Shown in pieces: positions 1 to 64,000 of a DNA stretch of 64,000 nucleotides. The notes under the pieces are model-generated. The model did no database searches. It was not told the origin of the DNA and saw only the letters and a list, made by a program, of their open reading frames with translations. The first letter of the stretch is position 1, and each line of letters begins with the position of its first letter. The stretch spans positions 855 through 64,854 of the forward strand of contig CAJVZI010000004.1 of NCBI GenBank assembly GCA_913020665.1, read 5' to 3'. The translations under genes were made by a program, and so were the position numbers. The stretch is from an uncultured bacterium (GTDB lineage: Bacteria; Fidelibacterota; Marinisomatia; Marinisomatales; UBA1611).

Positions 1-72
1 GATTCAGCAGTAAAAAGAACAAAATATGTTGGTCTTAAAAGAAATATAGACCAAAACTAAAAGGAGTCAAAA

Positions 73-735
73 ATGGCAAGAATTGGAGTGGTTTTAGCAG
101 GGTGCGGAGCTAATGATGGTGCAGAGATCCATGAATCTGTCATTACACTTCTGGCTCTGGACAGAGCTGAAGCGGAGGTGGTGATCATGGCCCCAGATAT
201 GGACCAGTTCCATGTAATTAATCATTTTAATGGAAATACAATGGAACCGGCAAGAAATATATTAGTGGAAGCTTCAAGAATAGCAAGAGGTGATATTGTT
301 CCTGTTGGGACTGTTAAAGGCGAAGAACTGGATGGTCTGATCTTCCCGGGCGGTACAGGGATGTCAAAAAATATTTTTGATTATGCTATGACCGGTCCTG
401 ATTGTACTGTTATCAATGATGTGGAAAGATTGGTTCGTGAAATTATTGAATCAGGAAAACCTCTTGGAGCAATATGTATTGCACCTGTTATGGTCGCAAA
501 AGTGCTTCAGAATATGGAAAGATCTGGAAAATTAACTGGAGGATACAATGAGAGCATTACTAAAGATATTCAATCCATGGGGATTGATACAGAAGAGGTG
601 GGAGCAAAAGATATTGTAGTAGATCAAGAGAATAAGATCGTATCTACCCCAGCATATGTTGAAGCTGGTTCAATAAAAGAAACGGCTGAAGGAATAGAAA
701 AGCTTGTTAAAAAAATAATAGAATTGACAGCATAG
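73..735 (+). CDS. elbB: ElbB-like DJ-1/PfpI-superfamily protein (isoprenoid biosynthesis glyoxalase ElbB family)
   Basis: 220-aa ORF. The N-terminus MARIGVVLAGCGANDGAEIHESV and the GAICIAP elbow resemble the ElbB/DJ-1 family. AAGGAG lies 6 nt upstream of the ATG. Confidence 0.75.
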   Translation: MARIGVVLAGCGANDGAEIHESVITLLALDRAEAEVVIMAPDMDQFHVINHFNGNTMEPARNILVEASRIARGDIVPVGTVKGEELDGLIFPGGTGMSKNIFDYAMTGPDCTVINDVERLVREIIESGKPLGAICIAPVMVAKVLQNMERSGKLTGGYNESITKDIQSMGIDTEEVGAKDIVVDQENKIVSTPAYVEAGSIKETAEGIEKLVKKIIELTA

Positions 736-753
736 TGATTTAAAATACTTCAC

Positions 754-2013
754 TTAGTCTTGTTTGATTGTAATAGATCCATTATATACTTCAATATTTA
801 TTGGGACAGTACCACCGCCGACCATTCCTTCTCCTGTAACCTTTTTTTCATCAATATTAATTAATAATGGGATTTCAGAATTGAGATCTTTTTCAGAAGA
901 CGCTTGGTATATGGTGCTTTTAATATTCCCAGCTAGACCTTCTGGGATATTTATTATAGCATCGCCTAAATGTGTCTCCATGTGAATACTCTTTTCTTTA
1001 ATAAAGGAATCATAGATCAATTCTAGTTCAATATCACCGGCTGAAGTAAGGCAATCAACGCTACCTATTATTTTTTTCATATCAATATTACCAGATGATG
1101 CTTCACATGCCAATGAACCTACTAGTGAATCTATAATTATATGCCCTCCTGAGGTCATCAAGCTGATCTCACCGTCCAAATCTGAGACTTCAATATCACT
1201 TCCAGAACTTTTCATCGATATAATACCAGACATATTTTCACCTTTGATGGGACCGCCTGAAGTACGACAACCTATTTTTTCCCCTTCTATATTACTAAGG
1301 TTTATCGACCCTCCAGTCACCTGTACATCTGTGGTTCCATTTACTTGATCCAAATCAATATTTCCCCCTATAGATGACAAGTATATCTCTCCTCTTAAAT
1401 CAATAACCCTTAGATCACTTCCAAGAGAATGGGCACGTATAATGCCTTCTGTATTTTTAATATTGATCTCACCACCATCAGTTATTGCATCTAATCGTCC
1501 TTTATATAATTCAATAGATATATCACCGCCTTTGGTCTCGAAGATCCCCTCACCGTTAATCCCATATATATCAATATCACCACCAATTAGTTTGATATTC
1601 AGATTTACATTTTTTGGAAATTCTAATTCGAATATACTTTCTATATGACCCCTATTTTGCGTTTTTTCTTCTCCCGAAATAATAACCAGCTCTTCATCTT
1701 CAGAATGAGTAATAAATGACCTGGCTAGTTTATGCACTTCTTCTATTTCACCCTCAGGTATTCCGTGTGCAATTCTGGTTATGATCAATTTTGCACCAGA
1801 ACCTTCATGACCTTTTAGTTTTATATTACCTGAAATATCTTCAACAGAAAGAGTGTATGAACCATCATCTGGTATTTGATCAAATCTATATGTTTGTTTA
1901 ATACGAGTAGATGAATTTCCACTATTTGTTATCTTTTTGGGCGCATAATAGCCATACAGATATGCTATAATCTGTATATAAAGTAGAATATAGATTTTTA
2001 TTTTATTTTTCAC
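754..2013 (-). CDS. DUF4097-like beta-strand repeat protein (putative adhesin), N-terminal membrane anchor
   Basis: 419-aa ORF with a hydrophobic N-terminus. More than 12 tandem ~17-20-aa units of the type GG(D/N/E)I.(I/L)....G (GGDIDIYGINGEG, GGDISIELYKGR, GGEINIKNTEG, GGNIDLDQVNG, GGSINLSNIEG ...). Confidence 0.6.
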   Translation of the reverse strand: MKNKIKIYILLYIQIIAYLYGYYAPKKITNSGNSSTRIKQTYRFDQIPDDGSYTLSVEDISGNIKLKGHEGSGAKLIITRIAHGIPEGEIEEVHKLARSFITHSEDEELVIISGEEKTQNRGHIESIFELEFPKNVNLNIKLIGGDIDIYGINGEGIFETKGGDISIELYKGRLDAITDGGEINIKNTEGIIRAHSLGSDLRVIDLRGEIYLSSIGGNIDLDQVNGTTDVQVTGGSINLSNIEGEKIGCRTSGGPIKGENMSGIISMKSSGSDIEVSDLDGEISLMTSGGHIIIDSLVGSLACEASSGNIDMKKIIGSVDCLTSAGDIELELIYDSFIKEKSIHMETHLGDAIINIPEGLAGNIKSTIYQASSEKDLNSEIPLLINIDEKKVTGEGMVGGGTVPINIEVYNGSITIKQD

Positions 2014-2045
2014 TTCTTATTTCAATTTACATCTGTATCATAAAC

Positions 2046-2074
2046 AAAAAAAGCCCCCTTAAAGGGAGCTTTTT
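2046..2074 (-). terminator. Rho-independent terminator downstream of mdh
   Basis: On the minus strand, AGCUCCCUUUAAGGGGGCU forms an imperfect hairpin followed by a U7 run. It sits 22 nt after the mdh stop. Confidence 0.6.
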
Positions 2075-2095
2075 ATAGTTTAAAATGACTAATAC

Positions 2096-3076
<981 letters not shown>

Positions 3077-3080
3077 ATGA

Positions 3081-3338
3081 TCAATCGCTAGAAACGACTG
3101 TAACAATTTTTCGATTGCGCCCTTTTCTTCCAAATTGGACTACGCCATCTGAAGTAGCAAATAGAGAATCATCATTTGCACGTTTTACATTCACTCCTGG
3201 ATGAAATTTGGTTCCACGCTGTTTTAGTATGATAGTTCCAGCAAGTATAGATTGTCCATCAGCAACTTTTAACCCAAGGTAACTTGGATTAGAATCACGT
3301 CCATTTCTTGAACTACCTTGCCCTTTTTTATGTGCCAT
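3081..3338 (-). CDS. rpmA: 50S ribosomal protein L27
   Basis: 85 aa; [24 protein letters not shown] is the canonical L27 N-terminus. Confidence 0.95.
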
Positions 3339-3341
3339 AAC

Positions 3342-3728
3342 TTATTCCTCTTCCTGTGATGATTTGTCAATAACAGGTTCTGCTTTTTTAGAAGCAGATT
3401 TTGCTTTGGGGGAAATAGATGCTTTGATCTTCTTTATCTCTAGATCTGTGAACCATTGACGGTGTCCATTTTTCCTTTGATATCCTTTGCGTCTTTTTTT
3501 CTTATAAACCAATATCTTTCGATCTCTCCCATGATCTATGATCGTGGCAGTAACTGAAGCGCCTGATACAGTAGGCGTACCGACCTCTGTATTTTTTCCA
3601 TCGCTAAAAAGAAGAACTTCATTAAAAGTTAGAGTGCTACCTTCGTCTCCACTTTGTTTAGGTACACGAACCCGTGCTCCTTCTGAAGCTTTATATTGTT
3701 TACCTGATATATTTATAATTGCATACAT
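3342..3728 (-). CDS. rplU: 50S ribosomal protein L21 (with lysine-rich C-terminal extension)
   Basis: 128 aa; MYAIINISGKQYKASEGARVRV is the canonical L21 start. It lies 3 nt upstream of rpmA. Confidence 0.95.
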   Translation of the reverse strand: MYAIINISGKQYKASEGARVRVPKQSGDEGSTLTFNEVLLFSDGKNTEVGTPTVSGASVTATIIDHGRDRKILVYKKKRRKGYQRKNGHRQWFTDLEIKKIKASISPKAKSASKKAEPVIDKSSQEEE

Positions 3729-3757
3729 AATTATTCCTGAAAAAGCCGGCGAATTTA

Positions 3758-5299
3758 CTAGGCAGGGTTATCCTTATCAAGGTTCATTTCTTCTGTTACG
3801 TTTACACCATCTTTTGTACGTATAAAAAGAAATTCATCTTGAGCTACGTCTAAATTTGATTTGATCTTAAGATGAACAAAATTTTGCCACATAAGCCCAC
3901 GTAAAATATGTTTTTTCTCTCCGCTAAGATATTCCGCATTGTGAGGATGGAGTTGTAACTCAAGTCTAAGAGATCGATGCTTACTTTTATACCTTCTTAG
4001 CCAATGATCAATTCTAGTGATCAAGGTTTCCTGAGAAATTATTCTTCCAGACCCATGACATGCAGGACACTCTTCACTCATTGAATCTAATAGACTTACT
4101 CTAATCCTCTGACGTGTCATTTCTAAAAGACCAAATTCTGTGATAGGTGCAACCGCAACTTTTGCCCGATCTTTTCTTAATTCTTTCCTTAATTCATGGT
4201 AAACCTTCTTTCGGTTTTCTTCAAATTTCATGTCAATAAAATCAATCACGATCAAACCAGATAGATCTCTTAGTCTTAATTGTCGCGCCACCTCTCTTGC
4301 AGCTTCAAGATTGATTTTCAATGAATTATCTTCATGCATTTTTTTACCTACAAATCGACCACTATTGACATCAACTACTACCATAGCTTCTGTTTTTTCA
4401 ATGATTAAATAGGCACCACTTTTAAGCCAAGCTTTGGGTCTCATAAGTTTTTCAATCTCAGACTCTATTCCAAAGCTTTCGAATAGTGGAGCTTTTAGTT
4501 TATAAAGTTCAAGACGATCGAGTAAGCTAGGAGAAATATCCTCTAAGTATTTTTGAGTTTTCTTAAAAAGCTTTTTAGAGTCAATGATAATTTTTTCTAC
4601 ATCAGGTGTTAATAGATCGCGGACAACGCTTGAAGCAGTCTCTAAATCTTCATACACAAGGACTGGCGCATTATCACTATTTGCTCTCTGCTCTATTTTA
4701 TTCCAATTATCAATTAATTGTTTATAGTCATTTTCAATATGCTCCTCGGATTTTCCTTCAGCGACTGTTCGTATAATAACACCAATATTATTTGTCCGAA
4801 GTTTTTGCGCTATCTTCTTTAATCTGCGTCGCTCGAATTTATCCCATATTTTTTTTGAGATTCCAATATAGCTAGCATTTGGGACAAGGACTAGGAGTCT
4901 TCCTGGCAATGCGACTTCAGTGGTTACACGGGGACCTTTGCCAGCGAATGGTTCTTTAATGACTTGTACATAAATTTCTTGATCTTTTTTGAGGTCGACC
5001 TCGATGTTATCATATTTGCCATTCTTATTGTTTCGGTTTCGCTTACCTTCATTTTCTTCTATGAGATATTCATCAGAGCCTATTTCAGAAAATGGTAGAA
5101 AAGCATTTAACTCATATCCTACGTCCACAAATGCAGCTTGCATACCAGGGAGCACATTTTCAACCTTACCCTTATATACATTTCCAACCATTCGATGGTT
5201 ATCCTGCTTTTCAATATACACCTCTACTAATTGATTGTCTTCTTGAATAGCTATTCGGCTCTCACCCATGCTTTCATTGATAAAAATTTCTTTATGCAT
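3758..5299 (-). CDS. rng: Rne/Rng-family ribonuclease (RNase G-like)
   Basis: 513 aa. S1 domain (VGNVYKGKVENVLPGMQAAFVDVG), DNase-I-like region (VVVDVNSG) and Zn-link CPACHGSGRI. Confidence 0.85.
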   Translation of the reverse strand: MHKEIFINESMGESRIAIQEDNQLVEVYIEKQDNHRMVGNVYKGKVENVLPGMQAAFVDVGYELNAFLPFSEIGSDEYLIEENEGKRNRNNKNGKYDNIEVDLKKDQEIYVQVIKEPFAGKGPRVTTEVALPGRLLVLVPNASYIGISKKIWDKFERRRLKKIAQKLRTNNIGVIIRTVAEGKSEEHIENDYKQLIDNWNKIEQRANSDNAPVLVYEDLETASSVVRDLLTPDVEKIIIDSKKLFKKTQKYLEDISPSLLDRLELYKLKAPLFESFGIESEIEKLMRPKAWLKSGAYLIIEKTEAMVVVDVNSGRFVGKKMHEDNSLKINLEAAREVARQLRLRDLSGLIVIDFIDMKFEENRKKVYHELRKELRKDRAKVAVAPITEFGLLEMTRQRIRVSLLDSMSEECPACHGSGRIISQETLITRIDHWLRRYKSKHRSLRLELQLHPHNAEYLSGEKKHILRGLMWQNFVHLKIKSNLDVAQDEFLFIRTKDGVNVTEEMNLDKDNPA

Positions 5300-5601
5300 A
5301 GCTTACCTATATAGGTTTTCACACAGGTGTAAATAACCCTAGGATAGCTAACTAATTATCCAAAGGAAAACCTAACCTAGTGCAGGCTTCAATAGAAGCC
5401 AATATTATTATATGGGTTTTATAGAAGGAGGGAAAATTTTGGCCCTAAAAAGGGTGATATAAGTCGTGTAAAGTGCGTCAAAAAAATTATTGAAAACTTT
5501 GTCTTCCTTCAAATCCCAATTACTTGAAATTAAAGGATTTCTTTGATTCTATCAAAGGTTATAAACTCATAAGTTATTAACTGCATTAATAAAAATAAAA
5601 A

Positions 5602-6228
5602 ATGACATTGAACATATTAATTCGAATTTTTATATCATTTTATTCTATTCTAGCAATAGGTTTTTCAAGGTCAGAAAGTATAGCTCTATGCGTATCTGTA
5701 AGTGGGCAACTAGAGAGAAAAGGTCAAGTGAGAAATGGAATAATTCGGAAAGGTGATCCAATATATCATGGTGACAAGATAAAGGTGGAAGACAATGAGT
5801 CCCTTTCATTTATGACCATATACGGAAGGGATATAGTCGATATTTATGAGAATTCAGTTATCAAGATCGTTAATGATAAGAATAATAGAAATGACTTCTC
5901 TGAAATGGCTCTTTTTGGTGGAAAAGTTATCATCAAAATGGATGAGAATGATGATAGAAGTTTTATTTTAAATGCGCCTACTGCAATTATTATTGCTGAA
6001 GGTTCTCACTTTATCGCTGAATATAGAGATGAGCTTCTTTTTAATAATAATACCTACTCAGTTTTTACTGTACTTGATGGAAGAATAAAAGTCCAAAATG
6101 TTAGATCTGGTAAAATAATATATGCTGATAAAGGCGAAACCATTATATCAACACGAGATGGAAAGTTTCTAGCGCTAGATACATTCAAGAATAGTGCCAA
6201 GATCATTGAGCACTTAGAGATGCATTAA
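5602..6228 (+). CDS. Exported FecR-domain-like protein (LipL45-like), function unknown
   Basis: 208 aa with a hydrophobic N-terminus. FecR-like segments GDKIKVEDNESLSFMTIYG.., FILNAPTAIIIAEGSHFIAEY and VLDGRIKVQN. Confidence 0.45.
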   Translation: MTLNILIRIFISFYSILAIGFSRSESIALCVSVSGQLERKGQVRNGIIRKGDPIYHGDKIKVEDNESLSFMTIYGRDIVDIYENSVIKIVNDKNNRNDFSEMALFGGKVIIKMDENDDRSFILNAPTAIIIAEGSHFIAEYRDELLFNNNTYSVFTVLDGRIKVQNVRSGKIIYADKGETIISTRDGKFLALDTFKNSAKIIEHLEMH

Positions 6229-6231
6229 CAA

Positions 6232-6927
6232 ATGGATTTGGGCCATATTATAGCTATTGGTGGAGGTGGATTTGGTCGCAATCCTAAACATAATAAGATA
6301 GAAAAATATATTTTATCCCAAGTTGATAAGAAAAAGCCAAATATTGTTTTTATACCGACTGCAAGCGCAGAAGACAAAGCTTACATTGTAAATTTTTATT
6401 CTTGTTTTACAAGTTTAGACTGCAATCCTTCACATATTAACTTTTTCCAGCGAACTCCTAGACTAGATAGTGTCATAAATAAAGCTGACATCATATACGT
6501 GGGAGGAGGCAATACAAAAAGTATGCTAGCTGTTTGGAGGGAGTGGAAACTGGATAAATTATTACTAAAAGCATACAAAAGAGGTGCTGTTTTATCTGGA
6601 GTAAGCGCTGGTGCAATATGCTGGTTTGAACAGGGGATCACGGACTCTTGGGCAAGTAATCTTAACCCAATGGAATGCTTGGGATTTCTTGCTGGTATGG
6701 CATGTCCTCACTACCAAGAGGAGAAGGATCGCAGACCAAGCGTGCATGAAATGCTAAAAAAAGGGACCGCAATGTCAGGTTATGCAATAGATGGAGGTGC
6801 TGCAATTCATTTTAAAAATGGGAAATATTATAGATCACTTCAGTTTTATCCAGAATCTAATGTTTATCATGTTTCTATTAATGAGGGCTCTGTTAAAGAA
6901 GATCTCATGGATATGAAACATGTCTAA
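6232..6927 (+). CDS. Peptidase S51 / dipeptidase E-like (type 1 glutamine amidotransferase-like fold)
   Basis: 231 aa. VGGGNTKSML and GVSAGAICWF (nucleophile Ser) are typical of the peptidase E family. Confidence 0.7.
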   Translation: MDLGHIIAIGGGGFGRNPKHNKIEKYILSQVDKKKPNIVFIPTASAEDKAYIVNFYSCFTSLDCNPSHINFFQRTPRLDSVINKADIIYVGGGNTKSMLAVWREWKLDKLLLKAYKRGAVLSGVSAGAICWFEQGITDSWASNLNPMECLGFLAGMACPHYQEEKDRRPSVHEMLKKGTAMSGYAIDGGAAIHFKNGKYYRSLQFYPESNVYHVSINEGSVKEDLMDMKHV

Positions 6928-7056
6928 ATAGTTCAAACTATAGCTACCCTTCACAATCCTTTTAATCTCTTATTTTACTAATAAGGTTACAATTTTAACT
7001 AAATAAAATATAAATATTTAATATAATATTAATTAACGCTCAAACCGCTCATATTA

Positions 7057-7070
7057 GTTGCATATGTAAC
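7057..7070. promoter_or_regulatory. Candidate MarR operator (imperfect 14-bp palindrome GTTGCATATGTAAC)
   Basis: 6 of 7 half-site pairs are complementary. It is centred about 30 bp upstream of the marR ATG, inside a 166-bp AT-rich intergenic region. Confidence 0.3.
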
Positions 7071-7093
7071 CATAATTGTTATAATTTCTAATT

Positions 7094-7558
7094 ATGACGA
7101 AAGAAGCATCTCTAAAATTTCATATGAGTATGGGTATGCTAATAAACTCAGCACACCGTGCCATGACCAAAAGATTTGTTCAAAATGCAATGAAATCTGG
7201 ATTAGATATTTCTCTTGATCAGTGGATGGTCCTGGGCCCTATTTGGCAATTAGAATCTGCTTCTCAAAAAGAGTTGGGAGAAATAACTCTTAAGGACAAG
7301 ACAAGTATAACCAGGTTAGTTGATATACTAGAAAAAAAGAATCTTGTTGTCAGAGTAGAAGACCAGATCGATCATAGAATTAAGCGAGTAATACTAACCA
7401 ATGCTGGTAAACAATTATTTTTTGATGTTTTACCAATTATGGAAAAAACCAGAGAAGAGGTAAGAAAAGATATTTCTGACCAAGATATAGAAACATTTAA
7501 AAAAGTTCTTTCTAGTATAATAGTGAATCTTGAAGATGAAAAAGATAAACCATCATAA
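7094..7558 (+). CDS. MarR-family transcriptional regulator
   Basis: 154 aa. Winged-helix pattern SQKELGEITLKDKTSITRLVDILEKKNLVVR..DHRIKRVILT. Confidence 0.8.
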   Translation: MTKEASLKFHMSMGMLINSAHRAMTKRFVQNAMKSGLDISLDQWMVLGPIWQLESASQKELGEITLKDKTSITRLVDILEKKNLVVRVEDQIDHRIKRVILTNAGKQLFFDVLPIMEKTREEVRKDISDQDIETFKKVLSSIIVNLEDEKDKPS

Positions 7559-9023
7559 GCAAAGACCACTTTTCTTTTATTCGAACCTATTTTTTATTTT
7601 GTTCTTTGGTTGTGTTGGAAAGCAAGAAGTTCGTGTTGATAGTTTAGATATTTCAATACCTGATTCATGGGTGGCGCCACTTCCAGCAAGCCAAGAGGTC
7701 TCTGGCGATTGGTGGTCTGTGTTCGAGGATCCAGTTCTTGATACTTTTCTTGTGCAGTTGAGATCTAATAGCCCGGATATGAAAACCATTGTTCAAAATC
7801 AAAGAAAAGCGCTCTACAATGCAAAGATAAATGGCGCAGCTATTTATCCATCTTTTAATATGCTAGCAAGAGCTGATACCAATGTGCAAAATCTATCAGG
7901 TTTTGGATTTGCAGAATCATTCTTAAACACAGGCGATGGTTCTGACTCTTCAAGCAGCGATCAGCCTTCGAATGATGTTCTTAGATTCGGTAATAAGAAT
8001 TTTAGCCTTGGATTAAACCTACAATGGGAAATTGATGTCTGGGGGCGATTATTAAATGGTCGCAAGGCTGCGTATAAAGATTATGAATCAGTCAATTATG
8101 ACTTATCATTTTTACAATTTTCGACTCTGATTCGAGGTGCGCAATTATTTTTTAACGCGAAAGAGGCTGCTGCTCAATTAGAGTTATCCAAAGAATCATA
8201 CCAGAGCCTGGTTGAGATAAGAGACCTTGTTAAAGAGCGATATGAAAAAGGTTTACGTCCTAGTCTTGACTATAGGTTATCAGAAACATCCGTATCAACT
8301 GCTATTGTTTCGATAGAAAATAGAAAAAATCTTCTCAGGTCATTAAATAGGCAAATTGAGACTCTCATAGGCAAATATCCATCAGGTATATTCGTTAAAG
8401 AACCAAATTTGCCAAATGTTTTACCATCAGCCTCGCTGGCGATACCAGCATCTGTAATTGAAAGAAGGCCAGACGTGCGCAGTCTGGTTTTAAAGTTGGA
8501 GGCTGCAGGCCACAGGGTTGCACAATCAAAAAGAGATCTACTACCAGGAATTACACTAAACGGTTCAGTTGGAACCTCAACGCAAGAAATTGAAAAGATT
8601 TTTGATAAGGATCATGGTGTATGGAATCTTGGTGTCAATGTTGCTGCGCCACTATTTAATGGTGGGCGCTTAAGATCGATCAGTAAAATTCAAGAGTCAA
8701 ACTATGAAACTGCAAAACAAGAACTTGTCAAAGGTATACTTAATGCTTTCTCTGAGATAGAACAACTATTGGAGCAGAATCAGTCTCTGTCCATACAGAA
8801 TAATGCCTTAGAGGTAGCGTTAAAGCAGTCAAAAGATGCATATGAGCTTTCCAAAGAGAGATATGATAAAGGTGTCACAACATTAGAATCAGTTTTAAAT
8901 AGTCAGAGGCAATACAATTCCATTCAATCACAATATCTTACAATACGTAAGTATTCAATTGAAAATAGACTTTCATTGATATTGGCCATGGGTGGTGACT
9001 TTGAATTTGATGTCGCAGAATAA
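7536..9023 (+). CDS. Efflux outer-membrane factor lipoprotein (TolC/NodT family)
   Basis: The ORF opens at a TTG at 7530, and the first ATG is at 7536. Lipobox LFFGC. Two TolC-type repeats. It overlaps the marR 3' end by about 23 nt. Confidence 0.8.
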   Translation: MKKINHHKQRPLFFYSNLFFILFFGCVGKQEVRVDSLDISIPDSWVAPLPASQEVSGDWWSVFEDPVLDTFLVQLRSNSPDMKTIVQNQRKALYNAKINGAAIYPSFNMLARADTNVQNLSGFGFAESFLNTGDGSDSSSSDQPSNDVLRFGNKNFSLGLNLQWEIDVWGRLLNGRKAAYKDYESVNYDLSFLQFSTLIRGAQLFFNAKEAAAQLELSKESYQSLVEIRDLVKERYEKGLRPSLDYRLSETSVSTAIVSIENRKNLLRSLNRQIETLIGKYPSGIFVKEPNLPNVLPSASLAIPASVIERRPDVRSLVLKLEAAGHRVAQSKRDLLPGITLNGSVGTSTQEIEKIFDKDHGVWNLGVNVAAPLFNGGRLRSISKIQESNYETAKQELVKGILNAFSEIEQLLEQNQSLSIQNNALEVALKQSKDAYELSKERYDKGVTTLESVLNSQRQYNSIQSQYLTIRKYSIENRLSLILAMGGDFEFDVAE

Positions 9024-9039
9024 CTAATTAGAGAAAAAA

Positions 9040-10161
9040 ATGAAAAAATACTACGGTCCGGGATTTTTAATATTGTCTATACTTTTGGCTTTTTTGATGA
9101 TAATGAACAAACCAACAGCAGTTATGGAGGAAAAGGATGAAAAAATTCCATACGTAAAAACACAAATGTTAATACCTCAGACAATTAATGCTCAAATATC
9201 ATCCCAAGGATTCATAAAACCCAAATCAGAGTTAAATCTACTATCTCAGTTAAATGCAAGGGTCGAATGGGTCTCAGAAAAAATGGAGGAAGGGTCGAGT
9301 TTCAACCTAGGCGATACACTCATAAGGCTCGACCGACGAGATTATGAACTAGCACTGATAACCGCAGAAGCAAATGTTTTGAATGCAGAAGTGAATTTAG
9401 AAAGGGAAAAAGCGGAATCAGATCTTGCATCTAAAGAGTGGAATCGTGTTAAGGGCGGAACAGGTAGCGCGCTTGCGCTAAGGAAGCCACAACTTGCACA
9501 GGCAAAAGCTACGTTGGAAGCGGCAAGAGCAAACCTGGAAAGGGCACGAAGGGACCTAGATAGAGCAACATTTATTGCTCCATTTGATGGAAGAGTTCGC
9601 TCAAAAAATACCGATATTGGTTCAACTGCATTCCTAGGCAGTATGCTTGGGAATATTTATTCTACAGATAACTTTGAGGTTCAACTACCAATTGCAGACC
9701 AAGATGTCAATTTTACAGGACTAGATTTCAATGGCCTTCAAATACCAAAACAAAAACAGTTGCAAGTATCTTTCAAATTTGGCGAGCAGATAATTAATGG
9801 TAAAGTAATCAGAGCAGAGGCAGAGATTGACCCAAAAACTAGAATGTTGTCTGTGATTGCTAGTATCAGTAAAAATGAAGACAGAGAAGATCACCTTGTA
9901 CTTGTTGGTCAATATGTACAAGCTACAATCTATGGCACTAAGGTTAATAATGTTTGGGTTATCCCTAGAAATAATATTAGAAATGACTTTCTATGGGTTG
10001 TCGATTCAAATATGGAATTAATGAAAAGACCAGTAAATGTATTAAGATATGAAAATGAATATGCCCTTGTAAGTGAAGGTATAGAAAAAGGCGACAGACT
10101 ATTGCTTTCAAGGCTATCATCTCTGATCAATGGCCAAAAAGTAACTTACAGCATCGACTAA
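9040..10161 (+). CDS. Efflux RND periplasmic adaptor (membrane fusion protein, HlyD family)
   Basis: 373 aa with an N-terminal anchor. Coiled-coil hairpin (LEAARANLERARRDLDRATFIAPFDGRV). Confidence 0.8.
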   Translation: MKKYYGPGFLILSILLAFLMIMNKPTAVMEEKDEKIPYVKTQMLIPQTINAQISSQGFIKPKSELNLLSQLNARVEWVSEKMEEGSSFNLGDTLIRLDRRDYELALITAEANVLNAEVNLEREKAESDLASKEWNRVKGGTGSALALRKPQLAQAKATLEAARANLERARRDLDRATFIAPFDGRVRSKNTDIGSTAFLGSMLGNIYSTDNFEVQLPIADQDVNFTGLDFNGLQIPKQKQLQVSFKFGEQIINGKVIRAEAEIDPKTRMLSVIASISKNEDREDHLVLVGQYVQATIYGTKVNNVWVIPRNNIRNDFLWVVDSNMELMKRPVNVLRYENEYALVSEGIEKGDRLLLSRLSSLINGQKVTYSID

Positions 10162-10166
10162 TCAAT

Positions 10167-13100
10167 ATGGAAAAGTTAATACGCTGGTTTGTTAATAATA
10201 AAGTAGTCTCAAATCTTTTGATGATCTTGATCATCATTACAGGTGCAACAACTATTCCTATGTTGAAGATGGAAGTATTTCCAGAAATTGATTTGAATAT
10301 TATTAATGTCACTGCTGTATATCCTGGTGCGACACCAACAGATGTAGAAGAGGCAATTTGCATTAAAATTGAGGAACGGTTACAAGGCTTAGATGGCGTT
10401 AAGAAGGTCACATCGAATGCATCTGAAAATGTCGGCAATGTCAACATTGAAATAATATCTGGTCAAGACCCTAATGAAATGCTTGACAAGATCAAAGCGG
10501 AGGTTGATGCAATAGATACGTTCCCTGAAAATGTTGAAAAACCTGTATGTAGAAAGATCGCCGGTTCGAATCCAGTTATTTCAGTAGCGGTACATGGTAA
10601 ATTAGAGGATAATTCCCTAAATAAACTAACAGAGGATATCAAGGATGAGATTGATGGACTTCCAGAAGTCACCTTTACTTCCATAGTCGCAGATCTTGAA
10701 AGTGAAATTAAAATAGATATTAAAGAGAGCTCACTTAGAAAATACAATTTATCATTTCAGCAAATTGCTCAATCGATTAAAGAATGGTCTCTGAATATGC
10801 CAAGTGGCACGATCAAAACTAAAGATGGTGAAATTTTAATTAGATCAAATAGTCAAGGCTATTCAGTGTATGACTTTTCAAAAATTCCCATCATAATAAA
10901 TTCAAATGGTTCAGTTGTTTATTTAGGCGATATAAGTGAGATAAAAGACACATTCTCTGATCAATTTGAGCTTGATTTTCAATTTAACGGAGACAAAGCA
11001 AATTTGATTACAGTATTTAGGGTAGGGAATCAAAATGCACTGGATGTCTCCGCCGCTGTTAAGGAATATGTTAATACTAAAAATGCAGAATTACCCGCTT
11101 CTGTACGTGTGACCGCATGGGACGATGAGGCGCGCATACTTAGTGGTAGAATTGAAACCATTATTCGCAATGCTCAACAAGGCCTCATACTTGTCATTAT
11201 TGTATTGGCATTATTTTTAAAACCAAAATTAGCATTCTGGGTTTCCTTAGGAATTCCAATTTCTTTCATGGGCGGATTTTGGCTATTTGCACCATTGGAT
11301 CTTTCAATTAATATGCTCTCTCTTTTTACATTTATCTTAGTATTAGGTATTGTTGTAGATGATGCAATAATTGTTGGAGAGAATATTGCTTTATTCAAAG
11401 AGCGTGGAATGGATGCTGCTGATGCTGCTGTAAAGGGTGCTACACAGGTTGCAAAGCCAGTATTTTTTGCAGTTCTGACTACGATGGTGACCTTTTCGCC
11501 AATGTTAGCTGTTGAAGGTGAAATCGGTTCGATCTGGAGAATATTTCCGTTAGTAGTAATGTCGGTTTTGGTCTGGTCTTTGATTGAGAGCCTAACAATT
11601 CTTCCTTCTCATCTCGCGCACAGTAGCGATGAAGAACCCAAGATCCCATTACTACTTACTATCTCAAACAGTTGGGGCTATGCACAAAATAGAATAATCA
11701 GTGGTCTTAATTATGTAAAAGACCAGATATATAAACCTATACTGGTCAAGGCAGTTTATCATCCATTTTCGGCACTTTCGATTGCTGGAGGCATATTTAT
11801 ATTAACGATTGGAATAATGTCAAGTGGTATACTAAAATTTTCATTCTTTCCTGCCGTTGAAGATGACCTTGCAATCGCAACAATTGAATATTCATCCGGG
11901 ACACCGATCGAAGTAACTAGAGAGGGCTTTGAAAAACTTGAAGAAGCTGCAAGAATTTTAGAATCTCAGTTAATTGAAGAATTTCCAGACCAGGCTGTCA
12001 TAAAGAACAGATTATCAACTATAGGTTATTTACCGATGCTAACAAAGACTTCTCGTGGCCCAGGTAATTTGGATGCTCTTTTTGTGGGATCGAATATGGC
12101 TGAGGTTGCACTTGAACTTGCGCCCTCAGAAAATCGCACAATCAGTACAGAAGAGATCGTACGAAAATGGAGAAGCATCATGCCTGAGATTCCCGGTGCT
12201 AAGGAATTATCATTTAAATCAGATCTTTTTTCTGCTGGTGACCCAATAAATATTCAATTGTCTAGCAAATATATTGATGATCTCATTTTAGCAAAAGATG
12301 AGTTAAAGGCTCAGTTAGTAAGATTCCCTGGTGTATTTGATGTTAGTGATACATACAATATTGGAAAAGAAGAGCTGTCAATTGATCTGTTACCTGCTGC
12401 AAAAAATTATGGAGTGAGTATGATGATGGTTGCTACTCAAGTAAGGCAAGCTTTTTATGGTCTAGAGGTGCAAACTATACAAAGAGGAAGGAATGAATTG
12501 AAGGTCATTATTCAGTACCCAGAAAATGAGAGATCTGCAATTTCAGACTTGGAGAATATGATGATCCTCACGCCTACAGGTTCAACCATTCCTGTTAGAC
12601 AGATAGCTCGATTAGAAATAGGAGAGGGGTTAGCTTCTATTGAAAGAAAGAATCGAAAAAGGTCTATAAATGTAACTGCAGACGTTGATCTGACAGTTAC
12701 AAATGGTAATGAGGTAATAGCAACAGTTATGGGCTCAATTATGCCTAATATCCTGCAGCGATATAACTCAGTAGCATACTCCTTAGAGGGAGAGCAACAA
12801 GAACAAGGAGACAACCTTCGTAGCTTAGGGAAAAATTTCCTCTTAGCAATGATCGTTGTATACATGTTACTTGCAATCCCGTTTAAATCATATTTTCAAC
12901 CTTTGGTAGTGATGTCATCCATACCTTTTGGTATTACTGGAGCAGTATTAGGACACATCTTACTGGGATTGAACTTATCGGTGCTTTCTATGATGGGTAT
13001 TGTTGCATTAACTGGCGTTGTTGTTAATGATAGTTTGGTCATGGTAGATTTTATCAATCGTTACAGAACAGAAGGGAATAGTATCAGTGATGCTGTATTA

Positions 13101-13325
13101 GAAGCAGGTCCAAGAAGATTCAGGCCCATTTTTCTTACATCATTGACAACTTTTGTAGGACTTATCCCGCTGATATTAGAAAAAAGCACGCAGGCCAAGT
13201 TCATGATTCCAATGGCTGTATCATTATCTTTTGGAGTCTTATTTGCAACTGCGATCACTTTATTATTGGTCCCAGTATCATATTTAACTCTTGAAAAATA
13301 TATATTAAAAACGGAGAAAAAATAA
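10167..13325 (+). CDS. RND efflux permease (AcrB/HAE family)
   Basis: 1052 aa, with a 12-TM plus two-large-loop architecture. VLGIVVDDAIIVGENI and ALTGVVVNDSLVMVDF are RND signature helices. Confidence 0.9.
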   Translation: MEKLIRWFVNNKVVSNLLMILIIITGATTIPMLKMEVFPEIDLNIINVTAVYPGATPTDVEEAICIKIEERLQGLDGVKKVTSNASENVGNVNIEIISGQDPNEMLDKIKAEVDAIDTFPENVEKPVCRKIAGSNPVISVAVHGKLEDNSLNKLTEDIKDEIDGLPEVTFTSIVADLESEIKIDIKESSLRKYNLSFQQIAQSIKEWSLNMPSGTIKTKDGEILIRSNSQGYSVYDFSKIPIIINSNGSVVYLGDISEIKDTFSDQFELDFQFNGDKANLITVFRVGNQNALDVSAAVKEYVNTKNAELPASVRVTAWDDEARILSGRIETIIRNAQQGLILVIIVLALFLKPKLAFWVSLGIPISFMGGFWLFAPLDLSINMLSLFTFILVLGIVVDDAIIVGENIALFKERGMDAADAAVKGATQVAKPVFFAVLTTMVTFSPMLAVEGEIGSIWRIFPLVVMSVLVWSLIESLTILPSHLAHSSDEEPKIPLLLTISNSWGYAQNRIISGLNYVKDQIYKPILVKAVYHPFSALSIAGGIFILTIGIMSSGILKFSFFPAVEDDLAIATIEYSSGTPIEVTREGFEKLEEAARILESQLIEEFPDQAVIKNRLSTIGYLPMLTKTSRGPGNLDALFVGSNMAEVALELAPSENRTISTEEIVRKWRSIMPEIPGAKELSFKSDLFSAGDPINIQLSSKYIDDLILAKDELKAQLVRFPGVFDVSDTYNIGKEELSIDLLPAAKNYGVSMMMVATQVRQAFYGLEVQTIQRGRNELKVIIQYPENERSAISDLENMMILTPTGSTIPVRQIARLEIGEGLASIERKNRKRSINVTADVDLTVTNGNEVIATVMGSIMPNILQRYNSVAYSLEGEQQEQGDNLRSLGKNFLLAMIVVYMLLAIPFKSYFQPLVVMSSIPFGITGAVLGHILLGLNLSVLSMMGIVALTGVVVNDSLVMVDFINRYRTEGNSISDAVLEAGPRRFRPIFLTSLTTFVGLIPLILEKSTQAKFMIPMAVSLSFGVLFATAITLLLVPVSYLTLEKYILKTEKK

Positions 13326-14281
13326 TGAAAGTCGCACTCATTGGTGGGACAGGTTACGTTGGTTCTTACATAACTGATGAACTCATAAATAACGGCCATA
13401 CCCCAAAACTTTTAGTAAGAAATGGTTCAGATCATAAGGTCATGCAGCCTGAGAAATGTGAGGTCGTCCATGGAGACATTGAAAATGATGATGCAATTGG
13501 TATGACACTCGAGGATTGTGATGCCATTATCTATTTAATTGCATTGATAAGAGAGTTTCCTCAGGATGGTCTAACCAATGAGAAATTGCAATTTAAAGGG
13601 ACGGAAAAAGTGATTAAGATCGCAAAAGATAAAGGTATAAAGCGATTTTTATTAATGAGCGCACTTGGTGCAAATCCACATCCGGAAAGTTCCAAGTATA
13701 TGCAAGCGAAATACTTGTCAGAACAAGCAGTAAAGAATTCAAAATTAGATTGGACGATCTTTCGACCTTCTTCGCTTTTTGGAGACCCTAGGGGATGTGG
13801 CAGGCCAGAGTTTTGTATGATGCTAGACAAATTAATGCTTAGTCTTTTACCATATCCAAAATTTCTACCATTCCCTGCACCATCCTTTTTTACCGGTATG
13901 AACCCACTTGATGCGGGCGATTATAGTCTTTCAATGATTCATGTGAAAGATGTTGCAACCATTTTTATAAGATCTTTAGATGATGAGTCTACTTTTAGAC
14001 AAACACTAGAAATCGGTGGTCAGAGGCCTGTAAACTGGAATGAAATTGTGACCTCTATTGCAAAAGTAACGGGAAGAAAGGTAATAATGGTACCTGCTCC
14101 ATTTTTTGTTATATCTTTCATTGCTGGAATACTTGATAGGTTCAAATGGTTTCCAGCGGGTAAAGATCAGTTAAATGACCTTGTAAGGGGTAACGTATGT
14201 GATTCAACAGAATTATTAAAAAAATATGATATTGAACCCATTCCATTTGATATCAAAAATTTAAAGTATATATCAGGATAA
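13325..14281 (+). CDS. NAD(P)H-binding atypical SDR (NDUFA9/NmrA-like)
   Basis: 318 aa with MKVALIGGTGYVGSY Rossmann motif. Its start shares the TAATG junction with the RND stop. Confidence 0.7.
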   Translation: MKVALIGGTGYVGSYITDELINNGHTPKLLVRNGSDHKVMQPEKCEVVHGDIENDDAIGMTLEDCDAIIYLIALIREFPQDGLTNEKLQFKGTEKVIKIAKDKGIKRFLLMSALGANPHPESSKYMQAKYLSEQAVKNSKLDWTIFRPSSLFGDPRGCGRPEFCMMLDKLMLSLLPYPKFLPFPAPSFFTGMNPLDAGDYSLSMIHVKDVATIFIRSLDDESTFRQTLEIGGQRPVNWNEIVTSIAKVTGRKVIMVPAPFFVISFIAGILDRFKWFPAGKDQLNDLVRGNVCDSTELLKKYDIEPIPFDIKNLKYISG

Positions 14282-14286
14282 ATTTT

Positions 14287-16614
14287 ATGAGATATTTTAT
14301 TTTTATTTTATTTCTAATTACCCATTTGGGTGCCCAGTCCACAATCATATCTGGTTTTATTAGCGACTCTTCTTCCGGCGAGGCACTGATTGGTGCAAAT
14401 GTGATTCTGCAAGAGACCGGTCAGGGAATGGCAACTGATATGAATGGTTATTATGTCATACAAGATATATTGCCTGGAGACTATGTCTTAATGGTCTCTT
14501 ATGTTGGTTTTAGCCTGAGAAAAGAAAAACTGACCATTACTGAGGGCGAATCCATTAAGTTAAATATCGCTTTATTAGAGGAAGTAGTTGAACTATCACA
14601 AGTTGAGGTCACTGCTGAGCAGCTCCAGAGAAAGGCAAATATACAGCCTAGTAAGATAAACCTTAGCCCAAGAATGATGAAGGCCGCGCCTGCTTTAGCC
14701 GAGCCTGATCTTTTCAGAACTATACAAGCTCTTCCTGGAGTATTAACAACATCTGAATTCAGCACGGGTTTAGTTATAAGAGGTGGAAATACCGATCAAA
14801 ACCTAATTCTGTTAGATGGTGTAACAGTATATAACCCATCACATTTGGGTGGAATATTCTCAAATTTTATTGTGGATGGTGTAAAAGAGGCCGAACTAAT
14901 TAAAGGTGCCTACAATGCAGAATATGGTGGTAGGCTCTCTGCTGTTCTCAATATTATTAGTCGTGAAGGAAATCAAAAAAAGTTTGAGGGGAAAGCAAAT
15001 CTATCACTTCTCTCAGCACAAACCACGCTGGAGGGTCCATTTTACAAGGGAGCATGGGTCTTATCAGGACGCAGGACTTATTTTGATCAAATATTTAAGA
15101 ATAATCCCAACATCCCACCCTACTATTTCTATGATATTCAGAGTCATGTATACTCTGATATCACTGCGAAAGATAGATTATCGCTCAGTTTTTACAATGG
15201 GATAGATGATCTATTATTTGGGACTTTTGGACTTGCTGGTCGTTGGGGTAATAGTACCTTAAGCACCCAATACAGGCGAGTCTTTTCTGAAAAACTGATT
15301 GGTAATTTTTTATACGCTAATAGCTTATTCTTTACAGAATTTGGTCTAGGTGGTTCCAATGGATTAAACAGTGATAATCAGATAGATGATGCAACAGTAG
15401 CAGTAAACTTTTCTTGGTTTAAATCATCTGAAAACACAGTCAAATTTGGTGCTCAGCTGAAAAACCTTGGCTTTTTATATACAAACACATTTGGAGATTC
15501 GCTACAGTTTAAAATTGAAACGAAACCAAAAGAGTTTGCTAGTTATGCAAAATTGAAATATTCACCATCTGAAAAATTTATTCTTGAACCTGGTGTGAGA
15601 ATAAATATGTATAATGTATACAGCGACTCAATTTTTCCTGACCTTCGACTTGGTATGAAATATTTACTAAATGATGATAGGTATCTGAATTTTTCATTAG
15701 GGAATTACCATCAGTTCATTGCGACATTTCAGGATGATTATAATCCAACGATCTTAGACCAATGGATAGCGGTTGATAATAGTATTGCACCTGCTAAGTC
15801 ATCTCAAATAGTATTAGGATATGAAGAATATCTTAATAATCTGTATAAGCTTCAGGTTGAGGGTTACTATAAAGATATAAAAAATCTATTTACTTTTGAA
15901 GAGTCTAGAGCAACTACTGATGAGGCTGTCTCTGATTCAGTTTTATCTGACATCGTAACTCCATCTAATGGTTATGCTTATGGTCTAGAGTTATTTGCAC
16001 AAAAAATGAGCGGCAGACTTAGTGGTTGGTTAGCATATACTTTTTCTGTATCAAGAAAATCAATGAATAGTATTTTCTATGATAAAAGTGAAGAATATTA
16101 TAATAGCTGGGACAGGACACATTCATTCAGTGCTCTTGGTAATTACATATTTAATAATAAGTGGGATATGAATTGGAAATTATCTCTGCAATCTGGACAG
16201 GCATATACTCCCATAATTGGTTATTATAATCAGATCTTACCAGAGAGCCCTGATGAGGTCTTTAGGACAATACCAGGTACTAGAAATTCAGCTAGGTATT
16301 CTCCATATAGTAGATTAGATCTTGGGTTTGTATACCATACTAAAATTTTTGGATCAAAAATGGATATATATGTTCAGATAATAAATGTTTTTAATAGAAA
16401 GAACACGTTTAGAAAATCATATAGTGTAGGAAGTACATACAATGGCATTGATGATGATGGAGATTGGGATGAAGAAAAACATGATTCCAATGGAAATGGA
16501 GAGCCTGATGTTGGCGAGGTTAATGTAGATGAAGCAGACGAAGGAAGGCTTCAAGTCAATGATATTAGCTTATTTCCAATCATTCCTACAATTGGTTTTA
16601 GCTGGGAGTTTTAA
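14287..16614 (+). CDS. TonB-dependent receptor with CarboxypepD_reg-like N-domain
   Basis: 775 aa with a signal peptide. CarboxypepD_reg segment (ISGFISDSSSGEALIGANV...GYYVI..LPGDYVLMVSYVGF), plug (RGGNTDQNLILLDGVTVYNP) and C-terminal GFSWEF. Confidence 0.8.
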   Translation: MRYFIFILFLITHLGAQSTIISGFISDSSSGEALIGANVILQETGQGMATDMNGYYVIQDILPGDYVLMVSYVGFSLRKEKLTITEGESIKLNIALLEEVVELSQVEVTAEQLQRKANIQPSKINLSPRMMKAAPALAEPDLFRTIQALPGVLTTSEFSTGLVIRGGNTDQNLILLDGVTVYNPSHLGGIFSNFIVDGVKEAELIKGAYNAEYGGRLSAVLNIISREGNQKKFEGKANLSLLSAQTTLEGPFYKGAWVLSGRRTYFDQIFKNNPNIPPYYFYDIQSHVYSDITAKDRLSLSFYNGIDDLLFGTFGLAGRWGNSTLSTQYRRVFSEKLIGNFLYANSLFFTEFGLGGSNGLNSDNQIDDATVAVNFSWFKSSENTVKFGAQLKNLGFLYTNTFGDSLQFKIETKPKEFASYAKLKYSPSEKFILEPGVRINMYNVYSDSIFPDLRLGMKYLLNDDRYLNFSLGNYHQFIATFQDDYNPTILDQWIAVDNSIAPAKSSQIVLGYEEYLNNLYKLQVEGYYKDIKNLFTFEESRATTDEAVSDSVLSDIVTPSNGYAYGLELFAQKMSGRLSGWLAYTFSVSRKSMNSIFYDKSEEYYNSWDRTHSFSALGNYIFNNKWDMNWKLSLQSGQAYTPIIGYYNQILPESPDEVFRTIPGTRNSARYSPYSRLDLGFVYHTKIFGSKMDIYVQIINVFNRKNTFRKSYSVGSTYNGIDDDGDWDEEKHDSNGNGEPDVGEVNVDEADEGRLQVNDISLFPIIPTIGFSWEF

Positions 16615-17829
16615 ATGCATAAAAAAATAAAATTAGCAATTCAAATATTGTCTTTTTCATTCATAATACAATCATGCTCATTTGATGATGATACTATCAA
16701 TTATGAGGAACAGCTTGTTGTATTTGCATCAATTAATGCAGGATTTCCTGTTTATGATACTGTATTTGTATCTAGAACAGCAGACGTTAATGAATCGGTA
16801 GATTCAGAAGATCTCTATATTGAGAATGCAAATGTAGAGCTTATCAATATCGCAGACGGTTCAAGATTAAATTTTTATTCACTTGGGAATGGTAGATATT
16901 ATCCAATTGATATGACCATGCAGAATGCGGATTCTATCTTCAGCTATTGGCTTGATTATATTATCAGCTCTGGCACTACTTATAGATTAGTAGTTACACA
17001 TGAAGAAGACTCTGTCATCGCTGAAACTAATGTTCCAGAAAAAATAGAAATTGAATCAGCAGAAATGTCAGAATATATATGTCCAGATGGAAGTACTGAG
17101 CCTGTGAGTATAATTGATGTAAATAATCTAGAAAATTTGTCCTTCGCACAAATGTTATCCTTATATCAAAATCCAGTAGAATATATTGAGCAAAATAATT
17201 TAAATGTAGACTCAGTAGAATTTAAAATTGGAGATTGTTACACTAAGAGTTTTGCCAGTGCTCCAATGTTCGGGGTAGATTATAACCAAGATGATTATAA
17301 CACCATCCAAATCATCTCTAATGCCCTAGGATCAAATGTAGTTGGTTTAGAGCCATTTACCGACGAAAATCAGAATGGCGTTTTTGATGAAGGTGAAAAT
17401 TATTCTGATAGAAACAGGAATGGATTGAGAGACAGCTGTTATATAAATTTAATTTATAGTGACGAGAAGGGTCTTTTTGATAATGATAGCTTAGATTATA
17501 ATTCATTAGCTAATATTTGGAAAAATCCCTTGAAAAGGGGTGCCGCTGATGGGACATGGCGCGAGAATAGTCCATACAGAAATAATCCTTGGCTGTGGAA
17601 TGTAGATATTTCTCCCTCGCCAATCATGTGGTTGTATTTCGATTATTATGGCTATTATATGATGACCTTTAAATCAACAAGTGATTCATATTTTAATTAC
17701 TTCCAAGGAGATCCTGTAGGTCAAAATATTTATTTACTACCAGCTTCTAATTTTGAAGGAGGGCTCGGAGTTTTTTATAGTTCTTCCTCAACATCTTTTA
17801 TAGTAAAGGTAATAAATAGCCTTGAATAA
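16615..17829 (+). CDS. DUF4249-like lipoprotein (usual partner of CarboxypepD_reg TonB-dependent receptors)
   Basis: 404 aa with lipobox IIQSC. The start abuts the receptor stop (TAAATG). The family call is from recollection of the N-terminal pattern and synteny. Confidence 0.45.
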   Translation: MHKKIKLAIQILSFSFIIQSCSFDDDTINYEEQLVVFASINAGFPVYDTVFVSRTADVNESVDSEDLYIENANVELINIADGSRLNFYSLGNGRYYPIDMTMQNADSIFSYWLDYIISSGTTYRLVVTHEEDSVIAETNVPEKIEIESAEMSEYICPDGSTEPVSIIDVNNLENLSFAQMLSLYQNPVEYIEQNNLNVDSVEFKIGDCYTKSFASAPMFGVDYNQDDYNTIQIISNALGSNVVGLEPFTDENQNGVFDEGENYSDRNRNGLRDSCYINLIYSDEKGLFDNDSLDYNSLANIWKNPLKRGAADGTWRENSPYRNNPWLWNVDISPSPIMWLYFDYYGYYMMTFKSTSDSYFNYFQGDPVGQNIYLLPASNFEGGLGVFYSSSSTSFIVKVINSLE

Positions 17830-17849
17830 GATAGATTGTTAAAGAAAAG

Positions 17850-17921
17850 TAGCCCGTAGGAGAATCGAACTCCTGTTGCCAGGATGAAAACCTGGAGTCC
17901 TAACCACTAGACGAACGGGCC
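17850..17921 (-). tRNA. tRNA-Glu (anticodon UUC)
   Basis: The reverse complement GGCCCGTTCGTCTAGTGGTTAGGACTCCAGGTTTTCATCCTGGCAACAGGAGTTCGATTCTCCTACGGGCTA folds as a 72-nt cloverleaf. Anticodon loop is UUUUCAU. CCA is not encoded. Confidence 0.9.
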
Positions 17922-18006
17922 AAAATGATAATTCTTATAGTAAGAGAGTGGCGAGAAATTTATAATTTTAGAAAAGACTTCACCAACCCATTTTTTTATA
18001 GTTCTT

Positions 18007-18321
18007 TTATTTATCTGATGTGTCTAAAATATCAAGTAACTGTCCATTTTGATGGAGTTCGATTGTTATATCTGCACCACCAATCAGCTGTCCTTTAACA
18101 AACAACTGAGGTATTGTAGGCCAGTTAGAATGTTCACTTAGTTTAATCCTTATTGATGGATCTTCTAACACATTAACATCTTTATAATTAACACCATAGT
18201 GATTCAAAATCTGTACTACTGAATTTGAAAAGCCACACATTGGCATATCTTTTGTCCCTTTCATATAAAGAATGATTGGGTTTTCATTTATATCATTTAT
18301 TATTTGTTGTTTTAAATCCAT
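18007..18321 (-). CDS. grxD: Monothiol glutaredoxin (Grx4 family, CGFS)
   Basis: 104 aa with a PMCGFSNSVV active site and the WPTIPQLFVKGQLIGG motif. Confidence 0.9.
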   Translation of the reverse strand: MDLKQQIINDINENPIILYMKGTKDMPMCGFSNSVVQILNHYGVNYKDVNVLEDPSIRIKLSEHSNWPTIPQLFVKGQLIGGADITIELHQNGQLLDILDTSDK

Positions 18322-18336
18322 TCTAATCTCTTAATT

Positions 18337-18813
18337 TTATTCTTTTGTTAGTTTAATGCCTTTGAATGAGCATGCCTTACAATGATAGTGTTTTACACTT
18401 GTCCAATAAATAAAGCCCATTACCTTATGTTGCCAGCTTTTACGTATTCTATTTAATGATTCACCACACTCTGGACAGTTTGATAATTCAGAGAACCGTT
18501 CAATCATTCTCAGTCTCCACCGCTCGGCTATTAAATATATTACATATATTATGAGACTAATACCTACTATATCTGATACTTCAAATTGTTTGATTAGAAA
18601 TAGGATGCTATCTCTTGTCCATTCAATCCCATTACCGATTGAAAAAAATATTAGTCTTATAAAAGTATATATATAATGTTTGATCTCTAGTTCTTCTACT
18701 AGTAAAAAAATCCCCAATGCAAATAGAATCACTACTTTTATTTCAAAGCTATATTCTACTAAAAATGGTTGGTGCCTTGGCTTGGCAATTCCTTTTCGTT
18801 TTTTTGCCATCAC
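18337..18813 (-). CDS. Membrane protein with C-terminal zinc-ribbon (CPEC...CKAC), function unknown
   Basis: 158 aa with about 3 hydrophobic helices followed by CPECGESL..(x22)..HCKACSF. It lies 15 nt upstream of grxD on the same strand. Confidence 0.5.
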   Translation of the reverse strand: MMAKKRKGIAKPRHQPFLVEYSFEIKVVILFALGIFLLVEELEIKHYIYTFIRLIFFSIGNGIEWTRDSILFLIKQFEVSDIVGISLIIYVIYLIAERWRLRMIERFSELSNCPECGESLNRIRKSWQHKVMGFIYWTSVKHYHCKACSFKGIKLTKE

Positions 18814-18952
18814 TAATTCTAATTAAAAGGTACTAGAAAAAGAAATAGATACTTCAATCATCAATGACCAAAATAATAAATTAAAACTATAAGATAAATT
18901 GTTAGTGATGGTCACTTCCTAGTAAACTTGATTAATTATTTGGCGATATTGT

Positions 18953-19717
18953 ATGAAACTTATTTCTTGGAATGTGAATGGAATCAGGGCAGCTGTAAAA
19001 AAGGGGTTTCTAGATTACTTAGATTCTGAACAACCGGATATACTTTGTATTCAGGAATCTAAAGCACATAAAGAGCAGCTTTCGTCCGAGATAATTGAGG
19101 ATCATGGATATCATACTTATTGGCATTCTGGAATAAAAAAAGGTTATAGTGGTGTTGCAACTTTTTGTAAAAAAGAACCGCTCTATATACAAGAAGGGTT
19201 AGGAATAGAAAAATATGATAATGAGGGACGCGTCCTCATTACTGAGCATGAAAACTTTTTATTATATAATATTTATTTTCCAAATGGTCAAAAAGATGAA
19301 ATACGTTTACAGTATAAATTAGATTTTTATGATGATCTACTACCAATTATTAATGAGCAGGTAGAGTCAGGGAACAATGTTATAGTAACAGGGGATTGGA
19401 ATACTGCACATCGCCCTATCGATCTTGCCCGTCCTAAAGAGAATATAAACACATCTGGCTTTATGCCAATTGAGAGAGAGAAGCTGGATATTTATGTTTC
19501 AGAGGGTTGGGTAGATACGTTTAGGTTATTTCATAGTGAACCAGATAGATATTCTTGGTGGACCTATCGATTTGGAGCTCGAGAAAGGAATGTTGGCTGG
19601 AGAATAGATTATTTTTTTATCAATAAGGATATGGTAGATCTTTGTATTGATGCAGATATACATCATGATGTCTTAGGATCGGACCATTGTCCTGTCTCTT
19701 TAATACTTGATATTTAA
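18953..19717 (+). CDS. xth: Exodeoxyribonuclease III
   Basis: 254 aa. MKLISWNVNGIRA, QESK, GDWNTAH and GSDHCPV are AP-endonuclease family motifs. Confidence 0.9.
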   Translation: MKLISWNVNGIRAAVKKGFLDYLDSEQPDILCIQESKAHKEQLSSEIIEDHGYHTYWHSGIKKGYSGVATFCKKEPLYIQEGLGIEKYDNEGRVLITEHENFLLYNIYFPNGQKDEIRLQYKLDFYDDLLPIINEQVESGNNVIVTGDWNTAHRPIDLARPKENINTSGFMPIEREKLDIYVSEGWVDTFRLFHSEPDRYSWWTYRFGARERNVGWRIDYFFINKDMVDLCIDADIHHDVLGSDHCPVSLILDI

Positions 19718-21329
19718 TTTTCGTTTGTCTTATTTAATCATTGTTGTTCTGTGTAGTTATCTTTTTGGGATGTTCAATCCAATAATGGAAATTGATGCTA
19801 TGCAATACGCATCAATGAGTCGCGAATTATTGAGAGGTGAGAATTTTCTTCACTTATTTGATAATGGGAAAGCGTATTTGGATAAACCTCCAATGATCTT
19901 TTGGATGACAGCCTTATTTTTTAAGATTATTGGTGTGTCTGAATTTGTCTATAGGCTGCCGTCCATTATTTTCTCATTATTTGCAATTTATTCTACATTC
20001 CAACTCTCTTTACTTTTTTATTCTAAAAATGTAGCAAAAATTGCAGCACTTATCCTCGCCTCATGTGAAGCTTTTTTTATTATGAATGCTGATGTTCGAA
20101 CAGATATATACATGATTGCACCTATGGTGGCTGGTATATGGCAATTGTCAGCGTATTTTAAATACCAGCAAATTAAAAATCTTATCTTAGGATCAATTGC
20201 AATTTCATTTGCTATGATGGGTAAAGGACCAATTGGTTTGGTTATTCCAGTTATAGTGATTGGTGCAGATCTAATAATAAGAAACAATATTCATCAAATA
20301 TTTGATAGGAATCTTATTTTAGGATTGTTAGTTATTTTATCCTTTCTTTCTCCTATGTCCTACGGGCTTTTTACACAGTTTGGAGTATATGGTCTAGAAT
20401 TTTTCTACTGGAAACAAAGTTTTGGTCGCATAACAGGAGATAGTAACTGGAGTAATGATACTGGCCCTTTCTATTTATTAAATGTTTTTCTTTATGCATT
20501 CCTTCCATGGACATTCCTTTTTGTCTGGGCCTTTGTAGAACGCACAAGAAATATTATTAATGCCCTTAAAAGTAGCTCGCACTTAGAATCTATTTCTTAT
20601 TTTGGATTTCTAATACCATTGGTCATACTTTCATTATCTAATTATAAACTACCTCATTACATATATTGCGTTGTACCATTTGCATCGATTCTTACAGCAT
20701 CAAAAATTGATCAATGGCATGAAAAATATAAGTTGATATTTTTTGTACAGAATGTAGTCTCAATTCTGATGCTTGCATTGGTATATGGAATCATCATCTA
20801 CTCTTTTTCTATAAATGTTAACCTATTTATTTTACCTGTATTGACTATAATTGGTTTTACAATATTATTTTCAAATTCATCAAATGATGTAGACACTAGG
20901 CTATTCATACCAACAATTGCAGCAACGATACTGTTCAATTATGGACTAAATCTTTGCATCCTAAAACAGATATTAAACTATCAGGCGCCTGTGCAAGCTG
21001 CTAAATATATTTTAGAACAAGATCTGAATTATGATACTATCTATCTGTATAATGAAAATGAAAAGGCAAAAAGTAGATCTTTTAATTTTTATTTAGATAC
21101 AGATACAAAACATATTGATGATACATATTTTGATGGTTTTACCATACAAGATTCAATGTTGGTTTACACAGATGAAAAAGGGTACAATGAGTTATTAGAG
21201 CTCAGTAATAATGTTAATATATTAAAGACCTTTATGTCTACACGAGTTAGTAAAATAACCATAAACTTCTTAAACCCAAATACTCGCTTAAAAAGTCTAA
21301 AAAAGAAATATCTATTAAGATGTGCATAA
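19707..21329 (+). CDS. GT-C glycosyltransferase, family 39 (ArnT/PMT-like)
   Basis: 540 aa and polytopic. YLDKPPMIFW loop motif near the N-terminus. The TTG start in the track is uncertain. Confidence 0.7.
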   Translation: MIFNFRLSYLIIVVLCSYLFGMFNPIMEIDAMQYASMSRELLRGENFLHLFDNGKAYLDKPPMIFWMTALFFKIIGVSEFVYRLPSIIFSLFAIYSTFQLSLLFYSKNVAKIAALILASCEAFFIMNADVRTDIYMIAPMVAGIWQLSAYFKYQQIKNLILGSIAISFAMMGKGPIGLVIPVIVIGADLIIRNNIHQIFDRNLILGLLVILSFLSPMSYGLFTQFGVYGLEFFYWKQSFGRITGDSNWSNDTGPFYLLNVFLYAFLPWTFLFVWAFVERTRNIINALKSSSHLESISYFGFLIPLVILSLSNYKLPHYIYCVVPFASILTASKIDQWHEKYKLIFFVQNVVSILMLALVYGIIIYSFSINVNLFILPVLTIIGFTILFSNSSNDVDTRLFIPTIAATILFNYGLNLCILKQILNYQAPVQAAKYILEQDLNYDTIYLYNENEKAKSRSFNFYLDTDTKHIDDTYFDGFTIQDSMLVYTDEKGYNELLELSNNVNILKTFMSTRVSKITINFLNPNTRLKSLKKKYLLRCA

Positions 21330-21359
21330 TATAGATAATCATTTATAATCATTGCTCGT

Positions 21360-22151
21360 ATGAAAAAAAATAATCAAACCCTATCCCTGTCTGTTGTCAT
21401 CCCAGTATACAATGAAGAACAAACCATTAAAACTGTTATTCGTACTGTCTCAAATTCAAAAATTGTAAATGAAATTGTTATTGTAGATGATTGTTCAGTG
21501 GATAATAGTGTACCGATAATAAAGGATACAATCGATAAAATGTTGCAAGAAAAAACTCATCTAAATATCCTTTTTTCTCAAAATAAGAGAAATCTTGGTA
21601 AGGGAGCATCTCTGAGAGCAGGATTTAAATTAGCTACTTGTGATGTAATTGTTATCCAAGATGCAGATCTAGAATATGACCCTGGTGAATATGAACGCTT
21701 GATACAGCCTATTATTGATGGGAATGCAGATGTGGTCTATGGAAGCCGTTTTATTGGTGGTACACATCGCGTGCTATACTTTTGGCATTACATGGGCAAT
21801 AAAATGCTCACTCTAATGTCTAATATGTTTTCAAATCTAAACCTAACAGATATGGAGACATGCTATAAAATGTTCAGGAGAGAGATACTAGATAAATTTG
21901 ATTTGAGATCCAATAGATTTGGATTTGAGCCAGAGTTTACAGCAAAAATAGCGAAGGCTAAACTACGCATTTATGAATTGCCAATTTCATACTATGGGCG
22001 TACATATGGAGATGGTAAAAAAATAACATGGAAAGATGGAATAGCCGCTATATTTCATATAATAAGGTTTAATCTGACAATTAGATCAATGATATATATG
22101 TTATCAATTATTTTAATATTCGCATATATAATATTTATCGCCTATAGTTGA
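21360..22151 (+). CDS. GT2 polyprenyl-phosphate sugar synthase-like glycosyltransferase (DPM1/ArnC-like) with C-terminal TM helix
   Basis: 263 aa. LSVVIPVYNEE, VDDCSVDNS and QDADLEYDP (DxD). Hydrophobic tail MIYMLSIILIFAYIIFIAY. Confidence 0.8.
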   Translation: MKKNNQTLSLSVVIPVYNEEQTIKTVIRTVSNSKIVNEIVIVDDCSVDNSVPIIKDTIDKMLQEKTHLNILFSQNKRNLGKGASLRAGFKLATCDVIVIQDADLEYDPGEYERLIQPIIDGNADVVYGSRFIGGTHRVLYFWHYMGNKMLTLMSNMFSNLNLTDMETCYKMFRREILDKFDLRSNRFGFEPEFTAKIAKAKLRIYELPISYYGRTYGDGKKITWKDGIAAIFHIIRFNLTIRSMIYMLSIILIFAYIIFIAYS

Positions 22152-22158
22152 TTCTATT

Positions 22159-23289
22159 TTAAAAAATTAGTTCTGGTATTATTCTATCTGAATAAAGCAT
22201 TCCTTTCTGAGTCAAAGAAATAATGTCGCTAGCACTCTGAAAACAATCTGGATACTTCTTGCTAACAAGTACAATCTTTTTTTGAAATTCTTTTTGATGA
22301 TCAACTGGTATCATATTGATATCAACCCCTTTTCTCATTCTTAATCCAAAACCGATCAGTTCATTTAGATGGTCAAATAATTCTATCCTTTCAATTTTTG
22401 ATATCGGTGATTTTTCAGTTCTAATACGTTCTATATATTGATCGAGGGATCGAGCATTATTCCAACGATGAATACCATCAAACCCATGTGCAGAAGGACC
22501 AAAAGCAAGATATGGGTCAATGTCCCAATAATGAAGATTATGCCTACATTCAAAGCCTGCCTTTGAAAAGTTAGATATCTCATATGGTTGATAACCATTG
22601 TATGATAAAATATCATGTGTTTTTATAAACCATTCACCTCCTTGACGATCACTGGGCATTGATATTTTATTATTATAGACCATTGAAAAAAGGTCAGTTC
22701 CTTTTTCTACAGTTAGGGCGTAGGCTGAAATATGCTCAGGCTCCATTTTAATGATAGTGCTTAGATCCTGCTCCCACATATTTAATGTTTGATTTGGAAT
22801 AGAATATATTAAATCACAGTTAATATTATTAAAACCTGATGCTCGAGCATTATTATATGTTTCAAATACTTGTTCTTTACTATGTATCCTGGTAAGAAAC
22901 TTTAATAGCTGCGGTTGTAAAGATTGGACACCAATCGATAGTCGGTTAATACCCATGCTTTTAAGGTCTTTTAAACGGTCTTTTGGCGCTTCTCCCGGGT
23001 TAGCTTCTATTGTGAATTCTTTCACATTTGAAAGGTCATAGCTTTTATTTAAACATGATAGAATTCTATCAATGTGGTTTGCTTTTAATAGACTTGGTGT
23101 CCCACCACCTATAAATATCGTATCAAATTTCCAATCGGATACATCTGTTGTACAATTTTTGATTTCCCAACACATTGCCTCTACAAATTGTGGAATTGCA
23201 TCTTCACGATCAGTGATGGAGTAAAAATCACAATACATACATTTAACGGCGCAAAAAGGAATGTGTATATATATTCCAGCGTACTTCAT
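22159..23289 (-). CDS. hemW: Radical SAM heme chaperone HemW (HemN-like, oxygen-independent coproporphyrinogen oxidase family)
   Basis: 376 aa with the IHIPFCAVKCMYCDF (CxxxCxxC) and GGGTPS motifs. Confidence 0.85.
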   Translation of the reverse strand: MKYAGIYIHIPFCAVKCMYCDFYSITDREDAIPQFVEAMCWEIKNCTTDVSDWKFDTIFIGGGTPSLLKANHIDRILSCLNKSYDLSNVKEFTIEANPGEAPKDRLKDLKSMGINRLSIGVQSLQPQLLKFLTRIHSKEQVFETYNNARASGFNNINCDLIYSIPNQTLNMWEQDLSTIIKMEPEHISAYALTVEKGTDLFSMVYNNKISMPSDRQGGEWFIKTHDILSYNGYQPYEISNFSKAGFECRHNLHYWDIDPYLAFGPSAHGFDGIHRWNNARSLDQYIERIRTEKSPISKIERIELFDHLNELIGFGLRMRKGVDINMIPVDHQKEFQKKIVLVSKKYPDCFQSASDIISLTQKGMLYSDRIIPELIF

Positions 23290-23373
23290 TAATAAATTTA
23301 CTTTTTATTAAATCGCTATTTTTAAATAATCTTTTTTATATGATTTTTTATAATCATGGCTGAAATTTAACTT

Positions 23374-23793
23374 ATGAGCATAAGGATATCGCGTGTCGCC
23401 TCTAATAAGGAGTATGAGGCCTGTCTTTCTATAAGGAGAAAGGTCTTTATAGAAGAACAGGGTATATCTGAGTCCATTGAGATGGATGATGATAGGATTG
23501 ATGCAACTAACTTTATAGCTTTACTTGATGACCATTTTGCAGGTACTGCACGTTATCAAAATACCAGTCATGGAATAAAGTTAGAAAGGTTTGCGGTGCT
23601 TCGATCCTATAGGAACCTTGGAATTGGAAAAGCATTAGTTAAATTTATGCTTGATACTATTCATGGTGATGAAGAAATATACCTTCATGCACAAGAAGCA
23701 GTAGTAAAATTTTATCTCCCACTAGGATTTAAAAAGATTGGAGAACGATTTTTTGAGGCTGGTATTCCTCATTGGAAGATGGTAAAAAAATGA
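23374..23793 (+). CDS. GNAT-family N-acetyltransferase
   Basis: 139 aa with an acetyl-CoA motif RSYRNLGIGKALV. Confidence 0.75.
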   Translation: MSIRISRVASNKEYEACLSIRRKVFIEEQGISESIEMDDDRIDATNFIALLDDHFAGTARYQNTSHGIKLERFAVLRSYRNLGIGKALVKFMLDTIHGDEEIYLHAQEAVVKFYLPLGFKKIGERFFEAGIPHWKMVKK

Positions 23794-25622
23794 AAAAACA
23801 AAAAGTTAATATCAAAAGAATAACTGAATTCATTAAACCAGAATGGTTCTTTATGACCATTTCAATAATCAATGGACTCTTTTATGTTATTTTCAATGCT
23901 ATCTCAATATGGTTAACAGCATCGCTAGTAAATAATGTATTGATCGACTTTGATAAGCTAGTCCAAAATCAAAAACAATTATTGGCAAATACGTCTCCTA
24001 CCATTAATGAAAAGATCAAGATATTGGTAAACGAATTTATTTTGCGTGATACAAACATCGAGACCCTAAGAGTACTTTGTTTTTCAATCGTATTGATCTT
24101 TATACTAAAGAATATATTCCTTTATCTTAAGAACTTGTCAATGTCATTTGTTCAATTAAGGATCGTAACACAATTAAGAAATCGTATTTACGCACATTTG
24201 CAATCACTTTCACTTTCATTTTTTTATAAAAGAAAATCTGGCGATCTATCTTCGATCATAATACATGATGTTAGCATGCTGAACCAATCGATTGGTACGA
24301 CCTTTCAAAAGATCATAGTAGAACCAATAAATATTTTAGCGTTTACTACCTTGTTATTCATTATCAGTTGGAAGTTAATGTTGGTTGCTTTATTAATTAT
24401 TCCATTATCTCAGCTCGTTATTCAATACATTGGGAAGAGCATAAGGCGTAAAGCTAGACGAAATACAAAACAGATAGGCGGTATATTGAGCATAATAACT
24501 GAAAATCTTACCTCTACCAGAATTGTAAAAGCATTTGCAATGGAAGCCCATGAGATAGATCGGTTTAATAATGAATCTTGGAAATATTTTGGATTATTAT
24601 TTCGTTCTGCAAAATTACGTTTAACCTCCTCACCTATTATAGAAACTATCGGTGTATCTATGGCTGTTTTACTATTGTGGCTTGGAGGATCTGAAGTGAT
24701 CATTGGTTCAGCACTTTCATCTGAAGATTTTTTAAGATTTATGTTTTTATTATTCTCTATGTTAGGTCCGATCCGTTCATTGAGCAATGTCCATATTACG
24801 CTTCAGAATGGATATGCATCAGCCGAGCGCATTTTTGACATACTAGATGAAAAAACTGATGTCACCGATTCAGGTGATTATGAGATCGAGCATTTAAATG
24901 AAGGTTTAAAATTTGATAACGTAAGTTTTAATTATGGTGAAGGTTCATTCAAATTATCCAAAATAAGTTTTGAAATACCGAAGGGGAAAACAGTTGCTTT
25001 AGTAGGTGCAAGTGGATCTGGTAAATCTACTATAGCTGATCTAATTCCTCGATTTTTTGATATATTAGATGGTTCCATCTACGTAGATGGTAAAAATATT
25101 AAAGAATATAAACTTAGATCATTAAGGAGAATGATGGGTATTGTTACCCAAGAGACCATTCTTCTAAATACATCTATTCAAGATAATATTACTTATGGTA
25201 GCGATCTAGATGAAAAAAAGTTGATCGAAGCAGCGCAAGGAGCAAATGCTCTTGAATTTATACACACCCTAGAGGATAAATATGAGACATTAGTTGGGGA
25301 AAGAGGGGTTAAACTATCAGGTGGACAACAGCAGCGAATTGCAATTGCTAGAGCAATTTATAAGAATCCATCGCTACTGCTTTTAGATGAGGCTACTTCA
25401 GCTCTAGATACTAAGTCTGAAAGATTGGTTCAGAGTGCTCTGGATAATTTGATGGAAAATAGAACAGTACTAGTAATAGCACACAGGCTATCTACCGTCA
25501 AGAATGCAGATACTATTATCGTATTGGATAATGGTGAAATAGTTGAATCAGGTACACACGAAGAACTTTATAATTTAAATGGTATCTATTATAACCTTTA
25601 TAATATTCAATTTGATAGCTGA
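23790..25622 (+). CDS. ABC exporter, fused TMD-NBD (MsbA/lipid flippase-like)
   Basis: Walker A GASGSGKST, signature LSGGQQQR, Walker B LLLLDEATSALD. The ATG at 23790 overlaps the GNAT stop (ATGA). The track ORF opens earlier at a TTG at 23772. Confidence 0.85.
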   Translation: MKKQKVNIKRITEFIKPEWFFMTISIINGLFYVIFNAISIWLTASLVNNVLIDFDKLVQNQKQLLANTSPTINEKIKILVNEFILRDTNIETLRVLCFSIVLIFILKNIFLYLKNLSMSFVQLRIVTQLRNRIYAHLQSLSLSFFYKRKSGDLSSIIIHDVSMLNQSIGTTFQKIIVEPINILAFTTLLFIISWKLMLVALLIIPLSQLVIQYIGKSIRRKARRNTKQIGGILSIITENLTSTRIVKAFAMEAHEIDRFNNESWKYFGLLFRSAKLRLTSSPIIETIGVSMAVLLLWLGGSEVIIGSALSSEDFLRFMFLLFSMLGPIRSLSNVHITLQNGYASAERIFDILDEKTDVTDSGDYEIEHLNEGLKFDNVSFNYGEGSFKLSKISFEIPKGKTVALVGASGSGKSTIADLIPRFFDILDGSIYVDGKNIKEYKLRSLRRMMGIVTQETILLNTSIQDNITYGSDLDEKKLIEAAQGANALEFIHTLEDKYETLVGERGVKLSGGQQQRIAIARAIYKNPSLLLLDEATSALDTKSERLVQSALDNLMENRTVLVIAHRLSTVKNADTIIVLDNGEIVESGTHEELYNLNGIYYNLYNIQFDS

Positions 25623-25656
25623 TCATTAATTAATTCTACTAGCTTATTATCAAAAA

Positions 25657-26784
25657 ATGGGTAAGAAATATTCAATACTTTTCGACAGTTATCACTTATA
25701 TCATCTCCCTCAATTTGAGCCACTAATTGATCTATTAGAAAATGACGGTAGGTTTGAAATCTATCATTCAACATCAAGAGAAATTAAAAAAGAGGAATAT
25801 GAGCTTACTAAATCAGTTTTAATAAATAAGCCTGGGAAATTTATCTCTGGAGCAACAGAGAATGAGCGCCAAGGAAAGATAAAGGACCTAGATCTTGATG
25901 TATTTATTTGTGGGTGGTCTCGTTATGATATACAAAATTTTGTTAAACAAAAAACACTAGTAGGAATGATATACCATGGGATAGGTATTAAACCTTCTTA
26001 CTGGCGAGACAACCACGAACGGCTAGATATAAGATTTGTAGAAGGACCTTATAGGATAGATCAGCTTAGAGAAAAAGGTATTAAAACAGATCTTGCACTG
26101 ACTGGCTTTATAAAATTAGATGGATTATTTAAGGAAGATGTAATAGATGTTAGTTCTTTAAAAAAGAGATTTAGTATTGATGATAATAAAAAGACCATAC
26201 TGTTTGCTCCTACTTTCTATCCAAGCTCAGCGGAGCCTATAGGGCTTAGATTAGGTGAGTATACTAGGGATTATAACTTATTGATCAAACCGCATCTATG
26301 GACAACTTTCAAAAACAAGTTTGCTGATGTTGATCATAGTGTACAAAGAAAATTATTCTCCGATCTTATAAACAAATATGATCATATCCATCTTATCCCT
26401 CCTGAATTCTATAATATTACTCCATTTTATATGATTTCAGATCTTCTCTTGACCGAGGCAAGTAGTACAATATATGAGATGTTAGCATTAGAAAAGCCGG
26501 TAATAGTTAATAGGTTTTTTAAATTAAGACTATCTCATCGTATTTTTAAATGGAGGCTATATAAGAGAAGATTGAATCAAGAAATGGAGAGGGATATATC
26601 AGACTTTTGTTTTGAAGCAAATAACCCAGATGATCTGCCAAAAATAATTGAATATGCCATGAATAATAAAAAAATAAAATTAAAGCAAATGCATCAATAC
26701 AAAGAAAAGATGCTTTTTAAACTTGATGGAAATGCTGCAGTTAGAGCTAGGGATGAGATTCTTTCAAGACTTAAAGAAAATTAA
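25657..26784 (+). CDS. TagF-like CDP-alcohol phosphotransferase (CDP-glycerol glycerophosphotransferase family), copy 1
   Basis: 375 aa. KKTILFAPTFYPSS, LLIKPHLWT and ISDLLLTEASSTIYEMLALEKPVIV match the Glyphos_transf pattern as I recall it. Confidence 0.6.
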   Translation: MGKKYSILFDSYHLYHLPQFEPLIDLLENDGRFEIYHSTSREIKKEEYELTKSVLINKPGKFISGATENERQGKIKDLDLDVFICGWSRYDIQNFVKQKTLVGMIYHGIGIKPSYWRDNHERLDIRFVEGPYRIDQLREKGIKTDLALTGFIKLDGLFKEDVIDVSSLKKRFSIDDNKKTILFAPTFYPSSAEPIGLRLGEYTRDYNLLIKPHLWTTFKNKFADVDHSVQRKLFSDLINKYDHIHLIPPEFYNITPFYMISDLLLTEASSTIYEMLALEKPVIVNRFFKLRLSHRIFKWRLYKRRLNQEMERDISDFCFEANNPDDLPKIIEYAMNNKKIKLKQMHQYKEKMLFKLDGNAAVRARDEILSRLKEN

Positions 26785-26787
26785 ATT

Positions 26788-27867
26788 TTGAAAAAAGTAC
26801 TTTTCGAAACTCATCATTTATACTATTGGCCAAATTTTTTGCCAATTCTACAAGAATTAAAAAAACGCCAAAATTATATAATACATGTTTCTATGCCGCG
26901 GCGTTTATCTCTAATCCAGCAACATATTTTAGAAGAATTATGTAAAGAAAATGACATCTCATTTATTTCATCTGCAAATGAACAAGGTCGCATTAAGAAG
27001 ATTTTAAAAGAAGCTTATGATATAATAATTGTTGGGAATGTGGGCCAATTGAATAAGATAATATTACCTGAAACGATCGCAGTTATGGTTTACCACGGAA
27101 TTGGCCTGAAGCAATCTTATTATACTGATATTGATGACCGTATAAATTTAAGAGCAGTAGAATCTTTAGATAGAATGAATGAGCTAAAAGGTCACGGACA
27201 TAAAAATTTAGTTTTAACAGGGTTTACTAAATTGGATCGGTTACATCATTTTGCTAATGAGAGCATAAATCTCATAAAGAATGACTTGGAATTAAACCTT
27301 AATAAGAAAACCATATTATATGCTCCTAGTTTTTACCCTACGTCAATTGAAAAGATCAGCCCCTATTTAAGCGACCTTTCTCAAGACCATAATATTATAA
27401 TAAAGCTTCATGCATTTAGTTGGGAACAAAAAAAATACCACTATCAAAATATTTTATTTATTGAGTTATCTAAGGTATGTAAAAATATTCATTTATTGCC
27501 TAATGAAGTATTTGATATAATCCCTTATTATATGATTTCAGATATATTGATCACGGATATTTCATCAACTATGTTTGAATACTTGCCTTTAGATAGACCA
27601 ATTATTCAAGCAGAATGTTTCTCATTAAAATTGAAACATAGAATATTCAGTCAACGTTTTTGGAGGAAAATGGATATAATAAGACAAGAAAATATCGATT
27701 TTACTTATAAAATATTTGATCCAGATAATCTAATGAGTAGAGTATACTATGCTTTAGATAACATAGATGAAATGTCAGAAAATAGAAAAAAAGCCTGTCA
27801 GCATTACTTGTATAATAATGATGGGAGAGCCTCATTTAGGCTTGTAGAAGCAATAGAAAAATATTGA
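26788..27867 (+). CDS. TagF-like CDP-alcohol phosphotransferase, copy 2 (paralog of 25657..26784)
   Basis: 359 aa, collinear with copy 1 (YHGIGLK, KKTILYAPSFYPTS, IIIKLHAFS, ISDILITDISSTMFEYLPLDRPII). TTG start. Confidence 0.6.
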   Translation: MKKVLFETHHLYYWPNFLPILQELKKRQNYIIHVSMPRRLSLIQQHILEELCKENDISFISSANEQGRIKKILKEAYDIIIVGNVGQLNKIILPETIAVMVYHGIGLKQSYYTDIDDRINLRAVESLDRMNELKGHGHKNLVLTGFTKLDRLHHFANESINLIKNDLELNLNKKTILYAPSFYPTSIEKISPYLSDLSQDHNIIIKLHAFSWEQKKYHYQNILFIELSKVCKNIHLLPNEVFDIIPYYMISDILITDISSTMFEYLPLDRPIIQAECFSLKLKHRIFSQRFWRKMDIIRQENIDFTYKIFDPDNLMSRVYYALDNIDEMSENRKKACQHYLYNNDGRASFRLVEAIEKY

Positions 27868-27868
27868 G

Positions 27869-28858
27869 ATGAGAATAGGAATATACAGCCCTAATTGGAT
27901 AGGGGATGCTGTCATGGCGCTTCCATTCATTGAACAATTAAGAATAAAGTATCAGCAAGCAGAGATTATTATTTTTTGCAAGAAATGGGTATCCGCTATC
28001 TATGAGAATCACTCAGCAATTGACAGAGTGATTTCAGTTAGTGATCAAGAACTAAGAGGACCAATTAGCACAATTAGAGCCGGATTAGAATTAAGGGCTG
28101 AAAAGCTCGATGTCTTCTATACACTGACAGATTCAATTAGAAGTGCCTTCATCATGTGGCTCTCAGGTTCGAACAGACGCTATGGATATCGTTCGCAGAT
28201 GAGATCAATATTTTTAACAGATGTATTTTACTCATTACAATCCAATATACACCGCTCTAATAAATATTTGAATATGTTGGGAGGAGAAAAGCCAGACAAG
28301 GTCCTACCTAAAATACACTTATCCAAAAAAGAGGTATTATGGGCACGAAAAAAAATAGTTGACCTAGGTCTTGATAATCCAATTGCACTCTTACCTTTTA
28401 GTGTGGCTAGATCTAGGACAGTCCCAAATTTTTTAATAAAAGATTGGATAAACAATTCAAAAAGAGATTACCTGCTAATTGGATCAGGTAGGGATATTGA
28501 TAATGCGAAGGAATTGATTTCCATTTGTACAAATAATTCAATTCGATCTGTTTGCGGTAAATATTCAATTCGTAAATCGATCGCACTTATCTCCCAGTGT
28601 GACCATGCTCTTGCAGCAGATAGTGGTTTAGGTCATATTGCCGCATCGTTAGATATTCCAACTATTTCATTTTTTGGTGCTGGAATGAGTGCAATGACAG
28701 GACCAATTGGATTAAATACAGCAGTTATTGATAAAAATGTAGAATGTAGTCCCTGCAGAAAAAATGATTGTACAAATATTGAAGACCACTTGCTATGTTT
28801 AAAAAATATTTCAAGATCTGATATTGAAAATGCTGTGAATAGTTTCACAAATCAGTAA
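27869..28858 (+). CDS. GT9 glycosyltransferase (LPS heptosyltransferase family)
   Basis: 329 aa. MRIGIYSPNWIGDAVMALPF and the C-terminal DSGLGHIAASLDIPTISFFG are typical of WaaC/WaaF-type enzymes. Confidence 0.75.
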   Translation: MRIGIYSPNWIGDAVMALPFIEQLRIKYQQAEIIIFCKKWVSAIYENHSAIDRVISVSDQELRGPISTIRAGLELRAEKLDVFYTLTDSIRSAFIMWLSGSNRRYGYRSQMRSIFLTDVFYSLQSNIHRSNKYLNMLGGEKPDKVLPKIHLSKKEVLWARKKIVDLGLDNPIALLPFSVARSRTVPNFLIKDWINNSKRDYLLIGSGRDIDNAKELISICTNNSIRSVCGKYSIRKSIALISQCDHALAADSGLGHIAASLDIPTISFFGAGMSAMTGPIGLNTAVIDKNVECSPCRKNDCTNIEDHLLCLKNISRSDIENAVNSFTNQ

Positions 28859-28870
28859 TTTTATTTTATC

Positions 28871-29590
28871 ATGAAAGCATTTATTCTAGCTGCTGGAGTA
28901 TCAAGGAGGCTGTATCCACATACCTATGATATTCCTAAATGCCTTTTAAAAGTAAATGGCAAACCAATAATACATTATCAGTTAGAGGCCTTAGAAGAAC
29001 TTGGTGTCCATGATATTACAATGGTTGTAGGATACCATCGTGAAATGTTAATGATGAACGTTAAAAAATATTTTCCACGCCTAAATTTCAACTTTGTTGT
29101 AAATAATCATTATTTTGAGACCAATACAGCATATTCCGTTCATGTAGCGAGCGAGAGCCTTGATTCGTTAACTCTATTAATGAATGCCGATGTAATATAT
29201 CCCAAGGAACTTTTAAAAAAACTATATAGTTCAGATTATGGAACGGTTTTAGCTGTTGAAATAAAAACATGCGGCAAAGAAGAGGTCAAAGTAATAGATG
29301 GTGGGCAAAATAAAATAGTGGCAATAGGGAAAGATCTTATTGAGGAGCAGTGCCTTGGTGAGTTTATAGGTGTAGCAAAATTATCCACAGATTTTATTGA
29401 CCTTTTTACTAAGTCAATTAGCGTCTTGATAGAAGCAGGTGGTAAAAATGATTACTTTGAAGCAGGCATTCAACCATTACTAGAAAAGATAGATGTCCAT
29501 TACATAGATATTTCAGAATATCCTTGTCTCGAGATCGATTTTATTGAAGATCTAGAATCCGCACGAGAATTATTCAAAGATAAAAGATAA
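28871..29590 (+). CDS. LicC-like nucleotidyltransferase (CTP:phospho-alcohol cytidylyltransferase family)
   Basis: 239 aa. MKAFILAAGVSRRL..PKCLLKVNGKPII and overall collinearity with LicC, as recalled. Confidence 0.6.
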   Translation: MKAFILAAGVSRRLYPHTYDIPKCLLKVNGKPIIHYQLEALEELGVHDITMVVGYHREMLMMNVKKYFPRLNFNFVVNNHYFETNTAYSVHVASESLDSLTLLMNADVIYPKELLKKLYSSDYGTVLAVEIKTCGKEEVKVIDGGQNKIVAIGKDLIEEQCLGEFIGVAKLSTDFIDLFTKSISVLIEAGGKNDYFEAGIQPLLEKIDVHYIDISEYPCLEIDFIEDLESARELFKDKR

Positions 29591-29594
29591 GATT

Positions 29595-30812
29595 TTGTCA
29601 AAGGTCAAACCCTTCCGTGGTTATCTTCCACACCCCGATCGAGCCAAATTAGTTTCATCGCCACCCTATGATGTGCTATCATCCAATGAAGCTAGATCTT
29701 TGGCCAAAGAGAATAATATATCCTTTTTAAGGGTTATCAAGCCCGAGATTGATTTTTCAAAAAATGATGAACCAAAAGGACGAAAACTACATGAGCACGC
29801 GGCTAGTAACCTTAATGAATTTATTAAGGGTGGTATATTATTAAATGACAAGGAAGAGAATTTTTACATTTATCAGATTTCAATGGGTGAGCATACTCAA
29901 ACTGGTATTATTGGTTTAGTATCAGTTAAGGAATACAATGATTCATTGATTAAAAAGCATGAATATACTCGCCCTGAAAAAGAAGATGATAGGACTTGTC
30001 ATATAGACACTACTAATGCAAACACGGGACCAGTATTTTTAACATTTAGAAATGATGGCGGGTTCCAAAGCATGATATCAAAAATATGTGGAAAAATAAA
30101 AGATATTAATTTTATAGCAGAGAACAACACAGTTCATTCACTATGGAAAATCCACCAGCCGCAACATATTGGAATGGTTAAAGCATATTTTGAATCTATA
30201 CCATGTTTATATATTGCTGACGGACACCATCGTGCAGCATCTGCCTCTAGGGTGAAAGCGATTAGAGGAAATAAGGATAGATCTTCTGATTTTTTTCTTG
30301 GCGCTATTTTTCCCCATGACGAAATGCAGGTCTTAGGATATAATCGTTTAGTAAAAGACCTTGCTGGCCTCACATCAGAATCCTTCATTTCTTTAATTAG
30401 AGAAAAATTTCAAGTTACTAAATTGAAACAAGGTGAGGTACCAAATAGAAGATATTGTTTTTCTATGTTACTTAATAATGAATGGTATAGGCTAGAGGCT
30501 AAAGATGAAATTATAATCAAGGATAGCGTTTTGGGGCTTGATGCTTCTATACTTCAAAAGCATATAATGAAACCGATTCTAAAGATTGATGATCCTAGGA
30601 CCAATGATAGAATTGATTTTGTTGGAGGTATTAGAGGTTTAAAGGAGCTTGAACGTCGATGCCAATTAGATGCAAAAGTTGCTTTCTCACTTTATGCTGT
30701 CACTATAGATGATCTTTTAAAAGTTTCAGATGAAGGAAAAGTAATGCCACCTAAATCTACTTGGTTTGAACCAAAATTAAGGTCAGGACTAGTTGTCCAT
30801 TTGTTAGATTAA
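29595..30812 (+). CDS. DUF1015 family protein
   Basis: 405 aa. N-terminal KPFRGYLP...SSPPYDVLS and the ADGHHR motif. TTG start. Confidence 0.75.
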   Translation: MSKVKPFRGYLPHPDRAKLVSSPPYDVLSSNEARSLAKENNISFLRVIKPEIDFSKNDEPKGRKLHEHAASNLNEFIKGGILLNDKEENFYIYQISMGEHTQTGIIGLVSVKEYNDSLIKKHEYTRPEKEDDRTCHIDTTNANTGPVFLTFRNDGGFQSMISKICGKIKDINFIAENNTVHSLWKIHQPQHIGMVKAYFESIPCLYIADGHHRAASASRVKAIRGNKDRSSDFFLGAIFPHDEMQVLGYNRLVKDLAGLTSESFISLIREKFQVTKLKQGEVPNRRYCFSMLLNNEWYRLEAKDEIIIKDSVLGLDASILQKHIMKPILKIDDPRTNDRIDFVGGIRGLKELERRCQLDAKVAFSLYAVTIDDLLKVSDEGKVMPPKSTWFEPKLRSGLVVHLLD

Positions 30813-30886
30813 ATCATTCAGTTAAAAGATTGAATGTTTAAATTCTGACGGTTATTTAACTATTTAATTTTTAAAGGAACAAAGCA

Positions 30887-32158
30887 ATGAATTCACTGAA
30901 AGCAGAACTTCAGAATCAGATTCCAAAGTTGCAAAATGAAATAAAACAACTCCTCAATGAAAAAGGTGATAGAACTATTAGTGAAGTAACTGTTTCTCAA
31001 GCATATTCTGGGATGAGAGGGATTAAAGCATTTGTTTGTGATACATCGTCTGTTTCGCCAGAAAAGGGTTTGATCATTCGGGGTATCCCTTTGCTTGATA
31101 TTACTCATATACTACCAGAAGAGGTCTTTTTTCTCTTACTTGCCGGTAGATTGCCGAATGATGAAGAGACTAGAGATTTGAAGGATGAATTTTCATCCCA
31201 CCTTATTGTTCCTGATTATGTATGGAACTTATTAAAAGAAATGCCAGAAGATTCACATCCTATGACCATGTTCAATACAGGTATTCTTGCTATGCAGGGC
31301 GAGAGTGTTTTTCGAAAAAGATATGACGAAGGGATGCCTAAAAGTGAGTACTGGGAGGCAATATTAGAAGATGGTATTCGTTTACTTGCTAAATTGCCTG
31401 CACTTGGCGCGGGAATATATAGGATGAGATTTCAGAAGGGTGATAGGATCGACCCTGATCCTAATAAGGACTGGGCAGGTAACTTTGTACATATGATCGG
31501 GCTAGAAGATGATAATGGGGACTTTCATAAATTGATGCAGCTATATTTTATGTTGCATTGCGATCATGAGGGAGGCAATGTTAGTGCTTTTGCGTCTCAT
31601 ACAGTTGCCTCTGCTCTTTCTGATCCATATTATTCAGTTACTGCAGGTTTAAATGGTCTTGCTGGGCCATTACATGGGCTTGCAAATCAAGAGTGTTTAA
31701 AATTTGTTTTAAGTGTTCGTGATGAATTTAAAGGCCTTCCTTCCGAAAATGAGTTAAAAGAATATTGTTGGTCTCGCTTGAATAATGGAAGGGTGATACC
31801 TGGATATGGACATGCAGTTTTAAGATGCCCCGATCCTAGGTTTTCTGCATTTATAAAATTTGGTCAAGACCATATAAAAAATGATGATGTTTTTGGTATT
31901 GTTGATCTTTTATTTAAGGTTGTGCCTGGGGTTTTGAAAGAGCATGGTAAGGCCAAGAATCCCTGGCCTAATGTGGATGCGGCTTCAGGGTCGCTATTAT
32001 ATTATTACGGATTAAAAGAATTTAATTTTTACACTGTTCTATTTAGTATATCTCGCACAATGGGTATGATCTCGCAGATGGTATGGGAACGTGCTCTTGG
32101 TATTCCAATTACTCGCCCGAAGTCTATTACAACAGATTGGATAAAATCGAACACTTAA
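30887..32158 (+). CDS. gltA: Citrate synthase
   Basis: 423 aa with the HCDHEGGNVS and PGYGHAVLRCPDPR catalytic motifs. Confidence 0.9.
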   Translation: MNSLKAELQNQIPKLQNEIKQLLNEKGDRTISEVTVSQAYSGMRGIKAFVCDTSSVSPEKGLIIRGIPLLDITHILPEEVFFLLLAGRLPNDEETRDLKDEFSSHLIVPDYVWNLLKEMPEDSHPMTMFNTGILAMQGESVFRKRYDEGMPKSEYWEAILEDGIRLLAKLPALGAGIYRMRFQKGDRIDPDPNKDWAGNFVHMIGLEDDNGDFHKLMQLYFMLHCDHEGGNVSAFASHTVASALSDPYYSVTAGLNGLAGPLHGLANQECLKFVLSVRDEFKGLPSENELKEYCWSRLNNGRVIPGYGHAVLRCPDPRFSAFIKFGQDHIKNDDVFGIVDLLFKVVPGVLKEHGKAKNPWPNVDAASGSLLYYYGLKEFNFYTVLFSISRTMGMISQMVWERALGIPITRPKSITTDWIKSNT

Positions 32159-32173
32159 CAAAAGGCTGGTAAA

Positions 32174-34420
32174 ATGGTAAATCTATATAGATTTATATCG
32201 GGATGTATTTTTTTATTGCACCTATCCTTTTCAAGTGAAATTCATCAATCTATAAGGATATTTGATCCAACAGATGAAACCATAAATGTAATAGGGAGCT
32301 TGGGTATCCCCTTAGATCACATAACGGGAAAACCAGGTATATATGTGGATCTAACAGTAAAAGATGATGACACTATTGAATTACTTTCAAGGGGAATTGA
32401 TCTTGAAATATTGGTGCCTGATCTTACTTTATACTACAGGACGAGGAATCAACCTGCTATTTCCCGTGATTTTCCTCTAGGTTCAATGCAGGGTAATTAT
32501 ACGTGGGATGAACTAAATACAAGGTTTGACGAATTACAGAATGCATATCCCAATATCATATCTGAAAGGTTTATTATAGGTGAGTCAATTGAAGAACGTG
32601 ATATATGGGCCTTTAAATTATCAGATAATCCAAATATTGATGAGGATGAGCCAGAAGTTTTATATACAGCATTAACTCATGCTAGAGAGCCTCTAGGAAT
32701 GATGAACTTATTTTATTTTGTGCAGACTCTAGCAGAATCATACCAAGCAGACCCGGAACTAACTTATTTGATCAATAACAGAGAAATGTGGTTTATCCCT
32801 GTTGTTAATCCAGATGGTTACATATATAATGAATATATTGAGCCTGATGGTGGAGGTATGCACCGAAAAAACCGATTAGATACGGGTTGTGGTAATGGTA
32901 CGAATCGAGGTGTTGACCTAAACCGAAACTATGGTTATGGTTGGGGATCAGATAATACAGGGTCATCTCCAAATCCCTGTTCAACGACCTACAGGGGTGA
33001 ATCTGAATTCTCCGAACCAGAAACACAGGCGGTTCGCGATTTTATTATTGATCGCGAATTCAAGAATGTTTTGCATTACCATACCTATTCAAATATATAT
33101 ATCCATGCATGGGGTGATGGGTCATTGCCTGATGAGCCAGACTTAACTACACTGAGAGAGATAGGAGAAGAGATGGCAAGGCATAATGGCTATGTTGTAG
33201 GCACTGGGCTTTCAACAATTGGCTATACTGTAAATGGGGATGCAGTGGACTGGACCTACGGCGATCAGGATATTATAGCATACGTGCCAGAAGTAGGATC
33301 ACCATCACAGGGTTTTTGGCCTTCGGAAAATGAAGTACTTGACCTCTGTACCGCACAACTTCACTCAAATAAAATATTTGCATTTGTTTCAGGTCCGGAC
33401 ATAGTTGTTCATTCGTATGAATTATCAGAAGAGTTCATTATGCCTGGTGAAGAAATAGAAATGGAGCTTATTATTCAAAATCGTGGTCTTAGTAATTCCA
33501 ATGGTGACATTGAAATAAATATTGAGCCTATGAATGATCAGATATCACTTGATACTGAATCCTATGCCATGAGTGAAATAGATGCAAGGGATTCCGATGA
33601 TTTTTCGTTTTCTATAATTGTAAATGATGATGCACTAGAAGGTGGTCATTCAGGAATTATAGTTGACATTAATAGTGATAATAGTATTTCAAGAACTGAT
33701 ACTATCCATTTTTTGATTGGTCAGCCACAGATTTTATTTTACGATGGCTTTGAGGGTGGTCTTGACTTCTGGTCTTTGGATGGGGACTGGGGACTAACGG
33801 ATGATGCCGCTACTGGTGAATTTGCCTTGTCTGATAGTCCCGATGGAGATTACCAAGAGGCCCAAGAAACAATTGCAGAATTTGTTCATAATGTAAATCT
33901 CAATTTTTTATCTAATCCAATAATAAACTTCACTGCTAAGTGGGATATAGAATCGAACTGGGATTTTGTTCGATTCCAAGCTTTTGTTATTGATTCAGGC
34001 TGGGTAAGTCTTGAGGGTGACTTCACTGAACCTGGTGTAGGTCAACCTGCTCAGCCTTTGGGTGAGCACGGATATGACGGTACACAAGAAGATTGGATTC
34101 AAGAAACCATATATCTTGATCAGTTAGGTGCTGGTACTTCCATATCTGGATTCCGATTTATCCAGACCTCAGATAATTTTGTTGAAGGCGATGGATTTAC
34201 TGTTGATGATTTTTCAATCTCTGGTTTTCCTATGGGTATTATGGGAGACTATAATATGGATTTAGTTGCAGATATATTTGATCTTTTAGCTATAGCAGAT
34301 ATAATCCTTTTTGGGGGAGTCCCAACTGACGCTCAATTATTTTTTTGCGATCTAGATGGCAGTGGTGTAATTGATGTAATGGATATCATTAATTTGGCAA
34401 ATCTCATTTTAGGTATTTGA
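32174..34420 (+). CDS. Secreted M14 zinc carboxypeptidase with C-terminal dockerin-type module
   Basis: 748 aa with a signal peptide. Zn ligands in LTHAREP and HYHTYS, plus GVDLNRNY. C-terminal double EF-hand dockerin-like segment. Confidence 0.8.
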   Translation: MVNLYRFISGCIFLLHLSFSSEIHQSIRIFDPTDETINVIGSLGIPLDHITGKPGIYVDLTVKDDDTIELLSRGIDLEILVPDLTLYYRTRNQPAISRDFPLGSMQGNYTWDELNTRFDELQNAYPNIISERFIIGESIEERDIWAFKLSDNPNIDEDEPEVLYTALTHAREPLGMMNLFYFVQTLAESYQADPELTYLINNREMWFIPVVNPDGYIYNEYIEPDGGGMHRKNRLDTGCGNGTNRGVDLNRNYGYGWGSDNTGSSPNPCSTTYRGESEFSEPETQAVRDFIIDREFKNVLHYHTYSNIYIHAWGDGSLPDEPDLTTLREIGEEMARHNGYVVGTGLSTIGYTVNGDAVDWTYGDQDIIAYVPEVGSPSQGFWPSENEVLDLCTAQLHSNKIFAFVSGPDIVVHSYELSEEFIMPGEEIEMELIIQNRGLSNSNGDIEINIEPMNDQISLDTESYAMSEIDARDSDDFSFSIIVNDDALEGGHSGIIVDINSDNSISRTDTIHFLIGQPQILFYDGFEGGLDFWSLDGDWGLTDDAATGEFALSDSPDGDYQEAQETIAEFVHNVNLNFLSNPIINFTAKWDIESNWDFVRFQAFVIDSGWVSLEGDFTEPGVGQPAQPLGEHGYDGTQEDWIQETIYLDQLGAGTSISGFRFIQTSDNFVEGDGFTVDDFSISGFPMGIMGDYNMDLVADIFDLLAIADIILFGGVPTDAQLFFCDLDGSGVIDVMDIINLANLILGI
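34244..34417 (+). other. Dockerin-type I-like domain (two Ca-binding loops plus helices) at the C-terminus of the M14 peptidase
   Basis: DYNMDLVADIFD-LLAIADIIL and DLDGSGVIDVMD-IINLANLIL. Both loops have D/N/S at EF-hand positions 1, 3, 5, 9 and 12. Confidence 0.65.
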
Positions 34421-36075
34421 ACTTGAGATTGTTTTTATTAATTCTTTTTCCAATATTGGTCTTTCCCCAGAAGATAGACCTAAAAAAGATCGAGTTAGGA
34501 AAAAGGAATGAAAAATATAGGGTTTGGGTCTATTTTATTGATAAACAGGGGTCTGAACCAATCCTATTGAATTCAAAAACAGTACAGAGAAGGATGAAAA
34601 ATGGTATCTCTAACAGTTCTGGTTGGTATGATACCCCAGTCTCTCCAGCCTATAAAAATGCAATAACCTCAATGGGACTAAAAATAGAGAATGAGAGCCG
34701 TTGGCTAAATGCTATATCTTTGCTTTGTACTAGAGCACACCTTGACAAACTTATAAAATTACATTTTATAGAAAGAATTGAACCGGTGCTTGGTTTTAGA
34801 TCCAAGCCCCTTACAGAACATATGGAATTCAGTGCTTATTCAAGAGATGATATTGATTATGGTTATGCGCAGGAGCAGACTGAGCAGATAAATGTTCATG
34901 AATTGCATAGCCAAGGATTTACGGGCGAAGGCACTAGGATCCTTGTAATGGATACAGGTTTTGATCTATCCCATAATGCATTAATTGATATTAATGTTGT
35001 TGCACAATGGGATGTGATCAATGATGATTATGAAACTGCTAATGAAACTGAAGAAGAGGAAAGTATTAATCAAGATTATCATGGTACAGCCGTACTATCT
35101 ACAATTGCAGCAAATGCTCCCGGTGAATTAGTTGGGATCGCATTTGATTCAGAATTCCTTTTAGCAAAAACAGAAGATGTTTCTCAAGAGGTACAGCAAG
35201 AAGAGGATAATTATGTTGCTGGTCTAGAATGGGGTGAAGAAAATGGTGCAGATGTGGTCACGACCTCCTTGGGATATCTAGATTGGTACGAGTATGATGA
35301 TATGGATGGTAATACAGCAGTTACAACTATTGGTGTTGATATTGCTGCTGGATTAGGCATGGTCTGCGTAACAGCAGCAGGTAATTCAGGCAATGATGAA
35401 TGGTACTATATTATTGCTCCTGCAGATGCAGATTCGGTCATATCCGTTGGAGCCGTAAATGCAAGTGGAGAGATAACAAGCTTTAGTTCACATGGCCCAA
35501 CAGCTGATGGTAGGATAAAGCCTGAAGTTTGCGCCAGAGGTAGTCAAACTTGGTGCATAAATCCTAATAGTACCGAAAATTATTCGCAATTAAGCGGAAC
35601 ATCCCTTGCGTGTCCTTTGGTTGGTGGTGTAGCAGCATTAATCATTCAGGCGAAACCTGATTGGACTGCAATGCATGTTAGAGAGGCTATTATGATGACC
35701 GCATCTATGGCCGATAGCGCAAATAATGATTATGGACATGGTATATTAAATGCAGCAGCAGCTATAGAATATGAAGTAATGTCTATTTTGGATGATAATA
35801 ATTCTATACCTAAAAAATATTCTATACTAAAAGCATACCCAAATCCATTTAATCCCTCGCTAAATATTGAGATCACAGTGGATGTTCTATCCCATCTAAC
35901 TGTAGATATCTTTTCATATAGCGGAAAGTACATCTGCACAATCTTCGATCAAATTGCAGAAAATAAATTTCAAAAAATGGAATGGAATCCAAATAGCCTA
36001 CCTAGTGGTATATATTTTATTATTTCTAATCTAGACGGGCAAAGAATCTATAAAAAGGTTACTTATATCAAATAA
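34417..36075 (+). CDS. Secreted S8 subtilisin-family serine peptidase with T9SS C-terminal sorting domain
   Basis: 552 aa. Triad motifs VMDTGFD, HGTAVLS and SGTSLACP. The TTG start overlaps the M14 stop (TTGA). Confidence 0.85.
   Translation: MNLRLFLLILFPILVFPQKIDLKKIELGKRNEKYRVWVYFIDKQGSEPILLNSKTVQRRMKNGISNSSGWYDTPVSPAYKNAITSMGLKIENESRWLNAISLLCTRAHLDKLIKLHFIERIEPVLGFRSKPLTEHMEFSAYSRDDIDYGYAQEQTEQINVHELHSQGFTGEGTRILVMDTGFDLSHNALIDINVVAQWDVINDDYETANETEEEESINQDYHGTAVLSTIAANAPGELVGIAFDSEFLLAKTEDVSQEVQQEEDNYVAGLEWGEENGADVVTTSLGYLDWYEYDDMDGNTAVTTIGVDIAAGLGMVCVTAAGNSGNDEWYYIIAPADADSVISVGAVNASGEITSFSSHGPTADGRIKPEVCARGSQTWCINPNSTENYSQLSGTSLACPLVGGVAALIIQAKPDWTAMHVREAIMMTASMADSANNDYGHGILNAAAAIEYEVMSILDDNNSIPKKYSILKAYPNPFNPSLNIEITVDVLSHLTVDIFSYSGKYICTIFDQIAENKFQKMEWNPNSLPSGIYFIISNLDGQRIYKKVTYIK
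35833..36072 (+). other. T9SS (Por) type-A C-terminal sorting domain
   Basis: AYPNPFNPSLNIEI...LPSGIYFIISNLDGQRIYKKVTYIK. Confidence 0.75.
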
Positions 36076-36121
36076 TTAGTTTGATTAATGATTTTCTTGC
36101 CTTCGTAACATAATTCATCCA

Positions 36122-36149
36122 AATTAGGTCTCGCCTAATTGCTTTCTTT
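36122..36149 (+). terminator. Possible weak terminator after the S8 peptidase gene
   Basis: AATTAGG-TCTCG-CCTAATT hairpin followed by the T-rich GCTTTCTTT. The stem is AT-rich, so support is modest. Confidence 0.3.
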
Positions 36150-37916
36150 ATGATTCGGATACTAAAACAATTTATAATAAAAGGCATTGTCGTCTATTGT
36201 TTCATGCAAGCGAAGGATAATGACCTGATATCCTACCCTATAGATCTCTCTGTCTATGATGGACAGGGCTCGTTACTTATTTCATGGACCTATCCCGATT
36301 CTATCAAAGCACATGAGACAAAGATATTTGTTCAAAAGTTTGGAAGTGAAGATTTTGTATTATTGTCTAAACTAAAAAATGATCTAAAACAATTTTTGGA
36401 TACTAATTGTGACCCAGGCGAACGTTATGTTTATAAGATTGAAATTGAAGATATTTATAGTAAAACCTACCATAGCGATATTGTAACTCCACCCTTTGGG
36501 ACATGTATTCCCATTAGTGATTCTTTATTTTACAGCAAAGATATTAGTTCTTTGCAAGATCTAATAATTATGCATATCAAAGAGAAAATAACTGCATATG
36601 ATCCCTCTATTGATTTCTACCCCATATCACAATTACTGAAATCAGACCTTAGATCTGATCATAAATGGTTAGAGTTGTTTCCATTAGCTCTATTAAGAGA
36701 AATAGAATCTATTATAGATCCAATTAATGATATGATCAATGATTCAGAGTTAAGAAATGAAATATTAGAATATGAACAATTATACAGGAATCATTTATAT
36801 CTGTCCCCAAATCTTTGGCTAGACAAAGTTGAAAAAGAGTTAAATGAAATTCGCGTTCATTGGAGTTTTCTTTATAAAGACTATCCTAATGCTTTAGACA
36901 TGTTTGAAGTTATAGCTCCAGTAAGAATTATCAGTTCACAAAAGATAGATCACAATAGTTCAATGATAAATTTATATTTGTTTCATCCAAGGCAATTAAG
37001 CAGCAGTGAGGTGTATTTACTTTCAGGTGAAGAGTACATTAATTTGGATGATTATATATCAGCAAATTCAAATTGGATATCTGTACCAATACCAGATCAC
37101 TGGGAATATGTCGACCTGATGATGAGCGATGTTTTTATTCAAACCTGTCCCTTGATCATTAATGAATCTGTGATATTCACAATTCAAGGGGATATCATTC
37201 CTCTTGGAGCTGGTCAAAAAAATCCTATAAAGGTTTCAATTGAAAATTCTATTTTATGGATGAATGAGATCAACTGGAATCCATATACAAAAAAATTAGA
37301 TCTTGAATTGGCTGGCAACCCAAATCTATATGATCAATACTTTATCAAACAAAATGGTGAAGATCTTTGGGAAGTAAAACCCGAAATGGGATACGATCTG
37401 CAATTTATAGATTCTACTTTTACTTTAAATGAAAATATGAAATTGCCTTCAATTCTATCGCTGGCAATATCAAATGAGGGAAATTCATCTTTTTCTGAAT
37501 ATATAATTTTGGATACTCTTCCATTTGCTATTAGTCGTAATCCTGATGGTGCTAGCTGGCATTATTCTGAAGCATATACTATGGGCTCTACTAATGAATT
37601 AATAGTTGATGATTTTGATCAAAGTTTTGTACCAGATCTTTTTGTTCTTTATCAAAATTATCCAAATCCATTCAATGGGCAGACTAGAATTTCATTTGAT
37701 CTATTAGAAAATGCAGTTGTTAGTCTATATATAACAGATGCAACAGGCCGTATACATGATAAATTAATTGAAGAGGAATATATCACATCTGGGATATATA
37801 ACTATACTTGGGATGGAGATGGCAGATCTACAGGTATCTATTTTATTACCTTACAGGCACAGATCGACCAAGCCCTCCCCGCCATTTTTAGTAGAAAAAT
37901 GATATACTTGAAATAA
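36150..37916 (+). CDS. Unknown secreted protein, T9SS cargo (N-terminal FN3/Ig-like domain)
   Basis: 588 aa. N-terminal hydrophobic segment and a beta-sandwich-like LLISWTYPD...RYVYKIEIED. C-terminal sorting domain. Confidence 0.6.
   Translation: MIRILKQFIIKGIVVYCFMQAKDNDLISYPIDLSVYDGQGSLLISWTYPDSIKAHETKIFVQKFGSEDFVLLSKLKNDLKQFLDTNCDPGERYVYKIEIEDIYSKTYHSDIVTPPFGTCIPISDSLFYSKDISSLQDLIIMHIKEKITAYDPSIDFYPISQLLKSDLRSDHKWLELFPLALLREIESIIDPINDMINDSELRNEILEYEQLYRNHLYLSPNLWLDKVEKELNEIRVHWSFLYKDYPNALDMFEVIAPVRIISSQKIDHNSSMINLYLFHPRQLSSSEVYLLSGEEYINLDDYISANSNWISVPIPDHWEYVDLMMSDVFIQTCPLIINESVIFTIQGDIIPLGAGQKNPIKVSIENSILWMNEINWNPYTKKLDLELAGNPNLYDQYFIKQNGEDLWEVKPEMGYDLQFIDSTFTLNENMKLPSILSLAISNEGNSSFSEYIILDTLPFAISRNPDGASWHYSEAYTMGSTNELIVDDFDQSFVPDLFVLYQNYPNPFNGQTRISFDLLENAVVSLYITDATGRIHDKLIEEEYITSGIYNYTWDGDGRSTGIYFITLQAQIDQALPAIFSRKMIYLK
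37653..37913 (+). other. T9SS (Por) type-A C-terminal sorting domain
   Basis: QNYPNPFNGQTRISFDL...STGIYFITLQA...KMIYLK. Confidence 0.75.
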
Positions 37917-37970
37917 GGTTCTCCTTTTCAGTTTTAATCTCTCAGAGATTTCTGTATTTTCCTCACTAGC

Positions 37971-38624
37971 ATGAGAATTCCGAATCTAATCATTCTATTT
38001 GTAGTGATATATCTTTGGGGAGCAGGATGTGCATCTCATCCGCCTGTATTGCCTCAGATGCCCGTAGAAGGAGAGACAAATATGGGTTTCTCATTTGCAG
38101 CTGAAAATGTTATTCCTGTGATATGGTGGCGGCATGGATTAAACCAATATACAGACATTGGTCTTAAGTTGGGGATTCCTCTTTCAGGAACTGGGATTGA
38201 TATTAATCGTGTTCTTATGAAAAAAGATCGAAGATGGGACGTCTTAAATCTTGCTTATAGTTATTCTCCAAATTCTAGTTTTGATCTTACATACTATATG
38301 TTTAAAGGAAGTAAAAGAAAAGATAAATTAAATCCTTTTAATATAGGGTGGACTGCAGCTAGAGTAATGATAATTCCTGACGGAAGATATGAGAATCCTG
38401 GACCCGGGAACGATAAAAGTATAAGATTTGGGTTTTTAATAGGTAGGAGATTTGGGTATCGATGGGGTTTTGAAACAGGTTATTTTCATGATTTTAGAGG
38501 TGGGTTTGACCCAAATAATAAAGATTACCCCCATTCTGATAACAAATGGCCCACTCAATTTTCTAGAGGGACAGGCCTGTCCATGCAGCTATTCCTGTAT
38601 CTAGGTCCAACAAAGAAAAAGTAG
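37971..38624 (+). CDS. Lipoprotein, possibly small outer-membrane beta protein; function unknown
   Basis: 217 aa with lipobox LWGAGC. Gly/aromatic-rich alternating segments. Confidence 0.5.
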   Translation: MRIPNLIILFVVIYLWGAGCASHPPVLPQMPVEGETNMGFSFAAENVIPVIWWRHGLNQYTDIGLKLGIPLSGTGIDINRVLMKKDRRWDVLNLAYSYSPNSSFDLTYYMFKGSKRKDKLNPFNIGWTAARVMIIPDGRYENPGPGNDKSIRFGFLIGRRFGYRWGFETGYFHDFRGGFDPNNKDYPHSDNKWPTQFSRGTGLSMQLFLYLGPTKKK

Positions 38625-38631
38625 TAGATCT

Positions 38632-39609
38632 ATGGCTGGTCAACCATTCCGATCTGCCTTATTTAATAAAGACAAGCAGGCCTGTTATAAATCAGTTTCT
38701 TCCATTCTAAAAGCTAATGAACTCGTCAATTTAATTAACGATCTTCTTTTTTCAAGCGCTGCGGTTATTTATAGAGGGGATGCTGAATTACATCCAATTT
38801 GTATTATTAATTCAATAAAAAATTTTATTGGTGATAATAGAGAAAGCCCATCTAAATCCCTACTCCACTTTGCAGTTGATTATATTATTTCATTTGAATT
38901 TAGAAAAGATGATAATGAGATCTTAGAAAAGATAATAAGGGACGGTGTTGGCAGTACAGCATTTTTAGGTGACCTAGAAAATGCATGTCAGTCTGGTGAT
39001 TGGAATAGTTCCGAAACAATTATGGCTAAAATATTTTTGGCTTCAGATCGTTCCAGAGCAACTATGGATGCACTTGCAGAATTGGCGCTGCAAGATACGA
39101 AACGTAATGGAATTTTTATATATCATTTATTAAGAGCATACCAATTCCAAGAAAGAAAAACGGATAACTGGGTCTTTACAAAATGTTTATTTGATAACTT
39201 AGCATCGCATAAGCTAAAAGATGCTCATAAGCAAACTGATCGAAGCCCGGATTCAATAAGGAACCATTACATTCAGGCAGGCAATATAGAATTATTTTCT
39301 GCAATAGATAGGATTTGGAAAGGCGATTATGTTCGAATAAGAGGGTACAGGCGTGAATTAAGCTACTGGATAGATCAAATAAAAATTAATAAGGGTATAG
39401 ATATTGATATTAATGATAACCATGGATTATTATTAATTGAGCCAAATACATTTATTGATTCTGCAGAAAACATTGTCCAAGCAGAAAAAACTCAAAATGA
39501 AAAAGCAAAGGAATTGGTAACTTTAGAAGCTATAAGATCTTTGTCTAGAAGTGAAAATAAGCAAGAACTTGCCATTTTAGGAACAAGATATATGGAACTT
39601 TTATCGTGA
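38632..39609 (+). CDS. Hypothetical protein (predicted mostly alpha-helical, no recognisable family)
   Basis: 325-aa ORF with no signal peptide. Its stop overlaps the GTG start of the next gene (GTGA). Confidence 0.5.
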   Translation: MAGQPFRSALFNKDKQACYKSVSSILKANELVNLINDLLFSSAAVIYRGDAELHPICIINSIKNFIGDNRESPSKSLLHFAVDYIISFEFRKDDNEILEKIIRDGVGSTAFLGDLENACQSGDWNSSETIMAKIFLASDRSRATMDALAELALQDTKRNGIFIYHLLRAYQFQERKTDNWVFTKCLFDNLASHKLKDAHKQTDRSPDSIRNHYIQAGNIELFSAIDRIWKGDYVRIRGYRRELSYWIDQIKINKGIDIDINDNHGLLLIEPNTFIDSAENIVQAEKTQNEKAKELVTLEAIRSLSRSENKQELAILGTRYMELLS

Positions 39610-40454
39610 AAATAGGTGACTACAAGCTTTACAGTATAGAAACATCTGAATTTGCCTTAGATGGTGGCGCTATGTTTGGTATCATTCCTAAGCCTATTTG
39701 GGAAAGAGAAGTTTCAAGTGATTCTCTTAACCGGGTTGGGATGGTAACACGTTCTCTATTACTCTGCAGCGATGATAAGAAAATACTTATTGATACTGGG
39801 AATGGTACGAAATGGGAAGAAAAATATAGAGATATATACAATATTGATACGAGCCGATTTAACATTGAGACTTCTTTAAGAAAGTATGGTTTTTGCACGG
39901 ATGATATAACGGATGTAATATGTACGCATCTTCATTTTGATCATGCAGGTGGTAATACAAAAATAATGAATGGAAAAATTGTTCCAACATTTCCTAATGC
40001 AAAATATTGGGTTACAAAAGAGAATTGGGAACTGGCAAATCACCCCAGTCAAAAAGACGCAGGCAGTTTCATTGAATATGACTGGAAGGTCTTGGCACAA
40101 AATGGAATGATAAATATTATTGATGGAAATGAATCTTTTATTAGTGGGATTGATTGCTATCTAACCCATGGTCATACTGCTGGGCTATTGCATCCTGTCA
40201 TATCTGATGGTAGCCAAACTTTATTCTATGGTTCAGATATTTTCCCTCTTGCAGCACATATATCAATTCCATGGGTTATGGCCTATGATATTCAACCTGT
40301 TTTAACAACAAAAGAGAAACAGGCACTTTTGCCTAAAATGCAAGATGAAGAATGGATCTTATTTTTTGAACACGATCCTAATATACAAGCTTGTACAGTA
40401 CATAAAGATGGAAAGCATTATAAGATGAAAGAGGAGGTGTTGATCAGTGAATGA
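39606..40454 (+). CDS. MBL-fold metallo-hydrolase
   Basis: 282 aa with the THLHFDHAGG (HxHxDH) motif and downstream His/Asp ligands (LTHGHTAG). GTG start. Confidence 0.8.
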   Translation: MKIGDYKLYSIETSEFALDGGAMFGIIPKPIWEREVSSDSLNRVGMVTRSLLLCSDDKKILIDTGNGTKWEEKYRDIYNIDTSRFNIETSLRKYGFCTDDITDVICTHLHFDHAGGNTKIMNGKIVPTFPNAKYWVTKENWELANHPSQKDAGSFIEYDWKVLAQNGMINIIDGNESFISGIDCYLTHGHTAGLLHPVISDGSQTLFYGSDIFPLAAHISIPWVMAYDIQPVLTTKEKQALLPKMQDEEWILFFEHDPNIQACTVHKDGKHYKMKEEVLISE

Positions 40455-40812
40455 AGAAGAACAAAAAAATATTCTTTTTCAAGAAGGATTAAGCCATTAT
40501 AGATCTAAAGATTATTTTGAAGCGCATGAGTCCTGGGAAGATCTCTGGTCAGATTACTATTTAGAAGATAGGAAATTTGTACAAGGCTTGATACAACTTG
40601 CAGTTAGCTTTGTACACCTTGGAAATGGAAATATGAATGGTGCAAAAAGTTTGTTGAATAAATGTACAGAAAAATTCAAATTATTTTCAGGAATACATCG
40701 TGATATAGATGTAAACCAATTATTGGATGAAATCAGTGAAGTTAAAAAAGCTTATGAAAAATTGGGTGATGCAAAAGATTTTGATTGGTCTTTTGTACCT
40801 AAACTAGATTAG
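40447..40812 (+). CDS. DUF309 family protein
   Basis: 121 aa. FQEGLSHYRSKDYFEAHESWEDLW matches the DUF309 signature. The GTG start overlaps the MBL gene by 8 nt. Confidence 0.7.
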   Translation: MNEEEQKNILFQEGLSHYRSKDYFEAHESWEDLWSDYYLEDRKFVQGLIQLAVSFVHLGNGNMNGAKSLLNKCTEKFKLFSGIHRDIDVNQLLDEISEVKKAYEKLGDAKDFDWSFVPKLD

Positions 40813-41168
40813 TGATGCCAAAAATATTATTATTTATTAAGGATTTAGAATTAGGATCAAAGCTCTCATCTATATGTGTTGATCTTGGATATCATGTGGA
40901 ATTTTCTGATGAAAACTCGGATCCAGATAATTTTACTGAAAAGGTCGAAATGGCAATAATAGATATGGATGAAAAGGTCTTTTCATCCGTTGGACTTATA
41001 TCTGAATTAAAAAGGAGAGGATTAAAAATAGTAGGAACAATGAGCCAGATCAATAACCGGGACCAATCTAGGCTTCGATCTGTAGGTTGTGATATCATTG
41101 TAACAAGGTCAAGCCTTGTAAAGAATATTTCTAACGTGACCTCTGAATTACTTGACAAGAATCACTAG
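40812..41168 (+). CDS. Small flavodoxin-like / degenerate receiver-like protein, function unknown
   Basis: 118 aa with a beta-alpha alternation. AIIDMD sits at the putative phospho-acceptor position, but there is no conserved Lys. This is a weak call. Confidence 0.3.
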   Translation: MMPKILLFIKDLELGSKLSSICVDLGYHVEFSDENSDPDNFTEKVEMAIIDMDEKVFSSVGLISELKRRGLKIVGTMSQINNRDQSRLRSVGCDIIVTRSSLVKNISNVTSELLDKNH

Positions 41169-41221
41169 TTGTATAAAATCAACGTTTTGATAAAATTTGT
41201 TTTAATCTATTTGAATAAATT

Positions 41222-41863
41222 TTAATTCATTTCCTTCGTTATTCTTTTTTTTGAAGCAGCCCAACTGCAAATAAGACACTCTTTTAAATTATGGTTTCTT
41301 GCATTGCAATATTCACGTCCAAAAAATATAATCTGAAGATGCCTTTTATTCCATTCCTCTTTGGGCCATAATCTCTTCAGGTCACGTTCTGTCATTTCTA
41401 CATTCTTGGCTTTTGATAACCCCCACCTTGACGCAAGCCTATGTATATGGGTGTCAACAGGGAATGCAGGGAATCCATACCACTGCGACATGACGACACT
41501 AGCTGTTTTATGTCCAACACCTGCCAAGCTTTCAAGGAAATCCCAATCTGGACGTATTCCGCCAGAGGAAATTAATTGTTTGGCCATTTTTTTTAAATTT
41601 TTTGCTTTTGTTGGTGCTAATCCAATTTCTTTTATTGTATTCCTAATAGTTTCCAAATCAAGTACTGCCATCTCTTCAGGCACTTTTGCTAATTTGAACA
41701 ATTTAGGGGTTACTTGGTTTACTTTTTTATCTGTTGTTTGTGCAGATAGCATTACTGCAACGAGTAATGTATAGGCGCTAGAGTGATCAAGAGGTATCGG
41801 TGTTTCAGGATATAACTTATCAAGTATATCACCTATTTCTTTTGCTTTGTCTTGTCGTCTCAT
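41222..41863 (-). CDS. nth: Endonuclease III family DNA glycosylase (HhH-GPD)
   Basis: 213 aa. LAGVGHKTASVVM (catalytic Lys) and VDTHIHRL (Asp). The C-terminal Cys cluster is atypical (see findings). Confidence 0.85.
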   Translation of the reverse strand: MRRQDKAKEIGDILDKLYPETPIPLDHSSAYTLLVAVMLSAQTTDKKVNQVTPKLFKLAKVPEEMAVLDLETIRNTIKEIGLAPTKAKNLKKMAKQLISSGGIRPDWDFLESLAGVGHKTASVVMSQWYGFPAFPVDTHIHRLASRWGLSKAKNVEMTERDLKRLWPKEEWNKRHLQIIFFGREYCNARNHNLKECLICSWAASKKRITKEMN

Positions 41864-42062
41864 TTATAGCGGAGTATTAATTTCTACTCTATACATAAAG
41901 CAGATTATTACTGTAATACTTACGTTGGATTTTATTGACGGTCAACATTGAATTAAATTAGTATATATGATTTATGTTTATAAGAACTATTTGGTTTGTA
42001 TATACCAAGCCTTATCACCATTATTAAAATGATAAGTATAAATACAAAAATAGATTAATATA

Positions 42063-42488
42063 TTGGAGAAAAAATTGACTGAACCCATCATAACTAAAAA
42101 ATATCATTTCTGTGCATCGCATAAATATGGAAATGATTATTGGTCTGAAGAAAAGAACCTAGAAGTTTTTGGAAAGGATTATAATACTCACGGACATAAT
42201 TATGTATTAGAAGTATCTGTATCTGGGCCTATTGATCCTGATTCAGGTTGGCTAGTTGACCTCGGGAAACTAAATGTAATTGTGAAATCTAAGATTGTAG
42301 ATATTCTAGATCATTCTCAGATCGAAGAGGATGTTCAATGGTTTAAAGGAAAACAACCCTCATCAGAAAATATTCTGATCTGGGCTTGGGATCAAATCGT
42401 AAAGGAACTAGACCAAGGTGCTTTATACCGCCTTAGACTTGTTGAGACTCATTCCATACACACGGATTACTACGGCCCAGGTCAATAA
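42063..42488 (+). CDS. 6-pyruvoyl-tetrahydropterin synthase family protein (QueD / PTPS-like)
   Basis: 141 aa. FCASHKY...THGHNY Zn-binding His motifs and a DPDSGWLVDLGKL core. The track starts at a TTG at 42063. An in-frame TTG at 42075, preceded by GGAG with a 6-nt spacer, is an alternative start. Confidence 0.8.
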   Translation: MEKKLTEPIITKKYHFCASHKYGNDYWSEEKNLEVFGKDYNTHGHNYVLEVSVSGPIDPDSGWLVDLGKLNVIVKSKIVDILDHSQIEEDVQWFKGKQPSSENILIWAWDQIVKELDQGALYRLRLVETHSIHTDYYGPGQ

Positions 42489-43153
42489 TGGATTTTAAGG
42501 ACAGACTATATCTAATACTAGCAGGAATCTTTATTGCATCATTAGTTAGCTGCAATTTGATCTTTCAAAAGTTTTTCACATGGAGTCCTTTTGGTATTTA
42601 TACCTTTGAAATATCTGTTGGCATCTTACCTTATCCAATAACCTTTTTAGCAACTGATCTAATATCTGAACTTTATGGACAAAAAAAAGCCGACCAGGTT
42701 GTGATATCCGGCTTGATAGCCAGTGTATTTATTATGATAGTTGTATTGATTGCAAATGCTGTCCCTAGTACCTCATGGTCACCTGTAAATGATGATATTT
42801 TTCAAAAGGTTTTTGGACTCCAAGGCCTAGCTGTATTTGCATCCATGATTGCTTATCTTTCTGCTCAATTCATTGATGTGAGGGTATTCCACTTTTGGAA
42901 AAAATTAACCAAAGGAAAACATTTATGGCTTAGAAATAATGGCTCCACAATTGTGAGTCAGTTCGTAGATACTGCGACAGTATTAATACTACTATGCGCA
43001 ACAGGTGCAATAGGATGGGACCGTTTCATTCCATTGCTAGAAAACGGCTTTTTATTCAAGGTGCTCGTAGCTTTAGTTGATACACCGATCATTTATGCAG
43101 TGATCTATGGTTTAAAGGGTAAGATTGAAATAGCACACTATGATGAGGATTGA
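42488..43153 (+). CDS. yhhQ: Queuosine-precursor transporter (YhhQ/DUF165 family)
   Basis: 221 aa and polytopic. YPITFLATDL and ASMIAYLSAQFIDVRVFHFWKK parallel E. coli YhhQ motifs. Confidence 0.8.
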   Translation: MDFKDRLYLILAGIFIASLVSCNLIFQKFFTWSPFGIYTFEISVGILPYPITFLATDLISELYGQKKADQVVISGLIASVFIMIVVLIANAVPSTSWSPVNDDIFQKVFGLQGLAVFASMIAYLSAQFIDVRVFHFWKKLTKGKHLWLRNNGSTIVSQFVDTATVLILLCATGAIGWDRFIPLLENGFLFKVLVALVDTPIIYAVIYGLKGKIEIAHYDED

Positions 43154-43156
43154 GAA

Positions 43157-43726
43157 ATGAGTGATAATGATATTATAAAAAAATTAACAAAAGACCTTTT
43201 GAGGCAGATTGGTGAAGATCCAGATCGCGAAGGGTTGTTAAAAACGCCTTCAAGGGTTGCTAAGGCTTGGGAGTTCTTTTCAAGGGGGTATAAACAAGAT
43301 ATTGAAGAGATCATTAATGGGGCCATTTTCAATGAAGATGCAAAGGATATGGTTATCGTTAGGGATGTGGAGTTTTTTTCACTGTGTGAACATCACCTTT
43401 TACCTTTTTTTGGAAAGGCCCATGTAGGCTATATACCAAATGGAAAAGTTATTGGTCTATCCAAGATTCCGAGGATCATAGATATGTATTCAAGGAGGCT
43501 GCAAGTTCAGGAACGTTTGACTCACCAGATAGCAGATGCTATTAAATCTGTGCTAGATCCAAAGGGTGTTGCCGTTGTGATGGAGGGGCGTCATATGTGT
43601 ATGCAAATGAGAGGCGTAGAAAAACAAAACAGTTTTGCTTCAACAAGCGCAATGTCAGGGCAGTTCAAGAAATCAGCGGAAACCCGTTCTGAATTCTTAT
43701 CTATTATAAATAGGCGATCTGACTAA
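43157..43726 (+). CDS. folE: GTP cyclohydrolase I (FolE type 1)
   Basis: 189 aa. [30 protein letters not shown] and QVQERLT. Confidence 0.92.
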
Positions 43727-45111
43727 TGTTGAAATTTGACCTTGCAGTATTAGGTGGAGGCCCAGGCGGGTATGTTGCTGCGATTCGCGCTGCTCAATTA
43801 GGTCAAAAGATATGCATCATCGACGAAGACAAATTAGGTGGCATATGTCTAAATTGGGGCTGTATACCTACAAAAGCTTTATTAAAAAATGCTGAAGTAT
43901 ATCATATAATAAAAAATGCAGATCGATATGGAATAACTGTTGATCAAGTTAAGGTCAATTTCAAAAATAATGTAAAAAGAAGTCGTGATGTAGCAAGTCG
44001 CCTAAGTAAGGGTATCGAATTCTTAATGAAAAAGAATAAGATCACTCATATAAAAGGTAGGGGGAAGCTCACATCGTCAAATAAAATAGAAGTAAAAGAA
44101 AGGAATAAGATAAATATCATAGAAGCTAATAATATCGTAATTGCTACGGGAGCACGTCCAATATCATTCCCTAATATGCTGTTAGATGGCAGACGAGTTA
44201 TTAGTTCAAAAGAGGCCATGATGTTAGAATCACCTCCAAAGAAAATGACTATTATTGGCTCAGGTGCAATTGGTTGTGAGTTCGCATATTATTTCAATGA
44301 ATTTGGAACACAGGTCCATTTATTAGAAATGATGGATCACATCCTACCTAATGAGGATCCAGAGGTCTCGGATGAAGTTGAAAAAAGTTTTAAAAGAGCT
44401 GGAATTAAAATTTCTAAGGGTGTGAAGGTTTCAAAAATTGAAAGTTTAAAAACCAAGGTAAAAATTCATACAGATAAAACTGAAAGTAATCTAATAGAAA
44501 GTGATGTGGCACTTTTAGCTATCGGTGTTACGGGTAATCTGGAAAATATTGGACTAGAATCTCTTGGTATTAAAACGGAGAAAGGCGCTATTTGTGTAGA
44601 TGAATTTAATCAAACAAATATATCAAATATTTATGCTATAGGAGATGTGTCAGGGCCCCCATGGTTGGCACATGTAGCATCTGCTCAAGGTCATATTGTT
44701 GCAGAGCATATGAATGGATTAGCACCAGAGCCTGTTGATTATTCTAATATCCCCGGCTGTACTTATTGTCAGCCACAAGTTGGTTCTTTGGGGCTAACAG
44801 AGGCTGAAGCAATCAAAGAGGGGTTCAATGTAAAGGTCGGAAAATTTTTATTTCAAGCGAGTGGAAAAGCAATGGCAGTTGGTGATACTACAGGATTTGT
44901 AAAATTAGTTTTCGATGAAAAATACGGTGAATTACTAGGAGCCCATATAGTTGGCTCAGAAGCAACTGAATTGATTGCTGAGTTGGGAGTCGCTAAGGCA
45001 CTAGAAACGACCTGGGAAGAGATCGCAATGACCATACATGCGCATCCAACTCTCTCAGAATCAATAATGGAAGCTGCGATGGATGCTTTTGGATCGGCCA
45101 TCCATCAATGA
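43726..45111 (+). CDS. lpdA: Dihydrolipoyl dehydrogenase (E3)
   Basis: 461 aa. GGGPGGYVAAIRAAQLG, redox-active GGICLNWGCIPTK and C-terminal HAHPTLSE. Confidence 0.9.
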   Translation: MLKFDLAVLGGGPGGYVAAIRAAQLGQKICIIDEDKLGGICLNWGCIPTKALLKNAEVYHIIKNADRYGITVDQVKVNFKNNVKRSRDVASRLSKGIEFLMKKNKITHIKGRGKLTSSNKIEVKERNKINIIEANNIVIATGARPISFPNMLLDGRRVISSKEAMMLESPPKKMTIIGSGAIGCEFAYYFNEFGTQVHLLEMMDHILPNEDPEVSDEVEKSFKRAGIKISKGVKVSKIESLKTKVKIHTDKTESNLIESDVALLAIGVTGNLENIGLESLGIKTEKGAICVDEFNQTNISNIYAIGDVSGPPWLAHVASAQGHIVAEHMNGLAPEPVDYSNIPGCTYCQPQVGSLGLTEAEAIKEGFNVKVGKFLFQASGKAMAVGDTTGFVKLVFDEKYGELLGAHIVGSEATELIAELGVAKALETTWEEIAMTIHAHPTLSESIMEAAMDAFGSAIHQ

Positions 45112-45115
45112 TATT

Positions 45116-45757
45116 ATGATTGAAACATTGGAATCTAAGATTTTAATAAAGGACCTTGGACTTAGATCCTATCAAGAGGTCTGGAGCCTCCAAAAGAAAA
45201 TGCAGCAACAACGTATTAATGAGCGAATAGAAGATACAGTGATCCTTGTAGAGCATGAACCTGTATATACATTAGGTAAAAATGCCAATGAGAATCATTT
45301 ACTGCAGTCTAGAGATAGGTCGGTTGATGTATATAATGTAGAACGTGGAGGAGATATAACCTTCCATGGCCCAGGCCAATTAGTAGGGTACCCGATCATT
45401 GATCTTTCAGATTACAAAAAGAGCGTTGATTGGTATATGCGCATGCTAGAACAATTAACTATTGATGTTTTACTTGAATTTGGCATCATTGCAACTAGAA
45501 TTCAGGGGTTGACTGGAGTATGGGCTGGGCAAGAAAAGATCGCTGCACAAGGTGTACGTATTAGTAGATGGGTAACTATGCATGGGTTTGCATTGAATGT
45601 TAATCCAGATCTATCCTATTATGATGGTATCATTCCTTGTGGCATTTTCGATCATGGTATAACATCTATGGAAGAATTATTAGGTAAGAAGCAAGATATG
45701 AAAGAGGTAAAATCAGTTGTGATAGAAAAATTCAATAAATTATTTATGAAAAGATAA
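45116..45757 (+). CDS. lipB: Lipoyl(octanoyl) transferase
   Basis: RGGDITFHGPGQLVGYPI and the PCGI active-site Cys. The ATG at 45116 lies 4 nt after the lpdA stop. The track ORF opens at 45083, which would overlap lpdA by 29 nt. Confidence 0.85.
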   Translation: MIETLESKILIKDLGLRSYQEVWSLQKKMQQQRINERIEDTVILVEHEPVYTLGKNANENHLLQSRDRSVDVYNVERGGDITFHGPGQLVGYPIIDLSDYKKSVDWYMRMLEQLTIDVLLEFGIIATRIQGLTGVWAGQEKIAAQGVRISRWVTMHGFALNVNPDLSYYDGIIPCGIFDHGITSMEELLGKKQDMKEVKSVVIEKFNKLFMKR

Positions 45758-45762
45758 TTAGC

Positions 45763-47766
45763 ATGGCAAGGCTAAACGGTTTTACAAAAAAGCAAATACT
45801 TGACATATATAAGAAGATGGTCCTTTCTAGAAAATTGGATGATAAAATGCTTATAATGTTGAAACAAGGTAAAAGCTTTTTTCATATAGGAGCTTCTGGC
45901 CATGAAGCTGCACAACTTGCTGCCGCTGTATTAATTACACCAGGCAAGGATTGGTCTTTCCCATATTATAGGGATGGCGCATATTGCATTGGATTGGGCC
46001 TGAAAGCACGAGAACAACTACTTGGGTTTTTGGCGAAGGCAGATGACCCAAGCTCTGGGGGTAGGCAAATGCCACAGCATTATGGTCAAAAAGACCTTAG
46101 AATAGTTACTCAGTCCAGTCCAACGGGGACACAATTTCTTCAAGCGGTTGGATGTGCTATGGCACGAAAGAAGGAAAAAACAAAAGAGGTTGTCTACGTT
46201 TCATCAGGTGAAGGTACTACAAGTCAGGGTGATTTTCATGAAGCATTGAATTGGGCTAGCAATGCAAAAGCCCCAGTTATATTTCATATTCAAGATAATG
46301 AATATGCTATTTCCACCCATAAGTCAGAACAAACAGCTGACTCGGTATATAATATGACAGCAGGATATAAAAATCTTTCTAGATACGATGTAGATGGAAC
46401 GGACTTTTTTGAAGCGAACCTTGCTTTTGATCAAGCGATAGAGCGGGCAAGAAAGGGTAAAGGCCCTTCTGTTATTATTTCAAATGTGGTTCGTCTTTTA
46501 CCTCACTCAAGTTCAGATGACCAAAGAAAGTACAGGACAGAAAAATCACTTAATGAAGATAAAAAAAGAGATCCATTAAAAGTTTTAGAAGATCAATGTT
46601 TAAAAGCAAAATTTATCTCTGCCTCAGAGTTCAAAAATATCAGGGATAAAGCAATAGAACAGGTTGACAAGGATGCAGAGTGGGCGGATGGACAAGATTA
46701 TCCGGACCCCAATACTGCTTTAGATCATATTTATAGCAATGATGATATACATGATGAACCTAGTTATAATGCTATATCTGATAAAATTGTTATTGTAGAT
46801 GCGATCAATCATGCTTTACATGAAGAAATGGCTAGAAATAAAAACATGGTCATTTATGGTCAAGATATTGCAGACCCAAAGGGAGGAGTATTTACAGCGA
46901 CCAAAGGCTTATCAGACAGTTTTGGTAGTGAAAGGGTATTTAATTCACCTCTAGCAGAATCTTCAATTATTGGTACTGCAGTAGGGATGGCTATTACAGG
47001 CTATAAACCAGTTGTAGAGATTCAATTTGCAGATTATCTGTGGACAGCTATGATGCAAATCAGAAACGAGGTTTCAACCTTTAGATATCGTTCAAATAAT
47101 TCGTGGACATGCCCAATGGTCATTAGAGTACCAGTGGGTGGATACATACATGGCGGTCTATGTCATAGCCAATCTATTGATGGATATTTTATTCATATGC
47201 CTGGGATATACATTGCTTACCCTTCATCTGCAGCAGATGCGAAAGGACTACTAAAGATGTCATGTAGAATGAATGACCCAGTCCTTTTTATGGAACATAA
47301 AGGACTTTATCGACAGGGATATGCAGCAACAGAAGAGCCTGACGAAGAATATATACTTCCTTTTGGTAAGGGAAGAATTATTTCTCAAGGCGATCAGCTT
47401 ACGATCATTACATGGGGGGCCATGGTACAAAGATCCATCGAAGCAGTTCAGTCACTTGCATTGGAGAATGGGATAGTAGAAATAATAGATCTAAGAACTC
47501 TAAACCCAATCGATATTGATCTCATTCGGTCTTCTATAGAAAAGACGAGTAAGGTACTTGTTGTTCATGAAGATAATCTTACTAATGGACCAGGCGCAGA
47601 GATCTCAGCTTTGATTGCAGACAAATATTTTGAATTATTAGATGGACCAGTTAGAAGAGTTGCTGCCAAAGATTCGCCAGTGCCGTTTAACTGGTTGCTT
47701 GAGGAAAAGGTGCTTCCTCAGACAGAAGACATAGTTTCAGCTATTGAAGAACTTTTGGAGTATTAA
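45763..47766 (+). CDS. 2-oxoacid dehydrogenase E1 component, fused alpha and beta subunits
   Basis: 667 aa. The N-half has the TPP motif (SSGEGTTSQGDFHEALNWA). The C-half is E1-beta-like (FNSPLAESSIIG, transketolase-C-like tail). Substrate is not assignable. Confidence 0.85.
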   Translation: MARLNGFTKKQILDIYKKMVLSRKLDDKMLIMLKQGKSFFHIGASGHEAAQLAAAVLITPGKDWSFPYYRDGAYCIGLGLKAREQLLGFLAKADDPSSGGRQMPQHYGQKDLRIVTQSSPTGTQFLQAVGCAMARKKEKTKEVVYVSSGEGTTSQGDFHEALNWASNAKAPVIFHIQDNEYAISTHKSEQTADSVYNMTAGYKNLSRYDVDGTDFFEANLAFDQAIERARKGKGPSVIISNVVRLLPHSSSDDQRKYRTEKSLNEDKKRDPLKVLEDQCLKAKFISASEFKNIRDKAIEQVDKDAEWADGQDYPDPNTALDHIYSNDDIHDEPSYNAISDKIVIVDAINHALHEEMARNKNMVIYGQDIADPKGGVFTATKGLSDSFGSERVFNSPLAESSIIGTAVGMAITGYKPVVEIQFADYLWTAMMQIRNEVSTFRYRSNNSWTCPMVIRVPVGGYIHGGLCHSQSIDGYFIHMPGIYIAYPSSAADAKGLLKMSCRMNDPVLFMEHKGLYRQGYAATEEPDEEYILPFGKGRIISQGDQLTIITWGAMVQRSIEAVQSLALENGIVEIIDLRTLNPIDIDLIRSSIEKTSKVLVVHEDNLTNGPGAEISALIADKYFELLDGPVRRVAAKDSPVPFNWLLEEKVLPQTEDIVSAIEELLEY

Positions 47767-49044
47767 ATGATCGTTGATGTTGTAATGCCAAAGATGGGTG
47801 AGTCCATTAATGAGGGTACAATTCTAGAGTGGAGAAAAAAAGTAGGCGAGTCTATAGAATTGGATGAGATATTATTAGAAATTGGTACAGATAAAGTTGA
47901 TTCAGAGATACCTTCCTCTGCTGCAGGAATAATAGTCGATATACTAGCAGAGCCAAATGATGTAAAAGCAGTTGGTGAGGTCATTGCAAAGATAGATACC
48001 AATAGTAGCTCTGGTACCAGTAGTAAAGATGTAAATGTAAAAAAAGATGTAGAGCCAGAACCACTTCCACAATTGTCAGATAGTGCGCCTGAAAAGGAAA
48101 AGTCAATAACTAATTCAGAGCAAATAATTACAGAAAATAAAGAAAAAAAATTCTATTCTCCGGTTGTAATGAAAATCGCTTCAGATAAAAATGTTCCTTT
48201 CAATGAACTTGAAAGAATAGCTGGTACTGGAAGAGGTGGCAGAGTCACCAAAAAAGATATTCTTGCCTATCTTAATTCTGATATGCCATTATCAGATAGT
48301 CCTCCTATTGCTGAGTCCAAGCCTGTTACTCCTATGTTGTCAGGGAGAACTGAAGAAATGCACCACATGCGAAAATTAATTGCAAAGCATATGAAAGAAA
48401 GCTTGTCTACGTCTGCGCATGTATACGTTATGACTGAAGTAGACATGACCTCAATAGTAGATTTTGTGTTCAAAGAGGAAATGGCATTCAAAGATAGAGA
48501 GGGGTTCAATTTAACTTACACTCCATTTATAGTTGATGCTGTGGTAAGATCGTTGAAAGATCAACCTGAGATGAACTCCTCTATATTAGATACTACTGTG
48601 AATTTTCATAGAGATATCAATATAGGTTTAGCTGTGGCTATAGATAATGGTCTAATGGTTCCAAACATGGCAAATTGTGAAGAAAAGAATTTTTTAGGAC
48701 TCTGCCGTTCGGTACATGATATTGCATCTAGAACACGAAATGGTACTATTAAAGCTGATGAATTAACTGGCACTACATTCAGCATAACAAATTTTGGTGT
48801 ATTTGGTGTTTCAATGGGCACCCCTATCATAAATCAACCTAATGTTGGTATTTTAGGTATTGGTGCGATAAAAAAACAACCAGTTGTTATAGAAGCAGCA
48901 GAAGGTGATTCTATTGCCATTAGAAGCATGATGATATTAACGCTTGGTTTTGACCATAGACTTATAGATGGGGCAGGTGGATCAAAATTTTTAGAGCGTG
49001 TACGCTATTATCTTGAAAATATGGATCTGGATGATATAAGATAA
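47767..49044 (+). CDS. Dihydrolipoamide acyltransferase (E2)
   Basis: 425 aa. Lipoyl domain (LEIGTDKVDSEIP), PSBD (SPVVMKIASDKNV) and catalytic DHRLIDGAGG. Confidence 0.88.
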   Translation: MIVDVVMPKMGESINEGTILEWRKKVGESIELDEILLEIGTDKVDSEIPSSAAGIIVDILAEPNDVKAVGEVIAKIDTNSSSGTSSKDVNVKKDVEPEPLPQLSDSAPEKEKSITNSEQIITENKEKKFYSPVVMKIASDKNVPFNELERIAGTGRGGRVTKKDILAYLNSDMPLSDSPPIAESKPVTPMLSGRTEEMHHMRKLIAKHMKESLSTSAHVYVMTEVDMTSIVDFVFKEEMAFKDREGFNLTYTPFIVDAVVRSLKDQPEMNSSILDTTVNFHRDINIGLAVAIDNGLMVPNMANCEEKNFLGLCRSVHDIASRTRNGTIKADELTGTTFSITNFGVFGVSMGTPIINQPNVGILGIGAIKKQPVVIEAAEGDSIAIRSMMILTLGFDHRLIDGAGGSKFLERVRYYLENMDLDDIR

Positions 49045-49865
49045 TGTCAATAGATCATGTATTAAAATTATATTCAAAGACAATTCAATCATCCTACCTG
49101 CATTATGGATTTTGGGATGATCCGGATTCGGTTAATATAGAATCTATTAACCTACAGGAAATTAAAAATGCGCAGACTAGATATATAGAGCATCTAGCCT
49201 CCTTTATACCTGATAAGGTCGAGCTCATTCTGGATGTTGGTTGCGGGATTGGCGGAAATGCTGAATTTCTTATTAATAAAGGCTTTAAAGTCGAGACCTT
49301 GTCTCCAGATGATTTCCAAAAAGAAGCTATTAATGAGAAATTTAATGGTGAGGTTTCATTTCACCATTGCAAATTTGAAAAATTCAAGCCGATAAAAAAA
49401 TATGATCTTATTTTGGAAAGTGAAAGTGCGTGCTATATAAATATTAATAAAGGATTTGAAAAAGCTGGACAGGCACTTCGTACATCGGGTTATCTTTTAG
49501 CATCAGATTATTTCATTCATTATAGAGATAACTTGAAAAGTCCACATCTACGTTCATCTCATGATATGGAAAAATATTTAAATAGTGCAAAACAATATGG
49601 TTTTGAGCTCCTTGAAAAGTATGACCAAACTGATAATACAATGCCAACTCTGGATTATGGCAAGTATTTTTATGAAAGGTTTATTGACCCGACAATTGAT
49701 TATGCTTCCTATTCATTACAAAAGAACTATCCAAAAACAGCAACAGTAATTAATAAATTAATAAAACCAAAGATTGCTGCAAAAAAAGAACAACTAGATC
49801 TATTAGATAGTGGGTTATTTAGGAAATATCGAAAATATATGATCTATTTATTTCAAAGAAAATAA
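49044..49865 (+). CDS. Class I SAM-dependent methyltransferase, substrate unknown
   Basis: 273 aa. HYGFW and motif I ILDVGCGIGGNA. Both ends share TAATG junctions with E2 and lipA. Confidence 0.7.
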   Translation: MSIDHVLKLYSKTIQSSYLHYGFWDDPDSVNIESINLQEIKNAQTRYIEHLASFIPDKVELILDVGCGIGGNAEFLINKGFKVETLSPDDFQKEAINEKFNGEVSFHHCKFEKFKPIKKYDLILESESACYININKGFEKAGQALRTSGYLLASDYFIHYRDNLKSPHLRSSHDMEKYLNSAKQYGFELLEKYDQTDNTMPTLDYGKYFYERFIDPTIDYASYSLQKNYPKTATVINKLIKPKIAAKKEQLDLLDSGLFRKYRKYMIYLFQRK

Positions 49866-50713
49866 TGACAAACGAATTAACTAAGACCAAAAAACCAAAA
49901 ATACGATTACAAATAACAAAGGGATATCAGTTTGTTAATGGCATTGTTCAAAACAACAAACTTAATACGGTGTGTGAAGAAGCAAGATGTCCGAATATTT
50001 ATGAATGTTGGGATAGACGTACTGCAACAATAATGATCTTGGGAGATATTTGTACTAGAGCGTGTGGCTTTTGTTCTGTGAAAACTGGTAAGCCATCTTG
50101 GGATGATCCATTAGAACCATATCGAACTGCTATGGCAGTCAAAAAGATGAATCTGAAGCATGTAGTAATAACATCAGTTGATAGAGATGATCTTAAAAAT
50201 GATTATGGTGCTTCCATTTGGGCAGAAACCATCAATCAGATACATGATAATGTTCCTGGATGTAATGTTGAAGTTTTGACTCCAGATTTTAAAGGTCATA
50301 GACCATCTCTTGAAAAAGTATTTCGCGCTGAACCGGAGATCTTTAGTCATAATGTTGAATGTGTTGAAAGAATAAGTAAACAAGTCAGAAGCCAAGCAAA
50401 TTGGCATAGAAGTTTGGATGTACTTAGACTATCTGTAGATAATAAATTGAAAACAAAAACAGGTATAATGGTTGGGCTTGGTGAGACCTTTAATGAAGTA
50501 GTGGATACAATGAAACAGGTTTCTCAAATAGGAGTAAAACTTTTTACGATAGGGCAATATCTGCAGCCAACAAAAAATCATCTTCCAGTAGCCAGATTTG
50601 TTGATGATAAAGAGTTTTTAGATTATGAGCATATAGGTATTGAAATGGGTTTTGACATAGTTAAATCAGGTTCGCTCGTTCGGAGTTCATATCATGCAGA
50701 TGAATTTATTTAA
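49865..50713 (+). CDS. lipA: Lipoyl synthase
   Basis: 282 aa with CEEARCPNIYEC and radical-SAM CTRACGFC clusters. Confidence 0.92.
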   Translation: MTNELTKTKKPKIRLQITKGYQFVNGIVQNNKLNTVCEEARCPNIYECWDRRTATIMILGDICTRACGFCSVKTGKPSWDDPLEPYRTAMAVKKMNLKHVVITSVDRDDLKNDYGASIWAETINQIHDNVPGCNVEVLTPDFKGHRPSLEKVFRAEPEIFSHNVECVERISKQVRSQANWHRSLDVLRLSVDNKLKTKTGIMVGLGETFNEVVDTMKQVSQIGVKLFTIGQYLQPTKNHLPVARFVDDKEFLDYEHIGIEMGFDIVKSGSLVRSSYHADEFI

Positions 50714-50787
50714 TTATAATATACAATAGTGCGCCATATTGGCGTATAACATTATTTATGCAAGACGATTCATCATATGTGAAACTT

Positions 50788-50796
50788 TGGTATAAT
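50788..50796 (+). promoter_or_regulatory. Possible extended -10 element (TGGTATAAT) upstream of lon
   Basis: The TGnTATAAT match lies 44 nt upstream of the lon ATG. There is no convincing -35, and this lineage may use a different promoter consensus. Confidence 0.25.
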
Positions 50797-50839
50797 CCTT
50801 GTAATTTTCCTATTGATTATTTATTTATAAAGGACACAT

Positions 50840-53245
50840 ATGGCTGAAAAACTATCAGAAAAAGAAATTGAAAATTTTAATATAAGCGATACTGATAAGT
50901 ATCCTGTAATGCCATTAAGAAATACGGTATTATTTCCTCAGCAGGTGATCCCGATTTATATTGGTAGAGATCGCAGCCTCAAATTGATAAATGATCTGGA
51001 TCCTAAAAAACGCTATATTGTAGTTGTTGCCCAAGAAGACGGTTCTATAGAAGATCCAAAGCCAGAAGACCTTTATGCATATGGTACACTTGCACAGGTT
51101 CTTAAGGTGTTTGATATGCCTGATAATAGTAAATCAGCGATCGTCCAAGGAATATCCAGAGTTAAGGTGTTAGAATATACCAAACACGAGCCTTACTTCA
51201 CCGCCGCAGTCCAATCTGTAGATGATCAGCCAATCACTGACCAACTAGAGGTTGATGCCTTGACAACCAATTTAAGACAAGCTTTTGAAGATCTTATGAA
51301 GGTGGCGCCTAACCTAACTGAAGAGCATTCTGGAATGTTAAAAAATATTCAAAAGCCAAATCGTCTAACTGATCGTGCAATATCAGTTATCACGATATCT
51401 AATCAGGAAAAGCAAGAGATTCTTGAGGAATTAGATATTAAAATGAGAATGGAAAAAGCTCTCAACTTAATTTCTCGAGAGATACAACGCATAAAATTAG
51501 GAGAAGAAATCCAATCCGAGGTCCATGATGAGATCACTAAAACACAAAGGGAATATTATCTTCGTGAACAGATGAAGGCTATTAAAAAAGAGCTTGGAGA
51601 AGATGAAGGGACTGTTGAATTAAAAGAATTAGAGGATAAGATCAAAGCAGCAAACATGCCAGAAGAATCTGAAAAAGTTGCAATGAAAGAGTTGGACAGA
51701 TTATCTAGGATTCCAACCCAATCTCCAGAATATAATGTTTCAAGAACATATATTGATTGGCTTGTTGACCTTCCATGGAGTGATAGTACGGAAGATCGAA
51801 TTGATCTTAAAGAGGCAATGAAGATCTTAGATGAAGATCATTATGGACTTGAAAAAGTAAAGGAAAGGATAATTGAATACCTAGCTGTCAGAAATCTTAA
51901 ACAGCAGAAAGACCCTGATGGTACAGTTAGAGGACCAATATTGTGTTTTGGTGGACCTCCGGGAGTAGGAAAAACCTCTCTAGGAAAATCTATTGCACGT
52001 TCAATGGGTCGTGAATTTGTACGTTTATCTTTAGGGGGTGTAAGAGATGAAGCAGAAATACGCGGGCACCGCCGTACCTACATTGGAGCACTTCCCGGTC
52101 GCGTTATCCAAAGTATAAAAAAAGCTGGTAAGAATAACCCTGTGTTTATGCTTGATGAGATAGATAAGCTTGGGTCAGATTTCAGAGGTGATCCTTCATC
52201 CGCATTACTGGAGGTACTAGACCCTGAGCAAAATCATTCTTTCAGCGATCATTATTTAGAAGTTGATTTTGATCTTAGTAATGTTATGTTTATTGCGACA
52301 GCAAATTATCAAGATGCGATACCTCCTGCTTTAAGAGACAGAATGGAGATCTTAGATTTTTCTGGATATATTGAGGATGAGAAAATACAAATTGCAAAAC
52401 GCCACATTCTTCCAAAGCAAATTGAAGAGAATGGACTTACAAAAGATCAGGTCACTTTTGATGCTGGATCTATTAAAGAGCTGGTTCGATCTTATACAAG
52501 AGAAGCAGGTGTAAGGAATCTCGAACGCGAAGTTGCAAATGTATTAAGAAAAGTAGCACGTGATCTTGTTGAATCAGATATTGAGAAGATAAAGGTCAAT
52601 AGGAAGAAAGTTGGTGAATATCTAGGAGCACCTAGATTCCATTCTGAATTAGCAGAAAGAACCACAAAGCCAGGAGTAGTTACTGGCCTTGCTTGGACAG
52701 CTGCGGGTGGTGATATTTTATTTGTTGAGTCTACTTTGATGAATGGTAAAGGTAAATTAACACTAACAGGTCAATTAGGAGATGTGATGAAAGAATCAGC
52801 CACAGCAGCATTGACCTTTGTAAGAGCAAATGCGAATGATTTTGATATTGACCCAGAATTCAATGAGAATTCTGATATACATGTTCACGTTCCTGCTGGA
52901 GCAATCCCAAAAGATGGACCTTCTGCGGGTGTAAGTATGGTCACTTCCTTGGTGTCTTTATTAAAGGGTATTCCAGTTAAAGAAAAAGTAGCAATGACAG
53001 GAGAGATCACTCTTAGAGGTAATGTGCTACCAATTGGGGGAGTTAAAGAAAAAGTAACAGCTGCACATCGTTCTGGAATAAAAGAGATAATTCTCCCAGA
53101 TCATAATCGTAAAGACCTTGAAGATGTACCAGAACATGTAGCAAAAGATCTTACTTTTCATTTTGCAAAAGAAATAAAAGATGTATTAAAGGTCGCAATT
53201 CCGGGTATTTTTAAAACAATAAAAAAATCTAATAATTCGCATTAG
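50840..53245 (+). CDS. lon: ATP-dependent Lon protease
   Basis: 801 aa. Walker A GPPGVGKTS, catalytic PKDGPSAG Ser, GGVKEKV Lys. Confidence 0.95.
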   Translation: MAEKLSEKEIENFNISDTDKYPVMPLRNTVLFPQQVIPIYIGRDRSLKLINDLDPKKRYIVVVAQEDGSIEDPKPEDLYAYGTLAQVLKVFDMPDNSKSAIVQGISRVKVLEYTKHEPYFTAAVQSVDDQPITDQLEVDALTTNLRQAFEDLMKVAPNLTEEHSGMLKNIQKPNRLTDRAISVITISNQEKQEILEELDIKMRMEKALNLISREIQRIKLGEEIQSEVHDEITKTQREYYLREQMKAIKKELGEDEGTVELKELEDKIKAANMPEESEKVAMKELDRLSRIPTQSPEYNVSRTYIDWLVDLPWSDSTEDRIDLKEAMKILDEDHYGLEKVKERIIEYLAVRNLKQQKDPDGTVRGPILCFGGPPGVGKTSLGKSIARSMGREFVRLSLGGVRDEAEIRGHRRTYIGALPGRVIQSIKKAGKNNPVFMLDEIDKLGSDFRGDPSSALLEVLDPEQNHSFSDHYLEVDFDLSNVMFIATANYQDAIPPALRDRMEILDFSGYIEDEKIQIAKRHILPKQIEENGLTKDQVTFDAGSIKELVRSYTREAGVRNLEREVANVLRKVARDLVESDIEKIKVNRKKVGEYLGAPRFHSELAERTTKPGVVTGLAWTAAGGDILFVESTLMNGKGKLTLTGQLGDVMKESATAALTFVRANANDFDIDPEFNENSDIHVHVPAGAIPKDGPSAGVSMVTSLVSLLKGIPVKEKVAMTGEITLRGNVLPIGGVKEKVTAAHRSGIKEIILPDHNRKDLEDVPEHVAKDLTFHFAKEIKDVLKVAIPGIFKTIKKSNNSH

Positions 53246-53274
53246 AAATAATTAATATTCCCGACCCTATATAT

Positions 53275-53348
53275 GGGCGATTAGCTCAGTTGGTTAGAGC
53301 ACTGCGTTTACACCGCAGGTGTCGGGAGTTCGAATCTCTCATCGCCCA
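53275..53348 (+). tRNA. tRNA-Val (anticodon UAC)
   Basis: GGGCGATTAGCTCAGTTGGTTAGAGCACTGCGTTTACACCGCAGGTGTCGGGAGTTCGAATCTCTCATCGCCCA folds as a 74-nt cloverleaf. Anticodon loop is UUUACAC. CCA is not encoded. Confidence 0.9.
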
Positions 53349-53390
53349 CTGATGCAAATGAAAAAATATTACGTAAAGGAAAAATAGATA

Positions 53391-53600
53391 ATGTCGGATA
53401 AAAAAGAAGGAACCGTCAAATGGTTCAATAATTCAAAAGGCTATGGCTTTATTCAGGTTGAAGGAGAAAAAGATTATTTCGTTCATATGAATGAGATCCT
53501 CATGGAGGGCTTTAAAACTCTTGCAGAAAACCAGAAAGTTGAATTTGAAGTAGGTGAAGGACCAAAAGGTCCTGTTGCAAAGAAGGTTGTCCCTCTTTAA
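53391..53600 (+). CDS. cspA: Cold-shock protein (CspA family)
   Basis: 69 aa. [15 protein letters not shown] (RNP-1) and DYFVH (RNP-2). Confidence 0.92.
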
Positions 53601-53620
53601 AACCTTGGTTCCAATTAATA

Positions 53621-53650
53621 AAAAAACCACTTCTTTGAAGTGGTTTTTTT
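53621..53650 (+). terminator. Rho-independent terminator after cspA (bidirectional-looking)
   Basis: A6-CCACTTC-TTT-GAAGTGG-T7, a perfect 7-bp stem with a 3-nt loop and a U7 tail. Confidence 0.8.
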
Positions 53651-53664
53651 ATGTCATTAGTAAG

Positions 53665-54900
53665 ATGAATAAAAAAAATATCGCAACAAAATTACTTTCA
53701 ATATTTTTCTGGATTTCAATACCATTTGCTCAAATAGAGTTTCATGTTACTTGGACGCCTTATGTAACATATTATCTAAGTATGGTTGATATAAATACAG
53801 GGGAATCTAATATGCCAATTTTCATGGCAGAATTAAGTCGAGAAGATGCTAATGCTACACAACCAGTAAATGTTGATATTGAATTTGAGATCATTATTGA
53901 CTCTGATGCTCTAGGAGTTGAAAATGAAACATTGGTAAGAGTTGAAACGACTCAACCATTACAATTAACGGCTCCGATTCACCTAACAAATATGGATTTG
54001 AATCTTTCTACAGATATGTTATTTGATACTGAAGGAAATCAGGTAGAATTAAATCTAGACATTACGGAACAGATGGATCTTACTGAAGCCGAACAAATGA
54101 TGAGCTTGATCGTACAGACGGGGCAACTTCCTAATGGCATATATACATTTCGTGTAATTGCTACTGCTGAGAATGGACAGCAAATTATTAGGGAAGATAT
54201 TCTAAATATCTCTAATCCAGAGCTTCTCCAGTTAGTGTCTCCTGGGGGTATATTAGCGGATACGACGATAAATGAAGTTTATACATCCTATCCTGTATTT
54301 CAATGGGAGTCTGATCCTTGTAATTACATTGACCCATCTACTGGTGAAAGCGGTTGTCAGTATTTTATTAGAGTTGCTGAATTCAGATCAGATGAACATG
54401 CGTCTGTTGATCAAGCAATTGAATCAGTTACAAGATTGCCATTAGACCAGTCCTTAGGTTTTCAACAGGTTGGATTTGGTATGACCACCTTCCAATATCC
54501 AACAGATGGAGGTGATCTAGAGCCAGGTAAGGTTTATGTATGGCAGATACGTAAGGATATTGTTACGACCGTTGGTACTGAAGAATTATTAAGTGATATC
54601 ATGGCATTCAAGATAAAAGATTTTGCATCAACAGAAAGCGATGAAGTCGATATGGAAGACACTTCACCTATTGGTATTGTTTTGAGATCACTTATGGGAG
54701 ATGCCCTAGCAGATAGAATTTTTGGTCCTGGTGGACAAGCTGAAGGTATGGTACCTAATGGTAATATTACGTTGAATGGTGAAAATATAGATCTATCAAC
54801 CGTCCAGTCAATATTATCATCAGGAATCTCTACCATAGATGAAGATGGGAATGAGACCTTTAAGCAAATTGAAGTTATTTCTGTCGAGGTCTCAGAATGA
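53665..54900 (+). CDS. Secreted beta-rich protein, function unknown (first gene of three-gene envelope module)
   Basis: The ATG at 53665 gives the signal peptide MNKKNIATKLLSIFFWISIPFAQ. The longer track ORF (53554) would run through the cspA terminator. Confidence 0.6.
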   Translation: MNKKNIATKLLSIFFWISIPFAQIEFHVTWTPYVTYYLSMVDINTGESNMPIFMAELSREDANATQPVNVDIEFEIIIDSDALGVENETLVRVETTQPLQLTAPIHLTNMDLNLSTDMLFDTEGNQVELNLDITEQMDLTEAEQMMSLIVQTGQLPNGIYTFRVIATAENGQQIIREDILNISNPELLQLVSPGGILADTTINEVYTSYPVFQWESDPCNYIDPSTGESGCQYFIRVAEFRSDEHASVDQAIESVTRLPLDQSLGFQQVGFGMTTFQYPTDGGDLEPGKVYVWQIRKDIVTTVGTEELLSDIMAFKIKDFASTESDEVDMEDTSPIGIVLRSLMGDALADRIFGPGGQAEGMVPNGNITLNGENIDLSTVQSILSSGISTIDEDGNETFKQIEVISVEVSE

Positions 54901-55568
54901 AAAATTTACTTGTAATTATCTTAAGTGCTGTTACCGTTATATCTGCATCTTCTAAAGTAGCCATTGCTATAAAGACAAAAGGTGATGTTTCTATTATTCA
55001 CAAGGGATTGAATACTGCACAGGCTTTGAAACCTGGCTCTCCTTTAAGTGACCAAGATAAGATAAGGACCGGTAAAAACGGCTTTGTTGCAATTATGTAC
55101 CTTGATGATAAGACAGTATTAAAAATGCTTGGCAATTCAGACATGACCATTTTGGGTCAACGCTCTGGTGTTAAGATCAATAAATCTATAGATATCAAAT
55201 ATGGCAGGATCGCTGCAGCTGTTACTCCACAAAAAGGTAAAGAGTTTATGATAGCCACTCCAACTTCTGTTGCATCTGTCAAAGGGACTGAGCTAGCAAT
55301 TGATTCAGATCCCTCAACCGGTGATTCTTTCACTCTTATTGAAGGATTGATAGAAGTAACCAATAATCTTACTGGCGAAACAACCGAAGTCCAACAAGGT
55401 GAGACAGCTGTCTCAACCCCTGAAGGTTCTCTAGAGGTAAATAATACAACACAAGGAGACCTAGAAGGTTTTGAAGAAGCTGATATGCAGGTATCCACTC
55501 AAGAATTAAGATTTGAGGTGGAAGATGAGAATGGAAATACCAAAGAGATCATAATAAAATTTCAATAA
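54897..55568 (+). CDS. Secreted FecR-domain protein (no anti-sigma/TM region; LipL45-like)
   Basis: 223 aa with a signal peptide. DKIRTGKNGFVAIMYLDDKTVLKM, FMIATPTSVASVKGTELAI and LIEGLIEVTN. ATGA overlap with the upstream gene. Confidence 0.6.
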   Translation: MKNLLVIILSAVTVISASSKVAIAIKTKGDVSIIHKGLNTAQALKPGSPLSDQDKIRTGKNGFVAIMYLDDKTVLKMLGNSDMTILGQRSGVKINKSIDIKYGRIAAAVTPQKGKEFMIATPTSVASVKGTELAIDSDPSTGDSFTLIEGLIEVTNNLTGETTEVQQGETAVSTPEGSLEVNNTTQGDLEGFEEADMQVSTQELRFEVEDENGNTKEIIIKFQ

Positions 55569-55572
55569 GTAC

Positions 55573-57825
55573 ATGATCTATAAATATATTTTGTTTCTTC
55601 TGTATTCTCTTGTTTTAATGACAAATGTTATTTTTGGTCAATCAGGTATTTTGATACTGAGTCCAGAACCAAGATCAGAGATATCTGGAGAAAATGTTCT
55701 GATCGCAGTCTCTCTTATTGGCGCTAACGACCTTGACCATAATTCTATCACATTATTATTAGATGGTTCGGATATAACCGATCAGGCTTACGTTGATTCT
55801 GATATGTTAAGTTGTTTACTTGACCAGGTTGATCCGGGACAGCATAAAGTAAACCTTATAGTTGATGGTATGAGCCAACCTGTCATTTGGGACTTTATAA
55901 CAACTTCTAAAGATCCAACAGTTAATTATTCAGGAAAGATCAGGTCAAGTAATAGCATGGATCAGGTCGATAACCAGACATTAAATATCAATAAATTGAC
56001 TCTTGATTTTAAGGGTTCAGCCTTTGAGTGGCTCAGTTTTAGGACCAATCTTAAAATGACGAGTCAAGAGAATCAACTTTATCAACCTAGAAACATCTAT
56101 GGATTTAGTATGGGTGTTAAAGATATTTTGAGTATAAATATGGGAGACTCCAATCCCAGAATGTCTCACTATACTATGAATGGTAAGAGGATCAGAGGGC
56201 TAGACCTTAACCTAAAATTTGGATTATTAAATTTCCATTTTGTACAAGGTGAGATAAATCGTGCTATACAAGGTGATCCGTCCAGAGCATATTCGTATGA
56301 TATAAATACGGATATGGTAGGGGACAAATATATTGCACTCAGTCGTGCTGGCTATACCTTTCAACAAAATGTAACCTCTGCAAGATTAGCTATTGGTCGG
56401 GGAGAAATATTTCAATGGGGGTTGAGCTTAATGAAAGCCCGTGATGATACTAATAGTGTCGATCAAGAACTATCTAATGCAGAAATAATTTATTCCCCAG
56501 ACATTACTGGGTCCATTGATGGACTAGACTCTGGAATGGTATACACTATTGATGAATTAGGAACAAGGGCACAAATACTTGATGGGAAAGACTGGTCTGG
56601 TAATGGACCAAAGGATAACCTAGTTATCAGTTCAGACCTGGGGCTAAATCTCTTTAGTAAGCGACTGCGAATTGATGGTGAGGTTGCTTTTAGTATGACC
56701 AATAATAATATATGGGGTGGCCCACTTACTCTTGCAGAGTTAGATACTCTTATTGATGATTCTGTTGATAATAAACTTTCTAGTTTTGATCTAAGTAGTT
56801 TTCCTGACCCAGCAGATTATGAGCAGTATTTGATCATTAATTCAAATCTGGCACCTTTGGTTCCAATTGATATAAATGCTTTTGGTGATAATAGTACAAT
56901 AGATCTTGTGGATGCTATATTTTCTATGCCATCCCTTGCCTATCGTGGAAGAGCGATCACAAATTTTTATGGTAATTATCTAGCACTCGAGTACAGTCAA
57001 GTCGGTTCAGAATTCAATTCATTAGCGAACCCATATATTGTGAAAAATAAACGGGAGTGGTCCATAACTGATAAATTTAAATTATTTAATAATAGGCTCA
57101 TGTTGAATATTGGCTATAAGCATCAAGATGATGATATATTAACATCTGTTGAGAATGTAAAGACTCAAAATACCCTCTCTTTTGGTTTTAATGCTGTGCC
57201 AGGGCCAGGGCTTCCTACAATAAATTTCAATTATCGTTCTATTAATAGAGATAATGGTATTGACCAGATAGTGCAATTAACCGATACGACATATACTGAT
57301 AATAGAGAAAAAACACATACTAATAATATAATGGTCAATTTGAATCATCGTTTTGATCTATTATGGGATCATTCTTTAAGTGGAACATTTGTCAATGTTG
57401 AAAAAGAGGATAAATACACTGATCGTTCACAATTGTTTGTCGACCCGTCCATTTCGACCCAAGTTATCAATGTATCCTTGTCAACACGGTATAACTCGCC
57501 ATTGGAAACAAGGATAAATATCACAACAAACTCTAGTGAATTAAGTACGGGACCAGGACAAAGAGGTTCGCAAGATTTCCTTAATATGGGTATTGATGCA
57601 AATTATCCTTTTTTAAAAAAACGATTACTAGTAAGCAGTGGGCTTAGCTTTGCAAATGGCACGGGAATGGTTGATATGTCTTGGCTAGGCTTCAAAGCTG
57701 GTTTACGTTGGAGTATTCTTGAAGATCTTAGCCTGAACACCCAAGGTGAATTCAGATCAAAAGAGACAAATGGTTCAAGCAAGAATACCATTATTGCAAG
57801 GATGAACCTCGAATACTCATTTTGA
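55573..57825 (+). CDS. Putative outer-membrane beta-barrel protein with N-terminal Ig-like domain, function unknown
   Basis: 750 aa with a signal peptide. Alternating amphipathic beta-like segments. C-terminal ..ARMNLEYSF (terminal Phe, OMP beta-signal-like). Confidence 0.55.
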   Translation: MIYKYILFLLYSLVLMTNVIFGQSGILILSPEPRSEISGENVLIAVSLIGANDLDHNSITLLLDGSDITDQAYVDSDMLSCLLDQVDPGQHKVNLIVDGMSQPVIWDFITTSKDPTVNYSGKIRSSNSMDQVDNQTLNINKLTLDFKGSAFEWLSFRTNLKMTSQENQLYQPRNIYGFSMGVKDILSINMGDSNPRMSHYTMNGKRIRGLDLNLKFGLLNFHFVQGEINRAIQGDPSRAYSYDINTDMVGDKYIALSRAGYTFQQNVTSARLAIGRGEIFQWGLSLMKARDDTNSVDQELSNAEIIYSPDITGSIDGLDSGMVYTIDELGTRAQILDGKDWSGNGPKDNLVISSDLGLNLFSKRLRIDGEVAFSMTNNNIWGGPLTLAELDTLIDDSVDNKLSSFDLSSFPDPADYEQYLIINSNLAPLVPIDINAFGDNSTIDLVDAIFSMPSLAYRGRAITNFYGNYLALEYSQVGSEFNSLANPYIVKNKREWSITDKFKLFNNRLMLNIGYKHQDDDILTSVENVKTQNTLSFGFNAVPGPGLPTINFNYRSINRDNGIDQIVQLTDTTYTDNREKTHTNNIMVNLNHRFDLLWDHSLSGTFVNVEKEDKYTDRSQLFVDPSISTQVINVSLSTRYNSPLETRINITTNSSELSTGPGQRGSQDFLNMGIDANYPFLKKRLLVSSGLSFANGTGMVDMSWLGFKAGLRWSILEDLSLNTQGEFRSKETNGSSKNTIIARMNLEYSF

Positions 57826-58030
57826 CCTTGGTTTTATCAATAAATTGATAGAACTATTCTTAATAAAATAATTATTTGAAAAAAGTGATGATGGTCAAGG
57901 AACCCCACCTTGATAATTCTTCCTTTGATTATTTTACTTGCTCCAAATTAAAAATGATCCTGATCCCTCATTTAGAGTCTAATTTTATTTGCAGTTTATT
58001 TTAGCCAGCTTTACTCTTCACTATACAATT

Positions 58031-58873
58031 ATGAATGAATTACTCCAATTTTTTGCTGAAATAACCACTGAGGTTAGAAGTGCGATATTAATAGGTGGTC
58101 TGACCATACTTCTTTTAATAGAGTCAGGAATCCCTCTATTTAAAATGGATTATAAAAAACTAGCTCATGCAGGCATCAATATAGTATTCACCCTTATAAC
58201 AATTATGGTTAATCTAATTGGAGCAATGGGAATCCTTTTAGCTGTTAGGTTTAATGAGGTGTATGGATTTGGTTTATTGAATATTTTTGAATTACCAACT
58301 TGGCTTTATGTGATCATTGGTCTTGTATTATTAGATCTAATTGGTGCTTGGCTAATTCATTGGATACAGCATTCTGTGAAATGGATGTGGAAATTCCATT
58401 TGATACACCATACAGACCCACATGTTGATGCAACTAGTGGGCTAAGAGCTCATCCTGGGGAAAATATCTTTCGCTTATTTTTTACTACCTTAGCTGTCAT
58501 TGTAACCGGAGCATCCTTTGGGCTTGTAATGATGTACCAAACTCTTTCAGTATTCTTTGCTCACTTTACACATGCAAATATCAAGATCCCACATAAAATA
58601 GATAAATATTTATCCTATATCTTAGTAACACCAAATTTTCATAAGGTACACCATCATTATGTCCAACCACACACAGATAGCAATTATGGAAATATATTCT
58701 CTATCTGGGATCATATTTTTGGTACTGTCAAAGAATTAGATATAATGAAGGATCTTGTGTATGGCATTGATACTCATATGGAGAGATATGAGCATTCTAG
58801 CATTAAAAATCTTCTTATGATACCCTTTCAGCCCTATCGACCTCCAGTAGGATCTAAATTCAACGCAAAGTAA
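58031..58873 (+). CDS. Fatty acid hydroxylase / sterol desaturase-family membrane di-iron enzyme
   Basis: His boxes HWIQH, HLIHH and HKVHHH in a polytopic protein. The ATG at 58031 is preferred over the track TTG at 57989. Confidence 0.75.
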   Translation: MNELLQFFAEITTEVRSAILIGGLTILLLIESGIPLFKMDYKKLAHAGINIVFTLITIMVNLIGAMGILLAVRFNEVYGFGLLNIFELPTWLYVIIGLVLLDLIGAWLIHWIQHSVKWMWKFHLIHHTDPHVDATSGLRAHPGENIFRLFFTTLAVIVTGASFGLVMMYQTLSVFFAHFTHANIKIPHKIDKYLSYILVTPNFHKVHHHYVQPHTDSNYGNIFSIWDHIFGTVKELDIMKDLVYGIDTHMERYEHSSIKNLLMIPFQPYRPPVGSKFNAK

Positions 58874-58876
58874 AAT

Positions 58877-59242
58877 ATGAAAACAAAAAAAATAAATATA
58901 AATAAAAAGCTTAAAAAGTTCTCTGACCATTGGTCTCCTAAGGTTATTGCAGAGATGAATGACTATCAATTTAAACTTGCAAAAATAAAGGGGGAATTCA
59001 TATGGCATGAACATAAGGATACTGATGAGGTATTTATAGTTATCGATGGTAGAATGCAGATAGAGTTCCAAAATGAAACTATAGAGCTAGAAAAGGGTGA
59101 CATGTATGTGGTCCCAAAAGGAGTCCAGCATAAACCGCATGCAGAGGAAGAATGTAAGATCATGTTGGTAGAACCAAGAGGGGTATTAAATACAGGTGAG
59201 AACACCAATGATCTTACTGCGGAAAATGATGTTTGGATCTAA
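58877..59242 (+). CDS. Cupin-domain protein
   Basis: 121 aa. WHEHKDTDEVFIV...GDMYVVPKGVQHKP are cupin motifs 1 and 2. Confidence 0.7.
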   Translation: MKTKKININKKLKKFSDHWSPKVIAEMNDYQFKLAKIKGEFIWHEHKDTDEVFIVIDGRMQIEFQNETIELEKGDMYVVPKGVQHKPHAEEECKIMLVEPRGVLNTGENTNDLTAENDVWI

Positions 59243-61001
59243 AAGCAACTATTTGTTTTTATTTTTTTTTGGTTTTCTGATCGGCCAAGATTGTGATGAA
59301 GATGAAGTAGAATTATGGAGCGACTGCTATTCTATAGATAGCACTACTCATATAGATCTTACTGCGCAAAATATTTATGGAGAAATTCCGCCTACCATAG
59401 GAGACCTCATTAATCTAGTTTATTTAGATCTTGCTGCGAATAACTTGTCTGGATCTATTCCTGATGAGATAGGCAATCTTTTAAACTTGAATTATTTATA
59501 TTTGCAGAACAATGAACTCTCAGGCTCCATTCCAACTACCATTGGGAATCTAACCAATCTAATTGGATTAAAATTATATGGTAATCAACTTAATGGTGCA
59601 ATCCCTAGTGAGATAGGTAATTTAACTAGTTTAGCGTACTTGAGTTTATTCATGAATGAATTATCGGGTCACATTCCACCAGAAATAGGTAACCTGTCTG
59701 ATCTAGAGCATCTTTATTTATATGATAATGCTCTTAGTGGTCCTATACCTACTGAGTTAGGTGAACTAACTCATTTATCACAGCTATATTTAAATCAGAA
59801 TCAGCTTACTGGTTCACTTCCTAGCGAGATAGGCAATCTTATTAATCTAACTCATTTATATCTTTATGATAATCAACTCACTGGTTTGATTCCCTCTTCG
59901 ATCATAAGGATGACAAGCTTGAATTATTTTTGGATATATGAAAATCAATTCGCTGGAGAATTACCCTGTAACATTTGTGAAATGGACCTGGATTGGGACA
60001 ATACTACATTAGTAAAAATTTCTGAAAATCAGTTTTGCCCACCTTATCCTGATTGTATAATGGATAATATTGATTCTCAAGACACTTCTAACTGCGCTTC
60101 TATACCTCAGCGGCAGTTCGATCTATGGGGTGATTGTTATATGATCGAAAATACTGATTCTCTCAATCTGGGAAATATGGGTCTGACAGGTAATATTTCT
60201 CCAGAGATCGGGAACTTAATTAACCTTGAATATCTATTCTTACATGGTAATGAATTGATAGGTGAAATTCCGGAAGAGATCGGGAATCTTGTAAATTTGA
60301 AATATCTCTATTTGTATGATAACGAACTCACTGGACAAATACCATCTTCTATAGGCGGATTATCCAGTTTAACTCAATTGTTCTTATATGGTAATAATAT
60401 TTCTGGCACTATTCCAAATAGTATAGGTGAACTTACAGGTCTTAAAAAGTTGTTCTTATATGATAACCAATTAACTGGAGAATTACCTGTTGAAATGAAT
60501 GATCTATTGGACCTTGAATATGTATATATCAATGACAATCAGTTAAGCGGAAATATAGATGTGAATTTTTGTGATCTCAATCTTGACTGGAGTAATTCCT
60601 TATATTTTAATATATCTAATAATCAATTTTGTTCGCCCTATCCTATCTGTCTAGATAATTATATGGGATACCAAGATACAATGAGTTGTGGTAACATACT
60701 TTCAACATTAGAACAGGACATCAATACATATAAGGTCTTTGATGCTTATCCTAATCCCTTCAATCCAATTACCACACTTAGTTATTATTTGCCAAATAGT
60801 GCTCAGGTTACAATTATTATTTATGATATTCATGGAAGAGTAATTAATAACTTTTTCAATGGTTTCCAAGAATCTGGCCATCGGTCAATAACATGGTATG
60901 CAAAAAATGATTCGGGCCGACCTGTAAGTGCTGGAATATATTTTTTGACAATTGTAACTGGTGATTTTACAGATACAAAAAAAATGGTCCTTTTAAAATA
61001 G
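59226..61001 (+). CDS. Plant-type leucine-rich-repeat protein, T9SS cargo
   Basis: The ATG at 59226 gives the signal peptide MMFGSKSNYLFLFFFGFLIGQ. About 15 24-aa LRRs (L..L..L.L..N.LSG.IP..IGN) in two blocks. C-terminal sorting domain. Confidence 0.8.
   Translation: MMFGSKSNYLFLFFFGFLIGQDCDEDEVELWSDCYSIDSTTHIDLTAQNIYGEIPPTIGDLINLVYLDLAANNLSGSIPDEIGNLLNLNYLYLQNNELSGSIPTTIGNLTNLIGLKLYGNQLNGAIPSEIGNLTSLAYLSLFMNELSGHIPPEIGNLSDLEHLYLYDNALSGPIPTELGELTHLSQLYLNQNQLTGSLPSEIGNLINLTHLYLYDNQLTGLIPSSIIRMTSLNYFWIYENQFAGELPCNICEMDLDWDNTTLVKISENQFCPPYPDCIMDNIDSQDTSNCASIPQRQFDLWGDCYMIENTDSLNLGNMGLTGNISPEIGNLINLEYLFLHGNELIGEIPEEIGNLVNLKYLYLYDNELTGQIPSSIGGLSSLTQLFLYGNNISGTIPNSIGELTGLKKLFLYDNQLTGELPVEMNDLLDLEYVYINDNQLSGNIDVNFCDLNLDWSNSLYFNISNNQFCSPYPICLDNYMGYQDTMSCGNILSTLEQDINTYKVFDAYPNPFNPITTLSYYLPNSAQVTIIIYDIHGRVINNFFNGFQESGHRSITWYAKNDSGRPVSAGIYFLTIVTGDFTDTKKMVLLK
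59292..60700 (+). repeat. Two tandem LRR blocks, each with an N-cap (LW.DCY.I..T) and a Cys-rich C-cap (C.L.LDW.N....IS.NQFC.PYP.C)
   Basis: Block 1 spans about 59292-60107 (9 repeats) and block 2 about 60108-60700 (6 repeats). Caps: DEVELWSDCYSID / QFDLWGDCYMIE and ISENQFCPPYPDC / ISNNQFCSPYPIC. Confidence 0.75.
60744..60998 (+). other. T9SS (Por) type-A C-terminal sorting domain
   Basis: AYPNPFNPITTLSYYL...SAGIYFLTIVTGDFTDTKKMVLLK. Confidence 0.75.
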
Positions 61002-61016
61002 ATCGTATCATCAGAG

Positions 61017-61931
61017 ATGAAGCGAATAAGATCAAAATTGATCATTTTACGGTTAGCTCTGCTAGGTCTTTTCCATTTGAATTGTGCAAAAGAGCCTATC
61101 AACTTTGAAAATGAAATGGTTCAAAGGGACAATAAATACTATTTAAAGGGACAGAATGAACCATACACTGGGCCTATCTACTCATCATATAGCAATAATA
61201 CCTTAAAAAGTAAGGGGGATGTATCAGATGGAAAAAAAGATGGTCTATGGAATGAATGGTATGAAAATGGTAGAATAAAAAGTAAAGAAAACTTTAAAAA
61301 CGGTAAAGCTACGGGTGTTTGGGAATTATGGCATGATAATGATCAGATGAAACTAAAGGCATCTTTTAGCAATGGTAAAGCAAATGGACCACGTATCGAG
61401 TGGTATGACAATGGTCAAAAAAAAGAAGAGGGACATTTTATTGATGATCAATTTGATGGTCAATGGATAAAATGGTATCCCAGTGGTCTTAAAAGTGCAC
61501 AAGGTAATTATGTAAAAAACAAAGAAGAAGGTATTCATACCTTTTGGCACCCTAATGGGAATAAAAAGTCTGAAGCAAATTTTAAAAATGGAGAGATCGT
61601 TGGATCACGAATAGATTGGTACGATAATGGTCAAAAAAAAGAAGAAGGAACATCAGAAGGCCTATGGACACAGTGGTATGAAAATGGTAATAAAAAAGGA
61701 CAGGGTTACTACAAAAATAAGGCACCAATAGGTAAGCATATATTATGGCACTCAAATGGTAATATGAGATCAGTAATGCATTTTATCAGTGGTAGACCTC
61801 ATGGTCTGCGTACGGAATGGTACGACAATGGTCAAAAGAAAGAAGAAGGTAATTTTATTAATGGTGAACAACAGGGTAGATGGACCTACTATAATAAAGA
61901 TGGCACGCTTGATGGCACAGAGGACTATTAA
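61017..61931 (+). CDS. MORN-variant (YwqK-type) repeat lipoprotein
   Basis: 304 aa with lipobox-like HLNCAK. About 11 units of G.W..WY.NG.KK.EG.F.NG...G. Confidence 0.7.
   Translation: MKRIRSKLIILRLALLGLFHLNCAKEPINFENEMVQRDNKYYLKGQNEPYTGPIYSSYSNNTLKSKGDVSDGKKDGLWNEWYENGRIKSKENFKNGKATGVWELWHDNDQMKLKASFSNGKANGPRIEWYDNGQKKEEGHFIDDQFDGQWIKWYPSGLKSAQGNYVKNKEEGIHTFWHPNGNKKSEANFKNGEIVGSRIDWYDNGQKKEEGTSEGLWTQWYENGNKKGQGYYKNKAPIGKHILWHSNGNMRSVMHFISGRPHGLRTEWYDNGQKKEEGNFINGEQQGRWTYYNKDGTLDGTEDY
61401..61850 (+). repeat. Three near-identical 30-33-nt segments inside the MORN-repeat gene
   Basis: TGGTATGACAATGGTCAAAAAAAAGAAGAGGG (61401), TGGTACGATAATGGTCAAAAAAAAGAAGAAGG (61617) and TGGTACGACAATGGTCAAAAGAAAGAAGAAGG (61818). 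Each encodes WYDNGQKKEEG. Confidence 0.8.
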
Positions 61932-61937
61932 TAATTA

Positions 61938-63629
61938 ATGAGATCCTATTTTAAGCTGTATAACCTAGCTATTATTATTTATCTCATCACTTTTTGCTGG
62001 GCTCAGAACCTTTCTTTCAAAGATATAGCTGCGCAGGGGTCGTTGAATTTTATTCATGACCATGGAGGATCTGGTGAATATTATTATGTCGAGTCAATGG
62101 GCTCAGGTGTTTGCATATTTGACTATGATAATGATGGTGATCTAGATGCATATTTCCCCCAGTCATCTCCTTTACCTGGATGGAAAAAAAGTGTCATTTT
62201 GGAGAATAAACTTTTCAGAAATGATGATTTGGAATGGACGGATGTTACAAATGAGGCAGGTGTAGGAGATAAAAGTTACAGTATGGGCTGTGCCTGTGGA
62301 GATTATGACAATGATGGTGATATAGATCTTTATGTAACAAATTTTGGTAAGGATATACTTTACCAGAATAATGGTGATGGTTCCTTTACTGATGTAACCC
62401 TGGAACTTGGGATCGATAATCATTCTATGGGAATGAGTGCCGCATTTTTTGATAGTGATAATGATGGGTTTTTAGATCTATATGTCACTAATTATGTTGA
62501 CTATTCGATAGATAATAATCCTGAATGTACCAGCCCTTTGCAATATCCAAAGCATGGTGAATTATTTGCAAGGTCTTATTGTGATCCTGATGTCTTCCTT
62601 GGGGTTGAAGATAAATTTTATTATAACAAGAATGGTAAGTTCATTGACCGATCTAATCGATCTGGTATAGGAAGGTACCGTCTAAGGGGAATGGGAGTTG
62701 TACCAGGGGATGTAGACAATGATGGAGATATGGATATTTATGTGGCAAATGATAAAGATATGAACCTTTTATTCATCAATAATGGTAGAGGGAGATTTAC
62801 TGAAAGTGCATTATTCATGGGGGTTGGTTATAATGGTAATGGCCTAGCTGAAGCTGGGATGGGTGTGGATCTTGGAGATATTGATCGTGATGGCTGGTTA
62901 GATATTTATGTTACAAATTATAGTGGAGAGACGAATACTCTATATCTTAATCAAGGATCTGGTATTTTTTCAGACGCAACAAATGAGATCGGTCTTGGAA
63001 AACCAAGTATCCATTTTCTTGCATTTGGAACAAAATTGGTAGACCTTGACCTTGATGGTTGGCTCGATATATATGTGGCTAATGGACATGTCATCGATAA
63101 TATTGATCTGTTCAATAAAGATTATCGTCACGCTCAGTATAACCAAATCTATTTAAATCAAAAAAATGGATCTTTTAGTGATATAACTACAATGATCGGG
63201 GGAGATCTATTATATAAGGCTGTGAGCAGAGGATCTGCATTTGGTGATATTGATAATGATGGTGATATTGATATTATGGTTTCAAATAATAATGGAAAAG
63301 CTAGGCTATTGATAAACGAAGGTGATCATAAGAATAACTGGATAGGCTTTGAACTTGAAGGTAGGACCTGTAACAAACAGGCGATTGGAAGTAAGATCAT
63401 AATATCAACTGATTCCGGTGACCAAGTAGCCTGGGTAAATCCAGCGGGTAGTTATCTTACTTCTAATGATACAAGAGTGGTATTTGGCATCAATAGTGAT
63501 CGACTTGTAAGGTCAATCTCAATTGATTGGCCAGGTTCAGAAAAGGAAACGTTTAAAGACCTAAAGCCTAATTATTACTACAAAATAATACAGGGTGTAT
63601 CAATATCAACGATAAGCTCTGGTATGTAG
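61938..63629 (+). CDS. CRTAC1/ASPIC-UnbV family protein with FG-GAP/VCBS repeats
   Basis: 563 aa with a signal peptide. Repeated D.DNDGD.D.YV.N motifs (six or more) and a C-terminal UnbV-ASPIC-like GSYLTSND..V.FG. Confidence 0.75.
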   Translation: MRSYFKLYNLAIIIYLITFCWAQNLSFKDIAAQGSLNFIHDHGGSGEYYYVESMGSGVCIFDYDNDGDLDAYFPQSSPLPGWKKSVILENKLFRNDDLEWTDVTNEAGVGDKSYSMGCACGDYDNDGDIDLYVTNFGKDILYQNNGDGSFTDVTLELGIDNHSMGMSAAFFDSDNDGFLDLYVTNYVDYSIDNNPECTSPLQYPKHGELFARSYCDPDVFLGVEDKFYYNKNGKFIDRSNRSGIGRYRLRGMGVVPGDVDNDGDMDIYVANDKDMNLLFINNGRGRFTESALFMGVGYNGNGLAEAGMGVDLGDIDRDGWLDIYVTNYSGETNTLYLNQGSGIFSDATNEIGLGKPSIHFLAFGTKLVDLDLDGWLDIYVANGHVIDNIDLFNKDYRHAQYNQIYLNQKNGSFSDITTMIGGDLLYKAVSRGSAFGDIDNDGDIDIMVSNNNGKARLLINEGDHKNNWIGFELEGRTCNKQAIGSKIIISTDSGDQVAWVNPAGSYLTSNDTRVVFGINSDRLVRSISIDWPGSEKETFKDLKPNYYYKIIQGVSISTISSGM

Positions 63630-63644
63630 TAGGGAAAGCATGAT

Positions 63645-64000
63645 ATGAAAAATTTTTATTTAATGCTTTTAACCAGTTCTCTAGCTATCAATTGTGCAGG
63701 CTATATTGCTTCTGAGATCAGTAAGCCGATTAAAGATAGTGAGATGCATAAAGTCGAATCCAAAGATATCACTCAGTATTATCATACGTTAGGTAATAAA
63801 AATAACCCGCCTTTAGTCTTCATTCATGGGATATTGGCATTTACAGAGGTTTATCGAGATTTACTAAAGGAGCTTGCAGAAGAGTACTATGTAATTGGAA
63901 TTGATCTTAGAGGACATGGAAGAACGACAATCGGTGAACAACCTTTCTCCTATCGTCTAATAGCTGAAGATATAATCAATGTGACCGATGAGATCGGTAT
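63645..64000 (+). CDS. Alpha/beta-hydrolase lipoprotein (partial, runs off window end)
   Basis: MKNFYLMLLTSSLAINCAG lipobox, followed by PPLVFIHGILAF...YYVIGIDLRGHGRT, typical of the alpha/beta hydrolase N-terminal region. The 3' end is not in the window. Confidence 0.65.
   Translation, partial: MKNFYLMLLTSSLAINCAGYIASEISKPIKDSEMHKVESKDITQYYHTLGNKNNPPLVFIHGILAFTEVYRDLLKELAEEYYVIGIDLRGHGRTTIGEQPFSYRLIAEDIINVTDEIG

What the first reader, a model, noticed from the sequence alone, without database searches (positions are those of the whole stretch)
53665..57825. Uncharacterised three-gene exported/outer-membrane module (secreted beta-rich protein + signal-peptide FecR-domain protein + 750-aa putative barrel)
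Three co-directional ORFs are packed as one unit, with an ATGA stop/start overlap at 54897-54900 and a 4-nt gap at 55569-55572. All three begin with cleavable-looking signal peptides (MNKKNIATKLLSIFFWISIPFAQ; MKNLLVIILSAVTVISASS; MIYKYILFLLYSLVLMTNVIFGQ). The middle protein has FecR-type segments (DKIRTGKNGFVAIMYLDDKTVLKM, FMIATPTSVASVKGTELAI, LIEGLIEVTN). It has no cytoplasmic anti-sigma region and no TM anchor, and no ECF sigma factor or TonB transducer is nearby, so it is not a canonical FecIR signalling pair. The 750-aa protein has an N-terminal Ig-like segment and long alternating-polarity stretches. It ends in ..ARMNLEYSF, the aromatic C-terminal signature of BAM-inserted barrels. The first protein contains modules of the pattern P.F.W ... 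G.Y.W.I (NGIYTFRVIA; PVFQWES...PGKVYVWQIR) that I cannot place in a named family. No function can be assigned to any of the three. The architecture suggests a dedicated envelope machine for surface assembly, export or sensing.
Basis: partly seen in the sequence, partly recalled or inferred. Interest (0 to 1): 0.6.

Follow-up and report, generated by a model that had tools for sequence, protein, structure and literature searches.

The report
Outer-membrane sensor module missing its cyclase
Three tightly packed genes of an ocean Marinimicrobia (SAR406) bacterium encode an acidic secreted protein, a periplasmic FecR-domain protein and a large outer-membrane barrel; in related bacteria the same genes are followed by a CHASE2 cAMP/cGMP cyclase, so they most likely sense something at the cell surface, though here the cyclase gene is not next to them.

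Summary
There are three co-directional ORFs (g1 411 aa, g2 223 aa, g3 750 aa) with an ATGA overlap and a 4-nt gap. Each has a signal-peptide-like N-terminus. g2 carries a FecR domain. g3 has an N-terminal Ig-like domain and ends in ...NLEYSF.

A confident AlphaFold model of g3 (pLDDT 83.7) matches only outer-membrane barrels, best the 26-strand MtrB. g1 and g3 match no curated family.

The main new result is context. The g1-FecR-g3 order is conserved in all 26 Marinimicrobia genome loci that cover those genes and in 80 metagenomic loci. In deep-branching Marinimicrobia and in 59 of 65 judged metagenomic loci, a CHASE2 nucleotide-cyclase gene directly follows g3.

The architecture parallels the characterised NsrA-CyaK system of Sinorhizobium, where one protein fuses FecR, TPR and a barrel. 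The two barrels are not detectably homologous.

The trio is therefore most likely the envelope sensing part of a second-messenger pathway. In this pelagic SAR406 clade no CHASE2 gene lies in the window or in 241 kb of related loci. The trio is still under strong purifying selection (dN/dS 0.04-0.09). Its output here is unknown. I file it as a new variant of a known kind.

The parts
53620..53650 (+). Hairpin terminator of the upstream cold-shock gene: A-run, 7-bp stem ccacttc/gaagtgg with a 3-nt loop, then T-run. It ends 14 nt before the g1 ATG.
   Evidence: Read directly from the sequence. The upstream ORF is a CSD protein.
53665..54900 (+). g1: 411-aa exported, strongly acidic protein (mature pI 4.05) with two invariant Cys. 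It matches no curated family.
   Evidence: It lies upstream of the FecR gene in all Marinimicrobia loci. A g1-like gene is found in 57 of 62 judged metagenomic loci.
53665..53730 (+). g1 signal-peptide-like N-terminus (MNKKNIATKLLSIFFWISIPFA|Q).
   Evidence: Hydrophobic window score of 8/10. Q23 is invariant.
54103..54453 (+). g1 conserved core (residues 147-263, with the G.Y.F and P.F.W motifs and the Cys pair). It is shared with the upstream gene of distant modules.
   Evidence: hhalign A4 against A3: probability 91%, E 1e-6, 98 aligned columns.
54897..55568 (+). g2: 223-aa periplasmic FecR-domain protein with a signal peptide, no anti-sigma domain, no TM anchor and no Cys.
   Evidence: BLASTP to the NsrA FecR region gives E 2e-9.
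55056..55319 (+). FecR domain of g2 (residues 54-141).
   Evidence: Pfam PF04773, E 1.5e-10, 41.8 bits.
55503..55565 (+). g2 C-terminal segment ELRFEVEDENGNTKEIIIKFQ, conserved across the family.
   Evidence: Alignment A7, 18 sequences down to 23% identity.
55573..57825 (+). g3: 750-aa outer-membrane protein made of a signal peptide, an Ig-like domain and a large beta-barrel.
55651..55905 (+). g3 N-terminal Ig-like beta-sandwich (residues 27-111), inferred to be periplasmic.
   Evidence: AF2 secondary structure. Weak TIG, Big_7 and Big_13 hits.
55921..57822 (+). g3 beta-barrel region (residues 117-750, about 26-28 long strands). Conserved non-strand segments lie at about residues 196-210, 376-435 and 481-495.
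   Evidence: AF2 pLDDT 83.7. Foldseek hits are all OM barrels, best MtrB at E 1.5e-12. Conservation profile.
57796..57822 (+). C-terminal beta-signal ARMNLEYSF, with a terminal F and alternating hydrophobic residues.
57894..57914 (+). Weak terminator-like hairpin downstream of g3.
   Evidence: Consensus scan only; the count is not above the shuffle expectation.

Best explanation
The trio is the cell-envelope (input) part of a trans-envelope signalling system.

- g3 is a large outer-membrane beta-barrel whose N-terminal Ig-like domain faces the periplasm.
- g2 is a soluble periplasmic FecR-domain adaptor.
- g1 is an acidic, disulphide-containing exported accessory subunit.

In most relatives the operon continues with an inner-membrane CHASE2 class III adenylate/guanylate cyclase.

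Proposed mechanism: an event at the barrel (ligand or protein binding at conserved loops, possibly involving g1) is passed through the FecR-domain protein to the periplasmic CHASE2 domain, which changes cAMP/cGMP synthesis. This parallels FecA to FecR, and NsrA to CyaK.

In this pelagic SAR406 lineage the cyclase gene is not in the operon and g3 has lost an extra N-terminal periplasmic domain. The conserved trio must therefore either couple to a transducer encoded elsewhere or work on its own.

Shown: gene order, domain content, predicted barrel fold, conserved linkage to CHASE2 cyclases in relatives, and purifying selection.

Inferred: topology, protein contacts, direction of signalling and the role of g1.
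For: - A CHASE2+Guanylate_cyc gene directly follows g3 in four deep-branching Marinimicrobia loci, L023-L026.
- The same holds in 59 of 65 judged metagenomic loci, with a median gap of 12 nt. FecR lies directly upstream in 69 of 69, and a g1-like gene in 57 of 62. Three database look-ups agree.
- In S. meliloti NsrA, a FecR domain and an OM barrel are fused in one protein whose gene overlaps the CHASE2 cyclase gene cyaK. NsrA is required for signal perception by CyaK/CyaD (PMC7529298, PMC13001267). The same pair occurs in Methylocystis.
- Pairing of FecR-domain proteins with CHASE2 sensors is reported independently in Burkholderia (PMC5192318) and Campylobacterota (PMC9239204).
- The g2 FecR domain aligns to NsrA's at E 2e-9.
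- The extra N-terminal domain of long g3 forms also occurs inside long FecR proteins. This ties g2 and g3 together and places that domain in the periplasm.
- The g3 model (pLDDT 83.7) matches only OM barrels.
- Signalling genes also flank the module elsewhere: a hybrid histidine kinase in L027, and GAF-HK plus GAF-SpoIIE in the other cyclase-less lineage.
Against: - No CHASE2 or cyclase domain is present in the 64-kb window. None is present in 241 kb of 22 closely related SAR406 loci, apart from unrelated cytoplasmic Fer2-cyclase-Rieske fusions.
- Despite this, the trio is under strong purifying selection (dN/dS 0.04-0.09). It therefore has a function that does not need an adjacent cyclase.
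- Six of 65 metagenomic loci also lack the cyclase.
- Gene adjacency cannot show the direction of information flow.
- g3's barrel is not homologous to NsrA's, so the analogy is architectural only.
- No ligand, interaction or localisation data exist.
- Barrel closure was judged from secondary structure and Foldseek hits, not from inspected coordinates.
Confidence: 0.55

Rival explanations
1. The trio is a stand-alone outer-membrane transport, export or surface-assembly device. g3 would be a wide pore that sheathes or translocates a protein, for example the acidic g1, with g2 as a periplasmic plug or chaperone. The CHASE2 cyclase of relatives would then be a regulatory add-on that monitors the machine.
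For: - The trio persists under purifying selection without any adjacent cyclase in SAR406 and in a second lineage.
- The best structural matches are barrels that enclose other proteins: MtrB, then the FimD and PapC ushers.
- g1 is exported, very acidic and disulphide-bonded, which would suit a surface or secreted cargo.
- The N-terminus of the g2 profile weakly resembles the retention/plug module of LapA-type adhesins (5ix9 at E 9e-4; NF033682 at E 0.01).
Against: - There is no Pfam or NCBIfam signature of any secretion, usher, Omp85/TpsB, LptD or TonB family.
- There is no ATPase or other energising component in the operon.
- TM-scores to MtrB and the ushers are low (0.27-0.52), consistent with generic large-barrel similarity.
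- The dominant conserved partner across the family is a signalling enzyme (59 of 65).
Confidence: 0.25
2. The trio is a substrate-specific nutrient-uptake channel: a large porin-like barrel with periplasmic binding proteins. It would be unrelated to signalling in this organism.
For: - g3 is a large barrel with highly conserved loop or plug segments.
- SAR406 genomes are streamlined and rich in transport functions (background knowledge, not tested here).
- Foldseek also hits TonB-dependent transporters.
Against: - There is no plug or TonB-box domain and no TonB-ExbBD or ABC transporter genes adjacent.
- FecR domains are not known solute-binding proteins.
- This reading does not explain the conserved linkage to CHASE2 cyclases.
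Confidence: 0.1
3. The trio is a degenerate FecIR-type cell-surface signalling pair (anti-sigma factor plus transducer).
For: g2 has a FecR domain.
Against: - g2 has a cleavable-type signal peptide but no cytoplasmic anti-sigma domain and no TM helix.
- No ECF sigma factor or TonB-dependent transducer with an STN domain was found nearby.
- g3 has no TonB_dep_Rec or Plug hit.
- In none of the roughly 100 related loci did the conserved partner genes include a sigma factor. The conserved partners are g1, g3 and CHASE2.
Confidence: 0.03

Closest known systems
NsrA-CyaK (and CyaD1/D2) of Sinorhizobium meliloti: an outer-membrane receptor protein plus CHASE2 adenylate cyclases
   Same: - An N-terminal signal peptide, a FecR domain and a C-terminal outer-membrane beta-barrel are encoded immediately upstream of a CHASE2+Guanylate_cyc gene.
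- NsrA is required for perception of an extracellular protein signal (PMC7529298, PMC13001267).
- The g2 FecR domain aligns to NsrA's at E 2e-9.
- Relatives of the trio have the same gene order ending in a CHASE2 cyclase.
   Different: - NsrA is one 1200-aa polypeptide with a TPR region. Here the FecR domain and the barrel are separate proteins, there is no TPR, and a third protein (g1) is present.
- The barrels are not detectably homologous (hhalign probability 0.2%). NsrA's barrel is distantly TonB-receptor-like, while g3 is MtrB-like in size.
- The window itself has no cyclase.
FecA-FecR-FecI cell-surface signalling (E. coli ferric citrate system)
   Same: An outer-membrane barrel is combined with a periplasmic FecR domain to pass information inward. 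g2 meets the Pfam FecR threshold.
   Different: There is no anti-sigma N-domain or TM helix in g2, no ECF sigma factor, and no TonB-dependent transducer, plug or STN domain. In relatives the output is a nucleotide cyclase, not a sigma factor.
Periplasmic FecR-domain protein plus CHASE2 sensor pairs: the Burkholderia BiofilmReg LysM-FecR plus CHASE2 histidine kinase, and the Campylobacterota CHASE2 cyclase clusters
   Same: A secreted FecR-domain protein is encoded next to a CHASE2-containing transducer (PMC5192318, PMC9239204).
   Different: - Those systems have no g3-type barrel and no g1.
- The Burkholderia FecR protein carries LysM, and its output is a two-component system.
- The Campylobacterota clusters add a phosphodiesterase and a TPR protein.
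MtrB, the 26-strand porin of the Shewanella MtrCAB complex (PDB 6r2q chain B)
   Same: It is the best structural match to the g3 model (E 1.5e-12, TM 0.46/0.52). It is a very large barrel able to enclose another protein.
   Different: Sequence identity is 9%. There is no decahaem partner: g2 has no Cys and g1 has two Cys that are not in a CxxCH motif. The similarity is probably generic to large barrels.

Membership tests
FecR domain proteins (Pfam PF04773) | Match to the FecR profile above the gathering score | tested here: met
   g2 residues 54-141, E 1.5e-10, 41.8 bits against 24.
FecR/RskA-type anti-sigma factors (FecIR surface signalling) | N-terminal cytoplasmic anti-sigma domain followed by one TM helix | tested here: not met
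   g2 is 223 aa. Its only hydrophobic segment is the N-terminal signal peptide, and Pfam finds no anti-sigma domain.
FecR/RskA-type anti-sigma factors (FecIR surface signalling) | Adjacent ECF sigma factor and TonB-dependent transducer with Plug/STN domains | tested here: not met
   The flanking genes are E2, a methyltransferase, a radical SAM protein, Lon and Csp upstream, and FA hydroxylase, cupin, LRR, MORN and FG-GAP proteins downstream. g3 has no TonB_dep_Rec or Plug hit.
NsrA-CyaK type receptor/CHASE2 cyclase system | FecR domain associated with an outer-membrane barrel | tested here: met
   Met in split form: g2 (FecR) is encoded 4 nt upstream of g3 (barrel). NsrA has both in one chain.
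NsrA-CyaK type receptor/CHASE2 cyclase system | Barrel homologous to the NsrA C-terminal barrel | tested here: not met
   BLASTP E 0.39. hhalign of the g3 profiles against NsrA alone and against a 7-sequence NsrA profile gives probability 0.2%.
NsrA-CyaK type receptor/CHASE2 cyclase system | TPR region between the FecR domain and the barrel | tested here: not met
   NsrA has TPR at residues 378-587. No TPR hit in g1, g2 or g3.
NsrA-CyaK type receptor/CHASE2 cyclase system | CHASE2 adenylate/guanylate cyclase gene immediately downstream | tested here: not met
   Absent from the window and from L001-L022. Present in relatives L023-L026 and in 59 of 65 metagenomic loci.
NsrA-CyaK type receptor/CHASE2 cyclase system | Required for signal-dependent cNMP synthesis | not testable with these tools
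   This needs genetics or biochemistry.
FCB-group four-gene module g1-FecR-barrel-CHASE2 cyclase (defined here; I found no description of it in the literature) | g1-like, FecR and g3-like genes in this order, tightly spaced | tested here: met
FCB-group four-gene module g1-FecR-barrel-CHASE2 cyclase (defined here; I found no description of it in the literature) | Fourth gene encoding CHASE2+Guanylate_cyc | tested here: not met
   Not at this locus. Whether one exists elsewhere in the genome could not be tested.
BAM-inserted outer-membrane beta-barrel proteins | Signal peptide, C-terminal beta-signal ending in an aromatic residue, and an all-beta barrel fold | tested here: met
   The N-terminus is signal-peptide-like and the protein ends ...NLEYSF. 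88 of 123 relatives end in F. The model has pLDDT 83.7 with about 26-28 strands, and the top 50 listed Foldseek hits (of 272 at E <= 0.001) are all OM barrels.
BAM-inserted outer-membrane beta-barrel proteins | Experimental outer-membrane localisation | not testable with these tools
   This needs fractionation or proteomics.
MtrB-type porin-cytochrome complexes | Multihaem (CxxCH) partner proteins threaded through the barrel | tested here: not met
   g2 has no Cys. g1 has two Cys 12 residues apart.
Chaperone-usher, TonB-dependent transporter, Omp85/TpsB and LptD families | Family-specific Pfam domains (Usher, Plug/TonB_dep_Rec, POTRA/Bac_surface_Ag, LptD) | tested here: not met
   No such hit at E <= 1 for g3 or at E <= 0.1 for nine distant relatives. 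No PDB sequence hit.

The most novel reading that the evidence does not exclude
g1, g2 and g3 form a previously unrecognised trans-outer-membrane protein relay. A MtrB-sized barrel would hold parts of the periplasmic FecR-domain protein and the acidic g1 subunit, so that a surface event is passed mechanically to periplasmic sensor domains. This would be the long-sought input route for CHASE2 receptors across the FCB superphylum. In abundant pelagic SAR406 it would have been rewired to a different, still unknown output after the cyclase was lost.
Probability: 0.2. Interest if true: 0.8.

Novelty: new variant of a known kind. Interest (0 to 1): 0.55.

Why it matters
- **CHASE2 input.** CHASE2 is a common bacterial extracytoplasmic sensor domain whose inputs are essentially unknown. 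The only worked example, NsrA-CyaK, needs an outer-membrane FecR-barrel protein.
- **A possible general design.** A different, non-homologous barrel together with a separate FecR protein and a third subunit is linked to CHASE2 cyclases in named Marinimicrobia MAGs and many unassigned metagenomic loci. The g3 family itself also occurs in KSB1 and Calditrichota, whose gene contexts were not examined. This suggests a general scheme, outer-membrane barrel to FecR domain to CHASE2 to cNMP, and it offers many new systems in which to test it.
- **Annotation.** It gives a first functional hypothesis for two large families currently annotated only as 'hypothetical protein'. The g3 family has 731 clusters at 50% identity.
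- **SAR406.** In this very abundant, uncultured ocean lineage, the conserved cyclase-less version raises the question of what the envelope module couples to.

Tried and rejected
- **Curated families and solved structures by sequence.** Pfam and NCBIfam on g1 and g3, Pfam on nine distant g3 relatives, and PDB sequence or profile searches for g1, g2 and g3 gave nothing significant beyond FecR.
- **First g3 model.** The shallow alignment gave pLDDT 51 and was not used. The model was redone with a diverse alignment.
- **g3 against the NsrA barrel.** BLASTP and two hhalign tests were negative.
- **g1 and g2 against the g3 family.** No relationship was found.
- **Cyclase hits downstream in L005, L009 and L017.** In L009 and L017 these are cytoplasmic Fer2-cyclase-Rieske fusions several genes away, and they were rejected as partners. 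The L005 hit is a cyclase-domain fragment at the locus end and was not examined further.
- **Metagenome scan.** The scan with the very diverse profile A2 failed for lack of a conserved stretch. It was repeated with A6.
- **NsrA paper.** The primary paper (PMC5952392) is not held, so NsrA properties come from later papers and from my own domain scan.
- **Taxonomy.** Two of the three look-ups gave phylum names: Marinimicrobia/Fidelibacterota, KSB1 and Calditrichota. The third gave none.

Full report
**1. Observation**

The three ORFs exist as described: g1 at 53665-54900 (411 aa), g2 at 54897-55568 (223 aa) and g3 at 55573-57825 (750 aa), all on the + strand. The ATGA stop/start overlap at 54897-54900 and the 4-nt gap at 55569-55572 are read directly from the sequence. 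The ATG at 53665 is the real g1 start, because hundreds of homologues are 410-411 aa long.

A perfect 7-bp hairpin flanked by A- and T-runs (53620-53650) ends the upstream cold-shock gene only 14 nt before g1. All three N-termini have a signal-peptide-like hydrophobic core. The Gln right after it is invariant in g1 and g3. This fits the A|Q cleavage habit of FCB-group bacteria, which is background knowledge and not tested here. The named homologues place the organism in Marinimicrobia (SAR406, Neomarinimicrobiota/Fidelibacterota).

**2. The individual proteins**

*g2.* It meets the Pfam FecR threshold (E 1.5e-10, residues 54-141). It has no anti-sigma domain and no TM anchor. NCBIfam gives only sub-threshold similarity to the Leptospira FecR-type lipoproteins and adhesins LipL45, Lsa33 and Lsa19.

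*g1.* It matches nothing in Pfam, NCBIfam or the PDB by sequence or profile. It is very acidic (mature pI 4.05) and has two invariant cysteines.

*g3.* It has no curated family either, and nine distant relatives also have none. An exhaustive search finds 731 clusters at 50% identity. Most are 800-1000 aa long, with an extra N-terminal domain, a signal peptide and a C-terminal aromatic residue (88 of 123 end in F).

- A first AlphaFold model from a shallow alignment was poor (pLDDT 51).
- A 45-sequence alignment reaching 22% identity gave pLDDT 83.7 and pTM 0.70. The model has a beta-sandwich at residues 27-111 followed by about 26-28 long antiparallel strands.
- The top 50 Foldseek hits against the PDB are all outer-membrane barrels. 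The best is the 26-strand MtrB (E 1.5e-12, TM about 0.5), followed by pilus ushers, SlpA and TonB-dependent transporters.
The low TM-scores do not place g3 in any of those families.
- Several non-strand segments (about 196-210, 376-435 and 481-495) are among the most conserved parts. They are probably lumen or surface loops with a functional role. This is an inference.

**3. Context: the main result**

The g1-g2-g3 order is conserved wherever those genes are covered in the 26 Marinimicrobia genome loci. This includes four deep-branching loci at only 30-41% identity where the flanking genes differ. In those four loci a fourth gene follows g3 within 23-217 nt. It encodes an 803-874-aa protein with CHASE2 and Guanylate_cyc domains.

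Look-ups of three very distant g3 homologues (about 25% identity) show the same four-gene order: unknown, FecR, g3-like, CHASE2 cyclase.

I then fetched 80 metagenomic loci and scored them with HMMs built here:

| Feature | Loci with it / loci judged |
|---|---|
| FecR gene directly upstream of g3 | 69 / 69 |
| CHASE2 gene directly downstream of g3 (median gap 12 nt) | 59 / 65 |
| g1-like gene upstream of FecR | 57 / 62 |

The 'unknown' first gene of distant modules is related to g1 in its core (hhalign probability 91%, E 1e-6). Named carriers of the g3 family are Marinimicrobia/Fidelibacterota, KSB1 and Calditrichota, and every entry is annotated 'hypothetical protein'. These loci are not phylogenetically independent, and the retrieval was pattern-based. 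The fractions describe the sample and are not a population estimate.

**4. What is special here**

The window and all 22 loci of the closer pelagic SAR406 clade (241 kb) contain no CHASE2 domain. Their only cyclases are cytoplasmic Fer2-cyclase-Rieske fusions several genes away. In this clade g3 has also lost the roughly 130-aa N-terminal domain (750 aa against 906-911 aa).

The trio is nevertheless under strong purifying selection. dN/dS is 0.04-0.09 against two relatives, compared with 0.02 for Lon. A second cyclase-less lineage keeps the N-terminal domain and is flanked by GAF-histidine-kinase and GAF-SpoIIE genes.

**5. Comparison with known systems**

Pairing of FecR-domain proteins with CHASE2 sensors has been noted in Burkholderia (LysM-FecR plus a CHASE2 histidine kinase, PMC5192318). 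[quoted passage not shown]

The worked example is S. meliloti NsrA. This outer-membrane receptor is needed for the CHASE2 cyclases CyaK and CyaD1/D2 to respond to a plant or ribosomal uL2 protein signal (PMC7529298, PMC13001267).

- I retrieved nsrA. It encodes 1200 aa with FecR (66-160), TPR (378-587) and a C-terminal barrel, and it overlaps cyaK. A Methylocystis plasmid has the same pair.
- g2 aligns to NsrA's FecR region (E 2e-9).
- g3's barrel is not detectably related to NsrA's, whether tested sequence against profile or profile against profile.
- NsrA's barrel is distantly TonB-receptor-like.

The resemblance is therefore one of design (FecR domain, outer-membrane barrel, CHASE2 cyclase) and not of family membership. 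NsrA acts as a 'Rosetta stone' fusion that supports a physical g2-g3 partnership. A further link is that long FecR proteins carry an inserted copy of the g3 N-terminal domain.

**6. Mechanism and rivals**

*Best explanation (confidence 0.55).* The trio is the envelope input module of a trans-envelope second-messenger pathway. The barrel, perhaps with g1, registers a surface event. The FecR-domain protein relays it in the periplasm. In complete systems the CHASE2 cyclase converts it into cAMP/cGMP. Here the transducer is either elsewhere in the genome or has been replaced.

*Main rival (0.25).* The trio is primarily a transport, export or surface-assembly pore, with MtrB- and usher-like dimensions and the acidic g1 as cargo. 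Relatives would merely regulate or monitor it through CHASE2. Its persistence without the cyclase is the best argument for this reading.

*Other rivals.* A nutrient-channel reading (0.1) and a degenerate FecIR reading (0.03) fit poorly.

**7. Verdict**

It is a new variant of a known kind of system, a split NsrA-like design with a non-homologous barrel and an extra subunit, seen here in a cyclase-less form. I score interest at 0.55. The finding gives a testable route to CHASE2 signal input and a first hypothesis for two large 'hypothetical' families in an abundant ocean lineage. The mechanism remains inferred from context.

Noticed in passing
window 53620-53664: The terminator hairpin of the cold-shock gene ends only 14 nt before the g1 start codon, leaving no room for a separate promoter. 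The trio may be expressed by read-through from csp or from a promoter inside or upstream of csp. The csp-g1 adjacency is conserved in many SAR406 loci (L001, L002, L004, L007, L016, L018, L019, L022).
   Followed up: partly
window 59196-61001: A 601-aa leucine-rich-repeat protein carries a C-terminal FlgD_ig/Por_Secre_tail (type IX secretion sorting) domain, so the organism probably has a T9SS. The listed GTG start overlaps the upstream cupin gene by 47 nt, so the real start is probably further downstream.
   Followed up: partly
window 61017-63629: Two further exported proteins lie downstream: a MORN_2-repeat protein (61017-61931) and an FG-GAP/ASPIC protein (61938-63629). Together with the LRR protein they form a run of surface or secreted proteins next to the trio.
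   Followed up: partly
L009 10835-12175; L017 6054-7391: An unusual cytoplasmic fusion of a 2Fe-2S ferredoxin domain, a class III cyclase domain and a Rieske domain (445-446 aa) occurs in SAR406 relatives, followed by a stand-alone Rieske-like gene. It may be a redox-sensing cyclase.
   Followed up: partly
L023 7664-8542; L024 11958-12833; L025 7791-8738: A conserved fifth gene follows the CHASE2 cyclase in deep-branching Marinimicrobia. It encodes 291-315 aa with a lipoprotein-like N-terminus (...C-G-L/C-K-S). The one copy scanned (L024) has no Pfam match. It may be another module component.
   Followed up: partly
L072, L074, L075, L081 (about 1400-3900, minus strand): In the other cyclase-less lineage, GAF-HisKA-HATPase and GAF-SpoIIE (PP2C) genes lie divergently upstream of the trio. 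GAF domains can bind cyclic nucleotides, so these could be alternative signalling partners.
   Followed up: partly
L029 6808-7887 (residues 234-320) against L027 8001-10397 (residues 38-114): Long-form FecR proteins (about 360 aa) contain an inserted domain homologous to the extra N-terminal domain of long g3 proteins (BLASTP E 1e-5, with cross-hits in about 20 loci). This periplasmic module is shared between the two partners and is absent from the window's g2 and g3.
   Followed up: partly
window 55503-55565 (g2 residues 203-223): The last roughly 20 residues of g2 (ELRFEVEDENGNTKEIIIKFQ) form a conserved hairpin-like motif ending in an aromatic residue, kept across the family down to 23% identity. 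It could be a strand-augmentation contact.
   Followed up: no
window 54966-55175 (g2 residues ~24-93): The N-terminus of the g2 profile weakly matches the N-terminal region of the Marinomonas ice-binding adhesin (5ix9, E 9e-4) and the N-terminal domain of the magnetotaxis protein MtxA (4z29, E 0.035). NCBIfam gives a weak hit to the LapA retention module (E 0.01).
   Followed up: partly
L007 5105-6329; L018 7001-9212: g1 in L007 and g3 in L018 give split tblastn hits in different frames. These are either frameshifts (pseudogenes) or assembly errors in those MAGs.
   Followed up: no
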